In this document: positions 1 through 64,000 of the stretch, one piece after another
How the letters are laid out: each line of letters opens with the position of its first letter
Position numbering within the stretch: position 1 is the stretch's first letter
Assembly: GCA_037310415.1 (NCBI GenBank)
Contig: CP147780.1
Coordinates: 2,112,001-2,176,000, forward strand
DNA from: Candidatus Atabeyarchaeum deiterrae
GTDB lineage: Archaea; Asgardarchaeota; Atabeyarchaeia; Atabeyarchaeales; Atabeyarchaeaceae
Direction: 5' to 3'
DNA length: 64,000 nucleotides
The notes under the pieces: generated by a model
Seen by the model: only the letters and a program-made list of their open reading frames with translations
What the model was told of the DNA's origin: nothing
Database searches by the model: none
Made by a program: the position numbers and the translations under genes

Positions 1-3000
1 TTTCAATCAAATTCTGAAGGAAGCCATGGGCATCTCGGATCAGGCAGCAGAAGCATTCAAAGTTCTTCTCACTCTTGGTCCGCTAACCCTTGGAGAGATT
101 TCAACTAATAGTGGTTTGGGTTATGCACTTTCAACGAAGGCAGTACTTGAACTGGAAAGCGAGCGCCTGGTCAGGCGCATTCCTGGAGTTTTGAGCCGCT
201 TTACAACGATTCCTCCTTATGCTGGTTTCGTAGCATTTCTTAAGGATTTCCAGAAAATCGCTAAGAACCTCGGGGACAGCACTACCAGTGCCGTTGACTC
301 CGCATTGACAACCGTCAGCAAGAATTGCGGAGACTGGAAGAAGGAGGCTCAACAGGCGGCTAAATCAGGCATACAGCAGACTGTAAGTGAGATTGACCTC
401 TACAAAAGCAGCTCTTCAAAAAACGTAACTGATATGCTGGAGAAGTTGAAACAGGAAACCGAACTCACGAAGACCATGGTCACAGACTCAATTAAGAAGC
501 ATGTTGATGAGCACAAGATAAAATCAACTGAAGTTGAAACAGAACTCGCCTCCGGAATAGACAACGTAAACACAAAACTTGACACATCAGCCAAGAAATA
601 CCTGAAAGACACCACAGACATGATGTCCACTTTTCTGGAGAACTACAAAGGAACCGTTCAAACGTTTGCTGAAACCGTCCATACAAACTTACAACAGTAC
701 AAGACTGATATCAGAGAGAACCTCATCGTATTAGAAAATGAGATCTCGTCAATTGAAGCCAAACTCGAGGAGAAAGCGAGATCTACGATAACAAGTTCTA
801 AAACCAAGAGTTCCGATGTCCTGGAAAGCCAGAGAAAGTCATTTGGAGAGAAATCCCTCGAACTCCAGTCCGGCATCAGAGATGTTACCGATCGTTTCAT
901 GAAGGCAGCTTCAACTAATCTTGGCAAGTTCAAGTCATCCGTCGATGGAGCGATGAAGGAATTCTCGGTTGACCTCAGCAAGACTCTATCGGAATTCAAG
1001 GAGAAGACCACCGCATCTCTCGACAAATGGTGGTCGAACTTCAAAACAGGGATCAACGACTCGACCCAACTAGTTTACAAGAACATAGATGTGCTGGTGA
1101 ATTCTATCACCCGTGAGGGAGAGAGCCTCAACTCATTGGTACAGGGGTTAGTCGGATCTTTTACAACGAGAACCAAATCCTCCTTTGGAGAGCTCAGAGG
1201 AAAAGTAGAAGAACTATACTCGACTGGACTAGCTAACCTAACCGGAGCCGCTTCTGCCATTAAGGGCACATTGGAGGGGCTCATTGCTTCCCACGTATCA
1301 TCGAGCCAACTTATATCATCATTCTTAGAATCGACGCTCTCAACGGTTATCCCAAGTTGCTCCAACGCTTTGGCAGCAGTGAGTTCAGAGATTGGCAAAA
1401 ATGCTCAGAAGATGATGGTGCCACTGAGCAAGAAAAACGAGGCATTATTGTCCGCCCTAACAACAAAAGCAACAAACAAAGTCTCCTCATCATTCCCGGC
1501 CTTGGAGAAGGAAGTCGGCGGGATACTTGAAAGAATTCTCGCATCAAACACGCCTGCACCAATTTCAGAGAGTTCCTCAAAACCGACAACCAGAAAGACG
1601 GCTTCACCTGGAAGAAAGACAGCCCTATCCGCTGAAGCGAAGGAAATCATAAAAGGTTTCGAGAGGAAACTTATCGATGAATTGAAAGAGTACCTCGAGG
1701 AAGAGGCAAGCACGGGGCATACTTCCTTTGAAGAAGAAGCCAAGAAGCTGCAAACCGAGATCCGCGGAACACCTTTCACAAGCCTGAAAGCAGCAAGGCA
1801 AGGGCTCGGACAAAGCGAGGTTATTGCCGCAAGTCTGTTGCCCAAGTTCGCCGAATACTCCCAATCGATTGAATCCCTCGGCACACAGGTAAAAGACTTC
1901 GTCGATGTCTCCGCAAGACAATATGCTGGCGAAGCCGAGATTGCCAAAAAGGCTTTGAACGATCTATTATTGAGAAACGAGGAAGCATTAGGAGGAACTC
2001 TTAAGAAGGTTACTGAAGGGATTGGCTCCAGCAAAGCTTCACGCACAAGGCAAATCGCCACACTCGTCTCCGAAGCTCAGAACACGATTGGATCAGCCTC
2101 CGCAAAACACTTGGACGAGTTGGATGAACAAATTCAGCAAAGCAAATCAGGCTTGCTCGCGCTCGTCAACCAAGCAACGAAGAAATCCGACACGGCAAAG
2201 TCGTCAGCACAGACAAGTATCGCGAATCAGGTCAGCACAACTCTGGGAACATGTAAAGAGATAACGGAGTCGACAACGAATTCCATGCGTGCGGCAATGA
2301 TATCAGTTTCGCAGGAATTCGACGCTCAAACCTCGGCTCTGCAGAAGGACCTAGGCAGCTTCATTGCCCAATCAACAGACGAGATAAAGGCCTTCGTAGA
2401 AGAATCTGCTTCCAGGGTCGCCGAATTCAAAGAGAATCAGTCAAAGCAGATCGACTTAAAACTGGACAAGGCAGTCAAGGAACTTGGGGATTTTTCGAAC
2501 AAGCAAGTGAGCACCGCAATCGATACAACCTCCGCAATGAATACCTCACTTTCGAAGCTAACCAACGCGTCGCTAGGGGAGTTCAAGTCAGAAGTGGTCG
2601 GGGGCAAGGATAGATTCCACAGGGTGATCTCTTCTCATCTGCAGGATTATGAGCAGGAAGCCTTCGGTGCCAGCGGAACATGCGGCTACCTTCTATCAAG
2701 ATCTTATGAGAAATATAGAGAAGTCTCAATGGTTAACGAAAAGAATCATTCAGACGCTCTACTGACTCACCAGACAAGATATGAGAACTCGATGAACACC
2801 GCACAATCCGGCTTAATAGGCTGCATTGACAAAAACGAAGCATTACTGAAGGAAGAGACCAAAAGGATCTTGGGAGACTTCCGCGATAGCATTGAAAAAC
2901 ACAAGAAGGCGTCGGCCAGCGTTGAATGGATCCTTCAAAGCGCTTGGATGGCACTTGAGCGCGCTCCTCAGTTTTCAGAATCCAACACGTGGCCGGTCAT

Positions 3001-3442
3001 ATCGAGAACAGCTTTGGCTGCACACCTACAGGATATGATCAAGCGAACCAAGAGTCACATAGCGATTGCACTTCCAACGCTTGCAGAAGCACCTCTTGAA
3101 GACTTACAAAAGGTCAAGAAAGCGACCAGAGTAACACTACTGATTGGCGAATCAAAGGGTGACGAGAATCAGGAGCAACTGCTTGCCGGGTTATCGAAGA
3201 TGGGCAACGTGAGCATTCGGGCATCAGGAAGTTTGTCTTACTTCGGATGCTCCAAGGATTCCGAGGAAATACTCTTCGCTCCGATTGCCCAGAAAGAAAA
3301 TGATACTATCGGAATAGTAAGTGTAGAGGATGGCTACATTGAACTCTTTGAAAAACTGGTCCTTCCGGCTTTACTTGCTCCATCCTATGATCTCAAAGAG
3401 TCCGCAAAGCAGCAATCGACACCCAAGAAGACGCAAGAATAA
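1..3442 (+). CDS. TrmB-family wHTH protein with very long coiled-coil insert and C-terminal TrmB effector (PLD-like) domain; probably 5'-truncated by the window
   Basis: ORF 26..3442 (1138 aa). The frame stays open upstream to the window edge (FNQILKEA-M). N-terminus GISDQAAEAFKVLLTLGPLTLGEIS...LVRRIPG...IPP fits the TrmB wHTH. C-terminus WPVISR..LQDMIKRTKSHIAIALP...SKDSEEILFAP fits the TrmB C-domain. The middle is amphipathic helix. Confidence 0.7.
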   Translation, partial: FNQILKEAMGISDQAAEAFKVLLTLGPLTLGEISTNSGLGYALSTKAVLELESERLVRRIPGVLSRFTTIPPYAGFVAFLKDFQKIAKNLGDSTTSAVDSALTTVSKNCGDWKKEAQQAAKSGIQQTVSEIDLYKSSSSKNVTDMLEKLKQETELTKTMVTDSIKKHVDEHKIKSTEVETELASGIDNVNTKLDTSAKKYLKDTTDMMSTFLENYKGTVQTFAETVHTNLQQYKTDIRENLIVLENEISSIEAKLEEKARSTITSSKTKSSDVLESQRKSFGEKSLELQSGIRDVTDRFMKAASTNLGKFKSSVDGAMKEFSVDLSKTLSEFKEKTTASLDKWWSNFKTGINDSTQLVYKNIDVLVNSITREGESLNSLVQGLVGSFTTRTKSSFGELRGKVEELYSTGLANLTGAASAIKGTLEGLIASHVSSSQLISSFLESTLSTVIPSCSNALAAVSSEIGKNAQKMMVPLSKKNEALLSALTTKATNKVSSSFPALEKEVGGILERILASNTPAPISESSSKPTTRKTASPGRKTALSAEAKEIIKGFERKLIDELKEYLEEEASTGHTSFEEEAKKLQTEIRGTPFTSLKAARQGLGQSEVIAASLLPKFAEYSQSIESLGTQVKDFVDVSARQYAGEAEIAKKALNDLLLRNEEALGGTLKKVTEGIGSSKASRTRQIATLVSEAQNTIGSASAKHLDELDEQIQQSKSGLLALVNQATKKSDTAKSSAQTSIANQVSTTLGTCKEITESTTNSMRAAMISVSQEFDAQTSALQKDLGSFIAQSTDEIKAFVEESASRVAEFKENQSKQIDLKLDKAVKELGDFSNKQVSTAIDTTSAMNTSLSKLTNASLGEFKSEVVGGKDRFHRVISSHLQDYEQEAFGASGTCGYLLSRSYEKYREVSMVNEKNHSDALLTHQTRYENSMNTAQSGLIGCIDKNEALLKEETKRILGDFRDSIEKHKKASASVEWILQSAWMALERAPQFSESNTWPVISRTALAAHLQDMIKRTKSHIAIALPTLAEAPLEDLQKVKKATRVTLLIGESKGDENQEQLLAGLSKMGNVSIRASGSLSYFGCSKDSEEILFAPIAQKENDTIGIVSVEDGYIELFEKLVLPALLAPSYDLKESAKQQSTPKKTQE

Positions 3443-3516
3443 GATCCATTTCTTCTCCTCCTCTTTTTGGTATCTCATTAACGGCGCAGTAGATGTCGCG
3501 CTTCTTGGAGAACAGA

Positions 3517-4110
3517 CTATTCATGTAAGGCGCTCACGTATGGCGGTGGGGTTTTACCGTCTCTTGGCTGTCGCTGTTTCCTCTTTTCCAACATGTCATC
3601 TATGATCATTTGTGAAACCTTTCTGGCTGAGCCATCAGTGACAGATACTGGGTGAACCGTTACATTCTTGAATACACCCTTCAAATCATCCTCCGATAGA
3701 GTGTGTCTGTCCCATTTTGAAGCTAGCACGGAAACAACGCACTCATCTGAATACCTGATCACATTGTTGAGATACTTCTTGAAGAGTTTCCCCGCTTCCT
3801 TCAAGGTCTTCTTCGACGATGAATCGACCATGAAGAAGAGCAGAGACACCTCTGAGAATAAGTTTGGCAACCACTGGTCGGTAGAGTATGTGTCTATGAA
3901 ACTCGTCTGACCGCCGCAATCAAAAGCAGATACTTTCACTGTCTCCGAACCTTTGTAATTATACAACGTAATGTGCACACCGAATGTCGGAATATAATCT
4001 GTAAGCTGATTGAACTCCTTGCCCTCAAACACATACCTTTTAAAAGTTGTCTTCCCCGATGCAGGCATACCCATTACCAGAATTTTAAACACCGGCATCC
4101 TCAGGCTCAA
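3517..4110 (-). CDS. Small GTPase, Rag/Gtr1- or Arf-like
   Basis: G1 GMPASGKT, G2 PTFG, G3 DCGGQ, G4 SKWD. Confidence 0.9.
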   Translation of the reverse strand: MSLRMPVFKILVMGMPASGKTTFKRYVFEGKEFNQLTDYIPTFGVHITLYNYKGSETVKVSAFDCGGQTSFIDTYSTDQWLPNLFSEVSLLFFMVDSSSKKTLKEAGKLFKKYLNNVIRYSDECVVSVLASKWDRHTLSEDDLKGVFKNVTVHPVSVTDGSARKVSQMIIDDMLEKRKQRQPRDGKTPPPYVSALHE

Positions 4111-4327
4111 CCTCCCTTCCTAACAAGAACGCCGCTCCGTTGCAAACTAAACATGATACTTATGTGTATTTAACTTGCTAGGGATTGCCCACGGTTCCCT
4201 GTCACCAATGCAACACCAGCTAAGGGCTCAAAAGACTGATCAACGGCTTTGAGTTTCCCGAGAAAGTATAAGCGTTGATACGCGTGGCAAGTGAAAATAT
4301 AAACTGAAGGATCCTTCAATTATCTGT

Positions 4328-5158
4328 TTGGAAAAGCGATGCCTCGTGTTCTCGAATGACATCGGGGGTTTGTTCGCTGCCCTCGATCTCGCTTTCCGAT
4401 CCTGCACTCATAGTCAAAAAGAATTATATATCAGAGCGAGAATATCCGAAAAGAACGAAGTGTGGCTGATGAAAGTGGCACAAGTACAAAGCACATCCGT
4501 TAAACAGGAACCCATTCTTCTGCTACTGAGAAGGGCTTCGAAAGCTAGCTATCTAATGGGTGCGTATATGTTAGTGTCGAGTTTGGTGAGTATTCTGAGT
4601 TCCGCGATCACACTCGGCACCGACATCTTGGCGTCCTCCACGCTACTGAGCATTATCTGGTCTTTTGTCGCTTTGTCCTTCTCCGCGGTCTTCGGATTCT
4701 TTGCATTCAGAGTCGGCGACGCGTACAAGTCCTCAACTCTCAAAGCCGGAGGTCTGCTGTTCGTCATGATCTACTTGTGGAACGTTGTCTCCGACGCATT
4801 GAGCATGGGGTCGGGCTTCTCCACCAACTTCGTTCTTACGCCATGGATTATACTTAGTTACGCGGCTTTCGCAGCGCTCAGCTTAGCATCTTCTGGGATT
4901 GCCTTGGCTGCATACATCTGCCTAATCATCGGAATGGCAAACATGAGGAATAGAACTGGCTTACAAAGCTTCAACACTGCAATGATTCTCTTCATTCTGT
5001 TTTTCATACCATTCGTCTTCGCATTTGGACTACTGACTCTCGGCGCAGCCCTCAACGAACTCGCGCGCAAGGATGAGAAGAAGAGGTGTCCGAATTGCGG
5101 GAGGGAGATCGAGCCTCACGAGTTGTATTGCAGGTTCTGTGGCGCAGAACTGAAGTAA
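4328..5158 (+). CDS. Membrane protein with C-terminal zinc ribbon (DUF973-like); likely start 4469
   Basis: Several hydrophobic segments and C-terminal CPNC...CRFC; TTATATA at ~4424 suggests the later ATG. Confidence 0.7.
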   Translation: MEKRCLVFSNDIGGLFAALDLAFRSCTHSQKELYIRARISEKNEVWLMKVAQVQSTSVKQEPILLLLRRASKASYLMGAYMLVSSLVSILSSAITLGTDILASSTLLSIIWSFVALSFSAVFGFFAFRVGDAYKSSTLKAGGLLFVMIYLWNVVSDALSMGSGFSTNFVLTPWIILSYAAFAALSLASSGIALAAYICLIIGMANMRNRTGLQSFNTAMILFILFFIPFVFAFGLLTLGAALNELARKDEKKRCPNCGREIEPHELYCRFCGAELK

Positions 5159-5200
5159 CCTATGGCGGGGAGCGTAACAGAGTAGATTCATACATTCTCT

Positions 5201-6088
5201 TTATTCTAGTTTGCCAATTGTCCTTAGCGCTTCTCTGATCTTCTCTTTTTGGTCTTCCTTTAGAGTCATTACAGGTAACCTTGGTTTGCCGCTTATTACT
5301 CCGACCAAGTCCAAGGCTGCGAGTATCGGCGCAGGGTAGGCCGCACCTCCGAAAGACTTCTTGAGGATTGATATCCGGCTTTGTATTTCCCGAGCCCTCT
5401 CAATATTACCCTTCGCGAAAGAATCGAAGAGATCGAATACGAGCTCAGGAACTACATTGCTGACGGCGCTCACAACCCCGTCGCCCCCCATTGCCAGCGA
5501 TGCTAACATCAATTCGTCCTTTCCGCTTACAAGCGAGATCTTCTTCCCAACTTTCATAATGTATTCGCCATACTGCACGAGATCCCCGCTACTGTCCTTG
5601 ATGGCGATTACATTGCTGTTCTCTTTAACTATTCTTTCAAGCAGAGAAGGTGAGACGTTGTTACCAGCTCTAGCAGGGTTGTTGTACAGAATGACGTCCA
5701 TATCAACTGCCTCTGCGATTGCCGTAAAATAACGGAATAGCTCCTCGTCTTCGACTTTGACATAGTACGGAGTAAGAACCACTGCCGCATCCGCGCCAAT
5801 ATCCCTGGCGTGCTTTGCGAGATCCACGTTCTCCCTCACAGTGATCCCGCCCGTTCCTGCATAAACCGGGACTCGACCCCTTGACTGCCGAACGATGAGA
5901 TCGACCACCCGTTTTCTCTCGTCCGGCGTCATGAGGTAGAATCCCCCAGCAGTTCCAGCAGCAAAGAGAGCATCAACCTTGCCTTCAATCAAGTAGTCAA
6001 CTATTCCTCTTAGCGCTTCCTCGTCAACTTCTTCTTCGGCATCGAATGGGGTAACAACTGGGGTAATGCTTCCTTTTACTTTCACCAT
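5201..6088 (-). CDS. DapA/N-acetylneuraminate-lyase family class I aldolase
   Basis: TPF motif, LYNNP, Schiff-base IKDSSGD; GTAGG in place of the canonical GTTGE. Confidence 0.88.
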   Translation of the reverse strand: MVKVKGSITPVVTPFDAEEEVDEEALRGIVDYLIEGKVDALFAAGTAGGFYLMTPDERKRVVDLIVRQSRGRVPVYAGTGGITVRENVDLAKHARDIGADAAVVLTPYYVKVEDEELFRYFTAIAEAVDMDVILYNNPARAGNNVSPSLLERIVKENSNVIAIKDSSGDLVQYGEYIMKVGKKISLVSGKDELMLASLAMGGDGVVSAVSNVVPELVFDLFDSFAKGNIERAREIQSRISILKKSFGGAAYPAPILAALDLVGVISGKPRLPVMTLKEDQKEKIREALRTIGKLE

Positions 6089-6151
6089 TCTCTCAACTTC
6101 CTGTTCTCAGTTCAATATCCGCAGTAATAGACGATCGCAAACATAGTGAAC

Positions 6152-7084
6152 TCACTTGCCTAGTATTCTGGGGATCGCTTTTTGAAATGCTTCGATCAGA
6201 ACACCTTTGGCTGTGCTCACAACTTCTTTGCTCGATTGATACTCTTGAGGCTTAACCTCGAAACCAACCATTCCACAGTAACTAACATCCATTAGAATCT
6301 CCAGCAGTTCTGATACATCCTTAGTTGTGTTGATTGAGTTCTTGCTATAGAATCCGGGGTGTTCATCAAGGAGCCCACCTTTGTCTCCCTTTTTGGCACA
6401 CCCAATGTGTATATGGTCAAGGTACTCGGCTGCCTGCCTCAGAACATCTGGCTTCTCGCCGATAATCGGGCTGTGACTCAGATCCCATAATAGACCAATG
6501 TTGAAGTAGTCTTTCCTTACTTCACTCACGACCTTCACTGCTTCTTCCATCGGTCCTATCAGAAGTTTCCTATCATAACTCCTGTCAAAAGTCTCCAGAA
6601 GCAAGTTGACATCATAGTCCTCCGCTTTTGCGCAGAGTTCCCTCAACGATCCGACCAGCTTGGTTGCAGCTTCATCTCTCTTGCCAGCTCCAGGGTCGGG
6701 ACCAGAGCAAAGGGCGATTAGAGGAACGTCATGGTCTCCTGCAGTCTCAATTATCTCCCCAAAATGGGTGACAGCTTTTTTCCGCTCATCTTCATTCGAC
6801 GAACTGGGGTTGAACCCATGTTTAATTACGTCTGATTGGGCACCAACAATGACGAATCTGTCTTCGACAAGTTTCTCAAGTCCTCCCCACAGCTTCTCCG
6901 GAGGGTAGGGCATTTCCACCCCGTCGAAGAATGGGTCGTCGACTATCGCTCGAACTCCTTCAATGAAGTTATCATCACTTTGCGTCATGTCGGGGTAAGC
7001 CATGTTGCTCACGATGCTGATTCCCCAAGGAAACGTAACATGAATATCCAAATCTTTAAGTAAAAGGTCTGCAACGAAACCCAA
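6152..7084 (-). CDS. Sugar phosphate isomerase/epimerase (xylose-isomerase-like TIM barrel)
   Basis: Metal-ligand pattern LLLET...WDLSH...HIH...FEV. Confidence 0.8.
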   Translation of the reverse strand: MGFVADLLLKDLDIHVTFPWGISIVSNMAYPDMTQSDDNFIEGVRAIVDDPFFDGVEMPYPPEKLWGGLEKLVEDRFVIVGAQSDVIKHGFNPSSSNEDERKKAVTHFGEIIETAGDHDVPLIALCSGPDPGAGKRDEAATKLVGSLRELCAKAEDYDVNLLLETFDRSYDRKLLIGPMEEAVKVVSEVRKDYFNIGLLWDLSHSPIIGEKPDVLRQAAEYLDHIHIGCAKKGDKGGLLDEHPGFYSKNSINTTKDVSELLEILMDVSYCGMVGFEVKPQEYQSSKEVVSTAKGVLIEAFQKAIPRILGK

Positions 7085-7296
7085 CTCAGGGACACCTCCT
7101 AGGAATGCAAAAGTAAGATCAGTTACTGCACGATAATAACTCTATCTCCTTCCTGCTGGCCTGCAATAGATGAGAAAAAACTTTTTGTGTCTGAAGCGCT
7201 CTCCACAAGGCTATGAAAGTTGATCATGAGTATTCACATTGCATTATGGCTTCGAAAGTATTGACTGTCTGATTCGGTTTTGGGAGTTGGATTCAT

Positions 7297-7821
7297 GTGT
7301 TTTGGTCTGGCCAGAGAATCTTCGATGAAGTCTTAAAAGTTGTTGAAGCAAACAAGGACGCCTTGGGCAAATTGAAGATAAACCCTAGTGGAGTTGACAT
7401 AGGTATCTCAAGCGCAGAACGAATACAGGACGACGCTATTGCCACTATCGATGGCGAGAGAAGGGAGTTAGACTCGAAGACTGTCACCTACAAGCCACAT
7501 GAGGGATACTACGCGTTGCCTCGCGGAGTCTACGTCGTACGCCTCAACGTAGCTGTCAAGATACCTGCCACCGCGATAGGACTATCCTTACCAAGAAGTA
7601 CCCTGATTCGCCTCGGCATAATAAAGTGCGAGACGGCGGTGTTTGACCCCGGATATGAGGGAATCGGCATCCAAACCGTCTACATTCCAATAAAGGAACT
7701 CAGGATCGCTGAGAACGAACGCTGGTTCCAGTTCCTTGTCGCCGACGCAAAGAATTCAGGCATGACATACTCCGGTAAATATCAAGGAGAAGGAATAAGG
7801 AGGAGACAGGCAAGAGTCTAA
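7297..7821 (+). CDS. Trimeric dUTPase/dCTP deaminase family protein
   Basis: PRSTLIRLG, DPGYEG and C-terminal YSGKYQG motifs. Confidence 0.88.
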   Translation: MFWSGQRIFDEVLKVVEANKDALGKLKINPSGVDIGISSAERIQDDAIATIDGERRELDSKTVTYKPHEGYYALPRGVYVVRLNVAVKIPATAIGLSLPRSTLIRLGIIKCETAVFDPGYEGIGIQTVYIPIKELRIAENERWFQFLVADAKNSGMTYSGKYQGEGIRRRQARV

Positions 7822-7847
7822 TCGCATGCAGAGCGGACATCTTGGGC

Positions 7848-9062
7848 TTAGCTTAGCTCGCGCGTTAGGGCGCTCTTCAGTTCTTTTGGTTGAGTTCTCA
7901 TCACGGTCAGACTAGAAACACTGTGGAAACTGAGGAACCTTCGCAAGGTCGCCACAAGTTCATTCATGAGTCCACCGCCAGCTTCTCTGTTGATCAAACT
8001 TAACGAGTTGATGATCATACTTTGGTTTTGCCTATCCAGTTTGGGGTCGATTCTTCCAACAAACTTCGTTCCATGTAGAATCGGCATGACATAATAACCG
8101 TAGATCCGTTTCTCAGGGACTTTATACACCTCCCATGAATAGTCAAAATCGAATATCTCTGAAATCACCTTGCGGTTCCACAAAAGGTTGTCAAGCGGTG
8201 CTATGAAGAAGACTTTTTCATCAATCGACGTTCTTGGATCCTCAAGCGAATTCAGCAACTCCCTCAGGACATAGTATTCCTGTCTCACGCCTTCGACTTT
8301 GACTGGACATAGTGTACCGCTCTCAACCATTTTCTTGACAATTGCTTTTCTTTGGAGAGCTTTCATTGGGAGCCAACCGAATCTCCAATCCCGCGTATCA
8401 ACCAAGCCGTATGCCCACATGTATTTTCGGATCATGAATTGTTCATATTCTTCTCTGGACGGCACTTCGATATCAGTGACTGATGGAACTATGTGGACTG
8501 TGAGGTCGTAGTACCGTCTATTTCCCTCGACATGGTGGATCATGAGTTCACCGCAGTCCCATAACAGGTTTAGTATGTTTGTCTCGAGCTTCCCTTTGAT
8601 CGCGCCACCCTGCTCAAGCTCTTGAGAAGAGAGTGGTCCATGCTTCTCGATTTCTGAGAGAACTTGGGCGATAGGCTTCTTTAGTTCTTTTCTTCTCGCT
8701 TTGACCCGGTCATAATAGGGAGACTGGAACTGCGATGTGTTTTGCATGCGATAGCGGAAGTAGCGAAGGTCGCTGAAAGGGATTATGGATTTCTCGTTGC
8801 ACCAGTACTCGAATAGTTTCCTGTCCTTGTAGAGCAATTCCTCCAAGCATGACGGACTATAGCTTCTGATTCTGTTGTGGAGAACCAAGTGATGGTTGCG
8901 ATGCACGACATTAATCGGATCTGTTTGTACACATTCGAGCCGAGTTACTGCTGATAGCGTTCCGTCCTTGCCGCTTTCTTCCTTTAAGAGGTTCTGTCTC
9001 TGAACAAGGAATCGTCTCGCATTCTCTTTTGAAATCTCCACCTGTTTCAAATCGACCACCAA
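7848..9062 (-). CDS. ycaQ: YcaQ/AlkZ-family (HTH_42) crosslink-repair DNA glycosylase
   Basis: QTDPINVV catalytic QxD motif, FEYW, APLDNLLW, WEVYKVPEKRIYGYYVMPIL. Confidence 0.88.
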   Translation of the reverse strand: MVVDLKQVEISKENARRFLVQRQNLLKEESGKDGTLSAVTRLECVQTDPINVVHRNHHLVLHNRIRSYSPSCLEELLYKDRKLFEYWCNEKSIIPFSDLRYFRYRMQNTSQFQSPYYDRVKARRKELKKPIAQVLSEIEKHGPLSSQELEQGGAIKGKLETNILNLLWDCGELMIHHVEGNRRYYDLTVHIVPSVTDIEVPSREEYEQFMIRKYMWAYGLVDTRDWRFGWLPMKALQRKAIVKKMVESGTLCPVKVEGVRQEYYVLRELLNSLEDPRTSIDEKVFFIAPLDNLLWNRKVISEIFDFDYSWEVYKVPEKRIYGYYVMPILHGTKFVGRIDPKLDRQNQSMIINSLSLINREAGGGLMNELVATLRRFLSFHSVSSLTVMRTQPKELKSALTRELS

Positions 9063-9274
9063 GACATTCCCTCACCAAAGACTGAATAGCCGATTCAAGT
9101 GTATTCCGCTGTACTCAAGTACATGATACTTTTCCTCTATAATACCCCCATAGAAGGACCCATTTCCTTGCCCTTCCAAGTATAGCTGGGAAAGGACTTT
9201 CGATAACATTGAGTGCCTCTTTCCCTCATGCCAACCTAACAAAGAATTAATACCTTCATGTTCAGAAGGATAGA

Positions 9275-10006
9275 ATGTCATATGATTGGGGCGTAAAAGA
9301 TTTGGCAAAGGGAATCGAGAAAGAAAACAAGCCAAAAGCATCTGTCGAAAAACGCGTGATAAAAGTAGGCAGGAAAGGACCCTATCTTGTTTCCGGTGGC
9401 ATTCCACTTGCCATTCAGATCATCGACACCGACGCCGAAGGAACTCCCATCGAATGGCGTACGGGAAAGAAATACCCTCCACAAGACGATTATTCTCTGT
9501 GCCGCTGCGGACAAACTAAGAACAAACCGTTTTGTGATGGAACACATGCAAAAGTCCATTTTGAAGGGACAGAGACAGCCAGCCAAGAGCCCTACGACGA
9601 CCGGGCTGAAGTGATCGATGGCCCCGCTCTGGTGCTAACAGATGCCGTGGATTTGTGTGCCCGTGCTCGATTCTGCCATCGAGCTGGAGAAATCTGGAAC
9701 CTCATTCCACTTTCAGGCGACCCGAAGCAGAGGATAATTGCTGCTAAAGAGGCTGGAGACTGCCCCTCGGGTCGCCTAGTAATCTGGGACAAGGAAACCA
9801 AGAGACAAATTGAGCCTGTGTTCGAACCGTCCATAGGATTAGTTGAGGGTCCCCGACCAGGTATGAGCGGCCCAGTCTGGGTGCGGGGAGGGATTCCGAT
9901 TGAATCTGGGAATGGCAGGATCTACGAAATCCGTAACCGCGTCACTCTTTGCGGGTGCGGCAGGTCCCGCAACAAACCTTTCTGCGACAGCAGTCACCTC
10001 ACATAA
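9275..10006 (+). CDS. CDGSH iron-sulfur domain protein (two CDGSH domains and a central ferredoxin-like domain)
   Basis: CRCGQTKNKPFCDGTH and CGCGRSRNKPFCDSSH; central CARARFC...CPSG. Confidence 0.9.
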   Translation: MSYDWGVKDLAKGIEKENKPKASVEKRVIKVGRKGPYLVSGGIPLAIQIIDTDAEGTPIEWRTGKKYPPQDDYSLCRCGQTKNKPFCDGTHAKVHFEGTETASQEPYDDRAEVIDGPALVLTDAVDLCARARFCHRAGEIWNLIPLSGDPKQRIIAAKEAGDCPSGRLVIWDKETKRQIEPVFEPSIGLVEGPRPGMSGPVWVRGGIPIESGNGRIYEIRNRVTLCGCGRSRNKPFCDSSHLT

Positions 10007-10237
10007 CAGCTGGCACTGGGCGGTATGCTGCAAGAAGACGATCGAGTCACGCATAGTCGAAACACAGAGACGAGTATGCTCACTCACGTCGAAAAAAATC
10101 CTCAGAAGTGAAGACTCACGGTACGTCTGCACGACGTACTCTTCTCAATAATCTCTTTTCCCTAGAAGACTATAAGAGCAGAATGCTTCGAGATTGTTGG
10201 CAGAGAAAAGGAACTGTGAGCAAGAGGTGCTCAGAAT

Positions 10238-10648
10238 ATGTCAGGAGCAAGAAAGAAGATTAGGGTTCTTATCGCCAAGCCAGGTCTCGATGGACATGAC
10301 CGCGGAGCCAAAGTAGTCGCTCTAGCTCTTCGAGACGCGGGCATGGAAGTCATCTACACAGGAATAAGGCAAACTCCTGAGAAGATAGTTGAGGCAGCTA
10401 TCGAAGAAGACGTAGATGTCATCGGCCTCAGCATTCTTTCAGGAACGCATAAGCACTACTTCAAAAAGGTCATAGACCTGCTGAAGAAGAAAGGAGCAGA
10501 CGACATTGCCGTATTCGGCGGAGGAATAATACCAGAGAGTGACATCCCGGAACTCAAAGGGATGGGAGCAGACGAAGTGTTTGGACCCGGAACGCCAACA
10601 AGCGATATAGCTGACTACTTGAACAGGAAATTTGGGAAGAAAAAGTAG
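10238..10648 (+). CDS. Methylmalonyl-CoA mutase, cobalamin-binding small subunit
   Basis: [11 protein letters not shown]12-binding motif. Confidence 0.95.
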
Positions 10649-12353
10649 CAACTTGCCGGGAGGGACTCGTAACTTGTTCGATAAGAAGAAAGCGAATGGG
10701 ATCAAGGAAGCTCAGAAGAAATGGGAGGACACAACCGTCTCGAAAACCATTCAGAAGACGCCTGAGAGAAGGAAAGAATTCTTTTCCGCCTCAAGCATAC
10801 CAGTGAAGAGGCTTTACACTCCATCTGATATCGAGAAAATCGACTACATGCGGGACCTCGGCTTTCCCGGCGAGTTCCCTGCTACCAGAGGCGTTCAGCC
10901 TACCATGTACAGGGGTCGCTTCTGGACGATGCGCCAGTACGCCGGGTTCGGATCAGCCGAGGAGACGAATCAACGCTTCAAGTATCTCTTGAAGGAGGGA
11001 CAGACAGGTCTCAGCGTCGCATTTGATCTTCCCACCCAGATCGGCTATGACTCTGACCATGACCTTTCCTATGGGGAGGTTGGGAAGGTCGGCGTATCAA
11101 TAAACAGTATCGAGGACATGGAATTGCTCTTCCAGGGGATACCCCTCGACAAGGTAAGTACATCGATGACAATCAATGCCTCAGCCCCAGTGATCTTAGC
11201 CATGTACATGGTCGCGGCGGGAAAACAGGGAGTGGCTCCTTCAGCACTCCAAGGAACAGTACAAAACGATGTTCTGAAGGAGTACATTGCAAGGGGGACA
11301 TACATCTACCCTCCCAAGCCCTCAATGAGACTGGCAGTTGACATTATTGAATACTGCTTCAAGAACGTGCCCAAGTGGAATACTATCAGCATAAGCGGAT
11401 ACCACATCCGTGAAGCGGGTGCAACAGCGGTCCAAGAAGTTGCCTTCACTTTGGCTGACGGCATAGCATATGTTGAAGCTGCAGTATCAAGAGGACTCAA
11501 GGTTGACACCTTTGCGCCTCGACTCTCATTCTTCTTCGCTTCACATATGGATCTCCTCGAAGAGGTTGCCAAATTCCGCGCCGCCAGAAGACTATGGGCC
11601 AAGATCATGAAGGAGAGGTTTAGTGCTCAGAATCTTGAATCGATGATGCTGCGCTTTCATACGCAGACTGGCGGAGTTACTCTTACAGCTCAGCAGCCCG
11701 AGAACAATGTAGTTCGGGTGACGCTTCAGGCCCTTGCAGCTGTCTTAGGAGGAACCCAGTCTCTTCACACGAACTCCATGGATGAAGCTTTGGCACTGCC
11801 ATCTGAGAAGGCTGTCAGGATAGCTCTTAGAACGCAACAGATTCTCGCAAGTGAAAGTGGAACTACAAACTCGATTGATCCTCTTGCTGGATCCTTCTAC
11901 TTGGAGAGCCTCACCAACGAGATTGAGACCCAATCGATGGGATACATTGAGAAGATCGATGAAATGGGTGGAATGGTTACAGCCATAGAGAAAGGATATC
12001 CGCAGAAAGAGATACTTGGCAGCGCATACAAGTTCCAAAAGGAAGTCGAGAGCAAAGACAGAATCATCGTGGGCGTAAACGAGTATTCAATCAAGGAGGA
12101 ACTCACATGGGAAATCCTGCGAGTTAAGCCAGATGTTGAGGAGCGCCAGAGAAAGAGAGTGAAGGATCTCAAAGCAAGGAGGGACAGTGGCAAATCTCAG
12201 AAAGCATTGGAGCAAATCAAGATGGTGGCACAAGCGGACGAGAACTTGATGCCATCAATAATGGAAGCTGTCAAGGCATATGCGACAACTGGCGAGATTT
12301 GTGACGCGTTGAGAGAGGTCTATGGGGAGTATAGAGCACCAGAAATAATCTGA
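10632..12353 (+). CDS. Methylmalonyl-CoA mutase, catalytic large subunit (true start probably ~10674)
   Basis: [43 protein letters not shown]. Confidence 0.95.
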
Positions 12354-12391
12354 AGGAAAGCTTAGGATGGCGAAACCCCACGATCAGTAGG

Positions 12392-12865
12392 ATGGAACTG
12401 AGGAAAGCAACAAGTCGCGATCTACCTCGGATAGAAAGACTCCTTAAGGGGAACGAGCTGCCTTTTGAAGATATTCGATCGAAGATGGACTTCATCTTCT
12501 TGGCACGAGTGAATGCAGAAGATGTGGGAATAGGTGGAGTAGAAATCCGCGGAAAATGTGGACTCCTTCGCTCAGTTGTAGTTGAAAAACCACACCGTGG
12601 AGAAGGATACGGAAGAATGCTCTGCGACAAGTTGGTCGAATATGCAAAGACTCAGGGAGTTGGAGAGCTGTACCTTCTGACCATGACAGCGGAGCGCTTC
12701 TTTCTAAAAATGGGGTTTAGGAGGATCAACCGAGACAATGTTCCCATGGACATCCAGAACACAACTGAGTTTAGCGAACTATGCCCTGTGTCATCAGTCT
12801 GCATGAGAAAGATTGTCTCGAGTGGTAACTTTGAACGAGCAACAATAGCAGGAAAAAATAGGTGA
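12392..12865 (+). CDS. GNAT N-acetyltransferase (ArsN2-like)
   Basis: LLRSVVV..HRGEGYG, LYLLT, EFSELCPVSS. Confidence 0.85.
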   Translation: MELRKATSRDLPRIERLLKGNELPFEDIRSKMDFIFLARVNAEDVGIGGVEIRGKCGLLRSVVVEKPHRGEGYGRMLCDKLVEYAKTQGVGELYLLTMTAERFFLKMGFRRINRDNVPMDIQNTTEFSELCPVSSVCMRKIVSSGNFERATIAGKNR

Positions 12866-12896
12866 AGAGTCCCGGTGCAATTGGGACCGTTTTCTC

Positions 12897-13502
12897 TTAT
12901 CGGATGCGTGCTCCGCACTTCGGGCAAAACATCATATCTGGTTCCACTCTCTCCCCGCATTCAGGACAGAATCTGGCTACAGGCTCTGGGACTCTGCCTT
13001 CTCTCGCTACAGGTTCACGAGAAAGAACCTCCGGTCTTTTGCGAGGAGGTATCGGTTCATACACAAGCGCCAGTATGCCTCCGATCAATCCAAATATGAA
13101 CGCTGCTCCGCCAAGCACGCCGAAGACAAGTATGATGACACCGTACTTTGTATGTTCCATAGGGTTATTGTTCAGGCTCCTAGCAGCAGCAAGCACGGCT
13201 AATGAAGCAATCATTAGCCATCCTGAAAGCACTAGTCCAATGGTCAGAATGAAGTTGAAGTAGCTAGCCCAGAAGCTGCCCGGGACGTAGCCGTATTGGG
13301 TTGCCATGTAAAGCGGTGCGACGAAAGAATAGAGCACTACAATGCCCACAAGTAGCCCGAGTATTCCCCCGATTACCGAAACAACGTATGCTGCAGTCGG
13401 TTTCTCCTCCACTGCGACGCTACTCAACTCTATCACCCATCTCTTGATTGATAGCTTGTTTGTACTTAAAGATATCGTTTTCAACGATTGAAAGCTTACC
13501 AC
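12897..13502 (-). CDS. Membrane protein with C-terminal zinc ribbon; true start probably ~13427
   Basis: EKPTAAYVVSVIGGIL, hydrophobic helices, CPEC...CPKC. Confidence 0.75.
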   Translation of the reverse strand: MVSFQSLKTISLSTNKLSIKRWVIELSSVAVEEKPTAAYVVSVIGGILGLLVGIVVLYSFVAPLYMATQYGYVPGSFWASYFNFILTIGLVLSGWLMIASLAVLAAARSLNNNPMEHTKYGVIILVFGVLGGAAFIFGLIGGILALVYEPIPPRKRPEVLSREPVAREGRVPEPVARFCPECGERVEPDMMFCPKCGARIR

Positions 13503-13700
13503 GCTTTAATGACGGAGTAGTTGGTCAATTTTCTCGGTTATCTTCTGAGGCATAATTGCTCTCAGTGAACGGAGAATGACCAAGGAATTCCTCGCTTGCG
13601 GGAGTGATCCTCTCTTCGATAAAGACTTATACCTAATTCCTCTATTGAAACTCATCTATGTTGACAGTTCTCGCACGAATTGACGAGAGGTTAGAGCACC

Positions 13701-14102
13701 ATGTTTAGAAAAATCAGTCATATCGGCATAGCTGTGAGAAATATGGATGAGGCGCTGAAGCTGTATTCTGAGACACTTGGTCTGAAGGTGTCTGGCATTG
13801 AGACCGTTGAAGAGCAGAAAGTGAAATCCGCGATGATCCCCATAGGCGAATCGAGAATAGAACTCATGGAGTCAACCGATCCGGAGGGGCCAGTAGGGAA
13901 GTTCATAACGAAAAGAGGCGAAGGGATGCACCACATATCACTCGAAGTTGATGACATTGACAAAGAGCTCGCCAAACTCAGCAAAGCAGGCATCGAATTG
14001 ATCGACAAGAAGCCCAGATTGGGCGCAGGTGGAAATAAGATAGCGTTTGTCCATCCGAAGAGCATGCACGGAGTATTGCTAGAACTCACCTCGAGAAAGT
14101 GA
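13701..14102 (+). CDS. mce: Methylmalonyl-CoA epimerase
   Basis: HIGIAV, GEGMHHI, FVHPKS.GVLLEL; mutase context. Confidence 0.93.
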   Translation: MFRKISHIGIAVRNMDEALKLYSETLGLKVSGIETVEEQKVKSAMIPIGESRIELMESTDPEGPVGKFITKRGEGMHHISLEVDDIDKELAKLSKAGIELIDKKPRLGAGGNKIAFVHPKSMHGVLLELTSRK

Positions 14103-14221
14103 GGTGCGGAATTCCTGAGACAGAAGGCATATTTAATATCATCCCCGTTTTTCCTTTTTGAACCGAAAAAGGCGTGGCAATCCACACCTCATGCGACCCT
14201 GAACAGATCACTCGCTAAGGG

Positions 14222-15091
14222 ATGCGTGATTCCCTATTGAATGGCAGCGAACGTAGTCCCCAGAATTCTTCATTTGGAGATCAGATCTCGCTAGAGGCCA
14301 TCAAGAGGAATTTTCACTCAAAGATCATTGGTTGCCATATAGTCCTTATTGATGAGACTACCTCAACAAATGATGAAGCCAAAAAGCTGGCTGTGAAAAA
14401 CGCGAATGAAGGAACCGTCGTTCTGGCAAGAGTACAAAGCGCAGGGAGAGGACGCTTCGGAAGAAAATGGCACTCACCCGAAGGCGGCCTCTATATGTCA
14501 GTCATCCTGAGACCCAATGCAAATCTACCTATTCAGAAGATAACTCTGATGACCGGGCTATCCGTAGCCAAGACCTTGAGGAGACTCTACAAGATTGAAG
14601 CAGTTCTTAGGTGGCCAAACGACGTTCTCGTCGGAGAAAGCAAGATTTGCGGAATACTTGCAGAGGGAGCTTTCGAAGGAGACACACCCCTGTACGTTAT
14701 CATCGGTATCGGGTTAAACGTCAACGTCGATACTAACACGCTTCCAAAGGAAGCAGGACTTCGAGCTACGTCGCTAGAAACCCTTCTTGGGGAAAGGGTT
14801 CTCTCAAACACCCTGATCAGCGAACTTCTCAAAACAATCGACCAAGATTACAGGTTCTTCATAGGTGGGAAAGATGAAAAGCTGTGGACGAAGTATCGGA
14901 AATTATGCAAAACAATCGGATCAGAAGTCCGAGTTGAAGTCTGCAGAGGTGAAGTCTATGAGGGATATGCCGAAGGGCTATCGGATGAAGGGGGCTTGAT
15001 CCTGAGAACACGAGATGGATCCAGAGTTACGATTCTGAGTGGCGACTGCGTGCACCTAAGAACTATGAACAAGCACAAAAAAGGATATTAA
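14222..15091 (+). CDS. birA: Biotin-protein ligase (no N-terminal HTH)
   Basis: STND, QSAGRGRFGRKW, WPND, KICGIL, GIGLNV. Confidence 0.95.
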   Translation: MRDSLLNGSERSPQNSSFGDQISLEAIKRNFHSKIIGCHIVLIDETTSTNDEAKKLAVKNANEGTVVLARVQSAGRGRFGRKWHSPEGGLYMSVILRPNANLPIQKITLMTGLSVAKTLRRLYKIEAVLRWPNDVLVGESKICGILAEGAFEGDTPLYVIIGIGLNVNVDTNTLPKEAGLRATSLETLLGERVLSNTLISELLKTIDQDYRFFIGGKDEKLWTKYRKLCKTIGSEVRVEVCRGEVYEGYAEGLSDEGGLILRTRDGSRVTILSGDCVHLRTMNKHKKGY

Positions 15092-15182
15092 GAAAGAAGT
15101 AGTGAAAGTCACCACGACACGTTCATTTCTCACCGATTCAACATCTTACTGAGTGTGACTTTGAGAGGTGTAAGTCCGAAAC

Positions 15183-16736
15183 ATGTCATCAATTGAAGAC
15201 AAAATTAGGAAACTCAAAGAAATGAAAGAACAAAGCAAGCTGGGCGGCGGGAAAGACAGAATAGAGAAGCAGCATGAGTCAGGGAAGCTAACCGCTAGGG
15301 AGAGACTAGAGGCGCTGCTCGACACAGGAACATTTGTGGAAATAGACCCATATGTAAGACATCAAAGCACCAATTTCGGAGCAGAAAAGAATCGACCTCT
15401 CGGCGACGCCGTGGTCACAGGCTGGGGAAGAATGAATGGCAGACTGGTCTACGTCTTCTCCCAAGACTTCACGGTGTTCGGAGGATCCCTTGGTGAGGCT
15501 TTCGCTCAGAAAGTCTGCAAGATTATGGATCTGGCTGCAAGAAATGGCGCACCAGTGATAGGATTGAATGATGGCGCCGGAGCGAGAATACAGGAAGGAG
15601 TCTCAAGCTTGGTTGCCTATGCAGACATTTTTTACAGGAATGTTCTTTCTTCGGGTGTGGTTCCTCAAATATCGGCCATCATGGGGCCCTGCGCTGGGGG
15701 TGCAGTCTATTCGCCTGCGATGACTGATTTCATAATCATGGTTGAAGGAATATCATACATGCACATCACGGGACCTGATGTAGTAAAAACAGTCACCAAG
15801 GAAGATGTCACCTCTGAGCAGCTCGGTGGGGCTCAGGTTCACATGGAGAAAAGCGGAGTCGCCCACTTTTCGGCGAAAACAGAACAAGAGTGTTTCGATA
15901 TAATCAGAAAACTAATGGGTTTTATCCCCTCAAACAACATGGAAGACCCGCCGATAGCTGAGGCGACTGACGATCCAAATAGAATGGATGAAGAATTGAA
16001 TCACATAGTCCCAATAGATCCAAACAAGCCATACGACATGCGGGACGTGGTCAGACATATCGTTGATGACGGTGACTTCTTTGAAGTTCAGCCTCTGTGG
16101 GCTGAGAACATTATCATCGGCTTCGCTAGGTTAAACGGCAGACCGATTGGTATAGTCGGGAACAATCCGAGAGCACTTGCTGGCACACTTGACATCGACT
16201 CATCCACTAAAGGTGCCCGGTTCGTGCGGTTCTGTGACTGCTTCAACATACCCATACTGACTTTCGAAGACGTACCAGGATTCCTCCCCGGAACAGCACA
16301 GGAACATGGAGGCATAATCAGGCATGGATCAAAGCTACTCTATGCTTTCTGTGAAGCAACTGTTCCACGCCTAACCGTGATAACAAGAAAAGCGTATGGT
16401 GGAGCATTTGACGTGCTGAACTCGAAGAATGTCGGAGCAGACTACAATGTAGCCTGGCCCGGGGCAGAGCTGGCAGTCATGGGACCAGAGGGCGCAGTCA
16501 ACATAATCTTCAGAAAAGAAATCGAAAAGGCAGCCGACCCCCAGAAGGAAAGAGAAAGACTTGTGAAAGAATACCGTGAGAAGTTTGCGAATCCCTACAT
16601 AACGGCAGAAAGAGGCTATATCGACGACGTTATAGAACCGAAAGAAACTAGGCCCAAGCTAATCAATGCACTGGAGACTCTTGCAAACAAGCGGACAAGC
16701 AGACCAGCAAGAAAGCACGGCAACATACCCCTGTAG
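15183..16736 (+). CDS. Acyl-CoA carboxyltransferase beta subunit (PccB / transcarboxylase 12S-like)
   Basis: [42 protein letters not shown]. Confidence 0.95.
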
Positions 16737-16847
16737 ATTGCGCTCTCGGCATGATGGTTTTTTCCGCGAATATCGAGACGGGGATCGCAGTGCGAAATGG
16801 TAGGTTCGGTGCCGCGTTGTGATTCCTCAGCCTCATTTTTGAGGGGA

Positions 16848-17156
16848 TCAAGCTTCCCCGTTTAGCGTTTGTTTCCAGCCGCATGATTCACACAGTATTT
16901 CTCCAGTTCTTGTTTTGGTTCTCACAGAACTAGTCCTGGGTCTCTTGTCGATCGAAGCTGCAATAGTCTTTCTGCCGCATTTCGGACAGCCGAGTCTGGA
17001 GATATCTGTCGAGTAAAGGTGGCAATTGGAGCAGCGAAAAATCACTCCATATTCCAACATTTCGGCGGCAACAGCTGCCATAGGATGCAAAGGACCTACG
17101 GAAGCAGTCACGTTTCCTCCACATTCGGAACATTTGAGACTCTTCATGTTGGGCAT
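16848..17156 (-). CDS. Small zinc-finger protein (four CxxC pairs)
   Basis: CSEC, CSNC, CPKC, CESC. Confidence 0.65.
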   Translation of the reverse strand: MPNMKSLKCSECGGNVTASVGPLHPMAAVAAEMLEYGVIFRCSNCHLYSTDISRLGCPKCGRKTIAASIDKRPRTSSVRTKTRTGEILCESCGWKQTLNGEA

Positions 17157-17262
17157 GTATTTTTGTGAGCGGTATATTAGACTATGGGTTCAGACACGCA
17201 GAAGAAGACGAAAGTTCAAATATCCTAATTGAACCAATACATTGGCAAGAAAGGGATAGTCG

Positions 17263-19797
17263 ATGAAAGGAACTCCCTCAACGTTTTGGAGCGTAAGTGG
17301 TCGCGACCTTCTCAAAGATCTCGAAACCAGACCCCAGGGATTAACAAGTGAAGAAGCGAAGCAGAGACTAGAGACCTACGGCTTCAATCTCCTTAAGGCA
17401 AGAAAGAGGACTGATGCACCCGCGTTACTCCTTGCTCAATTCAAGTCCCCTATCATTCTGATTCTTCTATTCGCGGCAGTATTGTCACTCTTCTTGGGTG
17501 GTCAAACAGGCGATCAGACTAGCTCCCTCATTATCTTGGCAATCGTATTCATTAGCAGCCTCCTTGGATTTTGGCAGGAAAGGGGAGCAACGAATGCGGT
17601 CAAGAAGTTGCTCTCCATAGTTCAGATAAAGTCCGTCGTTATGCGAGATGGAAATCCTAAGGTGATTCCAGCGGAAACGATTGTACCTGGGGACATTGTG
17701 ATTCTATCTGCGGGAGCAAGCGTCCCTGGAGACTGCCTAATTCTGAAGTCGAAGGACCTTTTCGTCGATGAGGCAACCTTGACGGGCGAGACCTACCCTG
17801 TCGAGAAAACTGTTGGAGTGCTGGCGCCTATAACAGCTCTCAGTCAGCGCACAAATGCGCTCCTAATGGGGACACACGTAGTGAGCGGAACAGGGCAAGC
17901 ACTCGTCGTTCGCACGGGAACAGAGACGGAATTTGGCAAGATCTCGGAAAGGCTGAGGCTGCGGCAACCGGAAACAGATTTCGAGCGAGGCGTTAGGCGA
18001 TTTGGCTACCTCCTCATGGAGGTCACTCTCATCTTGGTGTTCGCCATCTTCGCGATCAATGTCTATATGGCGCGCCCCGTATTGGATTCCTTTCTATTTG
18101 CATTAGCACTTGCGATTGGATTGACTCCACAATTGCTTCCGGCAATAATCAGCATCAACCTTTCACATGGTGCCAAACGTATGTCACTCGCCAACGTGAT
18201 CGTCAAACGCTTAGCTTCTATCGAAAACTTCGGTAGCATGAATGTGCTCTGCTCAGACAAGACCGGAACCTTAACTGAAGGAGTGATGCGTCTTCAAAGT
18301 TGCGTTGATGTTGAAGGCAATAAGAGCGAGAAAGTTCTGCTTTACGCCTACCTCAATGCTTTCTTTGAGACTGGTTTCGGAAATCCTATTGATGAAGCAA
18401 TAAGAGGCTACAAGAAGCTGCGCGTCTCAGACTACTCAAAACTGGATGAGGTGCCGTACGACTTCTTCAGAAAGAGACTGAGCATCCTTGTTTCCAAAGA
18501 GAGTACGCATCTGATGGTGACCAAGGGATACATTCAAAGTGTGCTCGACATTTGTTCATCAGCAGAAATGCCTCAAGGAAGAATCATCGAAATAACTTCT
18601 ATCCGAGAGCAGGTAATGAAACGTTTCAATGACGTTGCCAGCAAAGGATTGCGAGCGATTGCCGTGGCATATAAGGACATTGGCTCCCAAGCCATCATCG
18701 GCAAGGAAGACGAAAAAGGCATGACTTTCTTGGGATTGGTCATTTTTCTAGACCCACTGAAACAGGGTGCCAGCCGAACTGTCAAGCACCTGAAGGATCT
18801 TGGGATTTCGCTGAAGATCATTACAGGAGATAATCCTATTGTTGCAGCTTATGCTGCTGGAAAGGTCGGATTGCATAAACCAAGGATCTGCACTGGTTCA
18901 CAGCTACGCCAAATGAGTGACGAGGCACTTCTCAGGCAAGTGAATGATGTTGATGTGTTCGCCGAGATTGAGCCGAATCAGAAAGAGCGTATCATCATAG
19001 CTCTAAGAAAGGCGGGAAATGTAGTAGGCTTTGTGGGAGACGGAATAAACGATGCCTCAGCTCTCCATGCAGCCGACGTGAGCATCTCGGTCGAATCTGC
19101 GGTGGACGTTGCAAAGGAGGCTGCCGACATTGTCCTACTCAAGAAGGATTTGGATGTCCTCGTGGACGGGGTCCGAGAAGGCAGATCAACTTTCGCCAAC
19201 ACCTTGAAATACGTGTTTATGGCGACAAGCGCCAATTTCGGAAACATGTTCAGTATGGCTGGGGCGTCGCTCTTCTTAGAGTTCCTCCCATTGTTCCCTA
19301 AGCAGATACTTCTCATGAACCTAATGACAGATTTCCCCGAGATGACTATTGCCACGGATAAAGTGGACAAAGAACTCATCGAAAAACCCAGGCGCTGGGA
19401 CATCAAGTTTATCCGCAGGTTCATGCTGGCATTCGGTGTTCTAAGCTCAGTCTTTGACTACATAACCTTTGGCGTACTTCTGTTCTTGCTCATGGCTACT
19501 CCCGACCAATTCAGGACAGGTTGGTTTATTGAATCCGTTGTCTCCGCAGCCGTCGTCGTACTCGTTGTCAGAACTAGGAAGCCTTTCATCAAAAGTAGAC
19601 CAGGAAAGTACTTGCTCCTGACGACAATGATGATCGTCCTAGTGGCGATGATTCTTCCATTCATCACGCTTGGAGCGCTCTTTGGTTTCCAGCCTGTTCA
19701 AACTTGGTTCATTCTAGTGATGGCGATGATCGTGGCTCTATACGTCATTGGAGCCGAAATACTCAAGCATTTCTTCTACAGAAGATATACAACCTAA
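17263..19797 (+). CDS. mgtA: Magnesium-translocating P-type ATPase
   Basis: LTGE, TPQLLP, DKTGT, PYDFFRKR, TGD, GDGIND, SANFGNMFS. Confidence 0.92.
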   Translation: MKGTPSTFWSVSGRDLLKDLETRPQGLTSEEAKQRLETYGFNLLKARKRTDAPALLLAQFKSPIILILLFAAVLSLFLGGQTGDQTSSLIILAIVFISSLLGFWQERGATNAVKKLLSIVQIKSVVMRDGNPKVIPAETIVPGDIVILSAGASVPGDCLILKSKDLFVDEATLTGETYPVEKTVGVLAPITALSQRTNALLMGTHVVSGTGQALVVRTGTETEFGKISERLRLRQPETDFERGVRRFGYLLMEVTLILVFAIFAINVYMARPVLDSFLFALALAIGLTPQLLPAIISINLSHGAKRMSLANVIVKRLASIENFGSMNVLCSDKTGTLTEGVMRLQSCVDVEGNKSEKVLLYAYLNAFFETGFGNPIDEAIRGYKKLRVSDYSKLDEVPYDFFRKRLSILVSKESTHLMVTKGYIQSVLDICSSAEMPQGRIIEITSIREQVMKRFNDVASKGLRAIAVAYKDIGSQAIIGKEDEKGMTFLGLVIFLDPLKQGASRTVKHLKDLGISLKIITGDNPIVAAYAAGKVGLHKPRICTGSQLRQMSDEALLRQVNDVDVFAEIEPNQKERIIIALRKAGNVVGFVGDGINDASALHAADVSISVESAVDVAKEAADIVLLKKDLDVLVDGVREGRSTFANTLKYVFMATSANFGNMFSMAGASLFLEFLPLFPKQILLMNLMTDFPEMTIATDKVDKELIEKPRRWDIKFIRRFMLAFGVLSSVFDYITFGVLLFLLMATPDQFRTGWFIESVVSAAVVVLVVRTRKPFIKSRPGKYLLLTTMMIVLVAMILPFITLGALFGFQPVQTWFILVMAMIVALYVIGAEILKHFFYRRYTT

Positions 19798-19860
19798 GGA
19801 ACACTGATCTGAATGGGGCTGGCCAATTCCGTTAGCGCACTATTTTATGACTATCTGCCA

Positions 19861-20025
19861 CTACTTTCTGTGCCCACGCAAGGCAGGGACAGCAACAATT
19901 GCCGCAATAACACCAACGCATATGCCAACGATTAATAGTCCAAAAGTTATTGTTCTTGCAAGAGGTATTGAACTAAGCTTTGAGTGCGATCCGTCCTTCG
20001 AAAAAGGTATAAATAATGCGTGCAA
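19861..20025 (-). pseudogene. Possible gene remnant or microprotein: TM helix plus basic tail
   Basis: My translation: ...SSIPLARTITFGLLIVGICVGVIAAIVAVPALRGHRK*, which looks like a C-terminal membrane anchor. Confidence 0.3.
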
Positions 20026-20102
20026 TCCTTTACCTTCTTCTGGCTACTTCAGTCGGACTTCTGAGAGTGTCATGATCCGAATACCTCGGGAGGTAACCTA
20101 GA

Positions 20103-21635
20103 TTGTTCATCGGCAAAGCTCTGAAAATAACTGACACTGTCCTAAGGGACGCACACCAATCTCTATTGGCAACAAGGATGAAGACTGAGGACATGTTGCC
20201 AATAACCGAGAAACTTGACCAAGTTGGGTACTGGTCACTCGAAATGTGGGGAGGAGCAACTTTTGATACATGCTTGCGGTTTCTTAATGAAGATCCCTGG
20301 GAGAGACTGCGGAAACTGAAAAAGGCTATGCCGAATACGCCTATGCAGATGCTGCTGAGAGGACAGAACATTGTTGGTTATCGTCACTATGCTGACGATG
20401 TAGTTGAGAAGTTTGTCACCAAAGCGGCTGAGAATGGAATAGATGTTTTCAGGATATTCGACGCTGTGAATGACATAAGGAACCTTGAGAAAGCCATAAG
20501 AGTGGCCAAGAAAATTGGTGCGAGAGTCGAGGGTGCTCTGTCTTACACGATCAGCCCAGTCCATGACGTAAGACTTTTTGTAAACTTTGCGAAGAAACTT
20601 CAGGAACTGAACGTGGACACCATCTGCATCAAGGACATGGCAGGTCTTCTATCGCCCACAGAAGCCAAGGCTCTGGTAACAGGGTTGAAGAAGGAGATTG
20701 ACTTGCCAATCCATCTTCATACTCACTTCACAAGCGGGATGGCGATAGCCACGTGCTGGGAGGCAATAAGGGCAGGGGTTGACATCGTTGATACCGCAAT
20801 ATCATCCATGGCACTGGCCACCTCTCAGCCTCCTACTGAACCAATAGTGTATATGGTCAAAGGAACTCCGCGGGACACTGGCATGAATCTTGCTCTGCTC
20901 AGCGAGATATCAGATTACTTCGCCGAGATTAGAAAGAAATACACAAAGTTTGAGAGCACATTGCCCGGAGTTGACACTAATGTGCTTGTCTATCAAATTC
21001 CTGGAGGTATGACGACAAACTTGGTCAACCAATTGAGAGAGCAGAATGCGCTCGGAAAGCTTGGCGAAGTATTGAGGGAAGTTCCTATTGTGAGGAAAGA
21101 ACTAGGATACCCTCCACTTGTCACTCCAACTTCCCAAATAGTGGGAACCCAAGCAGTGCTGAACGTGGTCACTGGCGAACGGTATAAGATAATACCGAAT
21201 GAGGTTAAGCAGTACGTCAAAGGATACTACGGCGCATCTCCGGCTCCTATTGACGAGAAGGTCAGAAGAAAGGTGATAGGGAACGAAGAGCCAATAACAG
21301 GAAGACCAGCCGACCTGCTCAAGCCAGAGTTCGAAAAAGCCCGCAAGGAGCTAGATGGGAGAACAAGAAGCGAAGAAGACATCCTGTCATATGTCTTGTT
21401 CCCGCAGGTAGCTATAAGCTTCTTTGAGATGAGAGATTTAAGAGAGAAGGGTCTAGGTAGCAGTGAATCTGCTATGGCGGCGCTTGCGGCGGCAATTGCA
21501 GATGAATCAGTAAGAAGAGCTAATGCCCCACACACGACACAGCTTAAACTAGACAAGAGAGCAATATTCTCTCCAAGCCCGTGGGCGCTAGCGGGAAGAC
21601 AGGAACTCATGAGGTCAAGAACGATGACGTTTTAA
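20103..21635 (+). CDS. Pyruvate/oxaloacetate carboxyltransferase (transcarboxylase 5S / PycB / OadA-like) without a fused biotinyl domain
   Basis: RDAHQSL, WGGATFD, IKDMAG, HLHTH, PGGM, LGYPPLVTPTSQIVG; SD GGAGGT upstream. Confidence 0.93.
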   Translation: MFIGKALKITDTVLRDAHQSLLATRMKTEDMLPITEKLDQVGYWSLEMWGGATFDTCLRFLNEDPWERLRKLKKAMPNTPMQMLLRGQNIVGYRHYADDVVEKFVTKAAENGIDVFRIFDAVNDIRNLEKAIRVAKKIGARVEGALSYTISPVHDVRLFVNFAKKLQELNVDTICIKDMAGLLSPTEAKALVTGLKKEIDLPIHLHTHFTSGMAIATCWEAIRAGVDIVDTAISSMALATSQPPTEPIVYMVKGTPRDTGMNLALLSEISDYFAEIRKKYTKFESTLPGVDTNVLVYQIPGGMTTNLVNQLREQNALGKLGEVLREVPIVRKELGYPPLVTPTSQIVGTQAVLNVVTGERYKIIPNEVKQYVKGYYGASPAPIDEKVRRKVIGNEEPITGRPADLLKPEFEKARKELDGRTRSEEDILSYVLFPQVAISFFEMRDLREKGLGSSESAMAALAAAIADESVRRANAPHTTQLKLDKRAIFSPSPWALAGRQELMRSRTMTF

Positions 21636-21642
21636 GAAATAT

Positions 21643-22260
21643 GTGACTACACTACATGGAGGCTCTTGCTCGTTGAAATTCAAGCTGACGATCGACGGTA
21701 GAACGCATGAGGTCGAAGTGGCTCAACAGGACTCTCACTCAAGTCCCTCCCTAGTTACGGTTAACATCGATGGCAAGACATTTGCAGTGTCAATTGTTGA
21801 AAGAGATGAGACAAACAGAACGATTAGAGTCAAAGTTGGCGAGAAGCAATTCAAGGTCGGTTTGGAAAAAGACAGTCTTACCAACGGAAGACCATCAGAC
21901 GTCAACATCAATGATATTCCGTTCCGGATTCAGGTTGCCAACCTTGGTGTAGCCAGACCAGCAGTCAACCTCGCAGTAGACGGTCAAACGCAATCGAAAG
22001 TAGGGACACCGACTACGAAGGCTGCGTCAAGACAAGCAGCGTCTGGAGAGAAAGCAATAAGGCCGCCCATGCCGGGGAAGATAATCTCGGTTAAGGTGAG
22101 ACAAGGAGACGTGGTGAAGGCTGGCGACGTCGTGCTAATTCTGGAAGCTATGAAGATGGCCAATGAAATAACGTCACCATTCGATGGCAAGATCAAGGAA
22201 GTGCGTGTCTCGAACGGTCAGTCAGTTGCCCCGGATGACTCATTGATCGTTATAGAATAG
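21643..22260 (+). CDS. Biotin carboxyl carrier protein (likely start ~21673)
   Basis: EAMKM biotinylation motif; PMPGKI. Confidence 0.93.
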   Translation: MTTLHGGSCSLKFKLTIDGRTHEVEVAQQDSHSSPSLVTVNIDGKTFAVSIVERDETNRTIRVKVGEKQFKVGLEKDSLTNGRPSDVNINDIPFRIQVANLGVARPAVNLAVDGQTQSKVGTPTTKAASRQAASGEKAIRPPMPGKIISVKVRQGDVVKAGDVVLILEAMKMANEITSPFDGKIKEVRVSNGQSVAPDDSLIVIE

Positions 22261-22267
22261 GAGACTT

Positions 22268-22603
22268 CTATCTTTCTTCTCTGATAAGATACGTCGTCGT
22301 GTGAAGAACTCCTTCTATCGTTCTCATCCGCGCTGTGATGTCGCGCAGTTTTATGAGGTCATTGACATCAAGTTCTGCAATGAAGTCAACATCACCGTAG
22401 ACGAGTGAGACCTTTTTCACGCCTTTGAGCTTTGCAATCTCTTCCTTTACTGTGGACTCACTTCCAGAGTTCACCTTTCCTGTAACATACGCCATTACCA
22501 TTCTGAGCCCTCTCCTGCAACACACAGGGTCCCTTTGAATCTGTTCCGGTGTTAAGCCCGTTCTTGCGTCAAACGATATCATAAAGATGATTCTGCTTAT
22601 CAA
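22268..22603 (-). CDS. Stand-alone Lrp/AsnC ligand-binding (RAM) domain protein; likely start ~22501
   Basis: AYV...VYGDVDFIAEL...IEGV..TTT pattern. Confidence 0.8.
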   Translation of the reverse strand: MISRIIFMISFDARTGLTPEQIQRDPVCCRRGLRMVMAYVTGKVNSGSESTVKEEIAKLKGVKKVSLVYGDVDFIAELDVNDLIKLRDITARMRTIEGVLHTTTYLIREER

Positions 22604-22849
22604 TTTAATCTAATTTGTCGTTCACGTCTATCAGTGTGGTCCAGCTACATTTTTGCTGCCAGCTAATTCGAGGATAAATACGATATCTCGCTCGTGTCCT
22701 GAAAGTTCGCATCTGTCATTGTGAGAATCCTCATCGACCCCATCACGGATGTCAGAAAATCAGTAACTCATAAATAAACGAGGTCTTCAACCTAGTATTT
22801 ATGAGAATCTGTTAGTACTGCCTATGTTCACCAGCGTAAGGTGCATTAG

Positions 22850-23419
22850 GTGAGTGTTCCAAAAATGGTTGAAGAACCATCTAATCGAAGTGATGAAGGA
22901 AATGAGAAGCCGACCGCGGCCGAAAAACTTCTATTCTCTATTAGAGAGATGAAGGAAAAGGTTGATGGCCTGAGCAAACTGATCAATGATAAGGTGATGA
23001 GACCTCCCGACCCGTCTGTGGCGGCTGATTCATTGCATTCAACGGCAAGAACCTTGAAAGAAGCGGGCGATTATATTTCAGTAAACCTCAGTGGCGTGAC
23101 ATTCAAGGACCTCAAGGGTTCAATGGAGACACTTAACAAGACGATCAAAGATATGACATTCGTGATTAGCGGCCTGGATGTCAGAGTGAAAGGCATGACC
23201 GATCTCCTGAGCTCCGTTGTCAAAAACACTAGGGAACTCAGCGAGGACATCAAATCTAACACCGCACTCATGAATATGTTGATGCGGGCTCTCGACACGA
23301 CCAGTATGGAACGAGAATCACAGCTACTGAAGAATATGCAGACATCAACTGCTCTCATAGAAAAGTTCACGGCACTTGTGAAAACACAAATAGACACAGC
23401 AGCAGATAGAGAAGACTAG
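22850..23419 (+). CDS. Hypothetical coiled-coil protein
   Basis: 189-aa ORF with heptad periodicity. Confidence 0.6.
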   Translation: MSVPKMVEEPSNRSDEGNEKPTAAEKLLFSIREMKEKVDGLSKLINDKVMRPPDPSVAADSLHSTARTLKEAGDYISVNLSGVTFKDLKGSMETLNKTIKDMTFVISGLDVRVKGMTDLLSSVVKNTRELSEDIKSNTALMNMLMRALDTTSMERESQLLKNMQTSTALIEKFTALVKTQIDTAADRED

Positions 23420-23510
23420 CTATCTCCGTGCAGTCAGGACACATGAGGTTCTCATTGTCTTAGATAGTTGTAGATCTGAGGTTCCTTATTCCTTGTGATT
23501 TGAGAGATCT

Positions 23511-23807
23511 CTATTTCGGCGAGCATTTGCATGGAGAGCTTTCGCATCGAGGGCACCTGCTGCTGTACTTTGACGTGGCAGATTCTTCTAGGTCTATCCC
23601 AAGCACGTTGCATACACTGCAAAGCCAAGCCAGAACATCAGCTGCCTCGCCTCTTATGACCCCGAGAGAACTGCTTTTTGCCATTGCTTCAGCGAACTCT
23701 CCAATTTCCGAGACGAGCCAGAGCATATTTGCCTGTGGACCTCTGGCCGTATCTCTCTCGCCGTAGAGAGTTTTCATCAAGACCTGAAACTCCCTTATCG
23801 ATGTCAT
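23511..23807 (-). CDS. MazG-like NTP pyrophosphohydrolase with Cys-rich tail
   Basis: WLVSEIGE, EAADVLAWL, CPRC..PCKC. Confidence 0.88.
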   Translation of the reverse strand: MTSIREFQVLMKTLYGERDTARGPQANMLWLVSEIGEFAEAMAKSSSLGVIRGEAADVLAWLCSVCNVLGIDLEESATSKYSSRCPRCESSPCKCSPK

Positions 23808-23856
23808 CTGTTATATCATACGCTCCTCTAGCTCTATAGAACAGTTCAGCAAGCAG

Positions 23857-24123
23857 TCAGTCTTCTTTTTCGAAGTCTTTGAAGCTTATTAAGCGTTTCC
23901 AGTAGGTCTTTCCTTCCCTGTTGAAGGAGGCGAGAGCACCTATGGTTTCCAGACGTTTGAGAAAGGTCACCAACTGCTCTTTGGTCATAGGCTTTATTCT
24001 TCTGTGGTCACAAGTTAGAAGGTAGTGCTGATACAGTTCGTCCTCGAGTTTGTAGACAGGTAGTCCGAAAGCATCTAAGACTATGAGTGCATTGTTCTCA
24101 TCAGCTGGATCGATGCTAGACAA
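23857..24123 (-). CDS. Small winged-helix protein (RFX/Cdc6-C-like)
   Basis: ELYQHYLLTC...KPMT...LKRLETIG...GKTYW. Confidence 0.6.
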   Translation of the reverse strand: MSSIDPADENNALIVLDAFGLPVYKLEDELYQHYLLTCDHRRIKPMTKEQLVTFLKRLETIGALASFNREGKTYWKRLISFKDFEKED

Positions 24124-24297
24124 AGTCTCTAAAACTCCATTGTGACTGACTCAAAGCTTCTTGCCATTGGATTCAGACAACATGACCAGCATGCACTTCA
24201 AGCTGCGCAGAATTCATGGTTGGCGACAAGCGGCATGGTGCTATTCTTCGTTTTAAGATTTCCGAGAGAACGCCAACCTTTGTTTGTGGGGGTGCAT

Positions 24298-24426
24298 ATG
24301 GAAAAAACGATTCTTCACGTTAACATGATGCAAGAGCAAAAGGAATTGGAGGCGGGGGGAAGGTTTAGCGGAGTTTTCGGAGCCACCCGATTTGGTTGGA
24401 TTATTGCCCAACCCCCGAAAAAGTAG
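24298..24426 (+). CDS. Putative 42-aa microprotein
   Basis: TTTTAA at ~24251, SD GGGGGTG at 24288-24294; MEKTILHVNMMQEQKELEAGGRFSGVFGATRFGWIIAQPPKK. Confidence 0.3.
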   Translation: MEKTILHVNMMQEQKELEAGGRFSGVFGATRFGWIIAQPPKK

Positions 24427-24532
24427 CGTGCCTCGAATCCGTGTATGAGGCAACCCCCCAGTTGTTCATCCCTACTTTCGCCCCTTCCATGCCGCCTCTC
24501 TATCACCTTTTTATTCCCTTTCATCCCTGTAA

Positions 24533-24922
24533 CTATTTTTCGTCATTGTATTCTTCTAGTTGTAGCGCCGTTACCGCTTTCTGAATATCGAGGTTTGTTT
24601 TCCACACGACAAACCCGTCCTTCTTCGGGAACATGATCAGGTTGAAGTCGCTATTTGAAGCGACTACAAACAGTTTGTTCACCCTGAACGTCTTCTTGGC
24701 TTGTTCCAAGAGCATCTCGCCGAGTGCCCCAACCATACGCATTTGCTCCGGATCTGTGTCAGGTGAGATTATGTGGAGATCCTGAATCTCTCCGCGTCGA
24801 AGTGTAACGGCCTCACCGTCGATCTCTAAGGCGAGCGGGTTCGGCTGAACTCCATTGCTTTTCATAAGTTTAGTTTCCATATGGGCCTGGTCCACCTGGA
24901 TCCATTTTTCCATCTCCGTCAT
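24533..24922 (-). CDS. Hypothetical protein, possibly roadblock/profilin-like fold
   Basis: 129 aa; strand-strand-long helix-three strands-helix pattern. Confidence 0.55.
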   Translation of the reverse strand: MTEMEKWIQVDQAHMETKLMKSNGVQPNPLALEIDGEAVTLRRGEIQDLHIISPDTDPEQMRMVGALGEMLLEQAKKTFRVNKLFVVASNSDFNLIMFPKKDGFVVWKTNLDIQKAVTALQLEEYNDEK

Positions 24923-25243
24923 GTTTTCTCATTGTTGATGACTGCGTCATGGGAGTTTTTAAGGGACCAAAAATACGCTCTACTAAAAGATCTGCTTGCT
25001 CTTTCCCACGTTTCAGACACATTCTACACCAGAAAAGCAAAAATAGTCGAAATCGCGTCTCTTTCAAGCCTTTCTGGCACAGTACCGCCTCTAAGAGGAA
25101 CCAGATCGAGACATGTTTCTAGGCAACCGTTCCCTCTTCACCTAGTTTTATATATCACCTTGAGGATCTCTAGTCACTGCCCCCCGCGCGGATGGGTCAT
25201 TGCCTTCCTTTAGTAGCCCCTCTCCAACTGGTGACCATGAAGC

Positions 25244-26620
25244 TTGCTGCCCCTAGATAAGAACATGTTGACCAAGAGATACTCTGACATGTTCGTCCAA
25301 TGCAATGACAAAGAAGTGCAACAATTCTACTGGTTATTGACTTTGTACCTTGCGAAATGTGACGGGATAGTTTCGCCTTCTGAGGTTCGGAATCTGATGG
25401 GTAATACGGGCGCAATCCCTTTTGATCCTTATGTCACTCCTTTGGAGAGAAAAGAATCTTTACTGATAAGGTTGAAGTTTCTGAAGAAGTATGACATCAA
25501 AACACCTGGCGAGATCTCCAGAGTCCTAACACAGGGTCTATTCTCGACGGGCAAGTTCAATGCTGCTGATCGAAGATACCTTGCTGAATTCGTTGAGCAT
25601 CCAGAAGCCTCGTTCAAACAGTCCGCAAGCAGACTTAAAGTGGCGACAAGCTCGGTTTTTGAAGCTTATCACAGGCTCAAAGAGGTGATCCAATTCCGTT
25701 TTACATTCGACCCAAACTATCCTCTTCTCAAGCTCAGGCATTTTGTCGTCTTCTTCAAACCGAACGAATCATTTGACAGCAAAGAGATCTCCAGTAAGGA
25801 GTTCATCTTGTCAATCAATCGAGACACATTCGGGAACTGGATGTGGGCCTCTTTCCTAGTTCCTGACCAAGATAGGATCTTGCAGGAGTTCAGAAGTGGC
25901 CTAGCTCGTTTCGCGCGGAAGTCGTTCGAAGACCATCGACTTTACGAGGTTAGATCCATCGGAAGACACTTCAATCTCTCCATGTTCGATGGGGAGAGGT
26001 GGATCTTCACCGAAGAGGCTTTGGGAATCGGAGCTTTCAAGTTCGCTGAACACAGTAAAGAGATCTCCACGCCCATGCCAGAATCTGCCTACGGTGATAA
26101 GCCTATCAAATTCGACAGAGCTGATTTCCTTATTTCATGCCTCAAAATTGGAGATTCTCGGATCAAGAATTCGAATATCAGGGAGGCTCTTACGGAAAGC
26201 GGTTACGACTTCTCATGGGTCACCGTCTCGAAGAGACTCACGACACTGAAGCGCGCTGGAGTCTTCTTCCCAGGCTCCTATTTCTCTGGGTTGGGCCTGA
26301 ATTTGGCGTTGATGTTCGCAGTGGAGTGCAATGATGAACTGGTCCGGACGTTCCAACACGTGTTTCCAGCGTTTCCGGCATGTGTTGCGAGCAGAACGGA
26401 CAAGGGGGTTATTTTCCACGTGAGAACCACAGCTGAGACTGGCACAGCAATCTCCTATCTGATGCAAAGCTTAAAGGACGAAGTGGATGATATTATCGTC
26501 GCAAACCGGCTCGAGAACATCGGCATCAGAAATCCGTCAGCGCTTCACAAGTATTGGAATAATGACAGACAATACTGGGAATTCCAGCGAGGCGTCTTTG
26601 ATTTGGCACGGCAGCCCTAG
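25244..26620 (+). CDS. Putative regulator: TerB-like N-terminus plus two Lrp/AsnC-type HTH-RAM units (paralog 1)
   Basis: LAKCDGIVSPSE; HTH1 DRRYL..PEASFKQSASRLKVATSSVFEAYHRL; HTH2 DRADF..SWVTVSKRLTTLKRAGV. Confidence 0.7.
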   Translation: MLPLDKNMLTKRYSDMFVQCNDKEVQQFYWLLTLYLAKCDGIVSPSEVRNLMGNTGAIPFDPYVTPLERKESLLIRLKFLKKYDIKTPGEISRVLTQGLFSTGKFNAADRRYLAEFVEHPEASFKQSASRLKVATSSVFEAYHRLKEVIQFRFTFDPNYPLLKLRHFVVFFKPNESFDSKEISSKEFILSINRDTFGNWMWASFLVPDQDRILQEFRSGLARFARKSFEDHRLYEVRSIGRHFNLSMFDGERWIFTEEALGIGAFKFAEHSKEISTPMPESAYGDKPIKFDRADFLISCLKIGDSRIKNSNIREALTESGYDFSWVTVSKRLTTLKRAGVFFPGSYFSGLGLNLALMFAVECNDELVRTFQHVFPAFPACVASRTDKGVIFHVRTTAETGTAISYLMQSLKDEVDDIIVANRLENIGIRNPSALHKYWNNDRQYWEFQRGVFDLARQP

Positions 26621-26914
26621 CAACAGACACTAATATCTCGTCTCTATTCCTGAGACAGACAATAAAACGGAAAACTCGTTGAGGCGCTGCTACACTTGTC
26701 TCATCAAGATAGACAAGATTTTGACCGTTTCTTCGAAATGGGCCAATTGAGCCTCTTCTCGGAAACCGGCAAGATGCGAACGACTCTGATGTTCAGTTAA
26801 GACAGGTTTTCAGTAAAGTCTCTGAGATCATTTGATCTTATATCGCTCATGATCTACAACTGTCACTATGGTTTCGAAGTCGACTGATTTCTGATAGTAA
26901 CCTTTCTTCTCTCG

Positions 26915-28306
26915 GTGAGCCTCCAAATGCCCTATTCAGGCAAGAGCAGATTAATGCAGAGATATTCCAATCTGTTCGTTCGATGCGATGATCAAGAAGT
27001 GCAACAGTTCTATTGGCTATTGTCTTTGTTTCTCGCGAAATGCGATGGTCTGATTTCTGCTCCTGAAGTTCTGCAGTTGATGAGTGGCACGGGTGCAATT
27101 CCTTTTGATCCATACGTGACCCCCGTCGATCGGAAGGAGTCTTTGCTCATAAGACTGAAGTTCCTCAAGAAATATGACATCGACACTCCTAGGGAGATCA
27201 TCAGAGTACTCACTCAAGGTCTGTTCTCAAGTGACAAAATGAGTCCATCAGATCGCAGATATCTCTTCGAATTCATCGAAAACCCGACCTACACCTTTAA
27301 ACAGTTCGCAGGCAAGCTCAGTGTGTCAGTTAGTTCAGTTTTCGAAGCGTACCATCGACTTGGAAAAACGATCCGTTTCCGCTTTCCTTCCCTTCTCAAC
27401 TTTCCTTTGTTGAAATTGAAGCATTTTGTGATCTTCTTCAAACCTAATGATTCCTTCGAGAGTTCCATGATCTCAACCAGAGACTATACTCTGAGCATGA
27501 ACCGAGACACTTTCGGGGATTGGATGTGGGCCTCTTTCTTGGTTCCGAACCAAGTTCGAATCCTCAAGGAGTTCAGACGCGGTCTGTCTAATCTAGCAGA
27601 TAAATCGTTTCATGACTCTCGCCTGTACGAAGTCAGATCTTATGGAGCTCATTCCAACATCTCCATGTTCGACGGAGAGCGATGGATCTACAGTGAGGAG
27701 GCTCTGGGCATAGGTGCATTCAAGTTTGCCGAACGCAACAAAGAGATCTTCACGCCGATGGATGAGTTCCTTTACGCCGACACGCCCATTCGATTTGACG
27801 ACGTCGACTTCATTATTTGCTGCCAAAAGATTGGAGATTCCCGCATCAAGAACTCGGCAATCAAGGAAGTTCTTCGACAGAACGGTCACAATCTCTCTTG
27901 GGTTACCGTATCGAAGAGAGTAAACGCTCTGAAACGTAAAGGGGTCTACCATCCGGGTTTCGCTTTCTATGGTCTAGGTCTAAACTTGGCGCTGACGTTC
28001 GCGGTCGAATGCGATGAAGAAGTTGTCGAGACCTTCTATCATATGTTTCCTATGTTTCCTTGGTGTGCTGCAAGTAGGACTGATAAGGGCGTGATATTCC
28101 AGATTAGAACCACAGCTGAAACTGGTCCCGTGATTTCTTATTTGATGCAGAGTCTGAAGGATGAAGTTCACGATCTCATCATGGCTAACCGTCTTGAGAA
28201 TATTGGCACTAGAAGCCCATTTTCGCTCCATAAGCAATGGAACAGCACAAAGCAGTACTGGGAATTTGAAAGAGGGGCTTTTGATCTATCCAAGAAGCAT
28301 CAATGA
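26915..28306 (+). CDS. Putative regulator, tandem paralog 2 (likely start ATG 26927)
   Basis: Collinear, highly similar paralog of 25244..26620; GGTGA SD before ATG 26927. Confidence 0.7.
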   Translation: MSLQMPYSGKSRLMQRYSNLFVRCDDQEVQQFYWLLSLFLAKCDGLISAPEVLQLMSGTGAIPFDPYVTPVDRKESLLIRLKFLKKYDIDTPREIIRVLTQGLFSSDKMSPSDRRYLFEFIENPTYTFKQFAGKLSVSVSSVFEAYHRLGKTIRFRFPSLLNFPLLKLKHFVIFFKPNDSFESSMISTRDYTLSMNRDTFGDWMWASFLVPNQVRILKEFRRGLSNLADKSFHDSRLYEVRSYGAHSNISMFDGERWIYSEEALGIGAFKFAERNKEIFTPMDEFLYADTPIRFDDVDFIICCQKIGDSRIKNSAIKEVLRQNGHNLSWVTVSKRVNALKRKGVYHPGFAFYGLGLNLALTFAVECDEEVVETFYHMFPMFPWCAASRTDKGVIFQIRTTAETGPVISYLMQSLKDEVHDLIMANRLENIGTRSPFSLHKQWNSTKQYWEFERGAFDLSKKHQ

Positions 28307-28358
28307 TGTCGAAAGTCTCTTCGATCATCAGACACCCAAGAAGCGCCAAGACCTTTTC

Positions 28359-28982
28359 CTATTTCTGTTTTGACTTCTCTTTCAGTTCTCCAAATAACTC
28401 AGCTCTCTCTTCAGGTGAGACGTATGAGAAACCTATGACTTCCATTTGCTGCCGGTTGAAAAGTTGCATGCTAAGCGCCACAGGTTCGGTTAGATTCTTC
28501 TGGTATCTGTTAATGAATCCTTCGATGGTTTCTCTTCCCATGCGCTTGAATCTCGATTCGTCTATGGAGTACGTCGATTTTCCTCCATCGCCTGTTTCTT
28601 TGACCACTGATATTATGATGAACTCCTCAAAATCCTGACGGCTCAGCAGTCTCTTCAGGCATGCATTATTGTCTTCTGTTTTCCCGCATTGAAAGAATAT
28701 TCTCTGCGTCTTTGAGAACATCGGTTTTATTGTACCGGCGTAGTACTGAAGACCGGGATACCGTTTCTCAAGCTCCTTCAGAACATCTACAGTCGAGATT
28801 ATTTCTCCCGGCAACATTGATACGCCTCTTGTATTGCCCTCTTGATTGTTAGAGTTCAAAAACTCATATGACGTTCTATCCAATATAACAGTTTGCAGTC
28901 GCTCTCTATTTGAAGGGAAAAGGTCTCGTCGATTGGGACAGGGGACTGCATCTTGGTGAGTAGGGTGAATTTCGACAGTCAC
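28359..28982 (-). CDS. Hypothetical protein (likely start ~28817, MLPGEII)
   Basis: Long ORF filling the gap; no recognisable motif. Confidence 0.55.
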   Translation of the reverse strand: MTVEIHPTHQDAVPCPNRRDLFPSNRERLQTVILDRTSYEFLNSNNQEGNTRGVSMLPGEIISTVDVLKELEKRYPGLQYYAGTIKPMFSKTQRIFFQCGKTEDNNACLKRLLSRQDFEEFIIISVVKETGDGGKSTYSIDESRFKRMGRETIEGFINRYQKNLTEPVALSMQLFNRQQMEVIGFSYVSPEERAELFGELKEKSKQK

Positions 28983-29133
28983 CGTGATATCCTTGATTGC
29001 TGTCCGTTTCTCGAGGCAAAGCTATTTAATGCTGCCAGCATTACTGTTCATGAGTTCAACATCAAGACCGCGCAATGACGTCCGAGGACTGGACATCAGT
29101 CTAATGATCAACGGCAGAGTTTGAGGAACTCTT

Positions 29134-29895
29134 TTGGGGAAAATGCCTGAGAGGGGCTATCTTTTGAATGAGAGAGAAAGCACTGGGATAGCTGGACTCG
29201 ATGAAGTGATCGGCGGAGGACTAGCCAGACCCTCACTGACTGCCTTGATTGGAGCGCCCGGCACAGGGACAACAACCTTCTGTAAGCAATTCATAATGTC
29301 ATCACTTCAACGCGAAAGGAATGTTATGGTAGCTTGCACGGATGAGCCAGTAGGACACTTTCTCAGACATTTCAGGTTCCCTCAACCTTTTGACCTTGAG
29401 CCCTACGTGAGACAAAACAGATTGGTTATCTTAGATATGTACGAGCGGTTCACAGAACGGCTTGGCATAAAGAGTTACAGCAACATTGAAGAGGTTGGTG
29501 AGATTCCACTAGGGGAAATACTTGAAGAGCTTACGGAAAGAGTTGCCAGCGGGGTTCCCGGACTGCCACGCGAGTTTAACACTGTCATAGACTCACTTAC
29601 GGCCGTTGCACCATTCGTTGGAGTCCGTGACATGTATGCGGTCTTGCGTGAGTCTCGGAGAAGAGTCAGAGAGGGTAAGCACGTTGTTGTTCTTACCGCT
29701 CATGAGGGCGCTCTTGAGGGGAACATCATTCAGGCTCTTAGGCAGCACGCTGACTGCGTCATAAAAATGACTATGTCCTTGTCCAAGACAGATTTGAAGA
29801 GGCTAATGATAATCGAGAAGGCAGGCTTCACAGAGATAAAGCAGGCAACGTTAGAATTCAGTATTGGGTCAGCCGGCATTGAGATCAAACAATAA
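29134..29895 (+). CDS. KaiC/RAD55-like RecA-fold protein, type A copy 1, degenerate Walker A
   Basis: STGIAGLDEVIGGG, GAPGTGTT, VIDS, R.MIIEK...GIEI. Confidence 0.88.
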   Translation: MGKMPERGYLLNERESTGIAGLDEVIGGGLARPSLTALIGAPGTGTTTFCKQFIMSSLQRERNVMVACTDEPVGHFLRHFRFPQPFDLEPYVRQNRLVILDMYERFTERLGIKSYSNIEEVGEIPLGEILEELTERVASGVPGLPREFNTVIDSLTAVAPFVGVRDMYAVLRESRRRVREGKHVVVLTAHEGALEGNIIQALRQHADCVIKMTMSLSKTDLKRLMIIEKAGFTEIKQATLEFSIGSAGIEIKQ

Positions 29896-29916
29896 ACTTC
29901 AATTTCACGATTTGGG

Positions 29917-30813
29917 ATGAGCTCTCGAAAGGTTGATATTAGACTCATAAGAAAGGATATTCGTGATTTGTGCGGGGGGAGAAACGGGATAAACCGAACC
30001 AAGACTGAGAAAGTGAAGAGCCAAAATCCTAGGCCGCTTTCCCTCAACTCAGTGCCAAGCGCCCTAGAGAGCCATGAAGAGCGGATTCCTTCTGGCATAT
30101 TAGGACTAGATGCGGCTCTGGATGGTGGGTTTCCAGAAGGAACCATGATTTCCCTCGGTGGCGACATAGGAACCGGCACTTCAACCTTCTGTCTCCAAGT
30201 GGTGTGGTCATGGTTGACCACAGGGGGAGCAGCAGCATACTTCTGCGTTGACGACCCGCCTGAAACAGTTGTGAATCATTTCAAGAGCTACGGCTGGAAT
30301 GTAGAACGTTACATTGAGAAAAAACAGCTGACAGTATTTGACACAAATACTGTCACAAGCCACCTGTCATCTAAACCTGAGGGGCAGAATGGAGTCGCCG
30401 AGAGGAGGGCTCTCCTTGGTAAGTATCTTGGAGATGTACGGGAACAATTGCACTCCCTGGGAACTAACAACAACACGGCTCTTCCCACCTTGGGCGTGAT
30501 TGACTCACTCTCTTCGGTGGCTCCGTACATTGATCTGCGGTCAGCTTACGTGTTCGCTCACATGATCGCAGAATATATTAGGAAGAGCGAAGACCTACTA
30601 ATTGCAGTTGTTCACACGGGAGCTTTCGAGGCCAACATTGTCTGCGCATGTAATTCAGTAGCAGACGGCATAATCAGATTAGAATCTGCGCTTACTAAGG
30701 GGGAAGTGAAGAGACAACTTCGCATCGAGAAGATGGCATTCACGCAAATACCCCCAAAGACGCTTGAGTACAAAATTACGAGCAAGAATGGCATTAAGAT
30801 TATCACAAGGTAG
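29917..30813 (+). CDS. KaiC/RAD55-like RecA-fold protein, type B copy 1, degenerate Walker A
   Basis: RIPSGILGLDAALDGGFP, GDIGTGTS, VIDS, ADGIIRL, RQLRIEKM. Confidence 0.88.
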   Translation: MSSRKVDIRLIRKDIRDLCGGRNGINRTKTEKVKSQNPRPLSLNSVPSALESHEERIPSGILGLDAALDGGFPEGTMISLGGDIGTGTSTFCLQVVWSWLTTGGAAAYFCVDDPPETVVNHFKSYGWNVERYIEKKQLTVFDTNTVTSHLSSKPEGQNGVAERRALLGKYLGDVREQLHSLGTNNNTALPTLGVIDSLSSVAPYIDLRSAYVFAHMIAEYIRKSEDLLIAVVHTGAFEANIVCACNSVADGIIRLESALTKGEVKRQLRIEKMAFTQIPPKTLEYKITSKNGIKIITR

Positions 30814-30945
30814 CTAGCCGGAGCCACAAGTTACCTTGGCCAAGCAATCAACGTCACACGATAGCGGAGCCAATGTTCAGTGGTTCCCAACACGGTCAGA
30901 CAACTTCACAGATAAGCGCTTTGGGAAGAACTGAGGCGAGCCCAA

Positions 30946-31701
30946 TTGGATCAACTTGAGAGAGCTGACTTTTCACAATCCAGAGATAGTACCGGCATAC
31001 ATAGACTTGATGAAGTAATCGGAGGAGGTTTTCCAAGACCATCAACGACGGCAATAGTTGGTGCACCCGGCTCAGGAACAACATCATTCTGTACGCAATT
31101 CGCAGTGTCGTCGCTACTGGAAGGAAGAAAAGTTCTAATAGTCTGTACTGACGAACCCGTCGAACATTTCCTAAGGTACTTCAAGTCACGGGGGCCATTG
31201 GATGTCGATTCTTATCTGGAGGAAAAAAAACTAGTCGTCGTCGACATGTATGGCAAGTTCATAGAGCATATCGGGATAAGAGACTATGGTGATGTGAACT
31301 TGGTCCGAGAGTTTCCTCTTAATAAGTTTATCCTCGAGACAAGGAGAGCTGTGCAGACTGAGGAAGGAGAGGAGCCAAGTGGACTGACCACTATCCTTGA
31401 TTCAGTCACAGCTCTATCTCCTTTCTTGGGCGTTCGTGATATATATAGAGGAGTACGTGAAGTGCAGGATTTGATCAGGGCACATAACAATATCGTTCTG
31501 ATGACGGTTCATGAGGGTGTGCTTGAAGGCAACTTCGTTCAGGCTGTAAGACAGCAAGCTGACAATGTCATCAGAATGAAGATGCGCTGGGTTAGATCGA
31601 ATCTGAAAAGAGAGATGATAATTGAAAAGGTGGGCTTCACGGAGATCAAGCAACCAGTGCTGGGCTTTGTAATAACCGAACGAGGAATCGAAATCATCTA
31701 A
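30946..31701 (+). CDS. KaiC/RAD55-like RecA-fold protein, type A copy 2, degenerate Walker A
   Basis: STGIHRLDEVIGGGFP, GAPGSGTT, ILDS, IIEKVGFTEIKQ. Confidence 0.88.
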   Translation: MDQLERADFSQSRDSTGIHRLDEVIGGGFPRPSTTAIVGAPGSGTTSFCTQFAVSSLLEGRKVLIVCTDEPVEHFLRYFKSRGPLDVDSYLEEKKLVVVDMYGKFIEHIGIRDYGDVNLVREFPLNKFILETRRAVQTEEGEEPSGLTTILDSVTALSPFLGVRDIYRGVREVQDLIRAHNNIVLMTVHEGVLEGNFVQAVRQQADNVIRMKMRWVRSNLKREMIIEKVGFTEIKQPVLGFVITERGIEII

Positions 31702-31844
31702 GTTGATCTCCTATTGAAGTGGTTAATGTGGCTCCATTCAGATCGAGGCAAGAATGACAATCTACTCCCGTACCGAAAGAGTGAGATTTGTCCCTCTGAG
31801 AAGAGATTGCCTAGTCGCTGGGAAGTTGAGAGAGTGAATCAGAT

Positions 31845-32624
31845 TTGATACCAAAGTCAAGTACCTTCAGAGTTGACACTGAGAGAATTCCATCTGGTAT
31901 AACACTACTAGACAGGACACTTGCCGGAGGATTGCCCAGAGGAACGTTCATCTGTATCGACGGAGACATAGGAACTGGGACATCAACCTTCTGCATCCAA
32001 ACCGTGTGGTCAAGATTGACTCGTGGAGGAATGGCAGCATACGTATGCCTCGACGATCCCCCCGAGAGAGTGATTGAGCATTTCAGGAGTTACGGATTGA
32101 ACGTTGATGCCTACATCGAAAAGAACCAGCTCCTGCTATTTGACGCTCACTCATTAATGAATTCGCTGGCTTCTGCGACAAAGGGTCAGGATCAGGCAGC
32201 GGAGCAGGACAATCTATTTAAAGAACTGGCAGCCAGATTCGACTCCAAGTCCTCTACTCAATTGAGTGACCATCGGAATCTTGGATTTCCTCGAGTAAGT
32301 GTGATCGACTCGATTTCCGCAGCCGCGCCCTATACCAACCTTAAGTCAACATATGTCCTTGCACATCTAATTGCTGATCAAGCTAAGAGGAGCATGAATA
32401 TTGCTGTGGCAGTGACTCATACGGGTGCCCTTGAAGCTAACGTTTTTTCTGCATGCAGCTCGGTGGCGGATGGCATCATTAGAATGGAGTACAGCTTCAC
32501 AAGAGGCGAACTTAAGAGACTAATGCGAATTGAGAAAATGGCTTTCACACCGATACCAGCTAGACCACTTGAGTACAAGATTACAAGCAAGAACGGCATA
32601 GAGATACTTGACAACCAAAGATGA
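31845..32624 (+). CDS. KaiC/RAD55-like RecA-fold protein, type B copy 2, degenerate Walker A
   Basis: RIPSGITLLDRTLAGGLP, GDIGTGTS, VIDS, RIEKMAFT. Confidence 0.88.
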   Translation: MIPKSSTFRVDTERIPSGITLLDRTLAGGLPRGTFICIDGDIGTGTSTFCIQTVWSRLTRGGMAAYVCLDDPPERVIEHFRSYGLNVDAYIEKNQLLLFDAHSLMNSLASATKGQDQAAEQDNLFKELAARFDSKSSTQLSDHRNLGFPRVSVIDSISAAAPYTNLKSTYVLAHLIADQAKRSMNIAVAVTHTGALEANVFSACSSVADGIIRMEYSFTRGELKRLMRIEKMAFTPIPARPLEYKITSKNGIEILDNQR

Positions 32625-32698
32625 AGAACAAGAAGCTGGATATATCAGTTGCATTACAGCACGCACTACTGATCTATTTACATCAATGACATAGGAGA

Positions 32699-32959
32699 GT
32701 GCGTTTGGGCAAAATCGTGGGTGAGTTTAGCAAAGCCATCGCAGATAAGGTGCAGAAGAGAATCGAGGAAGTTGGACTAGTAGAGTTCATGCGAAAGACT
32801 GGAAAGAAAGAGTATGACATGCTCTCATTGTTCCGAGAGACTGGCATCAAGTCGGATAGTGTGAAAAACGAACTGTCATGCTGGGACAAGGCGCTCCAGT
32901 TTAAAGCATCTGGAGTCGAGAGTTGTTACCTCGATATAAAAGGAGGAAGAATTGGTTAA
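32699..32959 (+). CDS. Small hypothetical protein downstream of the KaiC-like array
   Basis: 86-aa ORF with AGGAG SD, co-directional with the array. Confidence 0.55.
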   Translation: MRLGKIVGEFSKAIADKVQKRIEEVGLVEFMRKTGKKEYDMLSLFRETGIKSDSVKNELSCWDKALQFKASGVESCYLDIKGGRIG

Positions 32960-35679
32960 GATTTCGATATTCTGAATTTGAAACTAGCGGTTGCTGATGG
33001 GATTGTGACCTCAGCAACGCCCCCTTCATCGATGGTCTTGAAAGATGCAACTGCTCCATTCACGACACATTTGACTTTCGCGCGCCTCCAGCGCTTGGGC
33101 AGTTTCACTCTTAAGACAAGTTCTTCTCCAGGCTTCCGAGTATATGCGCCTTGGATGTAGTGGTCGGTAAATTCAACTTCGATAACAGGTGTTCTCAAAA
33201 TGAAATTCTTGAATGGAACCAATGGGTTCAAATTAAGCCCTTGACGGGTGGGCTCTATTCCAGAGAGCTTAAGCAGTGCCAAAAGAAAATTCGCGTGAAG
33301 ATTGAGATTCATGATGGGAAAGTCGGTCGTTGGCGTTGGGAACTGGTAGTATGTCTCGCCTGGTCGGCGAGCATAGGACGCGTTGAAGGCATCTGGACCG
33401 CTCCAGATACCATACCAAACATCTGGATATAACTCAGCATGGTGCGCCAAGGAGTTCTTAACCATAGAGTTCCAAGCCTTTTCTGGATCATATCTGCCAT
33501 ATCCCCAGGTTAGCAAGAAGTCAATCGCAAACCATGTTCCACCGTTAACATCCCAGCCTTGCTCAAGGTAGTCGAACATGGTCTTGAGTGGCGGGAAAAC
33601 TAGGAATTGCCCAAAGTTTGAAGGTTTGTCAGTTATCTTGTAGACGCTATTGATGAGCTTACCCGCGTAGCTGCGGGGCAATGCTCCTGAGATTAGAAGC
33701 CACGGAACTGGCTCAAGGAAAATGTTCTTGTCTCCAATTGCGTTGCCCATCCCGTCCCATCCTCTGTAGAACCATTTTCCATTCCAGGATTTCAAACAAT
33801 TGTCGCGCAGCTTCTCACTCACTGCCATGATCTTCTCGCTGTACTCCTTATCCTGGTTTTCCAGAATAGAGGCTATCCTTGGAAGTACGTAGAGCGCAAG
33901 CGCAGAGTTGAACATTGATTCTCCATTTTTGATGAACTTACTTCTGCTCTTCACCATGGTTGAGATCCCATCGTTCCAGTCTCCATCGCCGACCCTGATC
34001 AGACCGTGTTCTCCTAAGCCGACTTCATTAAGAAGGAAATCAATTGATAGTTTTATTCGTTCTAAGACTGTTGAGGAAGTCCCGCTGGACTTGGGGTAGA
34101 ATGGAAGGACTTTCTTGAGGAACTCGAAGTCTCGGGTTGCGAAAACGTATTCAGAGATTCCCAACATTAGAAACAATGGAAGATCTGACGGATTTGTGTG
34201 AACGACTGCTCCGCTAACCATGCCAAAGCCATGGATCATGTAGCGGAGTCTTCCTTTGGGTGTCATGAGTCGCAGGGTATACTCAAGCATCTCTCTCGCG
34301 AGACGCGGTTCTATGTAGATCATGGGAATGGTGTACAACATGAAGTCACGAGGAGCGCCTTGAAGTCCTTGCAGATAATTGTATGCTCCACCTTGAGGGA
34401 GTAGATGGTTTTCGAAGTACTCGTCGTATAGCGCTGCGCTTCTAAGATAGTAGGAGTGCCACTTAGCTTCGCGGCTGACCCAATTGTTCTTCTTACTATC
34501 ACCGGTGCTGAACTCAACTAAGCTACGCGCCCAGCTTTCAGCGTTTCTATTGAGGAGTGGAAAAGAGTGTTCTCTTGGCAACTTGGATTGCGCGCCTTCA
34601 GACGCCGAGGCTAGGAGAGATATGTATTTGTTGATCAGCATGAAGTTCTCGCCTTCGCTGGCGTATCCGAGCAGGAACGTGAGTTTTCTCGACTCCTTCG
34701 GCTTGAGGTGGATCTCCACACCTAAGCACAGGCATGGAAGATCCTTAACGCCTACGTTGCTTTTAAACGGTTCTTGATGAGCGGCGAATTTTCCTCGGCT
34801 GTCAATAAGGTTTCGGGTAGACACAATGACTCGTATGGGAATAGCATCCAAGGCCGAAAGGAAGACCCGCCTAGGATAGTAGTTCCTTGTTGAAGGCTCG
34901 TCCTCCAGTGGTCGGCTTCTTCTCCTATACTTCGGTTCAAGTATTAGTGTTTTCAGGAATGATATGTACTTAGATTCATGACTGAACTTCGATGAGAAGG
35001 AGTTCCTTACCTGTTCAGGCGAACGGTGCGCAACGTAGCTAGCATACCTTAATGCGTTCCCTACTACGTTAAGAGGGCCTCGCCCAGCAAAACGCCTTCT
35101 ATTCCTGTTAAAATAAATAAGCGCAGCTATTATGCTCTGAATTTCGATGCCCCAGTAATCATATAATATTAGGTCTTTGGGGGAATTGGAATTGTTTTTG
35201 ACGTTCAGCTCTGATATTACTACCGGGTCGTCAGAGAACGGGGGGAAAACCACATGATCAACGTTGACGCCGTTTCGCTCTGCGGTTTTACGGAAGTAAC
35301 CCGTCCCAAAAACGCGTCGGTATCCGTTCTCAAAGTTGGACTGCGAGAATAGGTCACTCCATGCTGCCGTCTCCGCGTCTCCTTTTTCTTCTATGATTGC
35401 TATTCCGCCGCCCGCCCTTCCCCGCTTCGTGTCTCTGCGCGACAGCCATTGGAGACCTCGGGAGCTCTCGACGACCTCAACGTAGCCTCCGTTGTGTGCA
35501 AGAACGTTGAGACGGTCATTTCCGAGTTGATGCCAGTGATCTCTTGAGAAGCCACTAGCTGTAAATGAAGGAGCTTTGGGGTCAAACTCGTGGTTACATG
35601 TATATTCATAAGCTGGCAGACCAAATTCGTCAGTGATCCAATGCCCGAAGTGACCATTCCCGTTCATTATCGCAATCAT
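32956..35679 (-). CDS. GH94-like glycoside phosphorylase/hydrolase
   Basis: GDGDWNDG catalytic-type motif, WNGKWFYRG, QGAPRD, NGG. Confidence 0.75.
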   Translation of the reverse strand: MIAIMNGNGHFGHWITDEFGLPAYEYTCNHEFDPKAPSFTASGFSRDHWHQLGNDRLNVLAHNGGYVEVVESSRGLQWLSRRDTKRGRAGGGIAIIEEKGDAETAAWSDLFSQSNFENGYRRVFGTGYFRKTAERNGVNVDHVVFPPFSDDPVVISELNVKNNSNSPKDLILYDYWGIEIQSIIAALIYFNRNRRRFAGRGPLNVVGNALRYASYVAHRSPEQVRNSFSSKFSHESKYISFLKTLILEPKYRRRSRPLEDEPSTRNYYPRRVFLSALDAIPIRVIVSTRNLIDSRGKFAAHQEPFKSNVGVKDLPCLCLGVEIHLKPKESRKLTFLLGYASEGENFMLINKYISLLASASEGAQSKLPREHSFPLLNRNAESWARSLVEFSTGDSKKNNWVSREAKWHSYYLRSAALYDEYFENHLLPQGGAYNYLQGLQGAPRDFMLYTIPMIYIEPRLAREMLEYTLRLMTPKGRLRYMIHGFGMVSGAVVHTNPSDLPLFLMLGISEYVFATRDFEFLKKVLPFYPKSSGTSSTVLERIKLSIDFLLNEVGLGEHGLIRVGDGDWNDGISTMVKSRSKFIKNGESMFNSALALYVLPRIASILENQDKEYSEKIMAVSEKLRDNCLKSWNGKWFYRGWDGMGNAIGDKNIFLEPVPWLLISGALPRSYAGKLINSVYKITDKPSNFGQFLVFPPLKTMFDYLEQGWDVNGGTWFAIDFLLTWGYGRYDPEKAWNSMVKNSLAHHAELYPDVWYGIWSGPDAFNASYARRPGETYYQFPTPTTDFPIMNLNLHANFLLALLKLSGIEPTRQGLNLNPLVPFKNFILRTPVIEVEFTDHYIQGAYTRKPGEELVLRVKLPKRWRRAKVKCVVNGAVASFKTIDEGGVAEVTIPSATASFKFRISKS

Positions 35680-35748
35680 CCTTCCAAAACAATACGCGAC
35701 CCTTAACCCCGTTGAATATTGCCGTGTCAGATCAAGTTATTCATCTTT

Positions 35749-36201
35749 TTACGATTCTCGACCGAGTTTTATTAGCTCAAATATGACACCAGAGATTCTT
35801 GCCGTGTCCAAATATGCATATTCCACTCCGAGAACCTTCCCTCGCTCCAGTAACTTTATTCCCTTCTTCTCCAATTCTCCAAGTCTCTTGTCAATGTCAG
35901 AAACATAGAAACCTAGATGGTGCAGTCCTTCTCGTCCCTGCTTTAGGAAATCAGAGTGCAGAGTCTCCCCCTCAACAACCTCGATCAACTCGAATTGGAT
36001 TCCCCCGACCTGGCCTAGTGATATCCTTAGCTTAGACTTTCCTCTTTGACTTGTGTTTTCTGCAACCATGGAATCGAATTTCCCAAGACCCAGTGTCTTC
36101 CCATAGAATTCAAGTACCTTGTCTGTATTCTTCACGACTATTCCGATCTGCTTGAGGCTTCCAAGGCCAAGATCCTTTGCCACATCCTTCTTGGTACTCA
36201 T
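35749..36201 (-). CDS. VOC/glyoxalase family protein (MCE-like)
   Basis: QIGIVV, QFELIE, EGLHHLGF, FELI. Confidence 0.85.
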   Translation of the reverse strand: MSTKKDVAKDLGLGSLKQIGIVVKNTDKVLEFYGKTLGLGKFDSMVAENTSQRGKSKLRISLGQVGGIQFELIEVVEGETLHSDFLKQGREGLHHLGFYVSDIDKRLGELEKKGIKLLERGKVLGVEYAYLDTARISGVIFELIKLGRES

Positions 36202-36404
36202 GGGTTAGGCATCTCCTCCCACGCTTGTTCATGACGGTATGCATTGGTAATAATTGCATCGTTCTATGTTTTCTAGTTTTCCATTCGAGTTAACTCCAGC
36301 AACAAAAGGCATGCTTAGTCTTCATTGCATGGAACACTCTCTCAGAAAATGGGTACAGAGAAAAGAAAAATGGAGGAATACCTTACCTCCAACCGTTGGG
36401 ACTA

Positions 36405-37226
36405 CTAAGATTCTTCCTTCTCCGACTTCTTTGCTTTCCGCGTGACTGCACCGGCCACTGCAACCGATTCTGCTAAGTTCGCGGATAATGATGATGACGT
36501 TACTATGACCATATTCTTCTCTCTAGCGATGTCAGTCAAAGTTTGCAGCTCTCTGATTCTGAGTGCAATGGGTTCGTTTTCAAACTTCTTTGCTGCCTCA
36601 GCTAATGTCCCTGAAGCTTGAAGCTCGCCTTCAGCAACAATAATTCTAGCCCTTCTCTCCCGTTCCGCCTCAGCTTGCTTAGCGATGGCTCTCTGCATCT
36701 CAGGTGGTATCGTAACGTCTCTTATCAGAACCGCAGTGACCTTTATCCCCCAAGATTCTGTAGCTTGGTCTATGATCCCTTGTATCTTCTTGTTCAACTC
36801 GTCTCTTTTCGCAAGTAGCTCATCGAGTTCAACTTGGCCCAGAGTATCTCGGAGAGTAGTCTGGGCAAGTAGGTTGGTGGCATCTGCGAAATCTACCACC
36901 CTGACAATTGCCTTGCCTGGATCGAGCACGCGATAGTATACAACTGCATCAACATCGACAGTCACGTTGTCGCGGGTAATGACTCTCTGCTTTGGTACGT
37001 CTGAAGTCACTAGTCTCAAGTCTACGACGATGAACTTGTCGAGGAATGGAATCTTGAAGAAAAGCCCTGGACCCTTTGCTCCAACAAGTCTGCCAAGTCG
37101 GAAGATTACGGCTCTCTGGTATTCTTTCACCAGTCTTATTGAAGCAGCCAACAAGGCGACGAACAGGAAAACGATGATGAACAGTATCATCCAGAAGAAC
37201 GGGTCCGAAAAATCAAATAGTGCCAT
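36405..37226 (-). CDS. SPFH/stomatin (slipin) family protein
   Basis: EYQRAVIFRLGR, TRDNVTV.VDAVVYYR, AQTTLR, QAEAERERRA. Confidence 0.93.
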   Translation of the reverse strand: MALFDFSDPFFWMILFIIVFLFVALLAASIRLVKEYQRAVIFRLGRLVGAKGPGLFFKIPFLDKFIVVDLRLVTSDVPKQRVITRDNVTVDVDAVVYYRVLDPGKAIVRVVDFADATNLLAQTTLRDTLGQVELDELLAKRDELNKKIQGIIDQATESWGIKVTAVLIRDVTIPPEMQRAIAKQAEAERERRARIIVAEGELQASGTLAEAAKKFENEPIALRIRELQTLTDIAREKNMVIVTSSSLSANLAESVAVAGAVTRKAKKSEKEES

Positions 37227-37277
37227 TCTCTCTTCCTCACAGGTCAGTCTATTCTAATGGATAGAAACGTTTTCACT

Positions 37278-37344
37278 CTATAAAAAGCTTTCCCTAAGCC
37301 TCGCTTCCATAGAGGGTTGAAAGATGCGTATATTAAAGCTTTCC
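37278..37344 (-). promoter_or_regulatory. Two tandem BRE-TATA elements upstream of the stomatin gene
   Basis: Minus strand GAAAGCTTTAATA (~37331-37343) and GAAAGCTTTTTATA (~37279-37292). Confidence 0.5.
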
Positions 37345-37480
37345 GTAAATTCCCTTGCTTGCAGGCGATGCTTGCCGCGGTTCAACCGGTTAGTCGAAGT
37401 CTGAAGATCTTTTCGATAAACGATAGCGTGGTTATGGCGCACTTTGATTCATATTCTTTGAGATAGAAAAGGAATGCTGA

Positions 37481-38308
37481 CTACTTTATCAGTTTCCTAT
37501 TCATCGCTATAATCGCAAGTACTAGCAGAACGAAGGTGACAATACCGATCCAAGCGAGACTGATGAGCATTTGACTAAGATCGATCATGTTGACCATAAG
37601 CTGTCTCATGACAATGACACCGTGTGTCAACGGGAATATGGTAAGAACCAATGCTTGAAGCGCCCCTGGGAGGATGGTGATTGGGAAGAAGGTTCCGCTA
37701 AATAGGAACATTGGGGTTATGAGGAAGAAGGTTGCATAGTTGAACGAGTCGATGTTGGGTGCAATCGCCGTGCAGCACATGCCCAGAGCCGAAGATAGAA
37801 GCCCGAATAGTAGGCTGAACGGTATGATAAGGAGCAGGAAAACTGCATTTGCAGATGCAAAGAGTGGAACGAGACCGAGCAAACCGAGTCCTGTAACCAT
37901 TACCAGCACTATTGTGCCGTATACCATTCCCTTGAATGCTGCAAAAACCATTTCGCCCGTGATGACTTCTTCGAGGGTCAGTGGTGTGGCCGTTATGGCA
38001 TCAAAAGTTTTCTGGTAGGTCATTCTAACGAAGCTTCCGTAAGTGGTTTCGAAGAATGCAGAGTTCATCACTGCTATCGCAACAACTGCTGGTGCTATGA
38101 ACAAGATGTAGGGAACTCCTTCCACCCCGCCTGGCACGAGGTTTCCAAAGCCAAAGCCCATGGCAACGAGGTACAGGACCGGCTCCAGGAAGGGTAAAAC
38201 AAGGTTTACCGTCCAAGTTTTCAGGTATACGTCCAAGTCTCTTCTCCAGACCTTCCAGAATCGGCCACTTATGTTTGAATACCAGGGGCTCCGGATTCTC
38301 TTGTGCAA
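37481..38308 (-). CDS. ABC-2 type permease (NodJ-like)
   Basis: EPVLYL.AMGFG, FFETTYGSF.RM, PMFLFSGTFFP, PLTH. Confidence 0.9.
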   Translation of the reverse strand: MHKRIRSPWYSNISGRFWKVWRRDLDVYLKTWTVNLVLPFLEPVLYLVAMGFGFGNLVPGGVEGVPYILFIAPAVVAIAVMNSAFFETTYGSFVRMTYQKTFDAITATPLTLEEVITGEMVFAAFKGMVYGTIVLVMVTGLGLLGLVPLFASANAVFLLLIIPFSLLFGLLSSALGMCCTAIAPNIDSFNYATFFLITPMFLFSGTFFPITILPGALQALVLTIFPLTHGVIVMRQLMVNMIDLSQMLISLAWIGIVTFVLLVLAIIAMNRKLIK

Positions 38309-38346
38309 AGTTTCTTAACCCTCTCACAGACAAGTGTGTCTAATGG

Positions 38347-39348
38347 CTATCCTTCTCGTATTTCTCTTCCAGTTAGCTTAAGAAAGAGGTCCTCTAGCGA
38401 TGCCTCTCTTACCAGAGTCTCTCTCAATGTGATTTTTTCCTTGAGTTGATTTTGGAGTTCTTCAGGTTGATTTGTGAAAAGGAATATCTTTTCGCCTTCT
38501 CTTTGGAACTCCACATTGATGTGGTTCTTGTGAATGAGTTTTTCGACCTCGTCTGCTGGTTCGACTCTTACAACCCATTTGCTGAGCTTTTCGTGAACGA
38601 GATTTCTTGGGTTTCCTTCGGCGATGATTTTGCCTTCGTTCATGATTATGATCCTATCGCACAACTCGGTTGCTTCTTCCATGTTCTGTGTAGCCAAGAT
38701 GATTGTCACGCCTTGATGTCTTAGAAGGTCAACTTGCTCCCAGATCAGACGCTTAGTCTGGGGATCGAGTCCAGTGGTTGGCTCGTCGAGGATTAGGATC
38801 TCGGGATTGTTGATGAGGGCTCTGGCAAGTATCAGTCTCCTTTTCATTCCCCCAGACAGAGACTCGATGACTACGTTGCCCTTCTTTTCAAGGCCTAGCA
38901 TTCTCAGTAAACGCTTGGCTCGTTTCTCAGCCTCATTCTTGGGCATTTTGAAGTACCGTGCATATACCGTCAGGTTCTTCATAGTTGTGAAATCTGGATC
39001 CAAGTTGTTTTCTTGGGGGGCGACACCCATGATCGCCTTTATCGATCTGTAGTCTTCGTCAATGTTCATACCGTCGATCGTTATTTTTCCTGAGGTTCTT
39101 GGAAGCACGCATTGCAGCATTTTTATCGTTGTCGTCTTTCCAGCGCCATTTGGTCCAAGGAAACCGAAGCATTCACCTCGGTTCACGGTGAAACTTACGC
39201 TCTTTACTGCAACCAGTTTGCCATAAGCTTTAGTCAGATTTTCAACTGAAACCAAGGCAGATGAAGAACGCTGCTGCTTCGTTGACGGCGTCATGGTGAA
39301 ACGCATATTGGAGGACTTTAGATAAGCTTTTCGACAACATCCCTTCAT
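38347..39348 (-). CDS. ABC transporter ATP-binding protein (NodI/DrrA-like); likely start ~39294
   Basis: GPNGAGKTT, LSGGMKRR, LDEPTTGLDP. Confidence 0.93.
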   Translation of the reverse strand: MKGCCRKAYLKSSNMRFTMTPSTKQQRSSSALVSVENLTKAYGKLVAVKSVSFTVNRGECFGFLGPNGAGKTTTIKMLQCVLPRTSGKITIDGMNIDEDYRSIKAIMGVAPQENNLDPDFTTMKNLTVYARYFKMPKNEAEKRAKRLLRMLGLEKKGNVVIESLSGGMKRRLILARALINNPEILILDEPTTGLDPQTKRLIWEQVDLLRHQGVTIILATQNMEEATELCDRIIIMNEGKIIAEGNPRNLVHEKLSKWVVRVEPADEVEKLIHKNHINVEFQREGEKIFLFTNQPEELQNQLKEKITLRETLVREASLEDLFLKLTGREIREG

Positions 39349-39436
39349 CCAGACTTATCCTACCGAGCATGGAAGCTACTGCATTGTTCGCGGAGATACC
39401 AGCTGACAGACTTAGCAAAAAGCTTCCAGAAGCCGG

Positions 39437-39868
39437 TTAACGTGTGCAGACCTTACTATCATTCTCCGATTCGGCTCCTCCCTCAAGTTCTTGTGTTACC
39501 AAAGATCCAATGAACAACCAGATTACGAATGCAAAAATGAGCTGAAGCACTGTCCCGATCAGCATTAATGTGAAGAAGAGCATGAGGGAGACTAGAAGCG
39601 CGCCTATGTAGAGGTCGTGCAACTTCTTGTTGCAAGGCAGACCACTTATCAGTCTACGATGTAGAAACGACGCTTTCACGCTTACACCAGTATTCTTTAG
39701 CACCATGAGGGTTAGGACTAACCAGATGAAGAACGCCGCAAATGCGGGGATCATGAAAAGGACATCGAAGAAAGCAACCGCTGAAAAGGTGACTATTAAT
39801 AGGAAAAGACCGAGAAACATCAGGTCTTGAGCGATCGTCGCCGGCCTTCTGTCCTTTTCTCTCTTCAT
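39437..39868 (-). CDS. Hypothetical 4-TM membrane protein
   Basis: Two hydrophobic hairpins. Confidence 0.65.
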   Translation of the reverse strand: MKREKDRRPATIAQDLMFLGLFLLIVTFSAVAFFDVLFMIPAFAAFFIWLVLTLMVLKNTGVSVKASFLHRRLISGLPCNKKLHDLYIGALLVSLMLFFTLMLIGTVLQLIFAFVIWLFIGSLVTQELEGGAESENDSKVCTR

Positions 39869-40154
39869 GGATCAGTCTCTGGTTAACTCCGTAGATATAT
39901 ATTTTTGTTAAGCGCGTCTCTAAGGTTTGGTCAAATAAAAAGGGAAGGCCTTGATGCGATATATGACACAGCCGGTTGCGAGCTTCCCGGCTTGAAAATT
40001 GGCTCCATCCAAGCAGGTTCTTGAGCAAAAGTATAAATCATGTCGAGTCGGATACTATCGCTCGAGGTATTTGAGGTGATTGGCTGGAGACTAATCGAGA
40101 ATCACATTTGAGTACGGTGAAGTCCTAGCTTGAAGTGGCTTTGGGGACGAGAAC

Positions 40155-41441
40155 ATGGCGATAGAGATTCAGCTGGTCGCAATCATAATCTTTCTTTTCA
40201 CGTTTGCTCTCATAGTCACTGGTGGGCATGCACGTCCAATTGCGGGGTTAATTGGGGCTTTCCTCATGCTGACAGCTGGTGTCTTCACCTCGGTCGAGGA
40301 CGCTCTTTCCTATGTGCACATAGAAACGCTTGTGGTTCTGTTTGGGATAATGGTGCTGGTAGGTGTTCTGAGAGAGGGACACTTCTTCAGATACATTGGG
40401 GCGTTCGTAGTTGGACGGGTAGGGCTTAACCCCACAAGGATATTCTATGTTTTCATCGTCCTCACGGCATTTCTCTCGGCTTTCCTTGATAGTGTTGCAG
40501 TTGTTCTGTTCATGGTTGCTATCACTATTGAGCTTTGTCATGAGATGGAGATTGATCCGAAACCCTTCATAATAGCTGAGATCTTGGCAGCGAACATTGG
40601 TGGAACCGCGACATCTATTGGGGATCCGCCAAACATAATGATCTCCCTAACGTACGGTATTTCGTTCCCGCAGTTCATAGCCAGCATGGGACCGTTGACC
40701 ATTATCGCACTCACGGTCTTTTTCCTCTACATTAACAGACGCTACCGCAAGGGACTTCTTGTTAAGAGAGTAAGGATCAAGAAGCTTCCCACCAAGCCTG
40801 CCGAGTTGATCGAAGATCGGAAGACTTTTCTGCTTGGCGCCTCTATGTTTATCACTTTCCTCATTCTAATGACAGTCTCAAGTTCATTGGGCATAACTCC
40901 AGCAATGATCAGCCTTGGAATTGCAGCCACTTTGCTCTTCCTTGGTGGAAAGAGACTGGTACCCATCTTAGAGAATGTAGACTGGTCGACTCTACTATTT
41001 TTTGGCTCGATATTCATAGTGGTTGGTGGGCTTACAAAGACGGGGGTTATAGCATCTTTGGCCGTTGCCTTCTCTGGCATTGTTGGGGGTAATTTGTTGC
41101 TTGCCATTTTTGTAGTGACCTGGGTTTGCGCTTTTGGATCGGCTTTTGTGGGAAATATACCTTTTGCAGTTACGATGCTTCCCCTTGTGCAAGGAATCGC
41201 TAGCGCGACGGGGTTACCATTGTTCCCCTTGTTGTGGTCTCTGGTATTGGGATGCGATATCGGAGGGAATGCAACGATGATAGGAACAGCAGCTGGATTG
41301 GTCGCTTCAGATTTGGCTGAGAAAAGTGGACATAGAATAGGCCACAAAGAGTTCTTCAGAGTGGGACTCACATCGGTGCTTCTGACGGTCGGGATAGGAA
41401 CCATCTACCTAGCCATAACGTATGGACTTGCGCCAATATAG
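40155..41441 (+). CDS. ArsB/NhaD (SLC13/P-protein-like) permease
   Basis: SAFLDSV, AANIGGTATSIGDPPN, VDWSTLLFF, GGNATMIG. Confidence 0.9.
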   Translation: MAIEIQLVAIIIFLFTFALIVTGGHARPIAGLIGAFLMLTAGVFTSVEDALSYVHIETLVVLFGIMVLVGVLREGHFFRYIGAFVVGRVGLNPTRIFYVFIVLTAFLSAFLDSVAVVLFMVAITIELCHEMEIDPKPFIIAEILAANIGGTATSIGDPPNIMISLTYGISFPQFIASMGPLTIIALTVFFLYINRRYRKGLLVKRVRIKKLPTKPAELIEDRKTFLLGASMFITFLILMTVSSSLGITPAMISLGIAATLLFLGGKRLVPILENVDWSTLLFFGSIFIVVGGLTKTGVIASLAVAFSGIVGGNLLLAIFVVTWVCAFGSAFVGNIPFAVTMLPLVQGIASATGLPLFPLLWSLVLGCDIGGNATMIGTAAGLVASDLAEKSGHRIGHKEFFRVGLTSVLLTVGIGTIYLAITYGLAPI

Positions 41442-41795
41442 AAAAGTTGAACTCAGTGTGAAAACCCGCTAATTGGAGGGCAGGTTGTAACAATATCATG
41501 AGAGAAGTATGAGGAACCAAAAACATTCGACAATAGTTGTGACTTTCCTCTCTTTCGTTCATGATCTCGTTACGAATGTTTGTGATGAGACATGTTGTCT
41601 ACAACTTCAAGAAGAGTCTGCACATCATAAACCTTAAAGGATACGAACTTTCTCAACCTCCTCACAACTCCAGAGAATATCACTAGTACCAATCGATGAA
41701 GTCGTTGGCTCAATCCACTTACTTAACCTGTCCCGAACTGCAGCATTGCGGAATGTGCGTCGCTCGGAGGACTGCATACGTCACCACTCCAAGGA

Positions 41796-43961
41796 TTGTT
41801 CAGAGACTTTAAGGCGCTTGCACGCTCACGGAGAATCGTTGTGAGTCTGCTCGCTATACCCGTCGGAGTGTTGGGTGGCATTGGTGCAATCATTTTCAAG
41901 GTGATGATTGACCTAAACAACTACGCTTTTTTCGGCTTGCTCTTGCCAATTATCTCAGTGAATAATCAATACTACAATTATTCAGTTCTCCTGTTGCCTG
42001 CCCTCGGAGCGCTAATCGTGGGAATAGTCGTCGGAAAGTATGCTCTCGAGGCTAAGGGACATGGGATCCCTCAAGTAATCGAATGCATGACTTTCAAATG
42101 CGGGCGAATAAGATCCCGAGTCGCAGCAGCCAAGATAATTACATCATCCATCACGCTGGGATCTGGAGGTAGCGCCGGGAAAGAAGGACCGATCGCTCAG
42201 ATTGGAGCCACTCTTGGGTCCATGACCGGCCAGGCGCTCAGACTGTCTGATAGAGACGTGGAACTTCTCGTTGTGTGTGGACTGGCATCTGGCATAGCAG
42301 CAACATTCAACGCTCCCTTGGGAGGAGCGATCTTCGGTTTGGAAATATTGTTCAGAAGATTCGATGTTATTGAAGCAGTGCCTGTGCTTTTGGCATCTGT
42401 CTTTGGTACTATAGTCGCTAGAATATTCTTCGGGAATTTCATATCACTCCCATTGCCAGTTTACGCCATTCCGCAACTCGATGAGCTTCTGCTGTACGCG
42501 CTTATCGGGATCGGTTTCGGAATCGTATCGGCCCTATGGGTTCGTTTATTTTATCTCGTTGAGGGCGGTTTCAACCGCATGAATAGAATTCCATTTGCTC
42601 TCAGAGTGACTATGGGTGGGTTGATTACGGGGCTGATTGGTTTACCCTTCTACGCTCTTTCTCTGGCTCAGTTTGGCGACAATAGCGGCTTCGGGGTTTA
42701 TGGTGTCGGATATGCGGGGATTAACTTCCTGCTGGCTGGAGCCATACCCATTTCGCTTATGTTGCTCTTGGGTCTCGCCAAAATGGCAGGCACATCTTTC
42801 ACTCTGGGCGCAGGAGGTAGTGGAGGGCTGCTAGTACCGACGCTGTATATCGGAAGTATGCTCGGTGGCGCCATGGGCTTAACACTTTACTCACTAACAC
42901 CTGGTCTCATTTCTCAACCCTATGCCTACGCATTAGTGGGTGCGGGGGCGCTCTTCGCTGGGGCATATGGGACTCCAATTGCTCCTATGATCTTCATTCC
43001 TGAGATGGCGAGCAATTTCACCTTGTTGCTGCCCTTGATGTTGTCGTGTTCGCTGAGCCATCTCGTAGCTAGACAGTTGCTCAAGGGTTCTACAATCAAC
43101 ACGGTTCCGCTGGAGCGAAAGGGTATACTCCTTAGCGAATTGACAAATCAGATGAGCACCGACATACTACAAAGAATCAAAGTCAAGGAAGTAATGATGA
43201 AGAAGTTCGTCAAGGTCGATCCAGAGACGCCCGTAAAAGATGTTTCTCACCTGATAGGTTCAAAAGGACTAGAAGCTTACCCCGTGATGAAGGAGGGGCG
43301 ACTCGTCGGGATAGTTGATTATAGGAGCGTCATCGATCTTTCAGCAGAGGACATGAAGTCGAGGTTTGTAAGAGATATCATGAAACACGCCGACACAATA
43401 GGACCTGAAGAGGCATTAAGCGAAGCTGTAGCGACCATGTATGATTTGAATGCTCCTAGACTCGTAGTCCTTGATCCAAGAGGCGAGGGTGTCATTGGAT
43501 TCCTGACTCACGAAGACATAGTAAAAGGATATGAAGAAGTGAGGCACGGACACCGCATTCAGGAATCAGATCCGCTGAAACGAGCAAAAGCGAGGGAGGT
43601 CATGATTAGAAATCCAGCTAAGCTCTCACCAGATCAACCTGTTGAGGACCTCATTAAAGAGTCCAAGGATCGCCTTAACCTTGGATATCCAGTAATGAGT
43701 CGAGGAAAATACTTGGGAATGCTAATATCCAAGGAACTAATTCACCTCAGGAGAAGTCTGAGAGGTGAGCTTAAAGTCCGAGACGTGATGAGACGAGATG
43801 TGCCAATTGCTTCTCCTGAAGAGACTTTGGATAAGGTTTTGGAGAAAATGCATAAATCTAGGGTCACCGTGATACCTGTATTCGAAGAAGGAAAGAGAGG
43901 AAAGTTACTCGGTATCATCACGGAAATGGAAGTCATAAAGGGGTATCAAGAACAGAAATAG
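41796..43961 (+). CDS. ClC chloride channel/antiporter with four CBS domains
   Basis: GHGIP, GKEGP, FNAPLGG; two CBS pairs in the C-terminus. Confidence 0.92.
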   Translation: MFRDFKALARSRRIVVSLLAIPVGVLGGIGAIIFKVMIDLNNYAFFGLLLPIISVNNQYYNYSVLLLPALGALIVGIVVGKYALEAKGHGIPQVIECMTFKCGRIRSRVAAAKIITSSITLGSGGSAGKEGPIAQIGATLGSMTGQALRLSDRDVELLVVCGLASGIAATFNAPLGGAIFGLEILFRRFDVIEAVPVLLASVFGTIVARIFFGNFISLPLPVYAIPQLDELLLYALIGIGFGIVSALWVRLFYLVEGGFNRMNRIPFALRVTMGGLITGLIGLPFYALSLAQFGDNSGFGVYGVGYAGINFLLAGAIPISLMLLLGLAKMAGTSFTLGAGGSGGLLVPTLYIGSMLGGAMGLTLYSLTPGLISQPYAYALVGAGALFAGAYGTPIAPMIFIPEMASNFTLLLPLMLSCSLSHLVARQLLKGSTINTVPLERKGILLSELTNQMSTDILQRIKVKEVMMKKFVKVDPETPVKDVSHLIGSKGLEAYPVMKEGRLVGIVDYRSVIDLSAEDMKSRFVRDIMKHADTIGPEEALSEAVATMYDLNAPRLVVLDPRGEGVIGFLTHEDIVKGYEEVRHGHRIQESDPLKRAKAREVMIRNPAKLSPDQPVEDLIKESKDRLNLGYPVMSRGKYLGMLISKELIHLRRSLRGELKVRDVMRRDVPIASPEETLDKVLEKMHKSRVTVIPVFEEGKRGKLLGIITEMEVIKGYQEQK

Positions 43962-44004
43962 AAAGACATGACGAGAGCGTTGACCGCGATCGGAGGACCA
44001 ACAA

Positions 44005-45306
44005 ATGGCTGTAGGGAAAATGCTTGTCGCCGTCATAATCACCAACCTCATGTGGGGAATCATCCCAATCCCTGCTGTCGATATAATGAAGAGTTACAGT
44101 CTCTTCACGATGCTATTCTTCAGATTCATTTACACCGCAGTTGCATGTATTCTCCTCGTTGGCGTCATGCGACTGCGCTCCCCGTCAGTTAAGGGAATTG
44201 GCGCATATATAACTTCAACAAACAGGGACTACAGAAAGCGTCGCGTTCCCCAACTTCTCTCCCTCGCAATAGTAGCATTCATGCTCTCCCTTGGTCTATC
44301 GTTCTTCTTCTTCAACTACAGTCTGGTTGGTGTAGTAATCGCCACCATGGTCAGCGAGGCGATCACACCCGTTCTCATAGCTTTTTGGAACTGGGCAAAG
44401 GGAACAGAGAAGATGGATATTCTGAAAGGAATCTACATGGCTTCCCTTGTTATCGTTGTCGTCATAATCTCAGTTGCACGCGTAGAGGTAGATGTTACGA
44501 TCAAGGCAATTGGGTTCTTCTATGTCTCGCTTAGTGCGGTATTCTGGACTGCGTATATAGCGCTTATAGCTAAAGATACGCCATCGAAGAAAGAGGTGCA
44601 GGCAGCCGACCTTTCTTCAGAAAGTTACAGGATGGCAAGATCTACGCTTAAACTCGGTGTGACTTTTCTCTTAGCGGCACTAATGCTTTTCCCAATCTCA
44701 ATCCTGTTGCCGCCACTCACTCAGCTACCTGAGTTAGTAGCCCAGTCAAACAAGTTCTGGCTTGACGTATCGAACAACTTCCTAGCAGCGTCAGTAAACT
44801 CAAACGTATTGCTGCTTTCGTTCGGGTTGACTTTTGCGCCGTACTTCCTTTTGTATGCTGCTCAAGCCTTCTGGCCAAAGGAAGCGCTTACCTTCGACCA
44901 GTGGACAGCAATACTCGGACTGCTAACACCACTTGTTGCTGCTTACGTCGGTATCTTTGTGATAGGTGAAGCAATCCGCATAGACTACGCCATAATTGCG
45001 ACAGCGTTCTTGTTGACATCAATAGCCATGAGGTACTTCCATGAGGTCACCAACAAAGTAGTCGGCTACATATTCATACAAATAGAAATAGCCAAGAACC
45101 ACAAGGTTTACTCACACCTCAAGGAAATCAAGGAACTCAGAGAGATCTTCGCCATCACAGGAGAAAAATGCGACATATACTCAGAAGCAGTCACAAGCAA
45201 CCTGAACCATCTCTACCTAATCAGCTCCCAAATCAGAAACATCGATGGAGTAAAGAATGCCAATGTTCTACTTGTGCAGAAGATGAAGACGCCTCACAGA
45301 AAATGA
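44005..45306 (+). CDS. EamA/DMT-like transporter fused to a C-terminal Lrp/AsnC RAM domain
   Basis: ~10 TM segments, MWG..P, FFRF, IGE; soluble tail GYIFI..AITGEKCDI..IDGV. Confidence 0.7.
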   Translation: MAVGKMLVAVIITNLMWGIIPIPAVDIMKSYSLFTMLFFRFIYTAVACILLVGVMRLRSPSVKGIGAYITSTNRDYRKRRVPQLLSLAIVAFMLSLGLSFFFFNYSLVGVVIATMVSEAITPVLIAFWNWAKGTEKMDILKGIYMASLVIVVVIISVARVEVDVTIKAIGFFYVSLSAVFWTAYIALIAKDTPSKKEVQAADLSSESYRMARSTLKLGVTFLLAALMLFPISILLPPLTQLPELVAQSNKFWLDVSNNFLAASVNSNVLLLSFGLTFAPYFLLYAAQAFWPKEALTFDQWTAILGLLTPLVAAYVGIFVIGEAIRIDYAIIATAFLLTSIAMRYFHEVTNKVVGYIFIQIEIAKNHKVYSHLKEIKELREIFAITGEKCDIYSEAVTSNLNHLYLISSQIRNIDGVKNANVLLVQKMKTPHRK

Positions 45307-45391
45307 TGCTGGAAACAGAATCAAATAAAAGATAGAAGTCGCATTAAGTGCACTTAGAGTAGGCAGTATCAAGCAATGGGGGACAAGTTGA

Positions 45392-45640
45392 ATGGCAGTT
45401 CGCGCAGTCATACTAGTCAGAGTAACGCCGAGAATGTTGAAGCATGTCCTCGGCGAAATAGAGAAACTAACTCTCGTCAAAAGGTACTCCACAATTACAG
45501 GAGAATATGATGTACTGATAGAGGCTCAAGCTAACAGCGTCGAAGAGCTTCACGACATGTTGCTGGATGAACTCGACCCCATAAAGGGCATAGAGGAAAC
45601 AAACACGCATATCATTTTGAAGGATTTGCGAGCTGAGTAG
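45392..45640 (+). CDS. Stand-alone Lrp/AsnC RAM domain protein
   Basis: ITGEYDVL...GIEETNTHII. Confidence 0.88.
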   Translation: MAVRAVILVRVTPRMLKHVLGEIEKLTLVKRYSTITGEYDVLIEAQANSVEELHDMLLDELDPIKGIEETNTHIILKDLRAE

Positions 45641-45794
45641 AACCTTCTGAAAATACGCTATTCTCTGCCAGACATGGTTCTGCCGTTCATCTGTAAGAAG
45701 AAAAGCATAGACGATCTCTGGGCTAGTGTTGCCAACACTCCAAGAAAAAGAAAGGGATGAAGTTTGCGTTGTCGAGCACTTACGCAAATTGCCT

Positions 45795-46502
45795 CTATTT
45801 CCGACGACCCACTCTTTTCCCGACATAGAAGACTACGACTATTAGCGCAACCTCAATCAGATTGGCAATGAAAAGGATCGTTGTCAACGAGATACTAGGT
45901 GGAGACCAAAGCGTGGTAGATGTCATAGTCAGATTGGTCCATCCAAGGAACCAGTTATTGACCTTGACTGGGAACCCGGTCGCCTGATCCCAGTAGTAGT
46001 CCCAATAGAATACATTAGGGATTAATAAGTGGTTGACTGCTCTCGACTCGCTGGCGAAGGTCATCGTAACGGTCTCATTGATCTTTGCAGATGATCCAGA
46101 GTAGATAGGATCATCTTTTCCCAAGCCTCCAGCTATCAAGGCTGGGAAAAGCAAGAAGTAACCCGATCCAATGTAGATGTCACCTTGAAGTTGCAGCTGG
46201 GGGTACGCTTTTCCATTTGCATCGTAATAGGTGAGGTTGAGTGTCACATCCGTTCCAACGATGCCGTAGACATAGACGCGGCATCTAGTATAGTTGAATG
46301 AACCCACGCTCGCAGTGTAGTCAGCATAATCTCCCACTTTAACGCCGACATTGCTGTAATTCGCAGCCCATGTGGGGTTAGAGGTTGCAGCTAGCATTAT
46401 GAATATTGAGAAGACCACCAAGCAGAAGGCTATACTTTTCTTCATAGAAACCCTCTTTACTTTCCATGTTTGTCTGAACTTGTTTACTAATTGTGCTGGC
46501 AT
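45795..46502 (-). CDS. Secreted protein with signal peptide and C-terminal TM anchor (likely start 46446)
   Basis: MKKSIAFCLVV signal; GVKVGDYADY; YWDQATG; C-terminal TM plus KRVGRRK. Confidence 0.75.
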   Translation of the reverse strand: MPAQLVNKFRQTWKVKRVSMKKSIAFCLVVFSIFIMLAATSNPTWAANYSNVGVKVGDYADYTASVGSFNYTRCRVYVYGIVGTDVTLNLTYYDANGKAYPQLQLQGDIYIGSGYFLLFPALIAGGLGKDDPIYSGSSAKINETVTMTFASESRAVNHLLIPNVFYWDYYWDQATGFPVKVNNWFLGWTNLTMTSTTLWSPPSISLTTILFIANLIEVALIVVVFYVGKRVGRRK

Positions 46503-46777
46503 GAGATATTTAACTATATGCAGAGATGCTTCACTCTTGGGAGCTCGTGAGATCAGAGATACCTAAAGACTCTCCAGACTCGCGATCTATGTCAACGGTG
46601 CAGTTTCATGGTTTGAGGAGGTTCGCAACCTTGCATCTGATTGTAGCGGATATGACTACATGTTATTTATAATTGCTACGTTTATCTCTTTGAATAGTCT
46701 CATTAGGTCATCGTTAAGAGTGAGCTATGCGTTTGTCGGCATTGACTGTCTAACAGTATGACACTGTTCGGAAATGA

Positions 46778-47827
46778 ATGGGAGGAACGCAGTACTTGGT
46801 TCTACACGACTTCTACGTAATCTACAATCAGGGCGGTCGATGCATACACCACTACAAGTTTGGAGGGCTAAACGTCAATAGTGAGTTGGTCGGCGCCTTC
46901 CTCGACGCACTTTCATCCTTCGCCATGGAGACAATTCCTTCCAAAGGGCAAATGCGCTTGATAGATAGGGGAAATGTGAAGGTTCTTTTTGAGCAAGGAA
47001 AATACGTTTCTCTTGCATTGTTCGCATCCGACAACTCTACTGAAACACGAGCGCTTCTCGTATCGTTTCTCTCAAAGTTCGAGGAGGACTACGGGGAAGT
47101 GCTCAAGAATTGGGACGGGAGTCTCAATGTTTTCAACGGTTTGGAGGATCTCGTTAAATCCATTTTCAAGAGGGAGAAGGTGTCCCTTGAGAAGATACCT
47201 CCGTCGCTGCTTCCTAAGCCGATTCCTCTTGTTGATGTTACCGGGGCAAAGATGAAAGCTAGCGCCGCCATTTCTGTCATAAGGACGGCGATTCAGGACA
47301 GCTTGATTGGTGTGCTCTCGATCTCTCTGAACCCCAATAAGATAGACCCTATCGGATATGTGAGCCTCCTGAATGGCAAAGGATTCGCCGCGGTCTACAC
47401 CAAACCATACAGCAAGGTTAGGAGAGGTACGGATGCTGCGCGACACATCATTTTCGATAGTGTGACGCTTCCAGCTTGGATAAGGTTTAGAATCGCTGAG
47501 CTCAGGGAGATTGACACGGAGATTGACCGCACGATGAACAAGATAGATGTTCCTTTGAATAAGGTTGTGCTGGACACGCTTTTGTTGCGGCACCAGTATG
47601 ACGAGATCAAGAATTCAAAGCCTAAGACGAAGCAGGTTCTCTCCCCAGAGGAGAAAGGAGAAGTGCATGGCAGGTTCGGGGTAACTGGAGTGAATGTTCT
47701 TACAACGAGTCAGGGGAAGATCACGGTTGATCAACTTGCCTCTTTGCATGGGTTGTCTCCGTTAGAGGTTTCTGATGTTATCGTGTGGGCGTCGGAGAGG
47801 GGGCTCATCGAGTTGATGAGAAACTAA
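46778..47827 (+). CDS. Longin-like domain protein with PATAN/DUF4388-like middle and wHTH-like C-terminus
   Basis: FYVI..GGRCI; LVGAFLDALSSFA.E; FEEDY...WDG....F. Confidence 0.7.
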   Translation: MGGTQYLVLHDFYVIYNQGGRCIHHYKFGGLNVNSELVGAFLDALSSFAMETIPSKGQMRLIDRGNVKVLFEQGKYVSLALFASDNSTETRALLVSFLSKFEEDYGEVLKNWDGSLNVFNGLEDLVKSIFKREKVSLEKIPPSLLPKPIPLVDVTGAKMKASAAISVIRTAIQDSLIGVLSISLNPNKIDPIGYVSLLNGKGFAAVYTKPYSKVRRGTDAARHIIFDSVTLPAWIRFRIAELREIDTEIDRTMNKIDVPLNKVVLDTLLLRHQYDEIKNSKPKTKQVLSPEEKGEVHGRFGVTGVNVLTTSQGKITVDQLASLHGLSPLEVSDVIVWASERGLIELMRN

Positions 47828-48182
47828 TATACTTACCTTACTTTAAATTCGCAACATTACTATTTCAAACCCTTCACCTTGCCAAACGCGCCTACTGACG
47901 GAGTTATGACTATTTACTGTATATCAGCAGGCTTATTGTGAATTGGGAGAGATAAGTTAGGTTAGGTTCTGGGCAGACTTGTTCTGGGAGGCAAAGGGCA
48001 GAGTCAGGGCAAGAATAGATTTTAGAGCGAGCTGATAACCAGATATTCATGGGAGACCTGTCCGTGCGCGCGCTGACTACCTCTATCATATCCCAAATCC
48101 TCTTGAACTCTGCCAGCAGATCAAGAGCACTTCCACGCAAGAATAGAAAAAAAGAGGTTATGTTATTCTTCTATTGTGCCCC

Positions 48183-48341
48183 TTACTTCTTCGAAGCTCT
48201 TGGTATGAGTTCACCTAGTCCCAGTATTATAAATGCCAAGCCGATGAGCCAAGTAAGCAGGTAAGGAACCACAATGATAAGTATGCCGAACACTATGAAG
48301 ATCAATGCTAAAAGATAATCCTTAGTCTCTAGGTTGACCAT
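48183..48341 (-). CDS. 52-aa membrane microprotein (DUF3096-like); not in the ORF track
   Basis: My translation: MVNLETKDYLLALIFIVFGILIIVVPYLLTWLIGLAFIILGLGELIPRASKK; GAGGGG SD upstream. Confidence 0.7.
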   Translation of the reverse strand: MVNLETKDYLLALIFIVFGILIIVVPYLLTWLIGLAFIILGLGELIPRASKK

Positions 48342-48525
48342 TTCTCTTCCCCTCGAGTCCTTTTGGCTGCTACTCTATTTCTCTTGGCCGCGCTAATAAG
48401 CATTGTGTCCTGTTGGTGCAATGCAACCCAAAGTCTGCCCCAATCAGGGTAACCAATACGCAATTACATGCTTGTGATCCACTTCTGGGATTCCTTGGGC
48501 ACGAATACCATGCCTCTTGTAGTTC

Positions 48526-48804
48526 CTATTTCTTCTTCTCTTGTTGCTTCAGCTTTCTATCTCGGTATTCAACGAATGCATCTGCAGCCTTTTTATTGAT
48601 TTTGCGAAGCGCCGCGACTACGAAATCTGACAGTGTTGCCGAAGTGACTTCTACCCTGTTAACTACTTTTTTGGCGATCTCTTTTGCTACTTGCGCGGCC
48701 TGTTCGGCCGTCACACCAGCTTTCCTAACTGCAGCGACGATCTTGGATTGTATGAAATCCTCTATTCTCCCATCTCTCTTCTTCACCCGCACCATGGCAA
48801 TCAC
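48526..48804 (-). CDS. Stand-alone ATP-cone domain protein (likely start 48795)
   Basis: VKKRDGRIEDF..SKI. Confidence 0.85.
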   Translation of the reverse strand: MIAMVRVKKRDGRIEDFIQSKIVAAVRKAGVTAEQAAQVAKEIAKKVVNRVEVTSATLSDFVVAALRKINKKAADAFVEYRDRKLKQQEKKK

Positions 48805-49515
48805 ATCCTTCCTTGGCTGTTATCTGGAAAGGGAGAAGCACCATAAATGCTTTGTGCACACGCACTACTATGTGAGAAGTCGTCCTGCGCACATACACCG
48901 TCCATTTACGTGTATCTGGTCTACTTTTGGGAGATTCTCCAGAATAAAAGGACGAGAATAATACGAATGAAATTGTGGAAATAGCTGTTGTAGCAGGTAA
49001 CTTCAAAGCATTGTTAAGGAAGTAGAGACAGCCGTACTTCTCAGTGCCCAACTGAAGAAGAGAGCGGGAACAGTGAGTGTCAGCAAACGCATTTATCTTG
49101 CCGGCACCGAAAGGCTCAAAGACTCGGCGCTATTTGAGTACAGTTCTTCCACTCGCTATCCACACTTGCTACCCCATTCGATCCTGATACTCCACTTCTA
49201 AAGGTGTGCCATTAACATCTTAAATCTTCCATTTCTCACTCGTTCTCAGCTATGTGCGTATCTGCATAGAGATGTTAGAATGCATTCAAAAACAGATCTA
49301 CAGCCAGAATGATAGCGCACGCTGCATTACAGAATAAGAGTTCTAACTTGCCCCGGGATGGTAGCGGGGGGATAACCGTCCTGGGATGCTGCCTTCTTTT
49401 CTTTTAGCTTCTATTGATGCAACTAAAAAGTAATTCTAATATAGTAATTGGGATGAAGAATAGTAGAGTGGGACACTGAATTCAGGCGGTCGTTTCAGGT
49501 TCCAGTTGCTATTCC

Positions 49516-50139
49516 TTGCAACAGGTGATCCAAGAAGTGCCAGAACAGAAATTGAAGGACATCAGAACGACAGCGCTCTCCTCGGTGATATTGGGGCTTT
49601 ACCTCTCAGTTCCATCTGAGGAATATGATTCTCTGACGGATGCGATCGGGGAGATGTCTGGCACAATAATTAACACAATGCTTCTTGAGAGCCACTTGAT
49701 GAAGGGTAACTACCTATCAGTTCCAGAGGCATTGACTGCAACGTTGAATGTGCTGGGAAATCTTCTTGGAACGAGAACTGCGAAACTCAGGCTCATGAGG
49801 GGAAAGGAAGCTGAGCTGGTGTTAGCTGACTGCCCGATTTGCGAAGCTTCGGCAACCCTGTCTATAAAACCTGATAAACCGATTTGCAAGATGCTGGGAT
49901 TAATGATCAGGAAGGTGACTGTCGGCTATCTTCAAAGGCTGGGAATTGAAGCGGAGCTTGAAGCCGAAGAAACCGAGTGTAAGGCGAAAGGGGCGCCTGC
50001 CTGCATATTTAAGTTGACGTGGAAAGAGGAAAAGGCAGTTCACACAAAGTATGTTGAGTGGGAGGAGAAACGAGCTGAAGAGGAATGTAGGGCACGCCTC
50101 GACTCCTTAACCATAAGATCTGGGATAAGGACTCTCTGA
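49516..50139 (+). CDS. V4R-domain protein
   Basis: CPICE...PIC...ETECKAKGAPACIF. Confidence 0.85.
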   Translation: MQQVIQEVPEQKLKDIRTTALSSVILGLYLSVPSEEYDSLTDAIGEMSGTIINTMLLESHLMKGNYLSVPEALTATLNVLGNLLGTRTAKLRLMRGKEAELVLADCPICEASATLSIKPDKPICKMLGLMIRKVTVGYLQRLGIEAELEAEETECKAKGAPACIFKLTWKEEKAVHTKYVEWEEKRAEEECRARLDSLTIRSGIRTL

Positions 50140-50160
50140 ATTCCTAACTGCTCAAGTCTG

Positions 50161-52377
50161 TTGAAACGTTCAATAGAGGACGAAGAGTGGCGATCCATGT
50201 CAGGACATGATGAGAAACCTGAGAGCAGCGATGTCGGCGAAGCTAGGAGTGCACGCGGTCTTACGCTGCGCATGTTGCTTCTCACGTTTATATTCAGCGT
50301 ATTCTTTTCAATCGGAACGATTTACACACTTGTGGTTCTCAGTTTCTCGATGGGAGTCGTGGGCGTGGTATCAGTCGTTCTGGCATCAAGCGCATCGATC
50401 TGGGGCCTCAACATATCCACAAAGAAGAAGGTGAAGCCACCCAGTTCCCAAGAACTTGTTAGCATGAGTTGGCTATCAAGCGCATTCAACCAGTCGCTGG
50501 GAACCACTATCGTCATTGGCGGAGTTCTTCTCATGCGGTACGTTCTGCCAGTCTCAGCGTTCTCAGGCTGGCAGAGATGGTGGTTTGCTCCTGCTGAGAG
50601 TGACCTTGAGAACATGGTGGCTTGGCTACCAACGATACTGTTCTGGATGCTGGTCGTTTTCATGGCTCGCCTAACGGTCGTTGGAATAGGCATGAAGCTG
50701 AAGCGCAAATATATCGAGACTGATGAGTTACCTTTTCCCGTCGCGGAAGGACAGGCCGACTTAATTAAGGAACTGACCGGATTAACTGAGCCTCCTACGT
50801 CTAAGCTGAGGTACTTCCTATCTGGCATAGTCTTCGCTTTGCTCTTCTCTTTGGTGATTGAGCATGACTGGGATCACGCGATGCTAACGCCTCTTCTGGC
50901 AACAGCAGTTGGCATTGTGACCCTAGTAGGAGGGATGAACAACGTATTCCCTTGGAAGATTGGCAAGAAGCTGCCCAGGGGGTTTGAGAAAGTAGCGTAT
51001 TATTTCGCTTATTTCTTCATTGCAATTGGAATCCTCGGTTTAGTCTCTCTTGTGTATGCTCCACCTGACTCGATCTTCTTCTACTTGCGTTACGGTGTTC
51101 CCGCAAGTCCAAGTCCCGATTATTCAGCTAGGTTCATTAACTTCTCATCCTTTGTCCCGCAACTTCAAGGGCTGGGTTTCGGAATATCGGTATCTATCCT
51201 GCTGTTTGTAATCGGATACCTGATACCGTCTGACACGTCTTCTGGCATACTTACCGGATCAGCCATCGCATTCATATTGATCCCCGTTGGCTTGATTGGG
51301 TTAACAGGTTCGCTGAGTCTGCCTTATCTCTACAGCATTGACTCGTCGCTAGTTCTAGCTGCACTGCTAAGCGCGACAATTGTGGGCTCAATTGTGGTTA
51401 TCCTGAGAACGATATTGACGAACAGAGAAGGCGCGAAGAATGTTATCCTTCGTGGAGTGAAAGAGTTGTACGTTTTGGGCAGAACCAAAAGATCCAAGGG
51501 TAAGGGGATTTGGAGCCAGTATCTTCTTCTGTGGGTTCCACTGACAGTTCTGACTTTGATAACAGTACTGGTAGTGGGAATTGAGCCAAGTGCGCCGTGG
51601 TATCTTACGGTGATAATCGTGTTCTTCGCTTTTGTCATTACGCCATTTGCTACTACACTTGGAACTTGGGTTTCCAGTAGAACGACACGTTTAACGTCTC
51701 AGTCTCCACTTCCATTCTTATACGAGGCAACGCTCTTTGGCACTGGAGTGAGGGAGCTCGCTCCCTATGCATTTGGCACGCCAGCAGTATGGCAGGCTCA
51801 AGGTTTGTTGAGCCAAATGAGAGTTGCACATCTGACGAAGACTGAGTCGAAGTTAGTCTACTGGGCTGACCTGATAGGATTTCCACTGCTTGGCGTTCTT
51901 GCGAGTTCATTGATCTGTATTTGGGTTTTTTCAGCGTTCGGTGCACCAGGCGTAACACTGTCGTCGCCAGGTGGCACTGGAGCGGCAACGCCGGTTACTC
52001 AGTGGAACTTTAATCCGATTTGGAGCGTCCTTTATACATTCATTGTCTGGGTCGCCAATGGCGGAGGGGTGTATCCCTTCGCATGCTGTCCGATTACTTT
52101 CTTTCTTATACCGCTGATTATTCTTTCAGCTTGGACGATCCTTCATGGCATGAAGAGAATTCCAATCGCTTCCATAGCCGGGATAGCAGTAGGGTTTGCC
52201 GTGATGCCATATATGGCGATTACGATATCCTTGGGAACCTTGACGGCTGCTGTGATCAGAAGAGTGAAGGGAATAGACTGGTTCGCAAGGAATGGGACAG
52301 CATTAGGGGCCGGCATCTATGCTGGAGCTTGTATTTCCTTGTTTATGCTTGTGATAGTGGTACCTCTAGTACCTTGA
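50161..52377 (+). CDS. OPT-family-like oligopeptide transporter
   Basis: GLTLR, YIETDELPFP.A, many TM segments, GAGIYAG. Confidence 0.7.
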   Translation: MKRSIEDEEWRSMSGHDEKPESSDVGEARSARGLTLRMLLLTFIFSVFFSIGTIYTLVVLSFSMGVVGVVSVVLASSASIWGLNISTKKKVKPPSSQELVSMSWLSSAFNQSLGTTIVIGGVLLMRYVLPVSAFSGWQRWWFAPAESDLENMVAWLPTILFWMLVVFMARLTVVGIGMKLKRKYIETDELPFPVAEGQADLIKELTGLTEPPTSKLRYFLSGIVFALLFSLVIEHDWDHAMLTPLLATAVGIVTLVGGMNNVFPWKIGKKLPRGFEKVAYYFAYFFIAIGILGLVSLVYAPPDSIFFYLRYGVPASPSPDYSARFINFSSFVPQLQGLGFGISVSILLFVIGYLIPSDTSSGILTGSAIAFILIPVGLIGLTGSLSLPYLYSIDSSLVLAALLSATIVGSIVVILRTILTNREGAKNVILRGVKELYVLGRTKRSKGKGIWSQYLLLWVPLTVLTLITVLVVGIEPSAPWYLTVIIVFFAFVITPFATTLGTWVSSRTTRLTSQSPLPFLYEATLFGTGVRELAPYAFGTPAVWQAQGLLSQMRVAHLTKTESKLVYWADLIGFPLLGVLASSLICIWVFSAFGAPGVTLSSPGGTGAATPVTQWNFNPIWSVLYTFIVWVANGGGVYPFACCPITFFLIPLIILSAWTILHGMKRIPIASIAGIAVGFAVMPYMAITISLGTLTAAVIRRVKGIDWFARNGTALGAGIYAGACISLFMLVIVVPLVP

Positions 52378-52435
52378 TGAATTCTGCACATCGCGCTCAT
52401 TATGTTGATCTATCACGGAGGGTCAGACCGTCTCG

Positions 52436-53020
52436 ATGCCAAATAAACCGGATGGCGCTGAAACCGACAGTCGCGGTAGAGCCGTCAAATTCAGAATATG
52501 GTTTAGTGAGAGCGGTCGAGACCTTTTGGGTAAGGGTGGGGCAGAGATACTGGAGCGCATTGCGGAGACTTGTTCTATATTGAAGACGGCGAAGAGTCTC
52601 AGAAGATCATATAGACAGGTCTGGGGTCAGATAAACGAGATGGAAGAAAGTTACGGGAGACCTCTTATCAATAGGTTCAAAGGTGGTGCAAAGGGTGGAG
52701 GAGGAGCAGAGCTCACTGAGGCTGGCTTGGTTCTGCTGAGAGAATACCGCAGGATAACCGAATACACGAAGAGCCTACTCGAAGACAAGTATTTTTGGGA
52801 GGCAATTGGATTGAAACTAAGCGCAAGAAACAGGTTGAAGGGTGAAATAGTTTCTATTGAAAAAGATGCCGTGGTCGCAAAGATTAAAGTGAAGATAACG
52901 ACGCCAGTGACTATTACGTCCGTGATCACTAGCGAAGCTGCAGACGACCTCAACTTGCATGAGGGAGACGAAGTTGAAGCTATAGTCAAGTCAACCGAAG
53001 TTCTAATCGCAAAAGAATGA
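52436..53020 (+). CDS. modE: ModE-family regulator (HTH plus TOBE)
   Basis: SY..W..I..ME, GGAKGGGGAELT, LSARNRLKG, VKSTEV. Confidence 0.88.
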   Translation: MPNKPDGAETDSRGRAVKFRIWFSESGRDLLGKGGAEILERIAETCSILKTAKSLRRSYRQVWGQINEMEESYGRPLINRFKGGAKGGGGAELTEAGLVLLREYRRITEYTKSLLEDKYFWEAIGLKLSARNRLKGEIVSIEKDAVVAKIKVKITTPVTITSVITSEAADDLNLHEGDEVEAIVKSTEVLIAKE

Positions 53021-53159
53021 TCATGTTGTTTTGGTGAAATTCCGGCATTTGATGATTTGCTTTTCTGGCTGGCCTCAATTCCAGAATAGCTTTTTAAGAC
53101 CAGTCCCGCATATGTAAGGGTGGATATGTCAGGCGAAAAACCCAAGTCGGTCTACCGTC

Positions 53160-53693
53160 TTGGAGGGGAATGAAATACCTTCTTTAACGGGCGAGGAGGT
53201 ACTGGGACTACTACGGTCAACTGTCAAGCTCAGCGCTCAGGAAGCCGTTTGCATTAACGGAGGATACGTGAGGTTCGAAGGTGATACCATCGTCATCTCC
53301 CGGAGGGTAAAGAAGTATCTCTACATGACGCTACGCAAGGGAGGATGGAAGGTAAGGCTCGATCTCAATCTCGAAATCCCAGCAACCAAGACTCTGGAAG
53401 CGCTCCGTAAGGCGATAGAGATCGGTGATAGACTGATGGTCAAAGCAACCAAGGAAGTGTCCGCTCAAAACAAGGGCGAGGCAGAGAGGAGAGTCATGGA
53501 AGCTAACCAGACGTATCGATTAGTGAAAGAGACAATCCCGAAAATCTACCTTCCTGAAAACAGGAAGAGAGAATTGGACGACATCAAATCCCTGTGTGAT
53601 AGCAAACTCATCGATCTGAAGAACAAAGCGATGCTCATGGGTATAAGGATAGTTGAAGACACAGGTTTTCGAGAGCTTGACCCGGACATGTGA
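53160..53693 (+). CDS. Hypothetical protein with helical C-terminal bundle
   Basis: 177-aa ORF; TATA-like GCTTTTTAAG at ~53089. Confidence 0.6.
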   Translation: MEGNEIPSLTGEEVLGLLRSTVKLSAQEAVCINGGYVRFEGDTIVISRRVKKYLYMTLRKGGWKVRLDLNLEIPATKTLEALRKAIEIGDRLMVKATKEVSAQNKGEAERRVMEANQTYRLVKETIPKIYLPENRKRELDDIKSLCDSKLIDLKNKAMLMGIRIVEDTGFRELDPDM

Positions 53694-53764
53694 GATTGTT
53701 GCGTGCCTCTTTAAGGAGAGGCTTGCTGAGTCGACAGGCTCTCCAAACACACAAGAGGCAAAAT

Positions 53765-54178
53765 TCATTTCTTCTTGAGATCTCGGAGAAACCTAGCGAC
53801 GTCATTTGAGTTTTCGCACATTGCGGCCAACGGAGTTTCCAGCATTAAGTTGACCGACTCTAGCTTTGAGAAAACCCTGTGATCGGTCTTCAATCCGATT
53901 ATAGGCTTCTTCATTGCGTGTCCGAAGCCCATCTCAAATGCGACACCTGTGTCAACATCCACTCCGTCGAGGACGGCGACAATTACATCACTTTTCTGCA
54001 GAGCACTGAGATCGTCTCTAAAGATTGATTGTTTTTCTTTGGTTGAGTGGCTATTTATGAACTTCAGTTCTTGAGCTAACCATACTTCGAACCCTTCATT
54101 TCGAAGTTCTCTTGCGACTTTGGAATTGAAGTCTCTTTCAGCTTCGCTGAATAGCGGTGCCGCTAAGAAGATGCGCAA
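53765..54178 (-). CDS. Nucleoside 2-deoxyribosyltransferase family protein
   Basis: IFLAAPLF, DG..VDTGVAFEMG, NLML. Confidence 0.9.
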   Translation of the reverse strand: MRIFLAAPLFSEAERDFNSKVARELRNEGFEVWLAQELKFINSHSTKEKQSIFRDDLSALQKSDVIVAVLDGVDVDTGVAFEMGFGHAMKKPIIGLKTDHRVFSKLESVNLMLETPLAAMCENSNDVARFLRDLKKK

Positions 54179-54298
54179 TCCCGAATCGGACCCCCGATTA
54201 TTCCCTCAAAGTTTTCGATTGATATTTGCTTGTCCCTTCCAATGACTTCTTTGTACTGGATGAATGATAGTTGATGAAGGATAAAGCTTTTTACGATC

Positions 54299-54913
54299 AT
54301 GCTACCTCGTTGTCTTAAATTCGCAAACAACTCCTGCCAGCAACGAGCCTACTCAAAGGGAGCGCCCTTCACCATGGTCCGTGAAGACAATCCTTTGCCA
54401 TCAGAGCCTGAAGGAACCGGAGTCAAGATCAGACTTTTCAAGATCTCGGATCTTCACAGAGTCTTGGAGATAGAACGAGGTGCATTCCCTGATGCGTGGG
54501 ATGAGAGCTGGTTTGTGTACTTCTTTCAAACAAATCCAAATGGATTCTTTGTTGCAGTTGACCACAAGAATCATGTCGTTGGATACGCGGTCGTTGATAT
54601 TGAGGGTGGGCAAGATGAAGCGTGGACATTCATGGATACTGGGAGCCTGCCGCCCGCGAGAGGGCATTTACTGAACGTGGCCGTTGACAAGGAATGGAGA
54701 GGAAAAGGGATTGGGACAGCTCTCATTGGAGGTGTGAATAGATATTTGGTGGATCGAGGAGTGAATGAACTCTGGCTTGAAGTTCGAACAAGCAACGCGG
54801 ATGCTATAAGGCTCTACAAGAGGCAGGGGTTTGAAGAAACGGGGAGGGTTATGAGAAACTATTATCCAGATGGAGGAGATGCGCTAGTGATGCGCAAGAA
54901 CCTAACAGGGTAG
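54299..54913 (+). CDS. rimI: RimI/Ard1-like N-terminal acetyltransferase (likely start ~54374)
   Basis: IE..AF..W, NVAV..RGKGIG, LEVRTSN..AI.LY, NYYPDG.DA. Confidence 0.85.
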   Translation: MLPRCLKFANNSCQQRAYSKGAPFTMVREDNPLPSEPEGTGVKIRLFKISDLHRVLEIERGAFPDAWDESWFVYFFQTNPNGFFVAVDHKNHVVGYAVVDIEGGQDEAWTFMDTGSLPPARGHLLNVAVDKEWRGKGIGTALIGGVNRYLVDRGVNELWLEVRTSNADAIRLYKRQGFEETGRVMRNYYPDGGDALVMRKNLTG

Positions 54914-55014
54914 CAGGTGACCGACTCTCTCCTCTTTTTTCTAAAGGTCATGAAGAGCACAAGTCGCCAATGTGCGCTTGATTAGAGTATTGACTTGCGC
55001 GATACAATAGAAAT

Positions 55015-55854
55015 ATGCTAAGGCGATCTATCTTGGACTTTCTACTGAATCCGATCACATTTGTTGCTGTGTTTGTCGTTGTCGGTCTATGCGCAGGATT
55101 GATCACAGGTATAATGGGTGGAAGCGGCGTTGTAGTTGTTGTGCCCATCCTCATCTTCCTAGGATTTCCAGTACATGTGGCGATAGGGACAAGTTTGTTC
55201 GTGGATGTCGCAGCTTCGCTTGTCGCATCATACACATATCATCAACACAAAAACATAGACTTGTCTAGCGGTGTGTGGATGGCACTTGCAGCAGTTGCAG
55301 GCGCGCAGCTGGGTAGTATGCTAGCTGGTTATACGCCCGCATTTGGATTAAGCTGGGGGTTCACTGTGTTTCTGATCCTAAATGGGTTATACATTTTGAA
55401 GACTGGAATGAAGAACGTCACAGAAAGAATCTCCAATGTTGCTCGCAAGAGGCTGCTCAAGGGCGGACTAAACACAAAGAAAGGAAAAAGGCGGGCAACT
55501 GTCATATCTGTAGTGGCGGGGTTAGCAATTGGAGTCGTTAGTGGGTTCATTGGCGCAGGTGGAGGAATCATGTTTCTGCTTGTGCTCCTTTTCGTCCTTG
55601 GTTACGAGCTTCATGTGGCTATTGGAACCTCAACATTGGTGATGGCTATCACAGCCACATCGGGGGCAGCTGGTTACTATCTGCGTGGTAATCTCGATCT
55701 CCTTACTGCGGTCATCATTAGTATTGGAACACTAGCGTCGAGCCGTATGGGTGCATTGGCGGCTAACAGATTGGGAGTAGAGTCACTTGGAAGGGTTATC
55801 GGAATAATATTCATAGCGCTTGGTTTGATGATGCTTTTCCCATTGGTAGTGTGA
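55015..55854 (+). CDS. TauE/SafE sulfite-exporter family protein
   Basis: Duplicated G.GG...P and AIGTS motifs. Confidence 0.9.
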   Translation: MLRRSILDFLLNPITFVAVFVVVGLCAGLITGIMGGSGVVVVVPILIFLGFPVHVAIGTSLFVDVAASLVASYTYHQHKNIDLSSGVWMALAAVAGAQLGSMLAGYTPAFGLSWGFTVFLILNGLYILKTGMKNVTERISNVARKRLLKGGLNTKKGKRRATVISVVAGLAIGVVSGFIGAGGGIMFLLVLLFVLGYELHVAIGTSTLVMAITATSGAAGYYLRGNLDLLTAVIISIGTLASSRMGALAANRLGVESLGRVIGIIFIALGLMMLFPLVV

Positions 55855-55896
55855 ACGCCCAACACTATGTTCGCAGGATTGTGAGTGTTCTCCTTC

Positions 55897-56685
55897 CTAC
55901 TTCTTCCTGTGTGGATCTTGCTTCACGATCTCCGTAAGGAAATTCTTTCCTGGCTCTGAGTTGAAATTCGGGGGCGTCCAATTCACGCTGATTCTTCTTC
56001 GTTTTGCCAACACGTTCTCGTCTGTCGTTGGGTCAAATCCTTGTTTCTCGTATGTCTCCCATTGTATCAATATGCCCTTTGAATGCCAGGCAGGTATCTC
56101 ACTGAACTTTATCCCATGATCCTCGATTAGTTTTCTCAGTTCTCTTGCTTTCAACTTGTTCAGCTTCTCAGTTGCTTCTGAGGGTTTCAGTTTCTCTTTG
56201 TCAACCAAGATTCGAAAAGCGTAAGCATTGCTGCAATTCCTGTATGCCTCACTTTGCCGCCAGTCAAGATAATCTAAGACATTGTAGCCTCCGGTCAGAG
56301 GCGTAATTCTGCAGTCAAAAGCCACGTTGAAGGCCTCAATCGCGACGTACTTCTGGGATAACAGTCGTTGTAGCGTGCTGGAAGCGACCCCCGAGAAGAC
56401 GGAGTCGATCTTCTCTATTCTTCTGTCGAACAGGCTGAACTCTTCAGGAAATAGCAGACTTATCTCGTCTGAAAAGATGTACGCGAGCTTGGCATCGAAT
56501 AGTTTGAAAAACTCGTCGGCTACTTCAACAAGACATTCAGCCAGAAACTTGTCATATGGTTTGCCAAGTCCTAGCAGATCTGTGAGTGAGTGGAAATTCC
56601 ATCCGTCGAGTCTGACAAAGAAGAATCCCCTGGGAACCGCGATGTCAGAGTATACCTCGTGGTCCTTGTTGATGACCAAGCTCAT
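55897..56685 (-). CDS. thg1: tRNA(His) guanylyltransferase Thg1 / Thg1-like protein
   Basis: VRLDGWNFH, SDEISL, FDCR, WRQ.EA.RN. Confidence 0.92.
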   Translation of the reverse strand: MSLVINKDHEVYSDIAVPRGFFFVRLDGWNFHSLTDLLGLGKPYDKFLAECLVEVADEFFKLFDAKLAYIFSDEISLLFPEEFSLFDRRIEKIDSVFSGVASSTLQRLLSQKYVAIEAFNVAFDCRITPLTGGYNVLDYLDWRQSEAYRNCSNAYAFRILVDKEKLKPSEATEKLNKLKARELRKLIEDHGIKFSEIPAWHSKGILIQWETYEKQGFDPTTDENVLAKRRRISVNWTPPNFNSEPGKNFLTEIVKQDPHRKK

Positions 56686-56811
56686 TTATCCCACCTATTA
56701 GGTTGTTCAGCAGCTCATATTGGGGGTGAGTATTCTCAAAGAAAAATCGTTTTCCCTATATGGAGGGGATAGGACCACTTTGCGAAGAAACTTCGCAATA
56801 CTGATGGGCAC

Positions 56812-56833
56812 AAAAAAGGGAGGGGCGCCTCCC
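56812..56833 (-). terminator. GC hairpin followed by U-tract
   Basis: Minus strand GGGAGG-CGCC-CCTCCC-TTTTTT. Confidence 0.5.
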
Positions 56834-57266
56834 TCTCCCGCTCAGAAGAGTGCTGGTCTGCCAATGCCTCTCCCTTGGACCCAGAGCCGATCTCCTTCCA
56901 GGAAACTCTCAGGACTGCGTGTTCCCGGGGTCAATCTTCATTTCTCCGCGGTCTACATCACCTCCGCCGCTGGCATCGCCCTCAACACTGTTTCTGAACT
57001 GGGGGTGCGAGGGTTAGTTACTAATTGGGTCGAGTTCTATTATCCATAGCGATGGAAAAGTTGAAAAACTTGCAGAAAGAACAGTGATATGGCCAGAGTT
57101 TTGCAATAATCCTACTCTTGCAGACCAAAGAATGGAAAAATTCCACAGTAGCAGATCGGCTGATCTCTGGCGCCTTCACAGTCAAGCTTGGATCCGACGA
57201 TGTGAAGCAGGAACACAGCTAGGAAGTGCAAGTTGACCTGTGAGCTACTGCGTCTCTGGAAATTCG

Positions 57267-57782
57267 CTATGGAAGTTTTAGGTAGCGGCATTTTCGCCTC
57301 ATCTCTTTTGACACTAGGCCAGCGCCACAGCGCTTCATCATAGTCTCGAATATGAGGGCCTTGTCTGGGTCCTCCAAATCTGCCTTTGGCCGCACTCCGT
57401 GTTTTCCTTCTAGGAGGTCATGAACGTGTGTGCCAACGTCTTTGGCGGCATCTTGTGCCAAAAACTTTCCCTTCAATCCTCTCCGTGCTATTTTGACACA
57501 GAATGTCTCGTTTTTGTTGATCTCATCGATGAACTGTGTGGCAACCTTCTTGAATTCTTCGGCAACGTTCTCTGGCGAGAAATTGAACGAGATACGTATG
57601 GGGGTCAACCTTGAGAGAGATTCGGGTTCTCTCTTTTCTAACTCATCAAGAAAGCGATGCAGATCTTCGACTTGGCCCATAACTACGTCTTCGAAGTCGG
57701 TTTGCCAGAAGAGCCCTAGACCTGCCAGTTCCCGCATCAGTTCTCTCCCCCTATCTTTGTAGGCAGTTAGTATCAAATCCAT
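57267..57782 (-). CDS. Stand-alone THUMP-domain protein
   Basis: TFCVKIARRG...DVG...ADLEDPD..LIFE. Confidence 0.85.
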   Translation of the reverse strand: MDLILTAYKDRGRELMRELAGLGLFWQTDFEDVVMGQVEDLHRFLDELEKREPESLSRLTPIRISFNFSPENVAEEFKKVATQFIDEINKNETFCVKIARRGLKGKFLAQDAAKDVGTHVHDLLEGKHGVRPKADLEDPDKALIFETMMKRCGAGLVSKEMRRKCRYLKLP

Positions 57783-58210
57783 GAGGAGATTCCCCCATCT
57801 TGCGGGTTTCTTTAAACGAGGTCGTACCTGCTCTATAGAGACTAGCGAGGTGACACACTCATATCTCTAACTATATTCTCATCGCGAAAAACACGATAAA
57901 AATCAGCAAAAGGGGCGAATATTGGATAATCATCTAATCTGGATTGGCCAGAATTGTTAAAACAACAGAGATGAACTTTCTCAGATGTATACCGCTTAGC
58001 CTGCGTTGCCAGATTTGTTCTTTTCATGGAATCTAGCCTGCACACTGATGAGACCCCATCTCTTTAACATCTGAAATGACTCTGCTGCGGAACAATGCAG
58101 CACATTGAAAACTCTAAACTGCCTGAACTGCGCCTTCCGCAAGTCGCATTCTGATCTGCGAACTTCTAAACTTAGTCACCTTGTATTATATATGTAACGC
58201 GTGGAATGTC

Positions 58211-58224
58211 AAAAGCTTTTTATT
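58211..58224 (+). promoter_or_regulatory. BRE-TATA element upstream of the radical SAM gene
   Basis: AAAAGCTTTTTATT. Confidence 0.45.
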
Positions 58225-58391
58225 CATTTTTGACCATTCCCTAGCGAAATATGGAATAAGCACATTACATCTATACCGCCTATGGAGAGCGTCTCCCAAA
58301 TGGCAGTTGATGGGACTAGGGGGTAGTGCATAGCACTGATTCTCTCCGAAGCGACCTCAAAGACGAGTTGACAGCTTAAAGATCAAAGGAA

Positions 58392-60047
58392 GTGAATATA
58401 TTGGCTTCAACACGCAACAAGCAAAACGGAAATGGTACGTCCCAGCAAAACGACGGCGGCGTGCCAATTGTGTTGACGGCATCCGAGGTCGAAATGAGTG
58501 ACTTTAACCTGAACCTAGTTGCAGCGTTTGTCGGTAGTTTTCCGCTTGGAATTCTTCCACGGAGTCTGCGAACAAAATTCTTCTACTCATCTCACCCGTT
58601 TAACGAGAAAGGAGAAGCAAAGTTTGCACCTTATGGGTTGAGAAAAGTAGAAACCCAGCTCATCAAGGAATTTGGAGAAGAGAATGTGGTTACGGCGCAT
58701 CCCCGCAACCTAGAGAAGTTTGTAGGTCCCAACACAAAGATTGTGGGCATATCAGCGATGGACTCCCTTGGACATGCGTTTGTTAGCAGAACCTATACTA
58801 GCTTAATGGCTTTCGGCAAGAGATCACTGAACAGGATCGAGTTCGAGAAGCTGCTTAACAACCCTGCTATCAGAAAGCACAAACCGAAGATCATCCTTGG
58901 CGGAGCTGGTGCGTGGCAGGTACCAGATTTGGGAATGCAGAATGCTCTCGGAATAGATCATGTTGTGATAGGTCAGGCAGATAGAACCGTCGCCAGCATC
59001 TTCAGAAATGCGCTCGACGGTCACAGACTTGAGAAAGTAATAGTATCGGATCCTTCCAAGCCAGAAGACGTCCCTGTCATCATGAAGCCCGCTCTTTACG
59101 GCGCCGCTGAGATAACTCGCGGATGTGGAAGGAATTGCGCCTTCTGCTCGCCGACAATGCGTCACCTAATTTCTTTCCCGCTCGAACATATTCTGAAGGA
59201 AGTCAGGTTGAACGCGAAAAACGGGACAAAAGCCATCTTCCTCCAGACGGATGACGTGTTCCTCTATAAGAAGAAAGAGAACTTCCACCCGAACAGGAAG
59301 GAACTAGTCAAGCTGGTCAATGCTGTCGCCAAGATTGAGGGCGTGAAATACGTACAGTTCCCTCACGCATCTTTCGCCCCGGTCGTATGTGACCCGAAGC
59401 TCATAGAAGAAATTGCCCCTACTCTCGTTGAGAAGGCATTATGGCATTGGAACGGCAGTGGTATGTCGTCGTTCGAAATGGGATTCGAAACAGGAAGTAT
59501 CCGGTTAATGAAGAAGTACATGGCCGGCAAGATGCTACCCTTCAAACCGGAACAATGGCACGACGTAGTCACGCAAGCAGTCGGCACTCTCGACGATAAC
59601 GACATCTGCCCATTGCTGACACTAGTGATAGGTCTGCCGGGAGAACAGGAAGAAGATACCATTGCTACGCTCGAGTTGATCCACAAAATCAAGCACAACA
59701 GAGTGTTGTGGGCTCCAATCTTCTTTACATCAGAAGAGGAATCCGTCCTGAGAAAGCAGAGGCACATGTCCCTGAGGAACTTGACTGACCTCCAATGGGA
59801 AGTTCTTTCAACTTGTTGGCGCAGCAATTTCAATACGTGGAAACCGCAGCTGAACCCATTGGTGGCACTTGCAAGCATGCTGTTCTATCCATATTATAGG
59901 TTGAGACATGGCAAGGGCGTCTTTAGACCCCTGATGCACATAGCAGGTTTCCAAGATCGTTACGCCCATGTGACACAAGCATCCAAGTGTACACAGCAAT
60001 ACACGATGATAACCCCCAGCCAATCGAAATCGATCGCAAGCAACTGA
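58392..60047 (+). CDS. B12-binding-domain radical SAM protein, GDGT ring synthase (Grs)-like
   Basis: IVLTA, APYGLRKVE, GGAGAWQ, RGCGRNCAFC, ETGS.RL, IGLPGE. Confidence 0.8.
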   Translation: MNILASTRNKQNGNGTSQQNDGGVPIVLTASEVEMSDFNLNLVAAFVGSFPLGILPRSLRTKFFYSSHPFNEKGEAKFAPYGLRKVETQLIKEFGEENVVTAHPRNLEKFVGPNTKIVGISAMDSLGHAFVSRTYTSLMAFGKRSLNRIEFEKLLNNPAIRKHKPKIILGGAGAWQVPDLGMQNALGIDHVVIGQADRTVASIFRNALDGHRLEKVIVSDPSKPEDVPVIMKPALYGAAEITRGCGRNCAFCSPTMRHLISFPLEHILKEVRLNAKNGTKAIFLQTDDVFLYKKKENFHPNRKELVKLVNAVAKIEGVKYVQFPHASFAPVVCDPKLIEEIAPTLVEKALWHWNGSGMSSFEMGFETGSIRLMKKYMAGKMLPFKPEQWHDVVTQAVGTLDDNDICPLLTLVIGLPGEQEEDTIATLELIHKIKHNRVLWAPIFFTSEEESVLRKQRHMSLRNLTDLQWEVLSTCWRSNFNTWKPQLNPLVALASMLFYPYYRLRHGKGVFRPLMHIAGFQDRYAHVTQASKCTQQYTMITPSQSKSIASN

Positions 60048-60144
60048 AAGAACTGGTCAGACAGATGCGATTTGCATAGCATTCCAGTCAGCGTGACGCG
60101 CTGTCCGCTTTTTTTCTTTTCCGCTTCCCCAGCTTTCTGCATCA

Positions 60145-61461
60145 TCAAACATTGTGCTTTAGGGGGCGCCCGCGTGGAAGCAGAGTCAAACCGATGAATA
60201 GGCTAATTGCCAGCAAACCTCCTGAGAAAGCGAACATTGCACCTTGCCCGTACAACATAACAATGAACCCGGCTGCAATCGCTCCTATCGAGTTTCCAAG
60301 AATTGTAAGAGTGTTGAAGAATCCCGAAGCGTTGCCTTTCACCTCTTTCGGAACGAGATCCAGAATCAATGCGGACAGTGGTGTCTGGGCAATAGCCACT
60401 CCAAGAAGCCCCGCTATTATTACGGGTGGGAGGAGAGAATTGGATATGAATGGAACAGCGATAAACCATGGAACTGCTATGATCAGACCAGCAACTATGG
60501 GTCTCCTTCTTCCTTGGCGGTCAGACCATACGCCCGAGCCGAGAGCACCGACAAAGAATACTATGATTCCTGGAATGAAAAAGATCAGTGCTTGACCCAA
60601 ACTTAGACCAAGCTCTTGTTGCAAGAAAATCGGTGCGAAGGCAAAGAAAGACCCCATTGTGAAACTTGTCGTCATCGCAATAATACAGGTCTCAAAGAAT
60701 CCCTTTGTTCTGTAGAATTTCCGACCACGAAGATCCTTGTCGGGGGTGCTCTCCTTCTCGTGATTCTCGACAGTACCGCTTGGAGACTCGATGGGTTTTA
60801 TCACTCCCGTTCTAGTGGGGCTAAATTGAGTCGCCACGCTAGCTCCAATAGTCACGCATTTGGATGGCAGAGTTTCTCTCAGGAAGGCAACCAATACAAT
60901 TGCTGCCATGAATCCTAATGCTGAAGCGATGTAGAAAGGCAAAATGTAGCCAAACAAGGCGGCCACGACGCCTCCCACGGGTATTCCAACTATAGTTCCG
61001 ATCAAGTAGACTATTGAGAACCAAGCCATGGCAGTGCCTCTTCTTTCACTTGGAAAGATGTCGCCCAAACACGCCTGGATGACAGAGACCACCGCACCGG
61101 TAGCCTGTATTGCGCGGAACAGGATGAATTGATAGATGTTTTGGGCTAAGCCGACCATCAAAGCTCCTGTAGCGTAGATAAAGCCTGAGACTATTAGGAT
61201 GCCGCGCCTTCCAATTCTATCAGAAAGTCTGCCAAGAGGGATTTGAGTCGAAGCTTGGACTATCCCAAAAACGCCTATGGCCAATCCAATAAGTATCGGA
61301 GCATTCGCTAAACCGCCTGCCATTTGAGGTGAGTCAAGATAATATGGCATGCTGAGAGAGTAGAAGTTCATTCCTAGATTCCGGACGAGTTCGCTTAGCA
61401 GTAGGCTGAATGTTGCTACCTTTAGGCGGCGGTCGTTTATGTAGAGCTTCATTGTCATCAT
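60145..61461 (-). CDS. MFS transporter
   Basis: GRLSDRIGRR and WSDRQGRRR motif A; ~12 TM segments. Confidence 0.92.
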   Translation of the reverse strand: MMTMKLYINDRRLKVATFSLLLSELVRNLGMNFYSLSMPYYLDSPQMAGGLANAPILIGLAIGVFGIVQASTQIPLGRLSDRIGRRGILIVSGFIYATGALMVGLAQNIYQFILFRAIQATGAVVSVIQACLGDIFPSERRGTAMAWFSIVYLIGTIVGIPVGGVVAALFGYILPFYIASALGFMAAIVLVAFLRETLPSKCVTIGASVATQFSPTRTGVIKPIESPSGTVENHEKESTPDKDLRGRKFYRTKGFFETCIIAMTTSFTMGSFFAFAPIFLQQELGLSLGQALIFFIPGIIVFFVGALGSGVWSDRQGRRRPIVAGLIIAVPWFIAVPFISNSLLPPVIIAGLLGVAIAQTPLSALILDLVPKEVKGNASGFFNTLTILGNSIGAIAAGFIVMLYGQGAMFAFSGGLLAISLFIGLTLLPRGRPLKHNV

Positions 61462-61743
61462 GCCGGTAGCGCTGTGTCTCTGAATCTTATGTCAGCTATG
61501 ATGCATTGTTCAACCTTAAAAGCATTCAGATGTGACCGCGCGGAACAACGCTTCCGAGTTTCCCTCGATCAGACAGTTCCTTAAAATGAATCGGGGGGAC
61601 ATGCTTCAATCAAGCGGAACCAAACGTCGTTGACGGTTTGGCTCTTTCGCGAGAACAAAAAGTTTCTGAATATGCGTGGCCAGCCACTAGAATGGACCAT
61701 TTTTCAAGAGTCCACTTGTTTGTCCTCCTTATCAGTCACGTAT

Positions 61744-62679
61744 TCAGATCTTAAGTAGGGTTTTTGCGTTCTTGAACATGATCTGGTCCTTGTCTCCAGC
61801 AGTGAAGTTCTGATACCCTGACTCTTTCATGAATGGCGGAATGGCAAGGTGTTGCATCTTCGTGACCAGCGTCTTGTTGTCCATCGCTGGTTTAAGTAAA
61901 GGCCAGTCGCTTCCAAACATGACCTTCTTCGGGAACATGTTCATGGCCACCCTCAGGTCCTGAATGAACTTAAGCGGGTTATAGGTCAGCATTGTTTGGG
62001 CCGTGGACGAGATGTCAGTGTAAATAGCGGGACGTCTCTGGCAGAGAGTAAGCAACTCTTCTGTCCAAGGGTTACCAAGATGTGCGGCAATTATCTTCAG
62101 ATCGGGGTACTTTGCTCCCACGTCATCAAGATGTATTGGCTGAGTGAACTTGGCAAGCAATGGTCCAAAGATGAACCCAGTGTGGGTCATAATTGGAACT
62201 CCCAGTTCCATTGCCTTATCGTAGAGCCCCTTCATTACGGACATGTCACTTGGGTAGTATCCCGCAGTTGGGTGAAGTTTCAGTCCCTTCATTCCCCACT
62301 CTTTGACACCTTGCTCTAACAGTTTGACTGCTTTCTCCCCGCGTCTCGGGTCTACTGCGACGAATCCGATTAGTCTGTCAGGGTATTGACTAACAGCATT
62401 AGCAACGTATTTGTTCGCGTCCTCTATTGAAACTTTGAAGTCCTCCAATGCTAGTCCCCAGTCAACGGTGAAGACGACGCTCTTGTCTATCCCCGCTTGA
62501 TCCATGTCCCTGATCAGGATCTCAGGTGTAGCGTTTACCATCTCTTTGACCATGGGGGACTGCATTATGACCTCAGGTGGAATACCCAGAGCGGAACCGA
62601 TGACTTTCGCATAGTGGATCCAAGTTTTCTCAGTCATGGCGCCCTTGGGAAACAGATGAGTGTGCATGTCAATTATCAT
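61744..62679 (-). CDS. Amidohydrolase_2 family protein
   Basis: IDMHTH, GLKLHP, HTG, AHLG, FGSDWP. Confidence 0.92.
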   Translation of the reverse strand: MIIDMHTHLFPKGAMTEKTWIHYAKVIGSALGIPPEVIMQSPMVKEMVNATPEILIRDMDQAGIDKSVVFTVDWGLALEDFKVSIEDANKYVANAVSQYPDRLIGFVAVDPRRGEKAVKLLEQGVKEWGMKGLKLHPTAGYYPSDMSVMKGLYDKAMELGVPIMTHTGFIFGPLLAKFTQPIHLDDVGAKYPDLKIIAAHLGNPWTEELLTLCQRRPAIYTDISSTAQTMLTYNPLKFIQDLRVAMNMFPKKVMFGSDWPLLKPAMDNKTLVTKMQHLAIPPFMKESGYQNFTAGDKDQIMFKNAKTLLKI

Positions 62680-63079
62680 GGCTTTTCACCACATCAGTCA
62701 AGCTTGACTTCTTTCCTTCCTTTCTCCGTAAGACAAAAAAGAAATGGGCAGGTACCTAGACTCCCCGATGTTCCTCCCAGCCAAGGATCTCTCTTTTGCA
62801 GGTCAATCCCCAACAGCATAGTGTGAGGATCTTAGCAACTCATGTCGACTGGAGTACTCATTCAGCGAGACCCTAGGGATTGGCTGGCGCTGGTTTTCCG
62901 CCCTCTGCTGGCTTCTCCTGCTTCTTCTTCTTCCCTCTATTTATGTAATGATCCATCTTTTTGTTTTTGCCCATATTCATCTCCAAAGAGGATATACACA
63001 ATCGTGCTCTTAACGGTAACGCAGTAGCCTTAAAATCCATCTTATTCACACTGTTCTATTTGCCTGGAGGAGGCGCCCC

Positions 63080-64000
63080 ATGGGACAGGTCAAACTTAAG
63101 GGTATCGATTTACTCCCTACGTACAGATGCACTTCTCGATGCAGGCACTGCACCTATAGATCATCCCCGCAGCTCACGGGAGAAATGGAATCCACCGATG
63201 CCAAAAGATACGTCGAAGACGCCGCTCAAAACGGTATTGAGTGGATCTGGGTTGGTGGAGGTGAGCCGTTCCTGTGTCGCGACCTTCTGCCGGATGTGGC
63301 CCTCGCCGCAAAGGAATTCAACATTCCTGATGTTTACATGGTTACCAATGCCTATTGGGCGAAGACAAATGAAGAGGCTCTTGGCGAGCTACGGTTATTG
63401 AAAGAGGTTGGCATGACCGTGCTCGGCATCAGTATCGATGCCTTCCACCAAGAGAACATTCCCCTCGAACATGTACGGAACCTTCTGGCAGCAGCTAACA
63501 AGGTTGGTCTCAAAAGGATTGAGGTCTCGGGTCAGTTCCTCGGCTCAATTGACTTTGACATTGGATTCAATCGGACAACTGAGAAGAATCTTAAGCTACT
63601 TGAGGAAGAAGGTTACTTCGAAGGTGTAACGGCAAAGAGAGAAGTTCTAAGACTGACAGGTCGAGCAGCAGACATGCTATCCACGTATTTACCTGCAAAA
63701 AGCGAAGAGGAGCTAAAAGATGGAAAGTGTGATCTCACCTGGCTACCTGTCGAAAGCCACAAGAAACTAAATGCGGTTGAAATCGATTGGCAAGGAAACG
63801 TTACAACATGTCCCGGGATATGCATCGGTAACGCTAGAAAGAAAGGTCTCTCAAAGATACTCGAAGATTATGATTACAGGGAGCATCCAATCATAAAGAC
63901 GATAGTAGATGAAGGACCTTATGGACTCCTTCAGCAAGCGAAGAGAAACGGTTACACGACGATGAAGAAGATGTACGTTGATGCCTGTCACATGTGTTAC
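63080..64000 (+). CDS. Radical SAM/SPASM-twitch protein (YydG/EpeE-like), 3'-truncated by the window; not in the ORF track
   Basis: My translation: MGQVK...CTSRCRHC...GGGEPF...TNAYWA...SIDAFHQ...GRA...CPGICIGN...DACHMCY; GGAGG SD upstream. Confidence 0.88.
   Translation, partial: MGQVKLKGIDLLPTYRCTSRCRHCTYRSSPQLTGEMESTDAKRYVEDAAQNGIEWIWVGGGEPFLCRDLLPDVALAAKEFNIPDVYMVTNAYWAKTNEEALGELRLLKEVGMTVLGISIDAFHQENIPLEHVRNLLAAANKVGLKRIEVSGQFLGSIDFDIGFNRTTEKNLKLLEEEGYFEGVTAKREVLRLTGRAADMLSTYLPAKSEEELKDGKCDLTWLPVESHKKLNAVEIDWQGNVTTCPGICIGNARKKGLSKILEDYDYREHPIIKTIVDEGPYGLLQQAKRNGYTTMKKMYVDACHMCY

Follow-up and report, generated by a model that had tools for sequence, protein, structure and literature searches.

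A gene cluster for a probable methylmalonyl-CoA:pyruvate transcarboxylase in an Asgard archaeon of the Atabeyarchaeia

Does the biotin enzyme encoded beside a methylmalonyl-CoA mutase in an Asgard archaeon work as an ATP-dependent carboxylase, as a decarboxylase, or as a transcarboxylase that needs neither ATP nor an ion gradient? Within the window (the whole 64,000-nucleotide stretch of DNA that was analysed), the cluster at 10238-22260 contains seven genes that had been named in the original prediction, i.e., the two mutase subunits, an epimerase, a biotin-protein ligase, the 12S- and 5S-type carboxyltransferases and a carrier, and Pfam and TIGR profile matches place all of them on the + strand (Table 1). 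The host is indeed an Asgard archaeon, of wetland origin, with the Atabeyarchaeia as its closest named relative. We consider it likely that the methylmalonyl-CoA branch of a Wood-Werkman-type pathway is encoded here, and that the cluster's biotin enzyme is a methylmalonyl-CoA:pyruvate transcarboxylase; most likely, as in propionic-acid bacteria, the carboxyl group passes between methylmalonyl-CoA and pyruvate with no expenditure of ATP.

Table 1. Genes and open reading frames in and next to the cluster, with their profile matches.
Feature	Coordinates	Strand	Length	Matches and remarks
Small B12-binding subunit of methylmalonyl-CoA mutase	10238..10648	+	136 aa	PF02310, 104.6 bits; TIGR00640, 172.7 bits; sister genome syntenic
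Large subunit of methylmalonyl-CoA mutase	10632..12353	+	573 aa from TTG	PF01642, 768 bits
GNAT N-acetyltransferase	12392..12865	+		PF00583, PF13508; NF040501 (ArsN2-like), 143 bits (cut-off 125)
Membrane/Zn-ribbon ORF	12897-13502	-		DUF4064 + Zn ribbon
Methylmalonyl-CoA epimerase	13701..14102	+	133 aa	TIGR03081, 164.5 bits (cut-off 114.95); PF13669
Biotin-protein ligase	14222..15091	+	289 aa	BirA-type catalytic and C-terminal domains; PF03099, PF02237; TIGR00121, 199.7 bits (cut-off 83.1)
12S-type acyl-CoA carboxyltransferase (Carboxyl_trans)	15183..16736	+	517 aa	PF01039, 665 bits
Small 4xCxxC zinc-ribbon protein	16848..17156	-	102 aa	Divergent, between 12S and 5S
Mg2+-type (IIIB) P-type ATPase	17263..19797	+	844 aa	Between 12S and 5S; TIGR01524, 779 bits (cut-off 610.75)
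5S-type pyruvate/oxaloacetate carboxyltransferase	20103..21635	+	510 aa	PF00682 (HMGL-like), PF02436 (PYC_OADA); no biotinyl domain
Biotin carboxyl carrier	21643..22260	+		EAMKM motif; PF00364, 74 bits
Small Lrp/AsnC ligand-binding-domain protein	22268..22603	-		PF01037; convergent to the carrier gene; position matches in sister genome

The GNAT gene, the two minus-strand ORFs at 12897-13502 and 16848-17156 and the ATPase gene had not been part of the original prediction. The 12S and 5S genes are not adjacent, as the ATPase gene and a divergent small gene intervene, and therefore the cluster may not form a single operon. The sister genome has, between its 12S and 5S genes, a counterpart of the small gene with an equal cysteine pattern; the product of the small gene gave no Pfam-independent NCBIfam match. 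The P-type ATPase, which is missing from the corresponding cluster of the sister genome and has several paralogs elsewhere in the genome, is outside the pathway; by TIGR01524 it belongs to the Mg2+ type IIIB and is not a Na+-pump beta subunit. The GNAT gene is retained within the cluster in both Atabeyarchaeia genomes, with an identical position in L012, and the Lrp/AsnC-domain protein is a possible regulator. The large mutase subunit may have its true start slightly downstream of the TTG, given that the sister genome's gene encodes 561 aa. The methylmalonyl-type (Tyr/Arg) signature is present in this subunit as RQY..., LSVAFD and ...IAR, at positions that we equate with Tyr89 and Arg207 in the 1REQ enzyme. 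At the corresponding sites, I, D and Q are found in the 2-hydroxyisobutyryl-CoA mutase 4R3U, and the sole mutase paralog in the genome has a Phe/Gln (isobutyryl-type) signature.

The window had been described as free of an ATP-grasp biotin carboxylase and of a membrane Na+-pump beta subunit, and this is true of the window and of the whole genome, a single 2,756,679-bp contig that is 97% complete by marker genes. In the genome-wide search for AccC/PycA and OadB/MmdB that had been called for, six-frame HMM searches of this closed genome found no Biotin_carb_C (PF02785) or Biotin_carb_N (PF00289), and no OAD_beta (PF03977; OadB/MmdB) or OAD_gamma (PF04277; OadG); control genomes gave positive matches in the same searches. 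The cluster's own subunits are single copies, with one Carboxyl_trans gene, one 5S (PYC_OADA) and one biotinyl carrier in the genome, where the only other biotinyl-type matches are two of the lipoyl type. The closed genome contains neither an ATP-driven biotin carboxylase nor a sodium-pump subunit, so the enzyme is most likely an ATP-free transcarboxylase; this activity and its substrates are inferred. The ATP-independent reading of the original prediction is thus supported by gene composition, by the single-copy subunits, by the lack of biotin carboxylase and OadB in the genome, and by conserved synteny.

The occurrence of these genes was surveyed in 151 sampled Asgard genomes grouped by family, with the window's genome counted in f1. 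The 5S gene is present in 3/3 genomes of f1, 25/26 of f6, 17/19 of f12 and 1/1 of f17. Canonical biotin carboxylase is easily detected in other Asgard families and is found in none of the genomes of f1 (0/3), f6 (0/26) and f12 (0/19). Overall, 45 of the 46 sampled Asgard genomes with 5S have neither biotin carboxylase nor OadB. The mutase, epimerase, ligase, carboxyltransferase, 5S and carrier genes are clustered in the sister Atabeyarchaeia genome and in members of f6 (G074) and f12 (G011); a Methanomassiliicoccales MAG clusters the ligase, carboxyltransferase, 5S and carrier, and an Anaerolineae MAG also has the gene set, arranged more loosely. The recurrence of the set in all of these genomes indicates that the arrangement is not due to chance.

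One alternative, which we consider very unlikely, is that the 12S and 5S proteins are parts of ATP-dependent carboxylases (propionyl- or acetyl-CoA carboxylase plus a two-subunit pyruvate carboxylase) served by a divergent ATP-grasp biotin carboxylase encoded elsewhere. Together, the 5S subunit and the carrier do cover the whole PycB model NF006761 (positions 3-450 and 458-590, respectively), 5S finds its best PDB match in the beta subunit of the two-subunit pyruvate carboxylase of Methylobacillus flagellatus (5KS8_C, 583 bits), and the KEGG-style annotation of the sister genome names the carboxyltransferase PccB. The pair is collinear with PycB over carboxyltransferase, BT-like domain and BCCP, but here two genes, with the break at the BT-like domain, encode the PycB equivalent, and PycA or another biotin carboxylase was found neither in this genome nor in the 45 of 46 5S-containing genomes noted above. 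The CPSase_L_D2 matches in the genome are limited to CarB, SucC and two generic ATP-grasp_3 proteins, which are uncharacterised and 429 and 422 aa long. The latter two are weakly similar to the AccC core, but their scores with AccC models are only ~40-64 bits, where the cut-offs are 600-770, and both lack the Biotin_carb_N and Biotin_carb_C domains. Furthermore, the 429-aa protein is not co-distributed with biotin enzymes across Asgard genomes: it occurs in families without carboxyltransferase or 5S (f7 5/5, f9 24/25, f18 6/6, f20 3/3), and half of the f6 genomes lack it. The 422-aa protein is similar to tyramine-glutamate ligase, and its gene adjoins a hydantoinase-like gene. The detection of canonical biotin carboxylase in other Asgard families, and never in f1, f6 or f12, also argues against this alternative.

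We regard it as equally improbable that the two proteins act as biotin-dependent decarboxylases of methylmalonyl-CoA and oxaloacetate, in which case carboxybiotin would lose its CO2 either non-enzymatically or through an unrecognised membrane subunit, whether or not ions are pumped. The Na+-translocating decarboxylases (MmdABCDE, OadABG) have homologous carboxyltransferase and carrier subunits, the carrier here being MmdC-like; the mmdA subfamily model is the best NCBIfam model of the carboxyltransferase, the closest solved relative of the carrier is a Pyrococcus "methylmalonyl-CoA decarboxylase gamma chain", the 5S homologs are named OadA by JGI, and some clusters contain or adjoin membrane protein genes. 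However, neither the membrane beta subunit that defines these decarboxylases nor the gamma subunit was found in the closed genome, and OAD_beta exceeded its cut-off in only 1 of the 151 sampled Asgard genomes (G025, with 9% contamination). The membrane ORFs of the different clusters are unrelated to one another (DUF4064 plus Zn ribbon here, another transmembrane protein in the sister genome, RDD in f12), and the inserted ATPase, an MgtA-type pump, is missing from the sister cluster. If no pump were coupled to it, decarboxylation would squander the free energy, and 5S would have no role. Only marginally less improbable is a genuine transcarboxylase that serves mainly outside propionate metabolism, in biosynthetic oxaloacetate supply or with another acyl-CoA pair such as malonyl-CoA/acetyl-CoA. 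Carboxyltransferases of the 12S subfamily use acetyl-, propionyl- or butyryl-CoA, depending on the enzyme, and the acyl-CoA substrate of the present one is a predicted one. In the carboxyltransferase tree, contexts are mixed, with Asgard genomes of the 5S type and of the biotin carboxylase type interleaving, and therefore the carboxyltransferase sequence is no marker of function. Against this reading, three Asgard families retain the linkage to a methylmalonyl-type mutase and an epimerase, and PEPCK_ATP and malic enzyme provide other C3-C4 links in the genome, so anaplerosis does not depend on the transcarboxylase.

Among the closest known systems to the transcarboxylase proposed here is the enzyme of Propionibacterium freudenreichii subsp. 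shermanii (12S, 5S and 1.3S; EC 2.1.3.1), which likewise combines a Carboxyl_trans subunit, a TIM-barrel 5S without biotinyl domain and a free MKM carrier, works without a biotin carboxylase or a pump subunit, and is tied to a mutase/epimerase route. The P. shermanii chains 1RQB (486 bits) and 1ON3 (581 bits) align full-length with the archaeal 5S and 12S, respectively, and the metal-site and catalytic motifs RDAHQS, KDMAG, HLHTH and VTPTSQ of 5S align with those in 5KS8, 2NX9 and 1RQB. By contrast, the archaeal sequences fall below the equivalog cut-offs: the 12S-type subunit scores 826 bits against TIGR01117 (cut-off 998.8), with PDB matches of 630-708 bits to PccB/MmdA-type chains, and 5S, with 602 bits against NF008984 (cut-off 827), has a greater likeness to PycB (782 bits) and OadA (735 bits). 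At the sequence level, the subunits are not equivalogs of the Propionibacterium enzyme, and close homologs bear the database names "oxaloacetate decarboxylase alpha" and "propionyl-CoA carboxylase beta". The host also differs, being an archaeon.

The two enzymes differ further in the carrier, which in the archaeon is 195-205 aa long with a predicted eight-stranded BT-like barrel, as compared with the P. shermanii 1.3S, which has 123 aa and only a short N-terminal segment. The true start of the archaeal carrier is probably the TTG at 21673 (giving 195 aa), because its homologs start at MKF or LKF and a GGAGG lies ~12 nt upstream. The predicted layout comprises the barrel at residues 10-101, a disordered linker at 102-135 and the biotinyl domain with EAMKM. 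The top Foldseek matches of the modelled N-terminal domain are to human PCC alpha (7YBU/8ZUZ; E 2e-4, TMq 0.70), and the Foldseek-independent best match is the yeast ACC BT domain (5csa_B; Z 7.3, rmsd 3.1, 88 aligned). In solved BT-domain carboxylases, the barrel and the central helix are in one chain, which also bears the biotin carboxylase. The carrier's first 100 residues likewise form a predicted eight-stranded barrel directly before the biotinyl domain, as in the BT-containing propionyl-CoA, 3-methylcrotonyl-CoA and acetyl-CoA carboxylases, but here the barrel is alone on the carrier and the central helix is predicted to come from 5S, whose C-terminal helix 455-470 is modelled inside it. 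A complex model of 5S (290-510) with the carrier (1-110) reached an ipSAE of 0.78, with 0.00 for the best of 3 controls, and thereby passed a mark that is reached by 58/80 solved complexes and 2/110 mismatched pairs; the runs share at least 80% of contacts, and partner pLDDT is at least 73. This pass may reflect resemblance to solved single-chain BT domains. Among 41 homologs, the 5S tail has nearly invariant A459, A460, A462, S492 and P493, and invariant W494 and R499. The predicted barrel with the 5S helix inside would be a new detail; such a split BT-like domain is predicted to hold the carrier on 5S and, if it behaves like its analogue in propionyl-CoA carboxylase, the BT domain, might dock on the 12S core.

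In the proposed pathway, the cluster's ligase would biotinylate the carrier, the 12S-type subunit would move the carboxyl of (S)-methylmalonyl-CoA to the carrier biotin and release propionyl-CoA, and the 5S-type subunit would pass it from carboxybiotin to pyruvate, yielding oxaloacetate. This transcarboxylation would be reversible and would not involve ATP, bicarbonate or a Na+ gradient, and the epimerase and B12 mutase would connect (S)-methylmalonyl-CoA with succinyl-CoA. Genes for the rest of the cycle are present elsewhere in the genome, including TfrA (723 bits; cut-off 718) and TfrB. Oxaloacetate could be converted to malate by a candidate Ldh_2-family (malate/sulfolactate-type) dehydrogenase, malate to fumarate by FumAB, fumarate to succinate by the soluble TfrAB (thiol:fumarate reductase) and succinate to succinyl-CoA by SucCD, and one of three ADP-forming acyl-CoA synthetases (ACD type) could convert propionyl-CoA to propionate with formation of ATP. 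A point against this scheme is that fumarate reduction would depend on a soluble enzyme of the thiol type in a host that is not a methanogen.

A transcarboxylase-linked propionate pathway was already inferred for Asgard archaea by Imachi et al. (2020; PMC7015854), who scored "propionate" from genes for methylmalonyl-CoA decarboxylase, BCCP and pyruvate carboxylase; that work contains no explicit genome-wide exclusion of biotin carboxylase and OadB, and the Atabeyarchaeia were not then known. The main text of the Atabeyarchaeia paper does not discuss propionate or methylmalonyl-CoA, and K01966, K01848 and K01849 appear only in a table (PMC11291895). Thus, for the Asgard archaea as a whole, a transcarboxylase had been proposed before, and the cluster appears, from its sequence, to be a well-supported further case. 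As for its direction, we lean somewhat towards propionate formation as an electron sink, with the other direction, in which propionyl-CoA derived from amino acids would be carboxylated without ATP and so lead to succinate, as a serious contender, and a link of the pathway to syntrophy is something that we only infer.

The cluster contains all of the genes that had been named for it from sequence alone, and the original prediction of a Wood-Werkman-type transcarboxylase pathway is supported, as far as gene content can speak for function, by a genome-wide search and by a lineage-wide pattern. Absent from the earlier gene list were a GNAT acetyltransferase, small ORFs, and a P-type ATPase. The GNAT gene lies between the mutase and the epimerase genes both here and in the sister genome, the other Atabeyarchaeia genome with a syntenic cluster (CP147779.1). 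The 102-aa protein, whose gene is divergent from the ATPase, carries four CxxC pairs and has no NCBIfam family match; a similar ORF whose cysteines follow the same pattern occupies the gap between 12S and 5S in the sister genome. A plus-strand ORF of 133 aa (12862-13263) has no family match, overlaps a better minus-strand gene, and looks spurious. Upstream of the cluster, window 7848-10006 encodes two proteins, neither with an apparent link to the cluster: on the minus strand an AlkZ-like DNA glycosylase, and a second protein that combines two CDGSH iron-sulfur domains with a divergent 4Fe-4S domain.

Genes of the cluster and its 3' flank (positions in the window)
Feature	Position	Strand	Basis or remark
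Small mutase subunit, B12-binding	10238-10648	+	
Large mutase subunit	10632-12353	+	
GNAT acetyltransferase	12392-12865	+	above ArsN2 equivalog cut-off
Membrane/Zn-ribbon ORF	12897-13502	-	
Methylmalonyl-CoA epimerase	13701-14102	+	TIGR03081, above cut-off
Biotin-protein ligase	14222-15091	+	
Carboxyl_trans carboxyltransferase (12S-type), 517 aa	15183-16736	+	PF01039
Small ORF with four CxxC, 102 aa	16848-17156	-	
P-type ATPase, Mg2+-type IIIB, 844 aa	17263-19797	+	NCBIfam
HMGL-like + PYC_OADA carboxyltransferase (5S-type), 510 aa, without biotinyl domain	20103-21635	+	
Biotinyl carrier with EAMKM	21643-22260	+	PF00364
AsnC-type ligand-binding protein	22268-22603	-	

The whole genome, a single contig of 2,756,679 bp that is 97% complete by marker genes and of which the window covers bases 2,112,001-2,176,000, was searched with six-frame HMMs, and each of the Biotin_carb_C, Biotin_carb_N, OAD_beta, and OAD_gamma profiles was detected in named control genomes. 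None of the four (PF02785, PF00289, PF03977, and PF04277) was found in the genome. The earlier observation that the window has no biotin carboxylase and no pump beta subunit thus extends to the whole genome, and the search that had been proposed as a check, for AccC/PycA and OadB/MmdB, came out in favor of the prediction, as none was found. The five CPSase_L_D2 matches of the genome belong to CarB (two domains), SucC, and two ATP-grasp_3 proteins of 429 and 422 aa, the last two scoring 40-64 bits against AccC models with cut-offs of 600-770; a three-domain biotin carboxylase (Biotin_carb_N + CPSase_L_D2 + Biotin_carb_C) was not found in the genome. The 429-aa protein was considered as a hidden dedicated biotin carboxylase and rejected, as it is not co-distributed with biotin enzymes, being found in Asgard families f7, f9, f18, and f20, which are without carboxyltransferase, 5S, or carrier, and missing in half of family f6. 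In the genome, Carboxyl_trans and PYC_OADA are each represented by exactly one gene, as is the biotinyl carrier; the two further Biotin_lipoyl matches, in frames of 437 and 172 aa, look like lipoyl-type proteins. Because there are no other carboxybiotin enzymes and each subunit is present in a single copy, the two carboxyltransferases would be the sole enzymes able to load and unload the biotin of the carrier, which is the definition of a transcarboxylase.

Among known enzymes, methylmalonyl-CoA:pyruvate transcarboxylase (EC 2.1.3.1), which without ATP converts methylmalonyl-CoA and pyruvate to propionyl-CoA and oxaloacetate, has its parts all represented here, namely a Carboxyl_trans subunit, a 5S without biotinyl domain, and a separate carrier, and its independence from a biotin carboxylase or beta subunit is matched at the gene level only. 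By contrast, the ATP-grasp biotin carboxylase component of a two-subunit pyruvate carboxylase or acyl-CoA carboxylase was not found in the genome, nor were the integral membrane beta subunit and the small anchor subunit of the Na+-translocating oxaloacetate and methylmalonyl-CoA decarboxylases. The weight against a Na+-decarboxylase falls on the OadB/MmdB/GcdB beta subunit (PF03977), which had no match in the closed genome while the Bacteroides and Thermotoga controls were positive, because the OadG/MmdD anchor (PF04277), also without a match in the genome, belongs to a short and weakly detectable family. An 84-aa ORF directly 5' of the 5S gene (19847-20101, plus strand) was weighed as a small subunit of the OadG, MmdD, or epsilon kind and rejected: it matches no family, its composition is odd, and its region is unalignable to the sister genome, so that it is probably not a gene. 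No conserved membrane partner emerged either: across three genomes, the membrane ORFs of the clusters are mutually unrelated. The P-type ATPase, whose gene separates 12S from 5S, was rejected as a Na+ pump because it is of MgtA type and its presence in the cluster is not conserved; as it is missing from the otherwise collinear sister cluster, it is an unrelated insertion rather than a decarboxylase pump. It has close paralogs in its own genome (47% and 42% identity), along with more distant P-type ATPases.

Sequence similarity alone does not separate 5S from OadA/PycB, nor 12S from PccB/MmdA. The 12S-type protein matches PF01039 over its full length (665 bits) and 1ON3 (12S) with 581 bits, and falls short of the mmdA equivalog model TIGR01117 (826 bits vs. 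998.8). The 5S-type protein, with PF00682 and PF02436 but no PF00364 in its 510 aa, has an intact metal site, and its motifs RDAHQS, KDMAG, HLHTH, and VTPTSQ are matched by those of 1RQB, 2NX9, and 5KS8. Across the whole catalytic region it aligns with 5S of P. shermanii (1RQB), with OadA of V. cholerae (2NX9), and with the beta chain of a two-subunit pyruvate carboxylase (5KS8), and by curated cut-offs it is an equivalog of none of 5S, OadA, and PycB (for the 5S model NF008984, 602 bits vs. a cut-off of 827). Because both proteins lie below the equivalog cut-offs, our claim is that the enzyme works like a transcarboxylase, not that it is orthologous to the Propionibacterium enzyme.

The distribution of these genes was followed in an even sample of 151 Asgard-phylum genomes, which are related and in many cases incomplete, so that the following counts describe a consistent pattern and not a statistic: the 5S-type gene is present in families f1 (3/3, including the window's genome), f6 (25/26), f12 (17/19), and f17 (1/1), and a biotin carboxylase in no genome of f1, f6, or f12 and in most genomes of other families (e.g., 12/14 in f4, 4/4 in f13, and 6/7 in f21). 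Families with a biotin carboxylase, such as f4, f13, and f21, have the carboxyltransferase and no 5S, and 45 of the 46 genomes having 5S have neither biotin carboxylase nor OadB. OAD_beta scored above its cut-off in a single one of the 151 genomes, G025. This f17 genome is also alone among the Asgard genomes sampled in combining 5S, biotin carboxylase, and OAD_beta (contigs C12, C21, and C11); it is 4.4 Mb in size with 9% contamination, and some of these genes may therefore be foreign.

Mutase, epimerase, ligase, carboxyltransferase, 5S, and carrier also occur together in G074 (f6) and G011 (f12), in both of which the carrier gene is directly 3' of 5S; the cluster of G011 additionally contains MeaB. 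The order ligase-carboxyltransferase-5S-carrier is found in a Methanomassiliicoccales MAG, and a looser version, with a mutase nearby, in an Anaerolineae MAG. The closest named relative of the 5S, at 82% identity, is encoded in the sister genome, a complete Atabeyarchaeia genome of 2.81 Mb, and the host had thus been recognized correctly as an Asgard-type archaeon. In a midpoint-rooted quick-search tree that kept all rows, built from 43 Asgard carboxyltransferases, copies from 5S and from carboxylase contexts are clustered (3 changes vs. 14.5 in shuffles) yet interleaved. Since the contexts interleave, the tree was rejected as a functional marker, and the same carboxyltransferase subfamily has evidently swapped its partner a few times.

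The carrier gene could start at GTG 21643 (205 aa) or at TTG 21673 (195 aa), most likely the latter, because homologs begin with MKF or LKF there and GGAGG lies just upstream; residue numbers here follow the 205-aa reading. Its biotinyl domain scores 74 bits against PF00364, and EAMKM, which fits the biotinylation motif (A/V)MKM, is invariant in 51 homologs. With 195-205 aa and an extra N-terminal barrel, it differs from the shorter 1.3S subunit of the classical transcarboxylase, which is 123 aa long. The N-terminal 100 residues contain four hairpin repeats, and the predicted fold has eight strands, then a disordered linker, and then the biotinyl domain (alignments of 51 and 45 sequences, pLDDT about 80-90). 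The top Foldseek hits of the N-terminal domain alone are all BT (BC-CT interaction) domains of biotin carboxylases, with human PCC alpha first (E 2e-4 to 1e-3, TMq 0.70, 101 columns) and ACC and MCC after it, and a Foldseek-independent search ranks the BT domain of yeast ACC first (5csa_B; Z 7.3, rmsd 3.1, 88 aligned; next Z 5.1). Although a Z of 7 alone is middling, two methods agree and the biotinyl domain follows immediately, which makes a BT-like assignment of the predicted fold credible.

The predicted carrier barrel is eight-stranded and antiparallel, as in BT domains. In the PCC and MCC structures, the BT domain has a central helix inside the barrel, whereas the carrier barrel has none of its own, and the helix would come in trans, in the model only, from residues 455-470 of 5S. 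In the predicted complex of 5S(290-510) with carrier(1-110), this helix lies inside the barrel and touches the inward-facing residues of all eight strands. The ipSAE is 0.78, against 0.00 for the best of three controls; 58 of 80 solved complexes reach that mark, as do 2 of 110 mismatched pairs. At least 80% of contacts are shared between the runs, and partner pLDDT is at least 73. Alanines 459, 460, and 462 of the helix are nearly invariant in 41 homologs. Because single-chain BT domains have already been solved, the result may stem from likeness to them, and we read the model as a likeness to a BT domain split over two chains and not as proven binding. Outside the predicted contact, a C-terminal SPW...R motif of 5S (residues 492-499; window 21579-21599) is invariant or nearly so in the 41 homologs, which are without a biotinyl domain, and could be a docking site for 12S.

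Since the two ORFs tile the PycB model end to end, 5S and carrier together resemble a PycB that is split inside the BT-like domain, and the modeled junction between them is possibly distinctive. BT domains dock on PccB, and in the classical holoenzyme the carrier joins the 12S core to the 5S dimers; the contact modeled here is that of 5S with the carrier. We tentatively suggest, as somewhat less likely than not, that three Asgard families, along with related Thermoplasmatota and Bathyarchaeia-type genomes, might share a distinct transcarboxylase architecture, a structural intermediate that would stand between the classical transcarboxylase and two-subunit pyruvate carboxylases or decarboxylases. 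In it, a PycB-like protein would be split in the BT-like domain, with 5S giving the central helix and the carrier the eight-stranded barrel. The resulting two-chain BT module would take the place of a short 1.3S N-terminal peptide in docking 5S and carrier on the 12S hexamer; the complex would be the only biotin enzyme of these archaea.

The mutase of the cluster is of the methylmalonyl type, as opposed to the isobutyryl or 2-hydroxyisobutyryl type, at the substrate-binding Tyr and Arg. These residues bind the substrate carboxylate and correspond to Tyr89 and Arg207 of the P. shermanii mutase. At RQY, LSVAFD, and IAR, the cluster mutase has the same residues as the methylmalonyl-CoA mutases of P. 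shermanii (1REQ) and human (2XIJ), whereas 2-hydroxyisobutyryl-CoA mutase (4R3U) has I, D, and Q at these sites; 4R3U is the best overall PDB hit because of the split architecture that they have in common. The only mutase paralog of the genome lies outside the window (locus G000:C1:844688-848022), where a large subunit (G000:C1:844688-846469, 57% identical) is followed by a B12 subunit and then by a gene that is probably MeaB, judging from the KEGG table of the sister genome. With Phe and Gln instead of Tyr and Arg at the substrate positions, the sequence of this paralog suggests an isobutyryl-CoA-type mutase.

Elsewhere in the genome, a fumA-fumB-tfrA-tfrB cluster (G000:C1:688523-693531, ~688.5-693.5 kb) encodes TfrA and TfrB that score above equivalog cut-offs. 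It represents a methanogen-type thiol:fumarate reductase in a non-methanogen, and no membrane anchor gene adjoins it. The genome also encodes SucCD, an Ldh_2-family malate/sulfolactate-type dehydrogenase, a malic enzyme, an ATP-type PEP carboxykinase, and three ADP-forming acyl-CoA synthetase genes; neither an LDH/MDH-type malate dehydrogenase (PF02866) nor an archaeal PEP carboxylase (PF14010) was found in it. With fumAB-tfrAB, SucCD, Ldh_2, and the acyl-CoA synthetases, both legs of the pathway, oxaloacetate to succinyl-CoA and propionyl-CoA to propionate, have a candidate enzyme at each step, with a putative malate dehydrogenase and a presumed thiol for TfrAB. As the fumarate reductase would be a soluble enzyme, the route would act as an electron sink and not as a respiration. 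We slightly favor propionate formation as its direction and consider propionyl-CoA consumption the appreciably less probable one; running the route backwards via succinate oxidation looks unfavorable, and a partial reverse, from propionyl-CoA and oxaloacetate to succinate and pyruvate, is plausible.

A full-text literature search found no biochemical description of an archaeal transcarboxylase. The main text of the Atabeyarchaeia paper makes no mention of propionate, methylmalonyl-CoA, or biotin, and its supplementary table lists the genes of the sister genome as propionyl-CoA carboxylase beta chain, BirA, and mutase (PMC11291895). Systems of this kind are already known and were suggested earlier for Asgard archaea (Imachi et al., 2020); new here is the well-documented Atabeyarchaeia member. 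The Asgard families sampled have either a transcarboxylase-type set or an ATP-dependent carboxylase set, almost never both, which provides a simple genomic marker separating two metabolisms, and the predicted split BT-like domain offers a concrete, testable model of how the complex may assemble. If the enzyme works as proposed, it would tie pyruvate and oxaloacetate to methylmalonyl-CoA and propionyl-CoA without ATP cost, so that reducing equivalents could be disposed of as propionate, or propionyl-CoA from amino acids converted to succinate with a gain of ATP. This would matter for exchanges in wetland soils and sediments, in what Asgard archaea excrete to their partners or take up from them, and for models of eukaryogenesis that build on syntrophy.

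Follow-up and report, generated by a model that had tools for sequence, protein, structure and literature searches.

The KaiC-like array and its surroundings

The window, a stretch of 64,000 nucleotides from Candidatus Atabeyarchaeum deiterrae (contig CP147780.1, positions 2,112,001 to 2,176,000), contains four genes for KaiC-like proteins of two types, A and B (Table 1). All four open reading frames were intact and lay on the same strand. The B1 gene starts 21 nt past A1 and encodes a non-conserved N-terminal extension of ~ 40 amino acids. The second copies were 49% (A2 vs A1) and 54% (B2 vs B1) identical to the first, so the duplication must be old. Each product matched the Pfam KaiC family PF06745 with E-values of 9e-28 to 5e-30 and scores of 97.6–104.9 bits (cut-off 26.6), the alignments running from model position 1–2 to 227–230 of 231.

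Table 1. Features of the array and its conserved neighbours; coordinates refer to the window.
Feature	Coordinates	Strand	Length (aa)	P-loop	Thr codon at the Walker A Lys site	Basis
A1, type-A single-domain KaiC-like	29134..29895	+	253	GAPGTGTT	ACA, 29269-29271	ORF; PF06745 (E 9e-28); A subclade in trees
B1, type-B KaiC-like	29917..30813	+	298	GDIGTGTS	ACT, 30178-30180	ORF; PF06745; P-loop codons; trees
A2, second type-A copy	30946..31701	+	251	GAPGSGTT	ACA, 31078-31080	ORF; PF06745; P-loop codons
B2, second type-B copy	31845..32624	+	259	GDIGTGTS	ACA, 31980-31982	ORF; PF06745; P-loop codons
Double Lrp/AsnC-like regulator, copy 1	25244..26620	+	458			homologue naming; Atlas neighbours; synteny
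Double Lrp/AsnC-like regulator, copy 2	26915..28306	+	463			69% identical to copy 1
Conserved gene, core ~ 145 aa, function unassigned	28359..28982	-	207			divergent, between the regulators and A1

The first of the two regulators gave no match in the Pfam search. Its assignment follows the sources, which name its homologue AsnC/Lrp, and its feature and structure neighbours in the Atlas, which carry HTH_24/HTH_AsnC. The 207-residue product had neither a family match nor a usable Atlas match, and its AF2 model was poor (pLDDT 59.5). A GH94 gene and an SCP2-like gene are the other neighbours, the adjoining SCP2-like gene being truncated in the host genome. The host genome encodes more than 24 KaiC-like domains. 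Two annotations were rejected: a known defence system, to which only marginal PADLOC mad8 matches pointed (E 2e-4 to 7e-4), and a precomputed PF23442 (DUF7125) label, which was not reproduced in the host genome.

Catalytic motifs

Residue equivalences were derived from HMMER alignments to the solved KaiC and Sso2452, and from aligning the window proteins with ten canonical KaiC-like paralogues encoded elsewhere in the genome. The Walker A lysine (K52/K294 of KaiC) is replaced by threonine in all four window proteins. An earlier note on this DNA had claimed this substitution; it is borne out by the reading frames, the codons and all of these alignments, and the four P-loops read exactly as given there. 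The EE pair of KaiC (E77/E78 and E318/E319) is DE in type A and DD in type B, also as described before, although 18 of 35 Lys-type relatives likewise have Asp in place of the first Glu, which is thus not specific to the clade described below. The K-x-R motif is KAG/KVG in type A and KMA in type B. The position of the Arg finger (R226/R459 in KaiC) is therefore occupied by Gly in A1 and A2 and by Ala in B1 and B2, while the trans Lys is kept. The remaining P-loop residues and the Walker B Asp-Ser are intact in all four, in line with the earlier description of a well-conserved rest of the fold.

In KaiC, the phosphates of ATP are held by K294, K457 and R459, the trans Arg having the role described in the same work, and E318 is the catalytic base; KaiC carrying E318D is arhythmic (PMC2777353). 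Two of the three phosphate-holding residues are absent from every window protein. We predict that these proteins would show no useful rate of ATP hydrolysis or autophosphorylation, because they have Thr for Lys, Asp for the catalytic Glu and no trans Arg finger. The sequence evidence thus fits the term pseudo-ATPase, as the earlier note had suggested.

A single Thr-type clade

The substitution extends beyond the window. At the Walker A Lys site, Thr was present in 30 of 30 Thr-type domains vs Lys in 35 of 35 of their nearest Lys-type relatives, which is the opposite of the free variation among close homologues that the earlier note had named beforehand as grounds for giving up its claim. The G-x-x-G-x-G glycines, the Thr, the following Ser/Thr and the Walker B Asp-Ser were each invariant in all 30 domains, whose pairwise identity is about 25–60%. 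When the trait columns were masked, the domains of Thr type grouped as one clade (UFBoot 97 / SH-aLRT 94), and they still did so when the Helarchaeota long forms were added (SH-aLRT 89). Selection on the Thr was gauged by codon diversity, synonymous sites being saturated between copies at 49–60% identity; all four Thr codons were in use (ACA 9, ACT 7, ACG 2, ACC 1). Selection is well supported at the sequence level, because the residue is invariant across such diverged domains, is written with four codons and belongs to a single clade. The earlier argument, that the same change in four copies implies selection, was right about selection but counted four events where there was one: as judged from the trees, Lys to Thr is a single ancestral substitution that predates the divergence of A and B and was inherited by all copies.

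The loss of the Arg finger is less uniform. The position is occupied by Ala in 10, Gly in 6, Pro in 5, Arg in 4, Ser in 4 and Val in 1 of the 30 domains. The absence of the finger, as previously stated, holds for the four window proteins but is not universal in the clade, since four members retain the Arg.

In a HMMER search of 1.84 billion representatives, Thr at the Lys site was found, among the best 150 of 2593 matches, in the Thr-type clade only. The clade is small: in the sequences found it was confined to Asgard archaea, and it occurred in 3 of 201 sampled Asgard genomes. The A and B subfamilies belong to Atabeyarchaeia/Njordarchaeales, and a subfamily fused to AsnC-HTH domains belongs to Helarchaeota/Promethearchaeota. 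The database search proposed in the earlier note for a RAD55-like G-x-x-G-x-G-T-[ST] group delimited a clade, and nothing in its genomic context points to recombination.

Pairing of A and B

Type A adjoins type B twice in the window, as well as in genome G012 and in all five metagenome loci for which the context of homologues was inspected, in the order A-B or B-A. Moreover, A-B fusions of 524–560 residues occur in genomes G000, G012 and G023 and in metagenomes; their N-terminal domain is sister to A, and their C-terminal domain is sister to B. When the in-genome fusion was modelled with AF2, its C-terminal domain superposed on Sso2452 (Z 28.3, 2.0 Å over 215 residues), PH0284 (Z 27.4) and the CI domain of KaiC (Z 26.4). 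The fusion model aligned end to end with full-length KaiC (Foldseek E 4e-32), although the stacking of CI and CII was not reproduced by the AF2 monomer (Foldseek, VIA; rmsd of about 15–16 Å over both domains). Because the adjacency is strict in either order and the fusions mimic the two-domain layout of KaiC, we infer from the sequences an obligate partnership of A and B, which would assemble as a KaiC-like hetero-oligomer.

Proposed function and its alternatives

On balance, we lean towards A1/B1 and A2/B2 being Asgard-restricted, non-hydrolysing hetero-oligomeric pairs that act as sensors or scaffolds in transcription control and would add a new branch to the inactivated KaiC (iKaiC) domains. 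A Thr-type ancestor would have exchanged the Walker A Lys for Thr, and the two paralogous pairs would descend from it. The pocket is probably still in use, binding a nucleotide or another phosphate-bearing ligand without turnover, because its loop, the Ser/Thr and the Asp-Ser of Walker B do not vary, as opposed to the decayed loops of other dead paralogues. The suggestion in the earlier note of a different ligand has some indirect support in the sequences, namely the strict retention of the G-x-x-G-x-G-T-[ST] loop and of Walker B.

The A/B complex is most likely a module for transcription control, because the sister subclade is fused to AsnC-HTH and the pairs adjoin double Lrp/AsnC-like regulators in Atabeyarchaeia. 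HTH_AsnC is joined to Thr-type domains in P0023, in P0197 and in Helarchaeota proteins of 566–581 residues, with an MFS transporter alongside. We must also note that this tie to transcription control is the weakest step of our proposal. The window proteins have the Lrp-like genes nearby rather than an HTH fusion, and this proximity is not kept in G023, where the syntenic site contains the Lrp-like and 145-residue-core genes but no split A/B pair. The Lrp synteny was seen among close relatives, in which the whole region is syntenic, unrelated metabolic genes included. Furthermore, the double-Lrp family was present in 57 of the 201 sampled Asgard genomes, far more widely than the Thr-type clade. 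The first regulator is a conserved neighbour that we infer to be linked to A/B. Orthologues of the 145-residue-core gene adjoin the Lrp-like gene in G012, G023, L046 and L048; this gene is an uncertain member of the A/B system.

It is possible, though somewhat unlikely, that the former ATP pocket is empty and that the proteins make protein-protein contacts only, such as those needed to cap or bridge regulators or other KaiC-like rings. In that case, the β1-α1 turn and the shape of the core would account for the retention of the glycine loop and Walker B, and an invariant glycine loop could indeed serve folding alone. The loss of two of the three phosphate-holding residues agrees with such a scaffold, as does the general view of iKaiC domains as inactivated (PMC5847659). 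The alignment of 30 Thr-type and 35 Lys-type domains was searched for a conserved basic residue that is peculiar to the clade and could compensate, and none was found; the residues gained by the Thr-type clade only were E194, N196, P159 and F231, with the conserved motif L-E-[GA]-N. However, the P-loops of six other KaiC-like paralogues in the genome have decayed, which is how dead copies behave there, whereas the invariance of the three Gly, the Thr, the Ser/Thr and the Walker B Asp-Ser in every Thr-type domain, even at identities as low as about 25–30%, exceeds the usual folding constraint.

It is also conceivable, if rather unlikely, that the pocket was re-purposed and gave up Mg-ATP in favour of a phosphate ligand with less charge, which might be a cyclic nucleotide, a mono- or diphosphate or a residue phosphorylated on a partner. 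Lys and the Arg finger would have been traded for Thr and small residues, with the gain of L-E-[GA]-N. If this were true, the A/B rings and their HTH-fused cousins would be Asgard-specific, hydrolysis-free sensors of small molecules built on the KaiC fold.

We consider it improbable that the proteins are active ATPases or autokinases rescued by the trans Lys, by a His or Arg at the sensor position or by charges supplied by a partner. The trans Lys was indeed present in 28 of the 30 Thr-type domains and a sensor-position His or Arg in all 30, and the finger Arg persists in a few clade members. Nevertheless, A and B both lack the Lys, so neither complements the other in cis, and the sensor His is common to the Lys-type relatives and is thus not a compensating change. 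The arhythmic E318D KaiC and the loss of ATP-dependent functions in ArlH carrying Walker A K33A (bioRxiv 10.1101/2021.03.19.436134) also speak against an active enzyme.

Even less credible is a role like that of Rad55-Rad57, a heterodimer of RecA-fold paralogues aiding the formation of RadA filaments. The proteins share with such mediators the RecA fold and the heteromeric pairing, KaiC/GvpD/RAD55 family is the generic name given in the sources, and Sso2452, the nearest single-domain protein of solved structure, was deposited under the RecA superfamily. However, the RAD55-like label adopted in the earlier note turned out to be a generic COG name. Repair and replication genes are absent from the conserved neighbourhood, the scores of RadA/RadB models were marginal (E 1e-3 to 1e-5) and covered the P-loop region only, and members of the sister clade are fused to AsnC-HTH with a transporter alongside. 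That the genes are recently inactivated duplicates heading for loss, as a tandem array beside a truncated gene might suggest, is contradicted by their intact reading frames and by orthologues that retain every motif at 50–60% identity, and we dismiss it.

KaiC-like proteins have been proposed as major signalling hubs of archaea. To our knowledge, almost none has been characterised beyond those of the archaellum and of haloarchaeal motility. Our literature search found no described Lys-less or Thr-type KaiC, and the genome paper on Atabeyarchaeia does not mention KaiC. This wetland Asgard archaeon provides a natural experiment, in that both partners of a pair, and likewise the fusion of the two, strictly keep Thr in place of Lys while the P-loop is perfect in every other respect. 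The clade offers a tractable system for the role of a P-loop once hydrolysis has been given up, be it nucleotide sensing, binding of other ligands or pure assembly. The clade would also mark a lineage-specific regulatory module of Asgard archaea, some members of which are one-component forms fused to HTH and located next to transporters.

Comparison with known systems

The window proteins share the domain fold of cyanobacterial KaiC (a CI-CII hexamer; PDB 2GBL, 7S65), and the A-B fusions copy its tandem layout. They differ from it in that both P-loops of the fusion have Thr for Lys, in that the window proteins lack the Arg finger and have Asp for the catalytic Glu, and in the short loop equivalent to that of S431/T432. 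The clock-KaiC models TIGR02655 and NF006799 gave 25–64 bits (cut-offs 408 and 546), and KaiB (PF07689) was not found in the closed host genome.

Sso2452 (2W0M), PH0284 (2DR3) and PH0186 (2ZTS) gave the best structural matches (Z 25–28, rmsd 1.8–2.4 Å over about 215 residues) and, of the single-domain proteins with solved structures, also the best matches in sequence. These are homo-oligomers with canonical G-K-[ST], E-E and K-M-R motifs, whereas the window proteins lack these motifs and occur in A/B pairs. The best-scoring NCBIfam model, KaiC_arch_4 (TIGR03881), reached 73–95 bits against a cut-off of 247.8.

The nearest functional analogy is ArlH/FlaH, a single-domain KaiC-like protein that regulates a partner through its own oligomeric state. 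ArlH binds ATP, yet standard assays detected no ATPase activity (10.1101/2021.03.19.436134). In contrast to the window proteins, ArlH is encoded in an archaellum operon and retains the canonical Walker A Lys, which it needs for ATP binding. The ArlH/FlaH model NF052589 scored 59.6–69.9 bits against a cut-off of 215.

The iKaiC domains, a concept of Makarova, Galperin and Koonin (2017), are defined by Galperin et al. (2018, PMC5847659) as KaiC-like ATPase domains that are inactivated and serve signal transduction in archaea, with DUF835, MEDS and iKaiC-REC as the named divergent families. The Thr-type proteins resemble them in being archaeal, in having the KaiC-superfamily fold with disrupted catalytic motifs (in the window proteins, Lys, Arg finger and first Glu are replaced), and, for the sister subclade with its AsnC-HTH fusions, in the joining of signalling or DNA-binding domains. 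Nevertheless, they score as ordinary PF06745 members in which the glycine loop, the Ser/Thr and Walker B are fully preserved; what has changed is the Lys alone and, to a variable extent, the finger. They also come as putatively obligate A/B pairs or A-B fusions and were seen in Asgard lineages only, which sets them apart from the families described in PMC5847659. The best reading of these sequences is that the Thr-type clade represents a new branch of the iKaiC class as defined there.

Four KaiC-like genes and their genome

The window spans C1:2112001-2176000 of the closed Candidatus Atabeyarchaeum deiterrae genome, G000 (2,756,679 bp; 2,808,651 bp in its sister genome, G012), and four intact plus-strand ORFs (A1, B1, A2 and B2) occupy its positions 29134-32624. 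Wetland soil was the source of two complete Atabeyarchaeia genomes (PMC11291895). The Pfam KaiC family (PF06745) covers all four proteins end to end with E-values of 1e-28 to 5e-30, and they score far under every NCBIfam equivalog cut-off, including those of KaiC, ArlH and KaiC_arch_1-4. A1 and A2 share 49% identity, B1 and B2 54%, and A and B ~31-32%. In the divergent intergenic region, the octamer TATTTAAT, AT-rich and TATA-like, precedes A1 by ~100 nt. A comparable AT-rich box is absent from the B1-A2 (132 nt) and A2-B2 (143 nt) spacers, so A1-B1-A2-B2 may form a single transcript. The 86-aa ORF after B2 corresponds to the N-terminal half of an SCP2-domain protein of 163 aa, to which it is 61% identical in a 76-residue stretch and whose gene comes after the A/B pair in relatives; since the ORF ends at the end of the convergent GH94 gene, it looks truncated.

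Coordinates of the genes and sites discussed (C1, contig of G000; L, loci)
Feature	Position	Strand	Remark
Double Lrp/AsnC-like genes	window 25244-26620, 26915-28306	+	458 and 463 aa
~145-aa-core gene	window 28359-28982	-	divergent
TATA-like octamer	window ~29023-29030
A1	window 29134-29895	+	type A
B1	window 29917-30813	+	type B
A2	window 30946-31701	+	type A
B2	window 31845-32624	+	type B
SCP2-like ORF	window 32699-32959	+	86 aa
A-B fusion	C1:2217416-2218933 (L044:8408-10090)	-	560 aa, Thr in both P-loops; outside window
Third double Lrp/AsnC-like copy	C1:1635164-1636579		32% identical
Six further paralogues, fully decayed P-loops	C1:2452984-2453667, 1339158-1339838, 1464701-1465375, 1708215-1708913, 1665724-1666428, 2292702-2293403
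AsnC-HTH + Thr-type + P-loop-less KaiC-like protein	L055:818-2533	+	Helarchaeota Hel_GB_A; one-component-like; also L051-L053
Unrelated ORF of related genome G023	L090:1625-2587 (G023:C101)	+	320 aa

Catalytic motifs and the Thr-type clade

To place the motifs, we aligned the proteins with HMMER to KaiC and Sso2452, both of solved structure, and also compared them in an alignment with ten canonical KaiC-like paralogues from the same genome. The ORFs gave the same P-loops as the earlier note, with Thr at the Walker A Lys position in both types. The alignments also bore out D-E (type A) or D-D (type B) at the KaiC Glu pair and K-A/V-G (A) or K-M-A (B) at the K-x-R motif, and the Walker B D-S is kept in both. 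In KaiC CII, the ATP phosphates are held by K294, K457 and R459, the catalytic base is E318, and E318D leads to arhythmicity (PMC2777353). By that standard, only one of the three charges that hold the phosphates is left in the four proteins, which also bear an E318D-type change.

We compared 30 domains with the Thr (Thr-type) with the 35 nearest Lys-type single-domain relatives. Close homologues did not vary freely, a possible refutation raised beforehand: the position was Thr in 30/30 and Lys in 35/35. The three P-loop Gly, the Ser/Thr and the Walker B D-S were present in every Thr-type domain and mostly kept in the Lys-type; the trans Lys occurred in 28/30 and 26/35, respectively. The finger position is relaxed in the Thr-type clade (A10 G6 P5 R4 S4 V1, against R18 K7 among the 35), and the Arg loss is not fixed; in all four window proteins, as in the earlier note, the Arg finger is absent. 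Asp at the first Glu (28/30 versus 18/35) is not clade-specific. Gains specific to the clade are E194 and N196, within an L-E-[GA]-N motif, P159 and F231. No conserved new basic residue able to replace the Walker A Lys was found among the 30 domains.

When the trait columns were masked and a tree was built by maximum likelihood, a single branch separated all Thr-type domains from the rest (UFBoot 97 / SH-aLRT 94), and they remained one clade when three Helarchaeota long forms were added (SH-aLRT 89). The four proteins therefore inherited one old substitution. The earlier note had taken its presence in four diverged copies as a sign of selection. The copies represent a single inherited change. 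Selection on the Thr is well supported: at 19 loci the residue stays the same while its codon drifts among ACA, ACT, ACG and ACC. Our analysis confirms the observation and partly supports its first interpretation.

The clade is narrow. Searching 1.84 billion representatives with B2 (HMMER) gave only four matches below 1e-30, followed by a sharp drop (next E 2.5e-23) to nearly all ordinary Lys-type proteins; among the best 150 of 2593 matches, only the clade had the Thr. B-type proteins occurred in 3/201 sampled genomes of the phylum, all of one family; type A comprised 14 clusters at 90% identity, one named Candidatus Njordarchaeum. A third subclade consists of AsnC-type HTH fusions (database proteins P0023 and P0197, from Promethearchaeota and Helarchaeota). 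In three Helarchaeota genera, proteins of 566-581 aa carry the HTH, a Thr-type domain and a P-loop-less KaiC-like domain, in that order; in L055 and L053 an MFS transporter gene lies directly 3′.

A and B as probable partners

A and B genes lie next to each other at two places in the window, at one in G012 (locus L041) and at all five metagenome loci, in either order. G000 (beyond the window), G012 and metagenomes also encode A-B fusions of 524-560 aa, and G023 has a tandem pair of them; fusion N-domains are sister to split A and C-domains sister to split B. From gene order and fusion, A and B appear to be partners. The G000 fusion gene adjoins amidohydrolase and gatD/gatE/aspS-like genes. In its AF2 model (pLDDT 77.8, pTM 0.78), the C-domain superposed at ~2 Å on Sso2452 (Z 28.3), PH0284 (Z 27.4) and KaiC CI (Z 26.4). 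Full-length KaiC matched both domains with E 4e-32 and rmsd ~16 Å, a deviation at which the model decides a stacked-ring arrangement neither way.

Lrp-like neighbours and proposed function

The two proteins encoded upstream of A1 are 69% identical to each other and have no Pfam match; sources call their homologues AsnC/Lrp, and in the Atlas they neighbour double HTH_24/AsnC proteins. The divergent gene whose conserved core is ~145 aa sits between them and A1. This layout recurs in G012 and two metagenome contigs, but these are close relatives in which the entire region is syntenic, down to the GH94, glyoxalase, SPFH and ABC genes. G023 retains the Lrp-like and 145-aa genes but lacks the split A/B pair there; a single unrelated ORF between the GH94 and 145-aa genes takes the site that the pair and the SCP2-like gene have in G000 and G012. 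The double Lrp/AsnC-like family, of which G000 has a third copy, occurs in 57/201 sampled genomes, far more widely than the Thr-type clade. The G023 pattern and this breadth further weaken the link from Lrp to A/B, and given the region-wide synteny, the regulatory link rests mainly on the sister-subclade HTH fusions. It is the weakest step of our explanation.

G000 encodes >24 KaiC-like domains (~11 canonical, six with decayed P-loops), a large expansion for a 2.76-Mb genome. Unlike those decayed loops, the G-x-x-G-x-G-T-[ST] loop is fully conserved, which suggests continued use of the Thr-type pocket. Wild-type ArlH binds ATP, with ATPase activity unseen in standard assays (10.1101/2021.03.19.436134). 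Our best reading is that A and B would form a putative non-hydrolysing hetero-oligomer, which may either sense a phosphate-bearing ligand or merely scaffold, with its output directed to transcription control.

Comparison with iKaiC

Archaeal signalling has a recognised category of inactivated KaiC-like domains, iKaiC (PMC5847659). A literature search that left aside the 2017 paper behind this category gave no description of the Thr-type clade. The clade fits the iKaiC concept; however, it differs in its almost intact loop, its arrangement as A/B pairs or fusions, the HTH fusions of some members and its restriction to Asgard archaea.
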